From: Octopus vulgaris
Taxonomy: Eukaryota
Direction of reading: 5' to 3'
Assembly: GCA_951406725.2 (NCBI GenBank)
Contig: OX597834.1
Span: 39,556,001-39,620,000, forward strand
DNA: 64,000 nt
The notes beneath the pieces were generated by a model. It was not told the origin of the DNA. It saw only the letters and a list, made by a program, of their open reading frames with translations, and did not search any database. The position numbers and the translations under genes were made by a program. Positions within the stretch are counted from its first letter, which is position 1. Every line of letters starts with the position of its first letter. This document shows, in pieces, positions 1-64,000 of the stretch.

Positions 1-56
1 ACACATACATACACACACACACACATACATACATACACACATACATACATACACAC

Positions 57-91
<35 letters not shown>

Positions 92-130
92 CATACATAC
101 ATACATACACATACATACATACATACATAC

Positions 131-167
<37 letters not shown>

Positions 168-213
168 TACATACATACATACATACACACATACATACAT
201 ACATACACACATA
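1..213. repeat. (ACAT)n/(AC)n compound microsatellite
   Basis: Directly visible; truncated by window start. Confidence 0.97.
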
Positions 214-519
214 CTAGCGTAGTTAGTGTGTGCCGCTCAGGGTGGCCCTTCTGTTTGCCGCCCCCAGACCCAACAAAAATCACATATTGCCTACAGCAGA
301 CCCATAAGTGTCGCCCGAGGCAGGCCGGCCCTACTGCTCCCCAGCTACACTAGTGTACATATATTGTCAGTAAATCATAAATCCGAAAGAGAAGCACATT
401 CTAAATTATAGAGCAGTTGAGTATTTAGAGAAGGTCAGTTATGGCCAGTTGATAGGGTTACCCAGAGCTTCGTATTCATAAAGCGATTAGCTGTACATTC
501 GTCCCGTCAGACATAATGG

Positions 520-804
520 AGGAAAAGGTTCATGGGCCTGGTTTCCCGGTTTCTGTGGCGTATGTGTTCCCCACAGCTGGACGGAACACCAGTCCATCGC
601 AACGTTACTCAAGAAACAGGAGGAAAGAGTGAGAGAAAGTTGGGACGAAAGAGTACAACAGGGGTCACCACCACCCACTGCCAGAGTCTCGTGGAGCTTT
701 AGGTGTTTTCGCTCAATAAACACTCAGAACGCCCGGTCTGGGAATCGAAACCGCGATCCTCTGACCGCAACTCTGCTGCCCTAACCACTGGGCCATTGCG
801 CCTC

Positions 805-806
<2 letters not shown>
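520..806 (-). mobile_element. tRNA-derived SINE, near full length
   Basis: Minus strand starts ggaggcgcaaTGGCCCAGTGGttagggc...GGTTTCGATTCC (Pol III A and B boxes). Its 3' body (gcgatggactgg..tacgccacagaaacc) recurs on + at ~41867-41950. Confidence 0.75.
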
Positions 807-843
<37 letters not shown>

Positions 844-849
844 GATGGA

Positions 850-1475
850 TGAGGAGAGCTGTGTGCAGAAGCATGACAGCCTAACAGTGGAGCGAACCTA
901 TGGTAGAGGTACACCCAGGAAGGCATGGTATGAGGTAGTGAAGCACAGAGGCAATGACAAAGACCTTTACAGATATGTTGTGCTTGAGAAGACCCAGCAG
1001 GCCAGGTGAGATCGTAGTCATGGCCAATGCCAGTGTCGTATAATTGACCCATTTAAAAGCACTCTTCAATGGTTGGGTGATATCCCATACTTGTGAAGAC
1101 CTGGTGAACCAAGTGAAATCAATCATGGCCAATGCCAGTGTCACCTGACTGACACCCATGCCGGTGGCACATGAAGGTCACCATTCGAGCGTGACTGATG
1201 CCAGTGCTGTCTGACTGGCACCCATACCAGTGGTATGTAAAAAAAACACCATTCAAGTGTGGCTGATGTCAGTTCTGCCTTATTTGCTCCCGTGCTTGTG
1301 GCATGTAAAAAACCCTCGCTACACTCTGAGTGGTTGGTGTTAGGAAGGGTATCCAGCTGTAGAAACCTTGCCAGATCAAATTGGAGCCTGGTGCAGTCTC
1401 CTGGCTTGCCAGTCCTCAGTCAAACCATCTAACCCATGCCAGCATGGAAAGCGGAAGTTAAACCTCAATGATGAT
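850..1475 (+). mobile_element. Retroposon (SINE or LINE 3' end) family ending in (GAT)n; long copy
   Basis: The 3' segment gagtggttgg..ttaggaagggcatccagctgtagaaacc...aacccatgccagcatggaaagcggacgttaaacgatgatg recurs at ~31990-32180, 32497-32648, 48495-48875 and 54410-54595 (+), and at ~30035-30220, 43610-43780, 46385-46530 and 58730-58880 (-). Confidence 0.7.
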
Positions 1476-1647
1476 ATTTCACTTCGGCTTTGCAATAATA
1501 ATGATAATCTGGTGTAGAACTCAATATACTTATGCTTCTGAATGAAGTGTTGGCTGAGTATTCCACAGGCACTTAGCTATGAATCCACCACATCTTATAG
1601 TGATGATTGATTATTCCTTTGTTGTCCCTTATATATATATATATTTG

Positions 1648-2008
1648 AGTGGCTGTGTGGTAAGAAGCTTGCTTCCCAACCACATGGTTCTAGGTTCAGT
1701 CCCACTGTGTGGCACTTTGAGCAAGTGTCTTCTATAGCTTCGGGTCGACCAAAGCCTTGTGAGTAAATTTGTTAGATGGAAACTGAAAGAAGCCCATTGC
1801 ATATATATATATATTATGTATTTGTGTGTCTGTGTATGTCCCCCCACCATCACTTGACAACCGGTGTTGGTGTGTTTACGTCCCCTGTAACTTAGCAGTT
1901 CAGCCAAAGAGACCAACAGAATGAGTAAAAGGCTTCCAAAGAATAAGTCTTGGGGTCAATTTGTTCAACTAAAGGCAGTGCTCCAGCATGGCTGCAGTCA
2001 AGTAAAAG
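1648..2008 (+). mobile_element. SINE family A (tRNA-like head, internal TA/TG microsatellite)
   Basis: ggctgtgtggtaagaagcttgc...GGTTCAGTCCC...ggcaagtgtcttc...ctgaaagaagccc-(TA/TG)n-...ctccagcatggc..cagtcaa; more than 15 copies in the window. Confidence 0.85.
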
Positions 2009-2024
2009 AAGAATAATATATATA

Positions 2025-2225
2025 TTCAAAATGTGACCACGTATGTACTGTTGGTGATTTTGTTTTCTTCCGTCTTCCCTTCTTTGGATCTTTCCTTTTC
2101 CTATGTCTCTGACGAAGAGCTCCACTCGAAACGGTAAATCCTCCTTCTTTCTTTCCTGAGCGTCCAATAACACTATACTTGTTCCATGTCCTCGCGTTGT
2201 TGTGTTTTCATGTTTGGATTAACTA
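2025..2225 (+). mobile_element. ~200-bp (TA)n-flanked element with a hammerhead-like motif (Penelope-like remnant)
   Basis: Colinear with 62505-62710; contains CTGACGA-a-gagctccactc-GAAA at 2109-2131. Confidence 0.65.
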
Positions 2226-2283
2226 TATATATATAAACACACACATATATTAGATGCAAATATACATACAGACACACACACAT

Positions 2284-2655
2284 TATTACCTCCACCTTAG
2301 CAAAGGTAGAGGTATTGTTTTCAGTCATGCTTGTTTATTTGTCCGTGGATAAAATATTTCAAAAACCACTGGATGGATTCAGATGAAATTTTCAGGGACG
2401 TTTGGCCTCATGACTGGCACAAACTGATTAGATTTTGGGATCAATATTATACCAGACAAGAATTCTGGACTATTTTCCTATTTTTCTTTTTTCTTAATTT
2501 TTGAGAGCAGTCGGGTTCATTTTTAGTATTCTCATTTGTGAGGGCAGTCAATTTTATTTCAGATATTCTCATTCAAAAAATCCCCTCTGGCTAAATGTTG
2601 AGAGGACATTGGTGTTGCCTTGGCAGAGGTTTGCAGTCTCTGAGTGGTCTTGTTA
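2284..2655 (+). mobile_element. Helentron-associated (HINE/DINE-1-like) non-autonomous element, degenerate
   Basis: Starts ttattacctccacc...ggtagaggt (subterminal IR plus palindrome) and ends ccttggcagaggtttgcagtctctgagtg (matching subterminal IR plus short hairpin), a layout typical of HINEs. Confidence 0.55.
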
Positions 2656-4116
2656 ATGTTTTTTTTATAATCAGTTGTAGGGTAACCCATCAGGTTAATG
2701 TAAAATTCTTTTTATTATATTTTGAGGGAGTACAAAATTATTATTTTTAAAAAAGAACACTATTGAAGGGGACTTCAAAATTTCAGCCCTTTATTCCCTT
2801 TGTTGGACAATGGCTTAACTGACCAAGTCACCATCAGTAATGTTCTTCTTTAGAATATGTGTATATGTCTGTAGTTTTTTTATCATAGTTTAACAAAAAT
2901 GGTGACAGTTAACTTTGAAGTTTTGATCAGCTAGCTTTCATCAAACACCCCAATGATGGCTAGCAGGCCAAAACTTCGAAGTCACTGTCAACCCCTATTC
3001 TTATAAAACAAATATAATAAATGTCATCCACAAAAAGTATTGAGGATTCTTTCAGTTTAATGTAAAATTGTTTTTATTATAACTCGATAAAAAAACAAGC
3101 ATTAAGGTGTGTGTGTGTGTGTGTGTGTGTGTGTCTACACACTTGTGACTGTTGTTTGTCTTCCACCACTGCTTGATAGTTGGTGTTTGTTTATTTATGT
3201 CCCCCGTAACTTAGCAGTTCAGCTAAAGAGACCGACCAGTACAATAAGTATTCAACTTAAACACCACACATTTGAAAACAAACTCACAGCACCATACTTA
3301 TATTTTTGTCTCCCACCACTGCCTGACAAGTGGTGTCGGTTTATTTATGTCCCCTGTAAATAGCAGTTCAGTAAAAGTGACTGATGCAATAAATGCCAGA
3401 CTTAAAAAATATAAGTACAGTGGCGGTGGGAGGAGGGGGGATTTGTTTGACTAAAACCCTTCAAGGTGGTGCCCCAGCATGGACGCAATCCAATGAGTGA
3501 AACAAGCAAATGACTAAAAGATAAATGAAACACCACCAGGCATTTTACCCACCCAGCTAATGATTCTGTCACCTCGCCACCTTATTAATAATAATAATAA
3601 TAATAATACAAGTAAAAGGATTCTTCACCCCCTCATACATAAAGACCCCGAATGTGACTGTATGAGACCCTTAATTAATTCACTGGGCTATATGTAGTAG
3701 TAGTATTAATAGGGGGTCCCTGCTTGAGGACTAACATGTCTTCATGCAACTGTACCAAGCCAGTACTTGGAAGTGGTGGAGCTCATCTTTTCCAAGCGAC
3801 CTTCACAAGGTTTGAACCTAGAACTGCAAGCTATGAGGCACACAAACACAATGTGCAACATATGGTCCCCAGTTATACACTGATCTCTCTTTTGTTCCTA
3901 TTTACAGCCTGACGGACTGAGCCATTCGAGTGCAAAGTGTCTCAGTTCATGGATTTAATTGCAATGTTGTTAACAAGATTACAAATCCCTTGCTGTAGAT
4001 TTCAATTCCGTCAGCTTTGCTCCCTCAGGATCAGCATCTAATGATGTTGACACGATTAACTGCTTGGATAACGAAGGATGGTACCAACCAAAAAAAAAAA
4101 ATAATAAATAAATAAA

Positions 4117-4508
4117 GGTGCAGGAGTGGCTGTGTGGTAAGTAGCTTGCTAAACAACCACATGGTTCTGGGTTCAATCCTACTGCGTGGCATCTTGGGCA
4201 AGTGTCTTCTGCTATAGCCCCGGGCCGACCAATGCCTTGTGAGTAGATTTGGTAGACGGAAACTCAAAGAAGCCTGTCGTATATAAGTATATATATATGT
4301 ATGTGTGTGTTTGTGTTTGTCCCCCTAGCATTGCTTGACAACCGACGCTGGTGTGTTTACGTCCCCGTCACTTAGCGGTTCGGCAAAAAGAGACCGATAG
4401 AATAAGTACTGGGCTTACAAAAAGAATAAGTCCTGGGGTCAAGTTGCTCGACTAAAGGCGGTGCTTCAGCATGGCCGCAGTCAAATGACTGAAACAAGTA
4501 AAAGAGTA
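4117..4508 (+). mobile_element. SINE family A, full-length young copy
   Basis: Complete head-to-tail match to the other family A copies. Confidence 0.88.
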
Positions 4509-4883
4509 AATAAACAAAAATGATAGAAATAATAAAAAATAAATATAAAGATAAATTAAAGTTTACTTTATTTTTCTTTCAGTGGATCTCTTGTACCAAA
4601 TTTTAAGTCAACAAACGTATAAAATTTGTATTATAGTCAATAAAAAAAAAATAAAATAAAATTAACAATTGTTTAAATAATTCAAAGGTATTTTAAATAT
4701 ATTTAAGTGTATGTGTGTGGGTGTGTGTGTGTGTGTGTGTTGGAAAAAAATATGATAAACACAAGATACCATTTTATACCATTTGTTCCAGAAGCACATT
4801 TCTCTATTGTGGCTATTTGCATCTTCTGCAGTGGGTGCACATAACACAAATCCACAACGGTTCTTGAGGGGAACATTTTATTG

Positions 4884-4935
<52 letters not shown>

Positions 4936-5596
4936 GCTAATATTGAGCATTAGTGGATAAGCTTTCTTTACTTGTGAGTTAACCAGGCTAGCAACGGTTT
5001 CATTTAAAGAGGAATGTCTTAACAGTTATCAAGCCTGCCACATGGAAAAGCTCGTACTTATCTCCATTTTGTATTTTCATCCACATTTGAGACAAGTACC
5101 AACATTCGTTAGTGGCAGGCTAGAAAAGTGTTGATTCCTCCAACATGAAACCATTGGTAGCCTTATTATTCCCGCAAATAAAGCATAAACACACACACAC
5201 ACATGGTTTCTGAGTGTATAGACATAAAAACATGTGAAGTATGGTTTCTTTTTTTTTTTGTCACAATCCCCAGGGCCATTGGTAACACGACTGATGTGTT
5301 AAAGCAACAAGACAGACTTTCCTATCTCCTGGATAGGAACTTGCACTTTCTCAAACAAAACTTCCCCAGTCAAACTTAGGTAGTAGCTCAGCTCTGTAGT
5401 AAATCGAGGTTTTGTTTGTGGTTGGGTATGGATGGATTCCCACCCCATGAACAAAACCATTTCTCAGAAGTATTAACCACTGACCCATTTTTCTTTCACT
5501 CTCACACACACACACACACACAAACATCCATCATGTATTGTTTACAGTTTTGCAAGCATGGTCATACTGGAGTGTTATCAACATAGACAATATATA

Positions 5597-5759
5597 CTGT
5601 ATTTTAACGTGTATAAGGAACCCCTTTTTTGTCAAAAATTAGGTTAAAAAAATATGGGAGTTTCTTATATATGGATAGAATTATAATTCCTTATAAAACC
5701 TTTCTTCCACATTTTAAGTCCCCCAAATTAGGGGGTTCCTTACACACGTTAAAATACGG
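5597..5759. mobile_element. Tc1/mariner/pogo-type MITE, TA-flanked
   Basis: ~28-bp TIRs ctgtattttaacgtgtataaggaacccc / ggggttccttacacacgttaaaatacgg, each flanked by TA. Confidence 0.75.
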
Positions 5760-5861
5760 TATGTTTATAGATGAAAACCAACAAACCAATTTGTGTTCAA
5801 CACACACTTGTAGGGGAGAAACATGTATGCATACACACAAACACACACACATATATTTATG

Positions 5862-5898
<37 letters not shown>

Positions 5899-5980
5899 TA
5901 TATTAATAGTAATGGTATGACAACAAAAGAATGAATGAGACCTCAGTATTATGTAAATAGAGGAATTAATCCATAATACA

Positions 5981-6190
5981 ATATGTGACAATTATTTGGT
6001 TGCCATAACAGAATTCCAAGTTTCGGATGTCAGGGCAGAAATTTGCTCCGTCATCTCGTCAGTTATTAAGACAATTAAAAAAATGCATTTTTTTAATTGT
6101 CTTAATAACTGACGAGATGACGGAGCAGATTTCTGCCCCAACATCCGAAACTCAGAATTCTATTATGGCAACCGAATAATTGTCACATAT
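5981..6190. repeat. Fold-back palindrome, ~105-bp arms, no spacer
   Basis: Centred on aaaatg|catttt at 6085/6086; arms are reverse complements with a few mismatches; lies between (TA)n tracts. Confidence 0.92.
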
Positions 6191-6210
6191 ATTACAGATA
6201 TATATACATA

Positions 6211-6263
<53 letters not shown>

Positions 6264-6902
6264 TTATGTATGTACATAGCCATTAGGATGTAGATGCCTT
6301 CTGTGTTGACTTCATGAAACCATGGCATAGTTTTAAAACAAGCACACATCTTTCACATTGTGTGTGTGTGTGTGTGTTTATATGTGTATGTAATATACAC
6401 TTACAGGACTAAATAAAAAAAGAGGGAGAACAGTTTCAGGATGAATCTCAACCAAATCTGTTTTCGTGTTAAGAATTTTATTACAATTAAAAAGGATTGT
6501 CAATATTATTATTATCATTATTATTAAGACTTTTTTTTTTACACAAAAAAGCGAGAAAAAAAAAACAATCTTAGCAAGTCAATATTTCTAAACTCAAATG
6601 ATGTTAAGGAGGATAGTGGTGGAGGTAACAATGTTGGTGGTGGTGGTGTTGGTGGTAGTGGCTGAGTGTCCCTTATTCCATTTATAAATTTTTGTCAACC
6701 ACAGATAAACCAATGCTAGTGTACTTTATATTTTCCTTAATTTATTATTTTTATTATTATTAATGTAGAGAAACGGTATATTTTAGAATTAAAAGATTGT
6801 ATTTAAAATCCTCTATGAATTGTTAAGTACCAGTGATGTACTGGAGAATGATGTAACCAACTGTATTATCTCTATATTAGTACAAGGCCAGAAATATACA
6901 AA

Positions 6903-7775
6903 GCTGTTTGGCGTTTCTAGAGCACTGATGAGTCAGGAGTCCAGAAACAGCCTGTCACTTAATGAAAAATCAGCTTATGAACATAGTTATTTCTAAGGTT
7001 ATGTGTATTGCTGCCTGCCAACTCATACAGAACTGACAGAGGTAGTGTCAGCAGTGCTGTTGTATCATTGAAGACTGGTCTTTGGATTGCCTTGTGCCAA
7101 AGTTTCGTCAGTAACATATTAAATACCTTTCGAGACTTTTTTTAAAAGTTGCATGGAAGGGATATGCCTAATCTGTGGTTATGGGAGGATAGAAAAACTG
7201 CTTGAATGAGGAGGTAGGTTACAGACAGCCTGTTACACCAGAAGATTCAGGTTCAAGCTCTATTTAGTTGTAGAAGGTAGCTTTTTATCTAAAAAGAATA
7301 TTATCAAGTTGGTGAAATAACTGATTATCTAGATTTTTCACAAATCCATGTTTGATATAGTCGCATTTAAACCCAACAATGGAACTTTAATTCCATTAGT
7401 ATATTTTATAGTGCTGAGCAAGCAATCCCTCTGCACTTTCAAAGAAATGGAGAGGGCTTGTCTGGAACACAGCAATTTACTTCTCCTCATAGAACAGCAA
7501 AATTCACCCAGGTTTGCTCTATACTCAGCAGCACAGCACACTCTCATCTATCCATTCACCCATTTAATTCCACAAAGAAACCTCTCAACAAATTTCCATT
7601 ACTGTCTTTGGAACTTTGAAAATGTAGCTGACAGGTTTCTAAAGCACTGATGAAGCCAGGAGTCCAGAAACAGCCTGTCACTTAATGAAAATCCAATGTT
7701 AGAAATAACTCTTTTGTTCATAGACTACCTATACAACCATATGTCTATTCATACAGAACTGACAGAGGGTAGTGC
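6903..7775 (+). repeat. Two ~145-bp direct repeats ~724 bp apart, each with a hammerhead-like motif
   Basis: gtttcta.agcaCTGATGA...ggagtccaGAAAcagcctgtcacttaatgaaaa...tcatacagaactgacagagg at ~6903-7050 and ~7627-7775. Confidence 0.8.
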
Positions 7776-7858
7776 ATAGGGGATAAGGTTACCCAAGTAC
7801 AATAGCTACAAAATAACATTGTGATATATATTAAACAGTGTGTATGTGTAAATGTGTC

Positions 7859-7892
<34 letters not shown>

Positions 7893-10648
7893 AATATATT
7901 GTGATGTATAGAGAGCCCTATACTAAATAGTGTGTCATATCTTTTACTTGCTTCAGTCAGTGGGTCACAGCCACACTATGACACCACCCTGAAAAGTCCT
8001 GGTCAAACAAGTCAACCTCAATACTTAAGTCTGGTACTTATTCTATCAGTGCCTTTTGCCAAACTGCTAAGTCACAAGGATGTAAATAAATCAACACTAG
8101 CTGAACAAGTCGCATGCACAGAGTTTTGGTCAACCAAATTCACTCTCAAGAAATTGGTTGGCCCAGGGCTACAGTAAAAGACATTTGCCCCAAATTTCTG
8201 CCATGCAGTGGGACTGAGCCTGAAACCATATGGTTACAAAGCAAGCTTCTTGACCAAACAACCATACCTGCACACAACTTAATGCTATGTCCAGTGATTG
8301 ATAATTTACTTCTCCACAATTGGGTCTTCAGCATGAAACCATTCGGTAACATAAATTGGCTGCCATGAGACTATATTCATTATATTACCTTTATATATAT
8401 ATATATATATATATACATACATACATACATACATATATAGACACACACAATGTATTCTAGTTTTGAAATACAGTGTCCCTGCTTCGAGCATGTAGTTATA
8501 TATATTATTTACTTTTATGTATATTTAAATAGTCGAAGCTCATTTAATGAATCAATATCTATACAAAGATGTGGACACAAATGCAAATTCTGAATTAAAG
8601 AAAGGAATTAAAATGAAAATTTTAACAGATCCTGATAAATTCCCATCTGGCACTCCCTATATTTTCTTTCTTTCTACACCCTTTCTATTTGTGTCAACAC
8701 TTTTCATATAAATAGACCAATCATGGAAGAAAAAAAAAGGGGGCAAAATTAGTCTGTTTAGTTGGGGTTTCTTTCCAGTTTTGGTCAAGCAGTCAGGACA
8801 GTCCAATTCAGTTCAAGCAGTTTGGTCAGTTTTTTCAGGTTTTTTAAAATTTTTTAGAGATCTATTTATGTAGAACCTACTGAGTTTTTAGGTCTCCCCA
8901 ACTCCTCCTTTAACACTTGGTCATTTCTCTCTCTACTTTCTCTGCCTAGTCAAATAAGGGGTGGATAAGGAGGCAAGACCTCAGCCAGCTGTGTCCACAA
9001 TTAAGCATCAATTCTTGGCAGCCAATCTTTAGCAAACTGCCATTGCTGTTGGCCATGTTTCACTTCTAACTCCATCATTGCAAATCTATACTAAAATGTT
9101 GGTTACTGATACTGAGTGACTTGGTATTGGCTCCGTCATCTCTCAACCGAAGACTCACTGATTTATGTTCCATCTCTTGACATAGCTCTGTTCTCCCTCA
9201 GCCAAAGACTCACTAGTCCTAGTCCAGTCTCTGTACAATGTCCATGGTCCGTACCTTAAGTCTTCATGGATCAAGACCAAAGTCCACAAACAGGGGAATT
9301 GTAGCTCACTGATATTAGACAGTGGTGGGCATGGGTGAAGAGTGGCTTCATTAGATTTATGTGCTGGGTTTAAATCCCTTCCATTCTTCTTTTCTTTGGG
9401 TTAAAATAGAAGACAGCAGGATCAAACTCCACTGTAGAACCACTACATGAAGACGAAAGTTTACAGTGGTGCCCACCCCTTCCTAATTTATGGAACATCC
9501 TATATCCAGAGCCAAAACGTAATTTAACCCTGTTAATTACAGTCAAACCAGAGGCAGGTTCAAATTACTAGAATTAATTTCTCAAATATTGCCAGTTATT
9601 CTTATAGTCACATGATCATATTTTTTTAGCAGAATTGATGAAGAAATGGGTTTGAGTCTTAAACAAAATCATGCCATTTTCTCTCCCTTCTCTCACCTGT
9701 CCCTCATCCAAGTTTAAGAACTACATTTAAGATTTATCTATTTTACATATATTAAGTCTGCCCACGCACATTATTAGTTTTAAGTCTCTCCGCAATATGT
9801 CAGTGTGTGTATTCATTATGAGTGACAGAATGAGTAACAGTTTATAAAAGCAACCTGTGTATTATACATAAAGCAGATAAACGCAGAAATGTGCATCTAG
9901 CAGTGGTATCACACCTGCTGGACAATTTTCATCTGCTACTGAATATTTGTGTTTTTTTTTTTAACAATATACATCTATAAGAGATGCATTCTTGAGACAA
10001 ATACTGCAGTTTATGAGGCTTTCAACAATGTATCTGCTTCAAGTATGATGTTCCCTACACACGTTTTGCCATTATGGCTATTTGCATCTTAGCAGTGGAT
10101 GTTTCGATTAAATGGAGCCACTTGAAACAGCTGTACTGCATCACCTCTTAATATCCTGTTGCTTATTCTGATTTTATTCACCTTACTTCAAACTGTGCAG
10201 ATAATACCAGACTGACTTGGTACTTCAACTTAAGTACCTAATTCAATTGAATCTCAATTATTTCTTTTTATATATATATATATATATATTTATATGTGTA
10301 TATATATATATCAGTTGAATAAAGATAAAGCATTGGCTGGTTTTCATGTTTTTTATTACGTTACTTTAACAAATTTAGCACTTTCATACATAGTGTACTT
10401 ATTAGGTTTCAACTGACAGTTGACTTCTTGACAATTTTAGTACCTCTTTACTTTTTCAACTGATATATTCTATACACATTCACACATATTAGAAACTAAT
10501 ATATATAGGGGTAGTGTGGCCGGCCATTTGAGTCTGAAAAGTTGCCCATAACTGCTAAGAGCTTTATAGGTGCAAATCCAATGATCCTACTGAGTGGCCA
10601 TAGAAACAACCATCTATATATATATAGATGGTTGTTTCTCTATATATA

Positions 10649-10893
10649 TACGGATAAGGAAATAATTTTATTTTCAAAAGCAGGATAATGCTAATAATAT
10701 AGCATGAACAGTATAAACTATCCATATTTTGCAGAAAAATCTGTAGGCGGACTCGTAATCACAGGGATGTGAGTTCAAGTCTCACGGCTGGCCACTAACA
10801 GATTTTTCTGCAAAATATGGATATTTCATCCTGTTCATGCTATATTATCAGCAATATCCTGTGTTTGAGAATAAAATTATTTCCTTATCTGTA
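10649..10893. repeat. Inverted repeat with ~95-bp arms around a tRNA-like spacer
   Basis: ggataaggaaataattttatt...tccatattttgcagaaaaatctgt / acagatttttctgcaaaatatgga...aataaaattatttccttatct. Confidence 0.85.
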
Positions 10894-36511: not shown

Positions 36512-36981
36512 GGCCAATGATTCAGTATTCAGTGTTCTAACAACACATCCGTGTTAAGTTGGACATATATAAATACATTTATATATAGACACACATGTAA
36601 GTTTATATAGAAAGATAAAAAGCAGCAATATTAAATGAAGTTTAAGAAGCAAGTAGAGGCAACCTACAATGAGAAAAACGAAGCCACTTCTATCTGTTAA
36701 TATCAACAAAGAAAAAATAATAATAATCTGCCACATGGTGCCACACTAAGCAATAAAGAGACAAAAGCTCTGAGGAATAATAATAATAATAATAATAATT
36801 TTTATGATAGGCACAAGGCCTGAGATATGGGGGGAAGGGGATAGTCGATTACATTGACCCCAGTACTTGACTGGTATTTATTTTATCGACCCCCAGAAAA
36901 TGAAAAGCAAAGTCGACCTCAGCAGAATTCGAACTCAGAAACGGAAAGACGGACGAAATGCTTAAAATATTTTCTTACTGC

Positions 36982-37013
<32 letters not shown>

Positions 37014-37176
37014 GGGAAGGTAGCTTGGTTTGAACTGGTGTCTTCATGTCTGTAAATTGTTGCTTTTAGAAAAGAAATGTTTGGTTTTGTTATATTTTTT
37101 GCCTTCTTGGGGGTTATCAGAATAAATGTGAAATATTAAGAATAAAAGCAAATGTTTTTGAAAGCTACAGACTGCA

Positions 37177-37225
<49 letters not shown>

Positions 37226-37304
37226 GTTTAAAAAAAAATCGATTTAAATGCATATAAGTTTTGCAAGAGAAATCAGGCAGAATGAATAGGGAACCTATTA
37301 CCAG

Positions 37305-37343
<39 letters not shown>

Positions 37344-39179
37344 AATGGTTCATATTTTTCTATATAAGCAATATATTTTTGTAAACATCAATTTCAGATG
37401 AAAAAATTAAGAACCAGCACTGTTGAGAGAGAGAGAGAGAGAGAGAGAGAGTAAGGAATTGAAATGTAGTGTAAATAGGATTATATATTGTCCAGTAAAC
37501 ACTAGATACTGAGTTCAAATACTGTAAGAGGATTAAAAAATTTTTTTATCTGAAATTGGTGCACAGAGATTTTTAATTACAAATAAAAAGAAAACAATAA
37601 ACTAAGGGCAGCAAAAAACCCCTAATATTGCAACAAAATCATGCTTTTTTTTTCTTGTTTTTTTGACAAAACAGGAGAGTCAAGGCACACTGAATCCCTC
37701 CCTGTTGTGTTAGAAACATGCAAACAGCCTGGTGTGATTATTGAGACAGATTTGCAGAAAAAAAAATGTTGAAGAGTTTGTTAAGCGCTGAAGACTACTG
37801 GCAGATAAACGGGGGGGAAGGGGTAAAGAGTTAGCTAGAGAAAGAGAGACGGAGAGAGGTGGACGGATTAATTATTAAGGCTTTGATTACAGCAATATTG
37901 TAGCAAAATAAAGAGCAGGAAGAGAGAAAGAAAGAGAGCATAAGAGACATGCAACAATACAATTGCGAAACTAAAAGAAGGAAAAAATAATACAAGAAAG
38001 GGAGTTTTTTAATGAAAAAAACAAAAATACTAGGCAAGGGTTGAGGTCCGGGGAGTGGGATGGTTGGGTTAGGGGCAGTGTGAAAGGGGGGTCAGAAATT
38101 AACGAAAAAAAGGTCAAAATGTCTTCAAATAACAATGCAGTATTTGTTTGATGTATTATATATCTCACCAGGCAGAGGTTGTCTTCATTTTGTCTTCCAC
38201 TCAGATACAACAGCGACATTACTCACAAGTGTCTCACAAGTGTCGGAGCTTGATGGAGGAATAAAAAAAAATTGTAAACAAACAAAAAAAAAAAAAGAGA
38301 GAAAAGAAGAAAAAAAAAACACTCGTCAGTAAATGATGTGGAAGAGTGGCGGCAGAGGCGGCCTAACTAATTTGGGAGGAGCAGAGCGGTGGGGGAAAAC
38401 GGGGAAGCTTGGGTGAGGAGAGAGAATCTTTGGCAGGTGGTGCAGAGGGGGAGACTTGGTTCGTTTGATTTCTACAAACAAGATATAACATATTGGTTAT
38501 TGCTGGATGTGAAAAAAGATGATCGTTTGACAACAGGAAGGAAAGGCAACAGGAGAGAAAGGGTGGAGGAAAACAAAAACAAAAAAAAAATACAAAAAAC
38601 AATCCCATGTACAACCCTCTCCCCCCACCCTTCATCATCTCCTCCTGACCATCTTCAAACTGAGAATGCAAATAAGTGAAATGAAGAAATTTCAGGTGAG
38701 ATCGCAAAAGATTTTCTTCAGGTGAGATCACACAAGATTTTCTTCAATGGATTTTGAAGAAATTTTGAAGAACAGAGAGTTGTAGAGTTTTTACTCTCTT
38801 TCAATATGGTCCTTGTTTCCAAGACTCTGAAGATGGTTGTCTTTTCTTTGTAAGAAATCAAGACATTGCTTCTTTGCTAAATGACCCTTGGACAGGTCAA
38901 AGCTTCCAACTCTGTTTACAATGTCTAGTATTTATATGGTTATGTAGATGCCTCCTGTATATACCAAGAACATCCATTCAATATACAGATGCCAACCAAG
39001 AGCTTATTAGGTCTATCTGTCTCTATATATATATCAATCTATCTATCTATCTATATGGTACACAGATGTCAAAGGTATACACTTTGTGTATCTTGAAGGT
39101 AACATCTATATAGTATAGAAGGGGCAACTGTATATACCTAGAGCATCCCTATGGTGTGTGTGTATATATATATTTTCAG

Positions 39180-39540
39180 GTGTGGCTGTGTAATAAGAAG
39201 TTAGCATCTCAACCACATGGTTCTGGGTTCAGTCCCACTGAGTGGCACCTTGGGCAGGTGTCTTCTACTTTAGCCTCAGGCTGATCAAAGCCTTGTGAGT
39301 AGATTTGGTAGACAGAAACTGAAAGAAGCCCGTATTGTGTGTGTGTGTGTGTGTGTTTATCCACCAACACTACATCCCCATAACTAAGTGGTGTGGCAGA
39401 AGGGCCCTAACAGAATAAGCACCAGGTTTAAAAATAAAAGTGGGGAAAGAACATAAGAACTGGGGTTGACTTGTTCAACGAAACCCTTCAAGGTAACATC
39501 TTGGCATGGCCGCAGCCCAAAGACTGAGACAAATAAAAAA
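39180..39540 (+). mobile_element. SINE family A
   Basis: Matches the family; interrupts an old catctata-rich degenerate repeat (~38930-39930). Confidence 0.8.
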
Positions 39541-40969
39541 AAATACAAGGATATATATATATACACACACACACAAATGTTGAACGAAGGAGCTGAGCAC
39601 CATTCCTCCACGTGATCAGCTCAAAATTTGCTAAGATATTTTCTTAACATGAAACCAATGGTAGCCTTAATTGACAAATCTATATCATATGAATAGTATA
39701 TAAATGTCTATATACCTAATGCATCTGTATGGTATATAGACGTCTACTCTATATGTCTATAGTGTCTACATTTTATAAAGATGCCCACTATATATACTAA
39801 GTGCATCTATATATATATATACATACACACACACGTCTTCTGTATGATGTAGAAATGTCTATCGTATGTGGAGCATCTATAAAGTGTATAGGTGTCAATT
39901 TTATACCTAAAGTATCTCTCTGATTTATTTAGAGTAGATGTTTGCCAAATAAGGCAGTTAAATCTTCCCCCAAGAAAATACCATCTTTGTAAATCGTAAG
40001 TCCTTGTCTCAAGAGGACAGATTAAGACAAACAGGAATTAAACAAAACAATCTTGAATTACACACAACAGAAACCAGAAGAATTTCTTGAACCAATGACT
40101 CCATTTAATTATTTGAGCACTCCTTTTCAGCTCAGCCAAATAAATCCACCCCCAGCAAGCAGTCAACATTATTGATGACAATATCAGAGGCCTGATGTCT
40201 TCATCCTTAATTGCTTGCTAATATTAACAATCATATCTTGTCTATCATAACACAGAATAAATCAATCTTTGTTCGGCTACATCTGTTCTGTAGATTAAAT
40301 TTGGATTAAGTTATCAATGTTGTTCAATGCACAAAGGTCCAACACCCAAGTGGCTAAAAAGGGTCAGCAGATGAGTATCTAGGAGTCATGACCTGAGTGA
40401 AGCCTGGCCCCCTTACAGTGTAAGAAATTAAGGTCCAAAACACTTGTCTGACAGGAGGGTGTCCTTCTCTGAAGACTGTCTACTGTACAGTTCTCTTGAG
40501 ATTTTTTTTTTTATCACCACTGCTATTAAACAACAAATTCTGAAACAATAATTGTCTACTGTAGACAGAAGACCTAAAAATTTCTGGGGAAAGGGCTAAT
40601 TAGTTACATCAACTCCAGTACTTGGCGAGTACTTTAGTTTATAGATCCTGAAAGGACAAAAAGCAAAGCTGACCACAGTGGGATTTGAGCTCAGAATGTA
40701 AAGAGCTGGAAGAAAAACTGCTAAGCACTTTGTCCAACGAGCTAACAATTCTGCTAGGTTCACCACCTTACAGATTCTAAAACAATTATGATGTTAGTAA
40801 TTAATTATGCTTGTGATATCGGATTCTTGTCCCTTCAAGGGGTACATCTTTCAAATTTAGGGATTTCATTAAATAATTTTTTGCCAACATCGACTGTAAT
40901 GAATTTTCTCAGACACTGGTTTTTAGCTTCCATCAAATGGATTGGTTTATTCAAACTAGAAATCAGTTA

Positions 40970-41865
40970 ATCCTCCAGCAATGAGATATTCCTCCAGTAA
41001 TGCGGCAATGAAACATTGCCCCAGCACTGTGCCACCAAGACACTCCTCCATCTATGTAGCACTACAATACTCCTCCAGCAGTTTGCCACTGACATGCTCC
41101 ACTGACAGTATACCACTAAAATACTCATTGAGTGATGTACCACTGAGATATTCCTCCAGCAGTGTGCCACTGAGATACTTCCCCAGCAGTGTGTCACTGT
41201 GATATTCCTCCAGCAGTGTGCCACTGAGATACTCCTCCAGCTGTATGCCGCTAAGATATTCCTCCGGCAGTGTGCCAGAGATACTCCTCCAGCTGTATGT
41301 CACTGAGATACTCCTCCAGCAGTGTGCCACTGAGACACTCCTCCAGCTGTATGCCACTAAGATACACCTCCAGCAGTGTTCCACTGAGATACTCCCCCAG
41401 CAGTGTGCCACTGTGATACTCCTCCAGCTGTATGCCACTAAGATATTCCTTCAGCAGTGTACCACTGAGATACTCCTCCAGCAGTGTGCCACTGTGATAC
41501 TCCTCCAGCTGTATGCTACTAAAATATTCCTCCAGCAGTGTGCCACTGAGATACTCTCCCAGAAGTGTGCCACTGAGATACTCCCCCAGCAGTGTGCCAC
41601 TGTGATACTCCTCCAGCTGTATGCCACTAAGATATTCCTCCAGTAGTGTGCCACTGAGATACTCCTCCAGCAGTGTGCCACTGAGATACTCCTCCAGCAG
41701 TGTGCCACTGTGATACTCCTCCAGCTGTATTCCACTAAGATATTCCTCCAGCAGTGTGCCACTGAGATACTCCTCCAGCAGTGTGCCACTGAGATACTCC
41801 TCCAGCAGTGTGCCACTGTGATATTCCTCCAGCTGTATGCCACTGAGATATTCCTCCAGATATTC
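40970..41865. repeat. 27-bp minisatellite, ~33 units
   Basis: Unit gccactgagatactcctccagcagtgt with variants; degenerate at the left end. Confidence 0.95.
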
Positions 41866-42447
41866 CTGAGTAATCCTGCGACGGACTGGCGTCCCATCCA
41901 GGTGGTGAATTTCTACGCCACAGAAACCAGGAAACCGTCCCTTATGAGCCTGTCATGGATCGAGAAGGAACATTTATTTATTTTATCTAGAATGATACAA
42001 ATAGATACCGTCCAGATGATGGCTAGAAAGATACAAGTGACCACAGTCCAGGTGGCCGCAGAGGTATAAACAACCACTACTTTTCAACAAATATATTTGA
42101 TGAAGAGAAACTAGAAATAACTAAATATAACATAGTAAACAAGAAAAATAAAGCAAAGAAAAATACGCAGTAACAGGGGAGGGGGCAGTGCAGTGGGTCA
42201 TGGGTGGAGGGCTGGGTGGGCTGGGGGATGTGGTTGTGGAACTTGAATCAAGGAAATAAACGACGAAGAATACACAAGTAACCATGACCACAGCAGAGCA
42301 AAATGGACAAAATAGCAAGATTGAGCGAACAATTAGCAGGTAGTAATTAAGGTAATTACTGGAGAGGGGGGGGAGTGGGCAAAACACAGTAAGGAAGAAA
42401 AAAAAAAAGCAACATTGACGACAAAGGAAGCTAGCTCAGTGTGTGTT

Positions 42448-42489
<42 letters not shown>

Positions 42490-42911
42490 TGTGTGTGTGT
42501 GAAAGCACGTGGCATATTGGTTTTGATGTTGGACTCGCAATCATTAAGTGGTGGGTTTGATTTCAGAATATGGCAATGCATCAGATCCTTGAGGACCCGA
42601 TGTGCTGACAGGACTTGCTCTGGCTCAGTCCACTTGTCTGTAAATGCCACTTTATCCACTCAGATGGAAAACGGTACCAGCAGACTGAGATGAAGCACTG
42701 GTCTGCTAGGACTCTAAGCTTGAGCTGGACCGACTTTCTTGCAACACAGCAGTCAATGAGATCTCACCTGGAGATTGCTTTGGCATGAAACTTGAGTTGC
42801 ATGAAAGAAGTTCGGTTTAAATAACTCGTATACTCTACAACATGTATTGCATACTCTCTATTATATCACCCCTCCCACCAAAAAAACAAGAACATCCCCT
42901 CTCTCTCTCTG

Positions 42912-42945
<34 letters not shown>

Positions 42946-44149
42946 AATCTGAGAGGGCAATATGTTGAATAAAATCATAAGTAACTGATCCCCTTGCATC
43001 TTCTTTTACTCAAAGCCAGGAACTTTTCAGCACCCCCATGTATATATAAAACCTACAAGAATAGAAGAGAAAATCTGGGGTAGGTGTAAGTATGCGGAAA
43101 CACACACTCTCTCTCCTATTTTCTCTCTCTCTCACCCAGAGTGTCACAGCATAATCTGAAGGACTCTTTTAGATTTATTGAGGATATGACAACCTCTGTA
43201 AAGTAATTGGTGTTAGAAATGAAGACTAGCATCAATCGTAGAATCTGGCCCAAAATGCAACATGTGGCCCCCTGTCCCAGAGACCAGTAATTCTGAGTAA
43301 AAAGTCCTTTGGGCCAAGACAATGCATCTAATATCTGCTTACCTACACGGAACTCATATAGATGATGATGATAGTGTTTGTTATAAGGTAAGATTTGGGG
43401 TTTTGTGTTTAGACAGATATTTTATGCGTAAGGGCAGTACACTTAATTCTACCTGCTTCAGTTTACACAACTATTAAAAACAGATCTGTAAGCATATTCG
43501 CATATGTTATGACTTTTACAGATAAAGCAGAGTGAAAAGTGAGAAGTGCTTTAATACTTCACAAAGTTTATCTTAAGGAAATATGTAAAACTTAGTGTAT
43601 GTAAGTATATTTTATCATTTAACATCTTTTTTTCCATGCTGGCATAGGTTGGACAATTTGACAGAATCTGATGGTTCCAAGGCCTGTGTTGTTCTCTAGT
43701 GTCTCCTTTGATAGGGTTTCTATGGCTGGATGCCCTTTCTAATGCCAACCACTTTATAGCATGTACTGGCTGATTTGTTGTGCCACCGTGCTAACAGCAC
43801 ATATATGTATGTGTGTGTGTAACAAACCAAGCAAAGTTGACCTCAGTGGAATTTGAACTCAGAACGAAATACCGCTAAGCATTTTATCTGGAGTGCTAAC
43901 AATTCTGCCAGCTTCCTGCCCTTAAAATAATATTGATGAGAATGATGATAATGTCAACTACTTAGAAGACAAGGCAATGAAGTTCTAGATCAAACTAATT
44001 TAGGCCTGATTCTGAAAGAGCCGATTCCTCATCACTAGCAGAAACTAGGTGAAGCTTTTGTGGTTTAGTCACTGACTCAGTTTCAAGTTCTTGGGAAAGA
44101 GCCATTCTCTGGCTCAGTCCACCCAGGGTTAAACATCAAAGCTGAAATA

Positions 44150-44625
44150 GGTGCAGGAGTGGCTGTGTGGTAAGAAGATTGCTTCCCAACCATATGGTTC
44201 CAGGTTCAGTCCCACTGCGTGGCACCTTGGGCAAGTGTCTTTGACTATAACCTCAGGCCAACCAAAGCCTTGTGAGTGGATTTGGTAGATAGAAACTGAA
44301 AGAAGCCCATCATTTATATATGTATGTGTGTGTTATTTGTGTCTGTATTTGTCCCCCCACCATCGCTCAACAACTGATGTTGGTGTGTTTACGTCCCCGT
44401 CACTTAGCGGTTTAGCAAAAGAGACCGATAGAATAAGTACTAGGTTTACAAATTCAGCAAGTCTAAAGAATTCTCTCCACCCTGCATTATCACTGCTTGG
44501 TTTGCCAACCACTTTACAGTGTGTACTGGGTTCTTACCCTACTGCCACAGTCCTAGGGTCGATTTGTTTGACTAAAGGTGGTGCTCCAGCATGGCTGCAG
44601 TCAAATGACTGAAACAAGTAAAAGT
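44150..44625 (+). mobile_element. SINE family A with a ~98-bp foreign insert
   Basis: Family sequence interrupted at 44454-44551. Confidence 0.85.
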
Positions 44626-44879
44626 ATAAAAGAATTTGGCCAAAAGTCTGGGAACTGGACAGAAAAAATCAAGAGAAACCGAATCAAGAATGATGCACTT
44701 TGATTAAACACTTGACTGAATATTATCTGTATGTGGAGTAGAGAGATGATCCAGGTAAAACCTTTTGGAAAAGGCATGAAGGTCACAACTTATTTAAGAT
44801 GGAATAAAACTGTACAAGATTATTATTTAGAAAATATTGGGATGGATGAGTTGAGTGACCATAAGTAGTTTATTTCTTT

Positions 44880-45510
44880 ATTGCCCACAGGGGGCTAAAC
44901 ATAGAGGGGACAAACAAGGGGATTAAGTCGATTACATTGACCCTAGTGTGTAACTGGTACTTATTTCACTGACCATGAAAGGATGAAAGGAAAAGTTGAC
45001 CTCGGCGGAATTTCAACTCGGAACATAATGGCAGATGAAATATCTATTTCTTTACTACCCACAAGGGGCTAAACACAGAGAGGACAAACAAGGACAGACA
45101 AACGGAGTAAGTCAATTATATCGACCCCAGTGCGTAACTGATACTTAATTTATTGACCCCGAAAGGATGAAAGGCAAAGTCGACCTTGGCGGAATTTGAA
45201 CTCAGAATGTAGCGGCAGACAAAATACTGCTAAGCATTTCACCCGGTGTGCTAACGATTCTGCCAGCTTACCGCCTTGCCATAATACCATAAGTAGTTGT
45301 TTCAAATTTTGATGCAGAACCAGAAGTTTTAGGGAAGGAGGTAAGCCAGCCCTAAAACTCAATTGGTACTTTATTTTATTAACCCCTGAAAGGATAAAAT
45401 GGAGAGTTGACCTCGACAGTATTTGAACTCAGAATGTGAAAAACTGGAAGAAATGATGCTAAGTATTTTGTCCAATGCTCTGACAATTCTGCCAGCTTGC
45501 CGCCTTAAAA
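44880..45510 (-). mobile_element. Tandem SINE family B copies (~3)
   Basis: Repeated aaaggatgaaagg.aaagt.gacct.ggcggaattt.aactc units. Confidence 0.8.
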
Positions 45511-45959
45511 ATATTATGGATAATGATAACAAAATAAATCTGATTAGATTGAAAGAAGATAAAAAATCTTTGTCAACACAGCAAATGGTGTTCAGATTCT
45601 CTGACATAAAATAAAATTACATTTAAAGTACTTTCCATGTAGAACTAAACCATTTTCTGTCTTCATAGATAATATTTTATATAATTACAGCCATATTGTA
45701 ATTTCTGAACAGACAGTTTCATGGAAGCATTTGATATATGAAAAAATTTAGTTAACCTTTAACACACTGTAGGTGCATCATGTTGCTGAATGAGTTTTTA
45801 CCCCTGTCAACATGAAACAATGCACCTGAAGCTACAGGGAAGAAAACTTGTGTACATGAACATGCTAAAGGTTGAAAATAAATTCTGTAATATATTTCAG
45901 AAATACGCTTGTTTGGCAATACATCTCTCTCTCTCTCTCAACACACCCACACACATACA

Positions 45960-46122
45960 TGGCTGTGTGGTAAGTAGCTTGCTTACCAACCACATGGTTC
46001 TGGGTTCAGTCCCACAGCATGAAACCCTGGGCAAGTGTCTTCTACTACAGCCTCGGGCTGCCCAAAGTCTTGTGAGTGGATTTGGTAGACGGAAACTGAA
46101 AGAAGCCCGTCACACACACACA

Positions 46123-46177
<55 letters not shown>

Positions 46178-46372
46178 ATGTGTTTCTCCCCCTCACCATC
46201 GCTTGGCAAGTGATGCTGGTGTGTTTACATTACCATTAACTTAGTGGTTCAGCAAAAGAGACCGATAGGATGAGTACTAGGCTTACAAAGAATAAGTCAT
46301 GGAGTCGATTTGTTCGACTAGTGGCAGTGCTCCAGCATGGCCACAGTCAAATAACTGAAACAAGTAAAAGAG
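45960..46372 (+). mobile_element. SINE family A
   Basis: Full-length match. Confidence 0.85.
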
Positions 46373-46534
46373 GTGCATCTCAAACATCCTTTTATGCTTG
46401 CTTTCTTTGCTGGCATGGGTTGGACAGTTTGGCAGGATGTAACAATGCTGAAGCACACATTTTACTCCAATGTCTCTGTTTTGGCTATGTTTCTAAGGTT
46501 GGATGCACTTCTAATACCAGCTGCACTTCAGATT

Positions 46535-46960
46535 GTACTAAGTCCATATTGTCATGGCACCAGCTCTATAGATGTTGTCTTGCCCTCAGCAAGTCTAAAG
46601 AATTCTCTCCACCCAGTATTATCACTGCTTGGTTTGCCAGTGTACTAAGTCCATATTGTCATGGCACCAGCTCTATAGATGTTGTCTTGCCCTCAGCAAG
46701 TCTAAAGAATTCTCTCCACCCAGTATTATCACTGCTTGGTTTGCCAGTGTACTAAGTCCATATTGTCATGGCACCAGCTCTATAGATGTTGTCTTGCCCT
46801 CAGCAAGTCTAAAGAATTCTCTCCATCCAGCATTATCACTGCTTGGTTTGCCAGTGTACTAAGTCCATATTGTCATGGCACCAGCTCTATAGATGTTGTC
46901 TTGCCCTCAGCAAGTCTAAAGAATTCTCTCCACCCAGTATTATCACTGCTTGGTTTGACA
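46535..46960. repeat. 107-bp tandem repeat, 4 near-identical units
   Basis: gtactaagtccatattg at 46535, 46642, 46749 and 46856. Confidence 0.96.
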
Positions 46961-47039
46961 ACCACTTTACAGTGTGCACTGGGTTGTTTCCCCACTGCCA
47001 CAGTACCTGTTGCTTTGTAACGCCTGAGATGAAAGAGCT

Positions 47040-47250
47040 TTCGTGATTGAAATGAAGATCCTTAGGTCCTTCCCTGGACAGAATGCCGGTCTTTCACAGA
47101 ATGACTCATTTTTGCCAGTTGAGTGCACAAGAGCAAATGTGAAATGAAGTGATTTGCTTGAGAACACGTGTCACCCGGTCCGGGAATTGAAACCACAATC
47201 TTACAATCATGAGTCCAACACCCCTAACCACTAAGCCACGCACCTCCACA
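47040..47250 (-). mobile_element. tRNA-derived SINE (CORE-like family C), degenerate
   Basis: Minus strand ggaggtgcgTGGCTTAGTGGttagggg...GGTTTCAATTCC...ttctcaagcaa; related to 61130-61460. Confidence 0.65.
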
Positions 47251-48631
47251 CTGAAATAAAGAATAGGGGTGAGAGAGGAGAAGCAAGAAAGAGAGGGATG
47301 GAGATGACTTTAGATGTGGTGTTGAGAGAACATACAAGAGATTTCACAGTATGATGGGAGAAACAGATGTGTTAAGGGTGGGTAGGTGGTAGTGGAGAGA
47401 GTAATAGAGGAGACAGTGCCAAGGAGTGGAGATAATGAAAGGGATGGTAAAAAAGAGGAAGAATAGTGTCAGGAGTTAGTCTGAAAGATATATATATATA
47501 TATATTTTTTCATTCCCATTTTACAATTGCATCCATGAAGACTTGGACAGAATGGTTCGTCAAGATCTGAATCAGTTTGTATTGTAGTTCTAGTCCTCTT
47601 GGATAGGACCCATGGATCACATCTCACTCAGATATCTTAGTTTGAGCCTGGTTTCTATGGATGGATGTTCTCCAATGACTTTAACCCTTTAACACCCGTT
47701 TACAGGTGGATGTCTCTATACCATAGCACCGGTGGAATGCCAGGTATATGTTAAAATAAGGTTCGAGAGGTTGGGGCTCAAAAGTTTAAAGATTGTATTG
47801 GGAACACTTTTTTTTATGGCACCATAAAAAGGAGGGGGATTAGGAGGGGGAGGAGGATGAGGAGTTAGAGCTTATTCTCAAACTAACATGTCCAAGAAGA
47901 TGAGTAGAAGACTCATGGAGAGTGAGTGAGTGAATGAAGGTTGCAAGGGTTCAGTCCTGCCACTACTGCACTGAAGCATCATGGTTTGAAAGGATAAAGA
48001 AAGTAAAGAAAGAAGGCATAGCAACATATGGGGGGGGGGGATGGCAGGGACAGAGATGGAGAGAAAATAGTAAACCCAAACTGAATGTTTTCCTCTCAAT
48101 TACATGTAACTTGGTAGGGTAAGAGAAACATGGAAATATGATAGGGTATAAGGACAGGTAACAGGCAAGGGATGGTGTGCATTACCTGACTCATTTAACA
48201 GGTATTTTGCACATGCACAATCACTCTTGTAGGCACAGGGCATGGCTGGTAAGAAGGTTGCCTCCAAACCACATGGTTCTGGGTTCACTGCCACTGTGTC
48301 TGCAGATTCCAATGAGCATGGCAAATGGAGTTCAAACCTACTCCTTTTCCACATATGAGTACACAAGGGTCGTGACCTCTTTCTATCTTACTCATCAAAA
48401 CCGTTGTCTTTGCTAAGTTTACCTTAACTCTAGGTTAAACTATTGTGTCCGAAAGTTTGAAATTTCTTCTATAATTCCCTTAAAGAATTAGCTGTGGGGT
48501 GGTTGGTGTTAGGAAGGGCACACAGCTGTAAAAACCCTGTCACAACACACACAAAAGTATGGTGCAGTCTTCTGTCTGGCCGGCTCCTATCAAATCATCC
48601 AACCCATGCTGGCATGGAAGGAGGACATTAA

Positions 48632-48851
48632 CCCTTTCATTACTGTATTTCTGTTGAGATGCTCTGTGTTTCTTTCAATTACTTTAAGTATAACAGAGAA
48701 TTTAGTAAAATAACTTAATTATCATTCAGCTAGTGTTAGGAACATAAATTGTGACTAAGGTTTGGTGGAAGATTTAAGTTCAAAACTTATGAAAATTAGA
48801 CATTTGTACTTAGAGCCAAAGCTGGTTTCAGCCGGGTCGGTAACGAAAGGG
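48632..48851. mobile_element. piggyBac-type MITE with TTAA target duplication
   Basis: TTAA-ccctttcattac ... gtaacgaaaggg-TTAA. Confidence 0.85.
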
Positions 48852-49358
48852 TTAAACAATGATGATGATGGTGATGAACTAGAATGTCAGCACAACAAAG
48901 TCCCTTATGGACAGGCAGCCTTAAACTCCTCTGTGATGGCCTATAGATCTACAATGAATAGTTGAGTGGGAATAAGTGGGGCAGACAGGCCAGGAGCAAG
49001 AAGTGGGGGTCGGGGAAATAGCTGAATAGTAATGTTGATACAGTGAACACAAGTGTATATAGAAGATTGCTGAACCTATTTAGGATAAGATCCACAAGGA
49101 GATCCATGTCATAAGGATTCGCACAACAATATTTCATGATAGTAGATGTATTCAGTATTCCATTTTTTTTTTATTTATTTGTGATATCAATTACAAGAGT
49201 ATGAGACGTTTTGGTGCAGCTGTTTCGGCGCAGCTGTTTTGGCACTGCCTGATCGGTGTTATTGATTCAATGCTGGCTTAGTTGACATCAAGCATTTTAA
49301 CGTTTCTCTCATTCTCTCCCATCCAACCTCTCACTCTCTTTGTATATTCATGTGTGTG

Positions 49359-49389
<31 letters not shown>

Positions 49390-52377
49390 ACCTCCAGTGC
49401 CAAAACAGCCTGAATGTTTAGTCACCCAAGCCAAATCATCAGCAGCCAAACAGCTGTGCCCAGTTGTCTCCTTCCACACAACTTACATACCAATCCACAT
49501 ATCATACTTAATGCAAATACACCACAGAAAGTTGCACTAATTGCAGTATTTGTCCTGAGATAGCATCTTTTATACACATACAATATTAAAAAACACAGTT
49601 ATATATAAGTAGCAGACAAAAATCAACCAGCAGTCATGATGGTATTGCACAATCTGCATTTGTCTCTTTAGGCACCATCAGTAGCAAGTACCCAAGTGTA
49701 TACTTGGGCAATTCTCATCTGCAACTAATATATCAGATGAAAATCGCCATCTGATACATATATATATATATATATATATTTGCGGTAGGGATGGCACTCC
49801 AGTAAAACTGTTAGTACACCAGAGAAAATCTTTAGCAGCTGTTTGTCCGTCTTCATGTTCTGAGTTCAAATTCTGCTGAGGTTGATTAACTTTGACTTTC
49901 CTCCTTTTGGGGGGTCAATAAAATTATTACCAGTTGAGCACGGGGGGGGGGGGGGTCGATGTAATGGACTTAACCGCACCCCTAAAATTGCTGGGCCTTG
50001 AACCAAAATTTAAAACCAATATATATTTCTGGATGATTTTACGACACTGTACTTCTATAAAAGTTATTATCTCAGGTCGAATTCTGCAATTAATTCAACG
50101 TTCAATGATGTAATTTGCTTTACATATGATGTACATTTTGCCATTTTGAAATAATACTGCTTCTGCTGTACAAAACCAACACACACACACACACACACTC
50201 TCACACGCATATGTATGTATATGTATTTTGTTATAATATGAAAATTCTTTCTACTACGCATAATAAGCCCAACATGCCAAAGTGTGGAGAATACAAAAAG
50301 CAAGACACGATGTGGTTGTCATCTCTGGTAATTCTATCCTCTTTAGTGAAATTGCTCAACGACATTTATTTCCTTTTAAGTGGGCATTCCATACCAAAGC
50401 ATTCAACAACAACAACAACAACGACAACAACGACAATGAATGTATGAAATGTGTAGTTCACACGTCTCTCTCTTTTTTTTGTTTCGTTTTTTTTATCCCT
50501 TCGTAGTCTTTGCTAACTTAAAACAAGCAAATAATAATAGCGATAATAATATTAATAATAATAATAATAATAGCATAATAGCAGTGATATCGAAATAAAT
50601 ATACAAGACAACAATGATAACTAAATTATAACATACCAACAAAAAAGAACAAACATGACTAAAAGCAAGACCACAAAAGCCGCATTTCATTCGCCCTCCA
50701 TAGACAACAAATACTTAGACTAACGAAAGCTCTAAATGCAGACGACAACAAATGGATGGAACAGAGTCTGTGTTGTTGTTTTTTATATTTATCTTTTACT
50801 TGATTTGGTCGTTTGACTGCAGCCATGTTGAAGCATGATCTTGAAGAAATGTTTTAGACAACGAATCAACCCCAGTATTTTTTTTTTTTTTTAATTTATT
50901 CTATCAGCATCTTTGTCTCTTTTATCGAACCATTAAGTTACTTTCGGGGATGTAAACAAACCAACACTGCTTGTCAAACACAGACACAAAGGCACACACA
51001 CAAGTGTGTGTGTATTTGTCCATATATATATATACACACACACAAGCTTCTTTCAGTTTCCATTTACCAAATCCACTCATAAGGCTTTGGTCAGTCTGGG
51101 GCCATAGAAGAAGAAACATGCCTACACACAGCCCAGACCAGGAATTGAACACACAACCTCAACCACTGAGCCATGCACCTTCATATATCTATATATATCT
51201 ATATATAAGTGTGTGTGTCTTCGTACTATGTTTGTTTCCCCTAACCATCATTTGACAACTGGTGCTAGTTTGCTTACATCCTCATAACTTAGCAGTTCAA
51301 CAAGGAGATATCAATAGAATGAGTTCCAGACTTAAAAATAAGTAGTAGGAGTCAATTTGTTTAACTAAAACCGCCTCAAGACAATGCTCCAGCATGGTCG
51401 CAGTCCAATGACTGAAACCAGCAAAAGATAAAAAAAAAGGTTCTATACAAGAAAAAAAAAACACAAAAACATTTTCTGTATTTGCACTAACATCTCTTCA
51501 CTATGTTAAAATACTTAATAATGGTTAAAACACAATATTCTTTGATATGAAAACTAAGCCAAGATTTGAACCCGCAATTACAAATTAAAATTAATCGCTA
51601 AGGACTGAATTGTAATGAGAAAGATCTTTAACAGCAACTTAAATCCCGTTTTAATCTTCTTTATATAACGACCCGCTTGAAGCTGTCCTTTGTTCTGTGA
51701 CACAAATTTCTGGTTTTAACTGTTTAGCATACAAATTACTCGTATCTGATGTAATGCTTATTTATTCCCATTGTTTTGAATTAATTAGCTGTAATCTCAT
51801 AGCTTCGTGATTTCGATGATGAGATAACTTATTTTTGTAATAACATTGTAAAGAATGTGCGTGTGCCTCAATGTGGTTGGTTTGAACATAGAATAAAGCA
51901 GAATATTTTGGCTGGATACGACTGGTTTGAATGTTGAAGAACTCAACTGATCTAATTTAAAAACCTTCCATCAAAATTTCTTGCTCATTTGTTCTCAACA
52001 CTGGTTTAATAATCACAAGGTTATTTTGCTAAAATTTTTTAAATATTTTTAAGAAAATAATTGGAACCAAGGTAGTGTAATTTAGGATTAATGGAAATGA
52101 AACAGCCATTGTATTTCTAGAATCATCTGTGTCAATAAATTCAACACAGGCATTTTGATTGTAGTTATTACTAATTTCGTTTATGCAAATCTAATTATGA
52201 ATGTCATTTTAAATATTAAAAACAGAGGAAAGACAGCCACAATCAGTGCCTGTGTCAAATAATCACGAAGATGACTCTACCAAAACAAAACAATATTTGT
52301 TTCAAGAGAGGATCTCTGATCTAACTTCTTAACAAATTTGGATATAAAATTCTTTACCAGTGAAATAAACATAGTTC

Positions 52378-52412
<35 letters not shown>

Positions 52413-52540
52413 CAGCCGAAATTGCGAGGATGATCCGGTTCTTGACTGAAGATTAAAGGCTTTGAATGACCCGTCCGTGTTTTTTGTATCGTCTATTTGT
52501 GTTCTTGTCCCATTATCGGTAGGAACTTTTTCAAAAAGTT

Positions 52541-52598
<58 letters not shown>

Positions 52599-52639
52599 GG
52601 TAAGCAACAGGTATTTTTGTATATTTCCACTTTATATTT

Positions 52640-52960
52640 AAAAAATTTTTTTCCTACTTTTTTTAATTGCAAAATCTTTGATCAGATTCTCATTATGACA
52701 CCATGAACACTTTGAAACTATATTTCCAATATATTTTGTTGAATGTTATTTTAGCAAGTTTAAAGTAAGATGGAAAATACTGCTTAATTTTATATGCTTC
52801 CACTTTCTTCATATTTGAAAAGTTTCTCATACTTTTTCTAACTGCAAAGTCTTTGATCCGATCCTCAAAATTAATCATACATAACACGTTTGCTTCTATA
52901 CTCAGTAGAGATAAGGCATCCCGAATATCATTTTAGCAAGTTTAAAGTGATTTCTTTTGT
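52640..52960 (-). pseudogene. hAT transposase C-terminal (dimerisation region) remnant, partly duplicated
   Basis: Minus strand reads FKLAK.../LSLLSIEANVLCMINFEDRIKDFAVRK, resembling the hAT ending KLKLIK...LALLSIE......DF..II..FA..K; a second ENLIKDFAIKK-like copy lies near 52660-52700. Confidence 0.55.
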
Positions 52961-53687
52961 GCCATAAACCATTTACCATTTCTGTGGTACCCTCCCTTTC
53001 TTTGATGTTCTAAGCACATGCTTGTTTTGCTTAATGGTTAATCGTGCTGTCAGTACATCTGTCAAGAATAGGTGAAAAAAATCTTTTGGGAAATTACTTT
53101 GTGATAAAGGCTATTGTTAATGTTATAGCCAGAGGAATATTTGTATTGAATTCAAAACTACGAACCCAGGAATATTACAATAAAAAAAAAAAAAAAAGAT
53201 TAGCTTAAGGTTTTTTTTCCTTTTTTTAATGTCCATTCAAGGAAGAAAGTTTAAGGAGGAAGAGACAACAAATACCAAATACATATTTTACATCCCATAT
53301 ATGTATAACCAACAACCAGCGTTCCCGAGAGAAAGGACATGCAAATTATAAGGACGAAAATAATAAAAAAAAGCTATGTAAAGCCACTTTGCAAAGAGAG
53401 AAAGAAGACAAGCAAGAGAATAAAAAAAAAAACAAAAAAAACTTTAGCTGACGAGACAAACGATTATTTATCATCATCATTATTATTATTATTGTTTCAA
53501 ATTTTGGCAGAAGGCCAGCAATTTTAGGTGGAGAGGGGTTAGCTAATTATATCAGCCCCCAGTACTTGATTGGTACTTTATTTTATTGATCCTGAAAGGA
53601 TGACAGGGGGAAGTTGATCTGAGAGGAGGGAGAAGTGCAGTCATCATCATCATCATCATCATCATTATTATTATTATTATTATTATT

Positions 53688-54340
53688 GAGTGAGAGAGCA
53701 GTCCACACTATCAAAGTAACGATGGGGTACAAATATATGAAGCCCAGTATACCCATCATGACTACCCATCTGATAAAGGCACACCAGACTCATGCATCAC
53801 AACTATATGTGCATGACATGGTAACCTCATATCAAGATAAATATCAAATTAAATTATTATTATTATTATTATTATTATTGAGTGGAGAACAGCCCATGCC
53901 ATCAATCTAACACTGGGGTACAAATATACGAAGCCCAGTATACCCATCATGACTACCAATCTGATAAGAGTACACCAGGCACTTGAGTCAAATTAAATTA
54001 TTATTATCATTACTGAGTAAGAGAGAGAAGCACACACCATAAAAGTGACATTAGGGTAAAATATACAAGGCTCAATGGTACCCCTCATGACTACCCATCT
54101 GATAAGGTTACACCAGGCACATGCATCACAACCAAATGTGCATGACATGGTGATCTCACATCAAGATAAACAGTGAATGACCTTGCAGGTGGGGCCAGTT
54201 TGAATTTTCTTTAGGTTGAGTAGCCCATCCTGTTCAAAAGGTCCCTGAATAAGGTTTAAGGATGATGATCAAAACACCCATATTTCCAGAGAGGAATTAT
54301 TCAAACCCCAAAGAATTCTTCTCAACACATGGTTATTCAT
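53688..54340 (-). mobile_element. Retroposon with a triplicated 3' end and (AAT)n tails
   Basis: gagt.agagag...ggggtacaaatata.gaagcccagtatacccatcatgactacc.atctgataa at ~53688, 53880 and 54015, each preceded by (TTA)n. Confidence 0.6.
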
Positions 54341-54552
54341 CATCATTATTATTATTTTCATTATTATTATTATTATTATTATCATCATCATTGTTATTAT
54401 CATTAATCTCGGAGTGGTTGGCGTTAGGAAGGGCATCCAGCTGTAGAAACTTTGCCAGATCAAGACTGGAGCCTGGTACAGCCATCTGGTTCGCCAGCCC
54501 TCAGTCAAAATCGTCCAACTCATGCTAGCATGGAAAGTGGACGTTGAACAAC

Positions 54553-54595
<43 letters not shown>

Positions 54596-54984
54596 ATTAT
54601 TACCATGGTGATGAGCTGGTGAAATTGCTAGAACACCAGACAAGATGTTTAGCAGTTTACTTATTCTGGCTCCTTACATTCTGATTTCAAATTCCACCAA
54701 GGTCGATGCTGCTGGTCAATCCCTTTCAGGATGGATGAAATAAGCACCGATCAAGAACGGGGGGGGGGGTCGATGTAATGAACTTGCCCCTTCTTTTCAA
54801 AATTGCTAACTTTGTGTCAAAATTAGAAAGAATTATTCTCATTACCATAGTTCTTTTTTTTCTTTTTTTTTTGTGGTTTCCTTTTTTTTTCCTAAGGAGC
54901 AACTAAATAGAAAGTCCTTTTATAACGAAGGAGAACAGATGATTGGGGGATAGGAGTCAATGGGACGAGTAAGCTATGACATAC

Positions 54985-55187
54985 CGCTCTATGACAGTCT
55001 TAATTTGGTCGTCTTTCTCAGCTTGCTGTTTGCGCATTCGTTCCTCACTCTCCTCTAAACGCTGTTGCCAGTCCTGCATCATCTGTTGCGTACCCGATTC
55101 TTGGGTGAACAGCATACGTTCAGCTTCATGAAGACGGGATTGCGCCTCCAGTAACTGCTTCTTCAACGTAGAAACTTCTTTCTCGTA
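54985..55187 (-). CDS. Penultimate coding exon of a RASAL2/DAB2IP/SynGAP-family Ras GTPase-activating protein (C-terminal coiled coil)
   Basis: Translates YEKEVSTLKKQLLEAQSRLHEAERMLFTQESGTQQMMQDWQQRLEESEERMRKQQAEKDDQIKTVIE(R), closely resembling the RASAL2/DAB2IP/SynGAP coiled coil (YEQEI..LKERL...RLE.SEERLRRQQ.EKDSQ.KSII.R, recalled). Acceptor cttacag| at 55188, donor CG|gtatgt at 54984; 203 nt, ends in phase 2. Confidence 0.93.
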
Positions 55188-55249
55188 CTGTAAGTAGAAG
55201 AAATGTTGAGTTTCTCTCAAGTCTAGTAGATAGGAGGGGGGAGGGGGAG

Positions 55250-55354
55250 ACGAATGAACGAGAGAGAGAGAGGGAGAGAGAGAGAGAGAGACAAACGGAA
55301 TAGGCAGGCAGAGAGAATGTGGGACAGATGGACAGAGAGAGAGAGAGAAAGAGG

Positions 55355-55392
<38 letters not shown>

Positions 55393-56030
55393 CAAACAGA
55401 TAGGCAGGCAGAGAGAAAGTGGGACAGATGGACAGAGAGAGAGAAACAGATGGGCAGGCAGAGAGAAAGTGGGACAGATGGAGGGGGAGAGAGAGAGAGA
55501 AAAAGAAACAAATAAGCAGGCAGAGAGAAAATGGGACAGATGGACAGAGAGAGAAACAGATAGGCAGGCAGAGACAAAGTGGGACAGGACAGGCAGAGAG
55601 AGAGACAAACAGAGAAAAAGTGAGATAGGACAGAGATAGAAAGACAAAGAGAAAGAGAGAGAAGGGGATAGAGAATGGCAGACAGACAGACAGAAAATGT
55701 GAGAAAGAGACAGAGACAAAGAGAGAGATGGGTAGAATGAGAGAGAGAAAGACTGACAGAGGAGAGACAGAAAGCAAGAAAGAGACAGACAGTCGGAAAG
55801 AGTGATGAATACAGAGAGAGAGAGAGAGAGAGACAGGCAGAGAGAGAGAGAGAGAGAGAAAGAAAGAAAGAAAGTATGAGATAGAGAGTCTGAAAGAGAC
55901 AGGCTGAGTGAGAGAGAGAAAGACAGAGAAAGGGGAGGGAGGGAGACAAACAGAAAATGAAAGACAAAGAGAGACAAGCAGAGTGAGAGAAAGAGAGAAA
56001 GAGAGATTGACAGAGTGACAGAGAGACAGA
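55250..56030. repeat. GA-rich polypurine tract with internal ~40-80-bp repeats
   Basis: (GA)n plus a recurring ggcaggcagagagaaagtgggacagatgga unit. Confidence 0.92.
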
Positions 56031-56180
56031 CAGCTTCAGCTCTCAGTTTGAAGGAAGTGTGAAAAGGATAAATCTTGATGATGTCTCTGAAGAAAGATGA
56101 GACATTTCAGAGATTAGTCAAGAATGACCTCGAATTGCAAAAAGAATTTTAATGTAACTCCAATTGGCTTTTGTTTTTAA

Positions 56181-56402
56181 CCCTTTCATTACTGTATTTC
56201 TGTTGAGATGCTCTGTGTTTCCTTCAATTAATTTTAAATATAACAAAGAATTTAGTAAAATAACTTAGTTATAATTCAGCCGGTGTTAGCAACATAAATT
56301 GTGACTAAGGTTTGGTGGAAGATTTTAATTCAAAACTTATGAAAATTAGACATTTGTACTACAGAGCCAGAGCTGGTTTCAGCCGGGTTGGTAACGAAAG
56401 GG
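56181..56402. mobile_element. piggyBac-type MITE with TTAA target duplication
   Basis: TTAA-ccctttcattac ... gtaacgaaaggg-TTAA. Confidence 0.85.
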
Positions 56403-56934
56403 TTAATCCCAAAGTAACATAGACATGTCACTTATTAATTTCTTAGCCACAAACTAAAATGCTGATTTGCAGGGGTTGGGTATGTCTGAACCACCCCGGG
56501 AGGTGTGATACAAAGTTAGCCTGGATATGAGATTTCAGTGCAAAAAAAACAAAATTTTAATTAAAAAAATAACAAAGCAATTAGATTAAATATTGCAAAT
56601 TATAATCTTGGGAAACATAATTGATTATTTTTGTTTTTTTTTCGAGATTTAATTCTGTAATACTGAACACATTGCTGATTCTTAACAAAAACAGAAAAAA
56701 CTTATTAATAAAGCAGTGAAAACCAGATACAGATAATGTAAAAGGGAGCTATGGTAGCCCTTTATTGCTAGGCAATAATTACTAGGTACAGACTATGTAA
56801 GGGGAACCTATGGCGGTTTTGTTACAGACTACATAAGAGGGAGCTATGGTAGCCCCTTATTACTGGGCACAAACCATGCTAGAGAAAAATAGCCCTGCAT
56901 TACTAGGCACAGATTATGTAAGAGGGAGCTATGA

Positions 56935-57212
56935 CAGCATTGGTTGCCAAGTGATGGTGGGCGGACAAACACAAACAAAAAGACACACATATATATACGT
57001 ATATAGACATACATACATACGTATATGTGTGTGTATATATATATATATATATGATGGGCTTCTTTCAGTTTTCGTCTACCAAATCTACTCACAAGGCTTT
57101 GGTCAGCTCGCGGCTATAGTTGAAGACACTTGTCCAAGGTGCCACACAGTTGGACTGAACCCAGAACCATGTGATTGGGATGCAAGCTTCTTACCACAGA
57201 GCCATGCCTGTG
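56935..57212 (-). mobile_element. SINE family A, 3'-truncated
   Basis: Reverse-complement match to the family. Confidence 0.8.
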
Positions 57213-58139
57213 CCAGGGAGAGTGAGGTTGATTTCTTCAACTAAAACCCTTCAAAGCCATGCCCCAGCATGGCCACAGTCCAATAACAAAAACACTGCAA
57301 CAGACAAGTAGTTTTCCTGATCCACCAGGACCCAACTTATTTGGTTTTTTCTTTGTTTTCCCTCTCTCCACCCTGCTATTCTGGTTCTGCACCATTCCCT
57401 ATGCCCAATATACCCAATCCTTTTTCCCCCACTGAATGTTATCCCTCTGGAAAAACCAAACCCCTTCCTCATGTGAAGTTCTTCAACACAGTTTTCTACA
57501 CGGATCCATTACGACTGTGAACGAACGTTGCAATACATTTAAAGGAGGAAATGAAGAACAAATTTCAAGAATTATTTCCAAATAATTAAAACGAAGTCAT
57601 ATCAAATCTAACATACTAACGAAGCTGCAAAGATAATTAAAAACACCAGACACATGAATACATTTTAATGTCTTTCTATTTCAGTCAGGCATTTGGTTAA
57701 ATCTGATTTCTTTTTCTTTCCAGAATTACCAAATTTAGCACACACACACACACGCATGATTATTCAATCAACTGTATAAGAGAAAGACAGATGAAAATAT
57801 CAATTAAAATTTTTCTTTTTTTTTTTTCAGTTTCTTTCAGGTGAAATTTCAAAAATTGGTAAAATTCTGATGTTTCTCATAAAATGAATAACGACTAACA
57901 AAAGAATTGAGTGGTAGAAGAGAAAATGAATTTAAGATTCATCGAAATTACGTTTATTCACTGAAATTACAATTTCAGTTCTTAAATTCTTTCAGAAGCC
58001 CTCTCCCCACCCCCACTGGAAAAACCAATATGAGAAAACATTTTCGCGTTAATCAATTTGAATATTTTCTGTGAGATTAAGAGGCTTGCATCCCAACCAT
58101 GTGGTCTTGGGTGTCTTGCTTTGAGAGCTGCTTTTGGTA

Positions 58140-58380
58140 CTCTTTTACTTGTTTCAGTCATTTTAACTGTGGCCATGCTGGTGCACCGCCTTTTAGTCGA
58201 GCAAATCGACTCCAGGACTTATTCTTTGTAAGCCTAGTACTTATTCTATCGGTCTCTTTTGCTGAACTGCTAAGTTACGGGAACGTAAACACACCAGCAT
58301 TGGTTGTTAAGCGATGTTGGGGGGGGACAAACACAGACACACAAACATATACACACACATACACACAAACATATACACAC

Positions 58381-58413
<33 letters not shown>

Positions 58414-58586
58414 CATATATACGATGGGCTTCTTTCAGTTTCCGTCTACCAAATCCACTCACAAGGCTTTGGTCGTCTCGAGGCTATAGTAGAAGACACT
58501 TGCCCAAGGTGCCATGCAGTGGGACTGAACCCGGAACCATGTGGTTCGTAAGCAAGCTACTTAACAAACAGCCACTCCTGCACCTA
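58140..58586 (-). mobile_element. SINE family A, full length
   Basis: Near-identical to 14675-15075. Confidence 0.88.
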
Positions 58587-58914
58587 TAAACAGATGTTGT
58601 TTGACACTGTTGGAATCCTGTTTTGTGACAATACAGGATGGTCATAGCTAGATTGTACTTGATCATAGTTGAATTAGAGCTGAGTTGGAGCCAAACAACA
58701 GCCATCACAATCTAATGTTCTGTTTTTCTTGCTAGCATGGGTTGGGTGGTTTGACAGGAGATGGCCATCTGGAAAGCTGTACCAGGATCCAATTGTCAGC
58801 TTTGGCATATTTTCCACAGCTGGACACCCTTCCTAGTGCTTTTTTATGTGGCACCAGCACAAGTGCTTTATACATGGCACTAGCACAGGTGCCAGCAGAT
58901 TTGCACTCCAACCT

Positions 58915-59850
58915 CATAAAACCCTTCACCATCAACGACTACCTAAATGGATCCATGGGCTGAAGGGTTTGTCACAAGAATATTGCAAACGTGTCATCCA
59001 CCAGGAGTAGTTGAGAAGCACCAACAAATGGTTGATGCAACAATGTGCTGTTACAGCACATACCTCCATGCTACTACTACCTATGTTAATAGAATGTACT
59101 CTTCACTAAACCCTTTTAGGGATCAAATTATTCTGTCAAATGTAAAGCATATTATTTTGGATTAATCATGCATTATTTTATAGCTTCAAGACTTCAGTGA
59201 TGTGACAGTTTATTTTTCATTACAATATTGTAAAGTAGAAGTGAGATGTTGGATAAGGGCAGTTTGACCATAAAAAAAAGCAGAATATTTTAGCTGGATA
59301 TGGCTGGTTTAAATGCTAAACGGTCAAATTATATTTTTTATTTATTCCTATTTCTGTCCCACCATCAATTGTGCCATGTGGGGCCAGCATAGGATGTCAA
59401 AGAATAAAGCCAATGCTTCCTCTGCAGATTGTAAAAGGATGACTAAAAGCCTGTGGTAGGATTTGCACTTTGACCTCATAAAATCCTCACCGGCAATGAC
59501 TACCCAAAACAGATCCGTGGGTTAGATGGTTGTCTCCAGAGTGGCGCAAAGGTGTGATCTGCTGGGAGTAGTAGGGATGCACCAACAAATGGTAGATGCA
59601 GTGATGTGCTGTTACCCCGTATGTCCTGTACTTAGGTTAATAAAATTGTTTGTTAGACCCATCATTTCCTCTGTGCCGTAAAAGAGGACTAAAAGAGGCT
59701 TCTGACCTTGTAAAACCCTCACCACTAACGACTACCCAAAGAGACCCATGGGCGGAAGGGTTGTCACCTGAGTGATGCAAAGATGTCATCAACCGGAAGT
59801 AATAGGGAATCAACCAGCAAATGATGGATGCAGCAGAGCGCTGTTACAGC
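58915..59850 (+). repeat. Three dispersed degenerate ~130-bp repeats; a MITE-like element lies at ~59105-59325 (related to ~51715-51945)
   Basis: taaaaccc.tcacca..aacgactacc.aaa..gatccatggg at ~58917, 59478 and 59712. Confidence 0.6.
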
Positions 59851-59899
59851 GAAGGCCCTCATACTATATTCAGGATATCAATGATAAAATAGATGTATA

Positions 59900-60114
59900 C
59901 TCTTTACTTTCTTTTGCTTGTTTCAGTCATTCGACTGCGGCCATGCTGGAGCACCGCCTTTTAGTCGAGCAAATCGACCCCGAGACTTATTCTTTGTAAG
60001 CCTAGTACTTATTCTAGTAGTCTCTTTTGCCGAACCGCTAAGTGACAGGGACATAAACACACCAGCATTGGTTGTCAAGCAATGCTAGAGGGACAAACAC
60101 AGACACACAAACAT

Positions 60115-60169
<55 letters not shown>

Positions 60170-60537
60170 TACAACAGGCTTCTTTCAGTTTCCGTCTACC
60201 AAATCCACTCACAAGGCATTGGTCGGCCTTGGGCTATAGCAGAAGACACTTGCCCAAGATGCCACGCAGTGGGACTGAACCCGGAACCATGTGGTTGGTT
60301 AGCAAAGCCACTCCTGCGCATAGATGTATACTCTTTACTCACTTTTACTTGTTTCAGTCATTTGACTGTGGCCATACTAGAGCACCGCCTTTTAGTCGAG
60401 CAAATTGACCCCAGGACTTATTCTTTATAAACCTAGTACTTATTCTATCAGTCTCTTTTGCCGAACCGCTAAGTTACGAGGATGTAAACACACCAGCACC
60501 GGTTGTCAAGCGATGTTGTGGGGGACAATCACAGACA
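59900..60537 (-). mobile_element. Two adjacent SINE family A copies (full length plus a 3' half)
   Basis: Reverse-complement match to the family, twice. Confidence 0.85.
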
Positions 60538-60744
60538 GTTTTAATGAGTTTTACGAGGTGCATTACTAATTTCAAAAGTGATGATATATATCTGGAAAAT
60601 TCAATAATCCAGCAACTCTCTGATCCCACCGGTGCCAGAGAGGAGAAAATTTACCATATTTGGAATTAGAATCACTGGTTTTTTTGTGATTCTGTTTCTG
60701 ATTTCTCATTCTTGTTGTTGTTGTTATTGTTATCATTAGTGAAA

Positions 60745-61460
60745 CCATGTTGCTAAGAGGTTAGAGTATTCAGCTCCTGACTGTAAGGTCATGAGTTCAA
60801 TTCCTGGCAGTGTGCCGTGTCCTTGAGCAAGACACTTTACTTCACATTGCCCCAGTCCACTCAGCTGGCAAAAATGGAATTGCACCTGTTCTTCAAAGGG
60901 GCCAGCTGTGTAACACTTTGTGTCATGCTAAATCTCCCTGAGAACTACGTTAAGGGCATGCATGCCTGTGGAGTACTCAGCCACCTGTACGTTTATTCCA
61001 CAAGCAAGCTGTTCTGTTGATCACAATGGAATGCATGTTTTTTTTATTGTTATTGTTATGTAATCAACTGCACAACTACTACTACAACTACTACTACTAC
61101 TACTACAACTTCTACTACTACTACTACTAAAGGGTAAAGATCTCCTTCGGTCATGAATGACCATGGGGTTGCACCTAGAAAGTTCCCCTCTGAGGCACAA
61201 GTCCAGCCAAGGTTGTTTACGAAAGCCCAGCAGCCATCCATGCATACCAGCCTCTCCTCTCCACAAGAAAGGCAAAGAGACCCCGATACAGCTTGGCACC
61301 TGTGACGTCACAACTCATTTCTACAGCTGAGTGAACTGGAGCAACGTGAAATAAAGTGTCTTGCTCAAGAACACAACACACAACCCGGTCTTGGAATCGA
61401 ACTCACTACCTCATGATTGTGAGCTTGATGCTTTAACCATTGAGCCATGCGCCTCCTACA
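60745..61460. mobile_element. Two convergent CORE-like tRNA SINEs (+ at ~60745-61020; - at ~61130-61460 with a (TAG)n tail)
   Basis: B boxes GAGTTCAATTCC and GAGTTCGATTCC, each followed by gtgt.cttgagcaagacacttta.ttcac.ttgc.ccagt.cactcagctg. Confidence 0.75.
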
Positions 61461-62338
61461 CCATCATCAATAAAACTACAGTAATATTCGGTCGAAATCA
61501 TTGTTACGATGGCAGCTGAAATTCCAGCATCCAACATTTGTTTCTTTGCTGAGCTGGTACCACGGGTTTCTTTTGATCTACAATATCACTCCTCTTAAAT
61601 GTTTGCGTTGATTCAATTTTTTAAATTACTTCTTTTTTTTTTAATTTTTAATTTTTGATATTCTTGGAAATTGAAAATGAAAAAAATTTGGTTTTGAAGA
61701 AATTTTGAACTGAAATGAAACTGTGAAATGAATGACAACATTATGGAAACGATGATGATGACGATGGTGAAGAAAATAAAGAAGGAAAGAAAAGATGAAA
61801 AATGAAGAAGTAATCGAAGAAGAAGGAAAGAAAAGATAAAAAATGAAGAAATCAAAGAAGAAGAAAAGAAGAAAAGACAAAAATGAAGAAATAATCAAAG
61901 AAGGAAAGAAAAGATAAAAAATGAAGAAATAATCAAAGAAGGAAAGAAAAGGCATAATGAAGAAATAAACCAAAAGAAGGATAAAATATGAAGAATAAAA
62001 TGAAATATGGAATGAAAATTAATGTTAAAGAAAGAGATAGAAAATTAAAAAAAAAAATTTGTAAGAAAAAAATTTACAATGAAATAAAAGAAAGAGAGAC
62101 AAAGGAAGTGTCTATAAGCTATTTGTATATCTGCTCTATGATAGCAAATGGCTGCTGTTGCAAGCAAGCTAGAGTGAAAGGAAAGGTTGAGTGTGAACAG
62201 AGTGGATATAAATGGTGCTTCATTTGTGACTAGCATCGAAGAACACAGACTACAACACTTTGTCAACAACTACAGACACGCACGAACACACACATGTATA
62301 AATATGCATTTCACACATAATACAAATGGATTTTATAC

Positions 62339-62382
<44 letters not shown>

Positions 62383-62504
62383 AACACTGACTATTACCGA
62401 CTAAGCAAACAAGTTCATCTGTCTCTAACATCAGTTGTACCTTTTATATATATAAAGTATATATATATATGTATATATATATATATACTTTATATATATA
62501 AAAG

Positions 62505-62710
62505 GTACAAAATGTGACCGCGTGTGTACCGCTGGCAATTTTTTTCCCTCCGTCTTCCTTTCTCTGGATCTTTCCTTTTCCTATGTTTCTGATGAAGAGC
62601 TCCGCTTGAAACGTAAAACCCTCCTTCTTCCCTTCCTTCCTGAGCGTCCAATAATACTATATTTGTTCGACATCCTTGCATTGTTGTGTTTTCATGTTTG
62701 GATTAACTTT
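62505..62710 (+). mobile_element. ~200-bp (TA)n-flanked element with a hammerhead motif (Penelope-like remnant)
   Basis: Colinear with 2025-2225. Confidence 0.7.
62585..62619 (+). ncRNA. Minimal type I hammerhead ribozyme motif
   Basis: gttt-CTGATGA-a-gagc(tcc)gctt-GAAA-cg-TA-aaac: helix I gttt/aaac, helix II gagc/gctt, self-complementary ACGT helix III, GUA cleavage triplet (cut after 62615). Confidence 0.7.
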
Positions 62711-62717
62711 ATATATG

Positions 62718-62767
<50 letters not shown>

Positions 62768-62813
62768 AAGTATATATATATATTTTAAGGTATATATATA
62801 TATATATTTAAAG

Positions 62814-62845
<32 letters not shown>

Positions 62846-63545
62846 AAGTATATATATATATATAAAACACTGTCCAATGAACAGGAAGATGAAACTCAGA
62901 GTAGCAGTTTTTTGCGATATCTCTGTGATGTTTTTGCAGCTTTAATAATGAAGCCTATTACTCTACCTCCAGTATTCAAGTACTATTTTTACCCCCACCT
63001 TGTTTCACATTTATGTGCTTACTCCCAAGCATCAAACTAATACACCTGCTTCTCGTTCATACACCTGTCTTCATCTTTTGTTTTTCTGTAAATTTCAACA
63101 ATATATTATACGCTCACGAGGTTACTCCAGTTTTATCTAGTTTTAACTGCTTACTCTTTGGACTTACATATCTAAACTACTGCCTGAACTTTCTGCGCTT
63201 CTCCTCATCTACATACCAGCAATCTACCCAGATTACCATTGGATATACTTTTATGGATTTCACTGGACTCGTCTGTTGATGAAAAATCACTCCAATATAC
63301 CACGATGTCTGAACTTTTTTGAACTTTCTATTTTTTCATACTCCGTACATTGTTACTTTGCATTTCTTTCTCCAGTCACAATGCTTGACCGCTAAATCCA
63401 CAGGTTTTTTATTCTCTCTCTGTTTATTTTCTCTTATTCCTTTCTGTTGAAGAGCGTAGGGTCGAAATGTAAAAGACTTTCTCACTTTCCCTACTAATAC
63501 ACTAATACACCTGTCTTCGTATTTTGTTTTTCTGTAAATTTCAGG

Positions 63546-63596
<51 letters not shown>

Positions 63597-63760
63597 AAAT
63601 ATATATACGATCAACCACATCTACTTAACATACACACTCTGTGCATTTGCCGGTAGGCTGTGGTTTGGCACAGTGGAGAATATTCTCTCAAAGCACCAGG
63701 TGTTAAAACACCTGAAAGTCATGGACAGGTGAGATAATTCACCATTAATTTAATTCAGGA

Positions 63761-63807
63761 ATGATGGACAACGATGTTTCGCCATTTCCGTGGCTTATCA
63801 ACACCAT
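63761..63807 (-). ncRNA. Degenerate hammerhead ribozyme motif
   Basis: Minus strand atggtg-TTGATAA-gcca(cggaaa)tggc-GAAA-ca(tcgt)tg-TC-catcat: three helices intact, two core substitutions. Confidence 0.55.
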
Positions 63808-63849
63808 GTAGCTGAACAGGATCGGAAATTAATCCTATCACCAATTCAT

Positions 63850-63966
<117 letters not shown>

Positions 63967-64000
63967 GTTCTTTCAGATGGTGTGTTTTATGGTAAATTTC

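What the first reader, a model, noticed from the sequence alone, without database searches (positions are those of the whole stretch)
38221..38331. Candidate frameshifting microexon (11 or 22 nt) with tandem donors in the RasGAP coiled coil
Seen (minus strand): a strong branch point TACTGAC (38331-38325), a ~70-nt pyrimidine-rich AG-free zone, then acceptor catcaag| and ctccgacactt-gtgagacactt-GTGAGT. An exact 11-bp tandem duplication (38222-38243) gives two donors: gtgaga (11-nt exon, 38248-38238) and gtgagt (22-nt exon, 38248-38227). Spliced between the two coding exons these give ...ER-SDTS* or ...ER-SDTCETLLDRL*, with stops in the last exon (likely escaping NMD) and a truncated coiled coil. 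Established (recalled): vertebrate SynGAP-beta arises by a frameshift at the homologous junction. Inference: convergent, possibly neural, C-terminal isoform switching.
Basis: partly seen in the sequence, partly recalled or inferred. Interest (0 to 1): 0.7.

Follow-up and report, generated by a model that had tools for sequence, protein, structure and literature searches.

The report
Stop-carrying cassette exon shortens octopus RasGAP
An octopus gene related to the synaptic regulator SynGAP splices an optional 80-base exon (not the proposed tiny one) into part of its messages; this swaps the protein's last 82 residues for a short tail at the same position where vertebrate SynGAP changes its tail, and likely shifts where in the cell the enzyme sits.

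Summary
The splice signals are in the sequence as described, but the exon is not 11 or 22 nt. RNA contigs show an 80-nt cassette exon (38248-38169, minus strand) that reads through both proposed donors and uses a third, CTG|GTGAGA at 38168. In 3 of 4 runs one 137-nt record covers the exon and joins the last coding exon, beside a 57-nt skip record. These are the lengths predicted for an 80-nt cassette; the 69- and 80-nt records predicted for the microexons are absent. Rough inclusion is 31-57%. The exon encodes R|SDTCETLVSNVAVVSEWKTK*, and its stop ends 16 nt before the last junction, so it likely escapes NMD. This tail is already in an Octopus sinensis RefSeq model, and a homologous tail occurs in cuttlefish. 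It removes a predicted helix of about 55 residues and a conserved S-x-C end. Vertebrate SynGAP beta-frame tails start at the aligned residue, but arise from an alternative acceptor, with no resemblance between the tails. So the convergence idea survives and the microexon idea does not. Neural regulation and function are untested.

The parts
38169..38248 (-). 80-nt alternative cassette exon; codes (R)SDTCETLVSNVAVVSEWKTK then stop, then 16 nt of 3' UTR
   Evidence: 137-nt contig, letters 28-108 on 38249-38169 with 0 mismatches in X3, X4, X5; same records, letters 108-137, on 13676-13647; length predicted; tail in P0002 and P0022
38325..38331 (-). branch-point-like TACTGAC (branch A predicted at 38326, 77 nt from the acceptor G)
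   Evidence: sequence; use as branch point not tested
38251..38324 (-). polypyrimidine tract / AG-free zone (82% pyrimidine, no TGC)
38249..38251 (-). AAG splice acceptor, used; the only AAG among 18 mapped acceptors of the gene
   Evidence: junction in proteins P0002 and P0022
38163..38168 (-). donor actually used (CTG|GTGAGA)
   Evidence: contigs stop matching at 38169 and continue in the last exon
38185..38187 (-). in-frame TGA stop of the short isoform, ending 16 nt before the exon's 3' end
38222..38243 (-). exact 11-bp tandem duplication inside the coding part of the exon; holds the two donor-like hexamers (38237-38232 and 38226-38221) that are read through
   Evidence: unbroken 137-nt contigs; no 69- or 80-nt records at the last exon
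54985..55187 (-). upstream coding exon (203 nt, ends in phase 2); first 67 residues of the coiled coil, aligned to SynGAP 5JXC
13426..13675 (-). coding part of the last mapped exon: 82 residues with a predicted helix at 4-55 and a terminal S-A-C; becomes 3' UTR when the cassette is included
11000..13425 (-). likely unspliced 3' UTR shared by both isoforms (its end not mapped)

Best explanation
An 80-nt cassette exon with its own stop codon is spliced between the last two coding exons of the octopus SynGAP/DAB2IP/nGAP-family RasGAP in a sizeable share of transcripts, replacing the last 82 residues with a 20-residue tail, which likely gives a stable short isoform that is predicted to be less tethered than the long one. 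Shown: exon limits, both spliced forms side by side in three runs, the stop position, a homologous tail in cuttlefish, and alignment of the junction with the start of vertebrate beta-frame tails. Inferred: (1) NMD escape, since the stop ends 16 nt before the last mapped junction and the included form is abundant; (2) the short protein keeps PH, C2, GAP and the first 68 coiled-coil residues but loses a predicted helix of about 55 residues and a conserved S-x-C end that may be a PDZ-type ligand; (3) by analogy with SynGAP-beta, this moves GAP activity from a scaffold-bound pool to a more soluble one; (4) stopping here matters more than the exact last residues, because the octopus exon reads VEDK, the end of a cuttlefish-like tail, in another frame. 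The 11-bp duplication is most likely an incidental octopus-lineage change whose donor-like hexamers are normally ignored.
For: Contigs: 137-nt records cover 38249-38169 (depth 55.8, 23.2, 118.6) and, with the same depths, 13676-13647; 57-nt skip records lie beside them (41.7, 52.8, 103.2). predicts 137/57 for the 80-nt exon, 69/58 for 11 nt and 80/58 for 22 nt. All 30 loose-end letters are explained by the upstream exon end or the cassette end, against 25 and 26 of 30 for the 22- and 11-nt forms. X1 bin depths fit the same 81-nt span. Proteins: of 29 cephalopod-type proteins, 24 reach the junction; 17 have the long tail, 2 the octopus cassette tail, 3 the cuttlefish-type tail and 2 read into the intron. 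Octopus and cuttlefish-type tails share 6 of the first 14 residues ungapped (shuffle p 0.001 and 0.002); 1 of 1629 AG sites in the intron gives 6 or more of 13 matches, and it is this one. Junction homology: 5JXC alignment, E 4e-15; 12 of 120 vertebrate proteins switch to the beta-type frame at the aligned residue. SynGAP-beta behaviour: passages of PMC7314543. NMD rule: passages of PMC12668785.
Against: All RNA evidence is assembled contigs, whose depth is a poor measure of level, and the runs are only guessed to be RNA. The spliced records have 28-30 letters on the short side, under the 31 that the tool asks for to call a bridge. The 27 upstream letters of the 137-nt record were never displayed; that side rests on length arithmetic and on the protein models. 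X1 gave no record at the last exon. No protein, localisation or tissue data exist here. The last few tail residues differ between lineages, and the long AG-free zone is ordinary for this gene. The 12 vertebrate beta-frame tails found are from birds and reptiles and are 85-259 residues long, not short; the short mammalian beta tail was not among the 120. That 13675 starts the last exon is inferred from gene models. P0022 may not be independent of this genome.
Confidence: 0.8

Rival explanations
1. One reading: an 11- or 22-nt frameshifting microexon using the tandem donors, possibly only in neurons, as a minor form beside the 80-nt exon.
For: Both hexamers exist. The 22-nt donor matches a recalled U1 consensus at 7 of 11 positions against 6 for the used donor. 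Contigs drop rare variants, and only 4 of 22 listed runs, of unknown tissue, were laid.
Against: The 137-nt record is unbroken across both donors in X3, X4 and X5. No 69- or 80-nt record joins the last exon. 0 of 24 cephalopod proteins end so. In cuttlefish-type tails codon 4 is Glu, which leaves no GT at the first donor, and Val-Asn weakens the second (inferred from protein). No TGC in the tract (the UGC signature of neural microexons is recalled).
Confidence: 0.07
2. Poison exon: inclusion serves to lower the amount of full-length RasGAP through decay or an inert product, and the tail has no role.
For: In-frame premature stop; the tail's last residues appear frameshifted between octopus and a cuttlefish-like record; inclusion adds 266 nt to the 3' UTR.
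Against: The stop ends 16 nt before the last mapped junction, inside the 50-nt escape zone. The included form is about as deep as the skipped form in 2 of 3 runs. An LVxxVAV core is kept in all three tails. All catalytic domains are retained.
Confidence: 0.1
3. Alternative last exon: transcripts enter at 38248 and end at a poly(A) site in the intron.
For: The protein tail alone fits this, and poly(A)-like hexamers lie at 38013, 37577, 37346 and 36882.
Against: Depth is 0 at 38025-38125 in 4 of 4 runs, and the record leaves at 38169 for the last exon.
Confidence: 0.03

Closest known systems
Octopus sinensis nGAP isoform X5 (XP_029649239.1; P0002) and CAI9738577.1 (P0022)
   Same: Identical 20-residue tail after the junction: the protein isoform is already in public gene models.
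   Different: These are automatic models. The protein record does not show that the exon is a cassette spliced on to the last exon, nor its level or conservation.
Vertebrate SynGAP-beta (SYNGAP1 exon 18 extension / e19a)
   Same: The tail changes at the aligned residue of the coiled coil. It gives a partial coiled coil without the terminal ligand; beta is about 22% of human junction reads, co-sediments less with PSD-95 and is more cytoplasmic (PMC7314543 passages). Its acceptor is also AAG (PMC9064290 passage).
   Different: Beta uses an acceptor 13 nt upstream of the normal one and reads the next exon out of frame. The octopus uses a separate 80-nt exon 16.7 kb and 24.5 kb from its neighbours, with its own stop. 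The tails show no resemblance. The octopus long form ends in S-A-C like DAB2IP, not in the alpha1 QTRV ligand.
SynGAP-gamma
   Same: An optional exon with a short coding stretch and a stop (PMC7314543 passage): the same splicing logic.
   Different: It lies one intron further 3' and leaves the coiled coil complete.
Acanthosepion pharaonis CAE1282819.1 / CAE1282818.1 (P0003, P0025) and unnamed P0004
   Same: Homologous 19-residue tail at the same junction (7 of 20 columns invariant).
   Different: No DNA seen, so exon length and donor are unknown there. The residues imply that the 11-bp duplication is absent.
Bivalve gene models with short tails (P0008 Mercenaria, P0042 Ruditapes, P0061 Dreissena)
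   Same: The tail changes at the same junction.
   Different: Unrelated to the coleoid tail (1-2 identities, shuffle p 0.15-0.66); they may be independent events or annotation read-through.

Membership tests
SynGAP/DAB2IP/RASAL2 RasGAP family (host gene) | PH, C2, RasGAP and DAB2P_C domains in order | tested here: met
   PF25321, PF00168, PF00616, PF12004 all above cut-off in P0021 and P0022; exons mapped to the window and upstream loci
Microexon | length about 3-27 nt (definition recalled) | tested here: not met
   spliced exon is 80 nt
Microexon | UGC motif in the tract, as in SRRM3/4-type neural microexons (recalled) | tested here: not met
   no TGC in 38324-38249
Microexon | neuron-specific inclusion | not testable with these tools
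   runs carry no tissue label
Alternative cassette exon | included and skipped forms between the same two exons | tested here: met
   137-nt and 57-nt records in X3, X4, X5; short sides 28-30 letters
Poison (NMD-coupled) exon | stop more than 50-55 nt upstream of the last junction | tested here: not met
   16 nt; rule from PMC12668785 passages; last-exon status inferred
Poison (NMD-coupled) exon | inclusion rises on NMD block | not testable with these tools
   needs an experiment
Alternative last exon | transcript continues into the intron to a poly(A) site | tested here: not met
   record is spliced at 38169; depth 0 at 38025-38125 in 4 of 4 runs
SynGAP-beta isoform class | tail switch at the homologous coiled-coil junction | tested here: met
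SynGAP-beta isoform class | made by an upstream alternative acceptor (13 nt) of the next exon | tested here: not met
   separate cassette here; beta mechanism from PMC9064290 passages
SynGAP-beta isoform class | homologous beta-type tail | tested here: not met
   octopus tail shows no likeness, by inspection, to the beta-frame tails or the beta antigen peptide
SynGAP-beta isoform class | reduced scaffold binding and phase separation, more cytoplasmic | not testable with these tools
   analogy only

The most novel reading that the evidence does not exclude
Coleoids independently evolved a SynGAP-beta equivalent: a conserved, regulated, neuron-biased cassette that cuts the RasGAP coiled coil at the same intron as vertebrate beta and toggles Ras/Rap GAP activity between a scaffold-bound synaptic pool and a diffusible pool. 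This intron would then be a recurrent tuning point in lineages with large brains, and the unrelated short tails in bivalves and fishes would be further independent uses.
Probability: 0.3. Interest if true: 0.62.

Novelty: new variant of a known kind. Interest (0 to 1): 0.38.

Why it matters
C-terminal splicing decides where mammalian SynGAP acts and whether it supports LTP or dendrite growth (PMC7314543 passages). A conserved, abundant cephalopod isoform cut at the same residue by a different splicing route would be a clean case of convergent isoform design in an independently evolved complex brain, and it is easy to test with one RT-PCR and one antibody. If it proves unregulated or functionally neutral, it is an ordinary alternative exon that RefSeq already models. 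My searches listed no paper that, by title or abstract start, treats it.

Tried and rejected
1) Alternative last exon: my first reading after the protein match; rejected. 2) Distant-branch-point exon as a special class (PMC1431707, outline and abstract read): the AG-free zone is ordinary for this gene. 3) A second genomic copy: the only other hit of 38150-38400 in G000 is 58 nt of the pyrimidine tract (L002). 4) Short tails among distant representatives: of 150, 26 matched the upstream-exon profile; 25 have tails of 66-378 residues and 1 ends at the junction. Members of a scorpion cluster (8) and a tick cluster (5) all have the long tail, so no evidence of an ancient shared short form. 5) Bivalve short tails as homologues: not supported. 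6) No listed holder is on record as RNA; the runs are treated as RNA because their contigs skip the introns exactly. X1 gave no record at the last exon, which is no evidence of absence. 7) X3 has a small unexplained extra depth at 38126-38327 (2.76 and 0.69 per bin); the record was not listed. Its 4:1 spread lies mostly 3' of both proposed donors, so it does not fit the 11- or 22-nt forms. 8) Papers: PMC11168454 (passages) concerns other gap-2 isoforms and never mentions the coiled coil; bioRxiv 10.64898/2026.09.05.749416 (passages) includes O. bimaculoides but names no SynGAP, DAB2IP or RASAL in its main text; its supplements were not seen and could list this exon. 9) Earlier scan findings: none bears on this locus. 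10) No complex prediction was run, since a trimer pass would mostly reflect likeness to 5JXC.

Full report
Observation. The flanking coding exons end at 54985 (phase 2) and start at 13675. The duplication is the only exact non-simple 11x2 tandem in the window. The AG-free zone is not special: 71 nt ranks 4th among the gene's 18 mapped acceptors (range 24-90), although AAG is unique among them.

The gene. The upstream exon finds RasGAPs named nGAP, DAB2IP-like or SynGAP, 100% identical in Octopus sinensis. P0021 maps exon by exon to the window and the next 80 kb of G000 and has PH, C2, RasGAP and DAB2P_C domains. The first 80 residues of the C-terminal region align without gaps to the SynGAP coiled coil 5JXC (E 4e-15).

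First clue against the microexon. Reading on through both proposed donors gives R-SDTCETLVSNVAVVSEWKTK-stop (TGA 38187-38185). This is exactly the C-terminus of P0002 (O. sinensis isoform X5) and P0022. Cuttlefish models P0003 and P0025 end SESEVHLVNKVAVAQAENK, and an unnamed transcript-derived protein, P0004, ends SESEVQLVNKVAVAQVEDK. The Octopus cluster has 19 members, of which 15 were listed. The tails are homologous: 6 of the first 14 residues ungapped, shuffle p 0.001 and 0.002, and only 1 of 1629 AG sites in this intron gives such a match (alignment).

RNA evidence. Of 22 listed runs I laid four, one from each of four studies. In X3, X4 and X5 a 137-nt contig matches 38249-38169 with letters 28-108 and no mismatch; X1's record is not listed, but its bin depths fit the same span. 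At the last exon, records of the same length and depth match 13676-13647 with letters 108-137, and 57-nt records do so with letters 28-57; nothing else was laid, and X1 gave none. For 31-letter words, an 80-nt cassette between these two exons predicts 137 and 57; the 11-nt form predicts 69 and 58, and the 22-nt form 80 and 58. The 30-letter loose-end consensus is fully explained as a mix of the upstream exon end and the cassette end (30 of 30, against 25 and 26 for the microexon forms). Depth ratios give inclusion of 0.57, 0.31 and 0.53. These are rough, because contig depth is a poor measure and tissues are unknown. Limits: the short sides are 28-30 letters, under the tool's 31-letter bridging rule; the upstream 27 letters of the 137-nt record were not shown; contigs drop rare variants, so a rare or neuron-restricted 22-nt form is not excluded, and its donor scores slightly better on a crude consensus count. 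X3 has a small unexplained extra depth that does not fit either microexon.

How it likely works. The stop ends 16 nt before the junction to the last mapped exon, inside the 50-55-nt zone that escapes NMD (PMC12668785, passages). The abundance of the included form agrees. The short protein keeps all catalytic domains and 68 residues of the coiled coil. These include a Leu and a Lys 50 residues apart, conserved between octopus and mouse, which I take to be the L1202/K1252 pair whose mutation blocks SynGAP trimers; this mapping is inferred from spacing, and Zeng 2016 is known to me only through PMC7314543. It loses the 82 residues of the last exon, of which 4-55 are a confident single helix (pLDDT 94-99 over residues 1-50, single-sequence model), and a terminal S-x-C found in 13 of 25 distant long-tailed homologues. 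That this end is a PDZ-type ligand is my inference from a recalled consensus. In another frame the octopus exon reads VEDK, the last four residues of P0004, which suggests compensating indels and weak constraint on the extreme end, while LVxxVAV is kept. I therefore favour a stable short isoform whose main property is loss of the distal helix and end motif, shifting localisation or oligomer state. The duplication looks incidental: cuttlefish-type residues leave no GT at the first donor and weaken the second.

Comparison. SynGAP-beta arises from an acceptor 13 nt upstream of the normal one, has a partial coiled coil, co-sediments less with PSD-95 and is more cytoplasmic (PMC7314543 and PMC9064290, passages). 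Among the 120 vertebrate proteins listed (of 563 hits, all 1244 residues or longer), 98 continue with RL, 2 did not match my pattern and 20 change tail at the aligned residue. Twelve of these are bird and reptile models in the beta-type frame, with tails of 85-259 residues; the short mammalian beta form was not in the list. So the junction is homologous, but the route and the tail are not: this works like beta and is not a member of that class. Unrelated short tails at the same junction appear in 3 bivalve models and a few fish models; these may be annotation read-through. Distant representatives and the scorpion and tick clusters gave no sign of an ancient shared short form.

Novelty. The protein isoform is already in automatic gene models. 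Searches for SynGAP with octopus, microexon with octopus, family isoforms and cephalopod cassette exons listed nothing on it; most hits I saw only as listings, the library lacks most subscription papers, and the supplements of a 20-species splicing preprint were not seen.

Verdict. Exon structure is well supported, function is by analogy. Interest 0.38.

Noticed in passing
L003:1748-1780, minus strand (G000:C21, about 1.8 kb beyond the window's right end): A 33-nt in-frame exon coding TDIDGSESDPE just before the coiled-coil exon; present or absent among isoforms of O. sinensis, P0001/P0010 and cuttlefish, with a homologous peptide in cuttlefish. This is the gene's real near-microexon candidate.
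   Followed up: partly
window 38169-38200 against 54985-55016, minus strand: The last 32 nt of the cassette match the last 32 nt of the upstream exon at 17 of 32 positions in register with the donors; the cassette end might derive from a partial duplication of that exon end. No chance estimate made.
   Followed up: no
window 13429-13440, minus strand: The long isoform ends YRSSAC; a terminal S-x-C is shared by 13 of 25 distant homologues, including scorpion, amphioxus and DAB2IP-like fish proteins. No function seen in the papers read.
   Followed up: partly
window 16369-27718: An 11.3-kb TG-rich simple satellite inside the intron downstream of the cassette, with strong strand skew.
   Followed up: no
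window 13680-14077: A 49-bp unit repeated 8.5 times directly upstream of the last exon's acceptor; its copies carry pyrimidine-tract-plus-CAG sequences on the minus strand that look like decoy acceptors.
   Followed up: no
window 40982-41859 and 46534-46957: Intronic tandem arrays (27 bp x 32.6; 107 bp x 4.0) between the upstream exon and the cassette.
   Followed up: no
window 38126-38327, run X3: Small extra contig depth beyond the 137-nt record, record not listed.
   Followed up: partly
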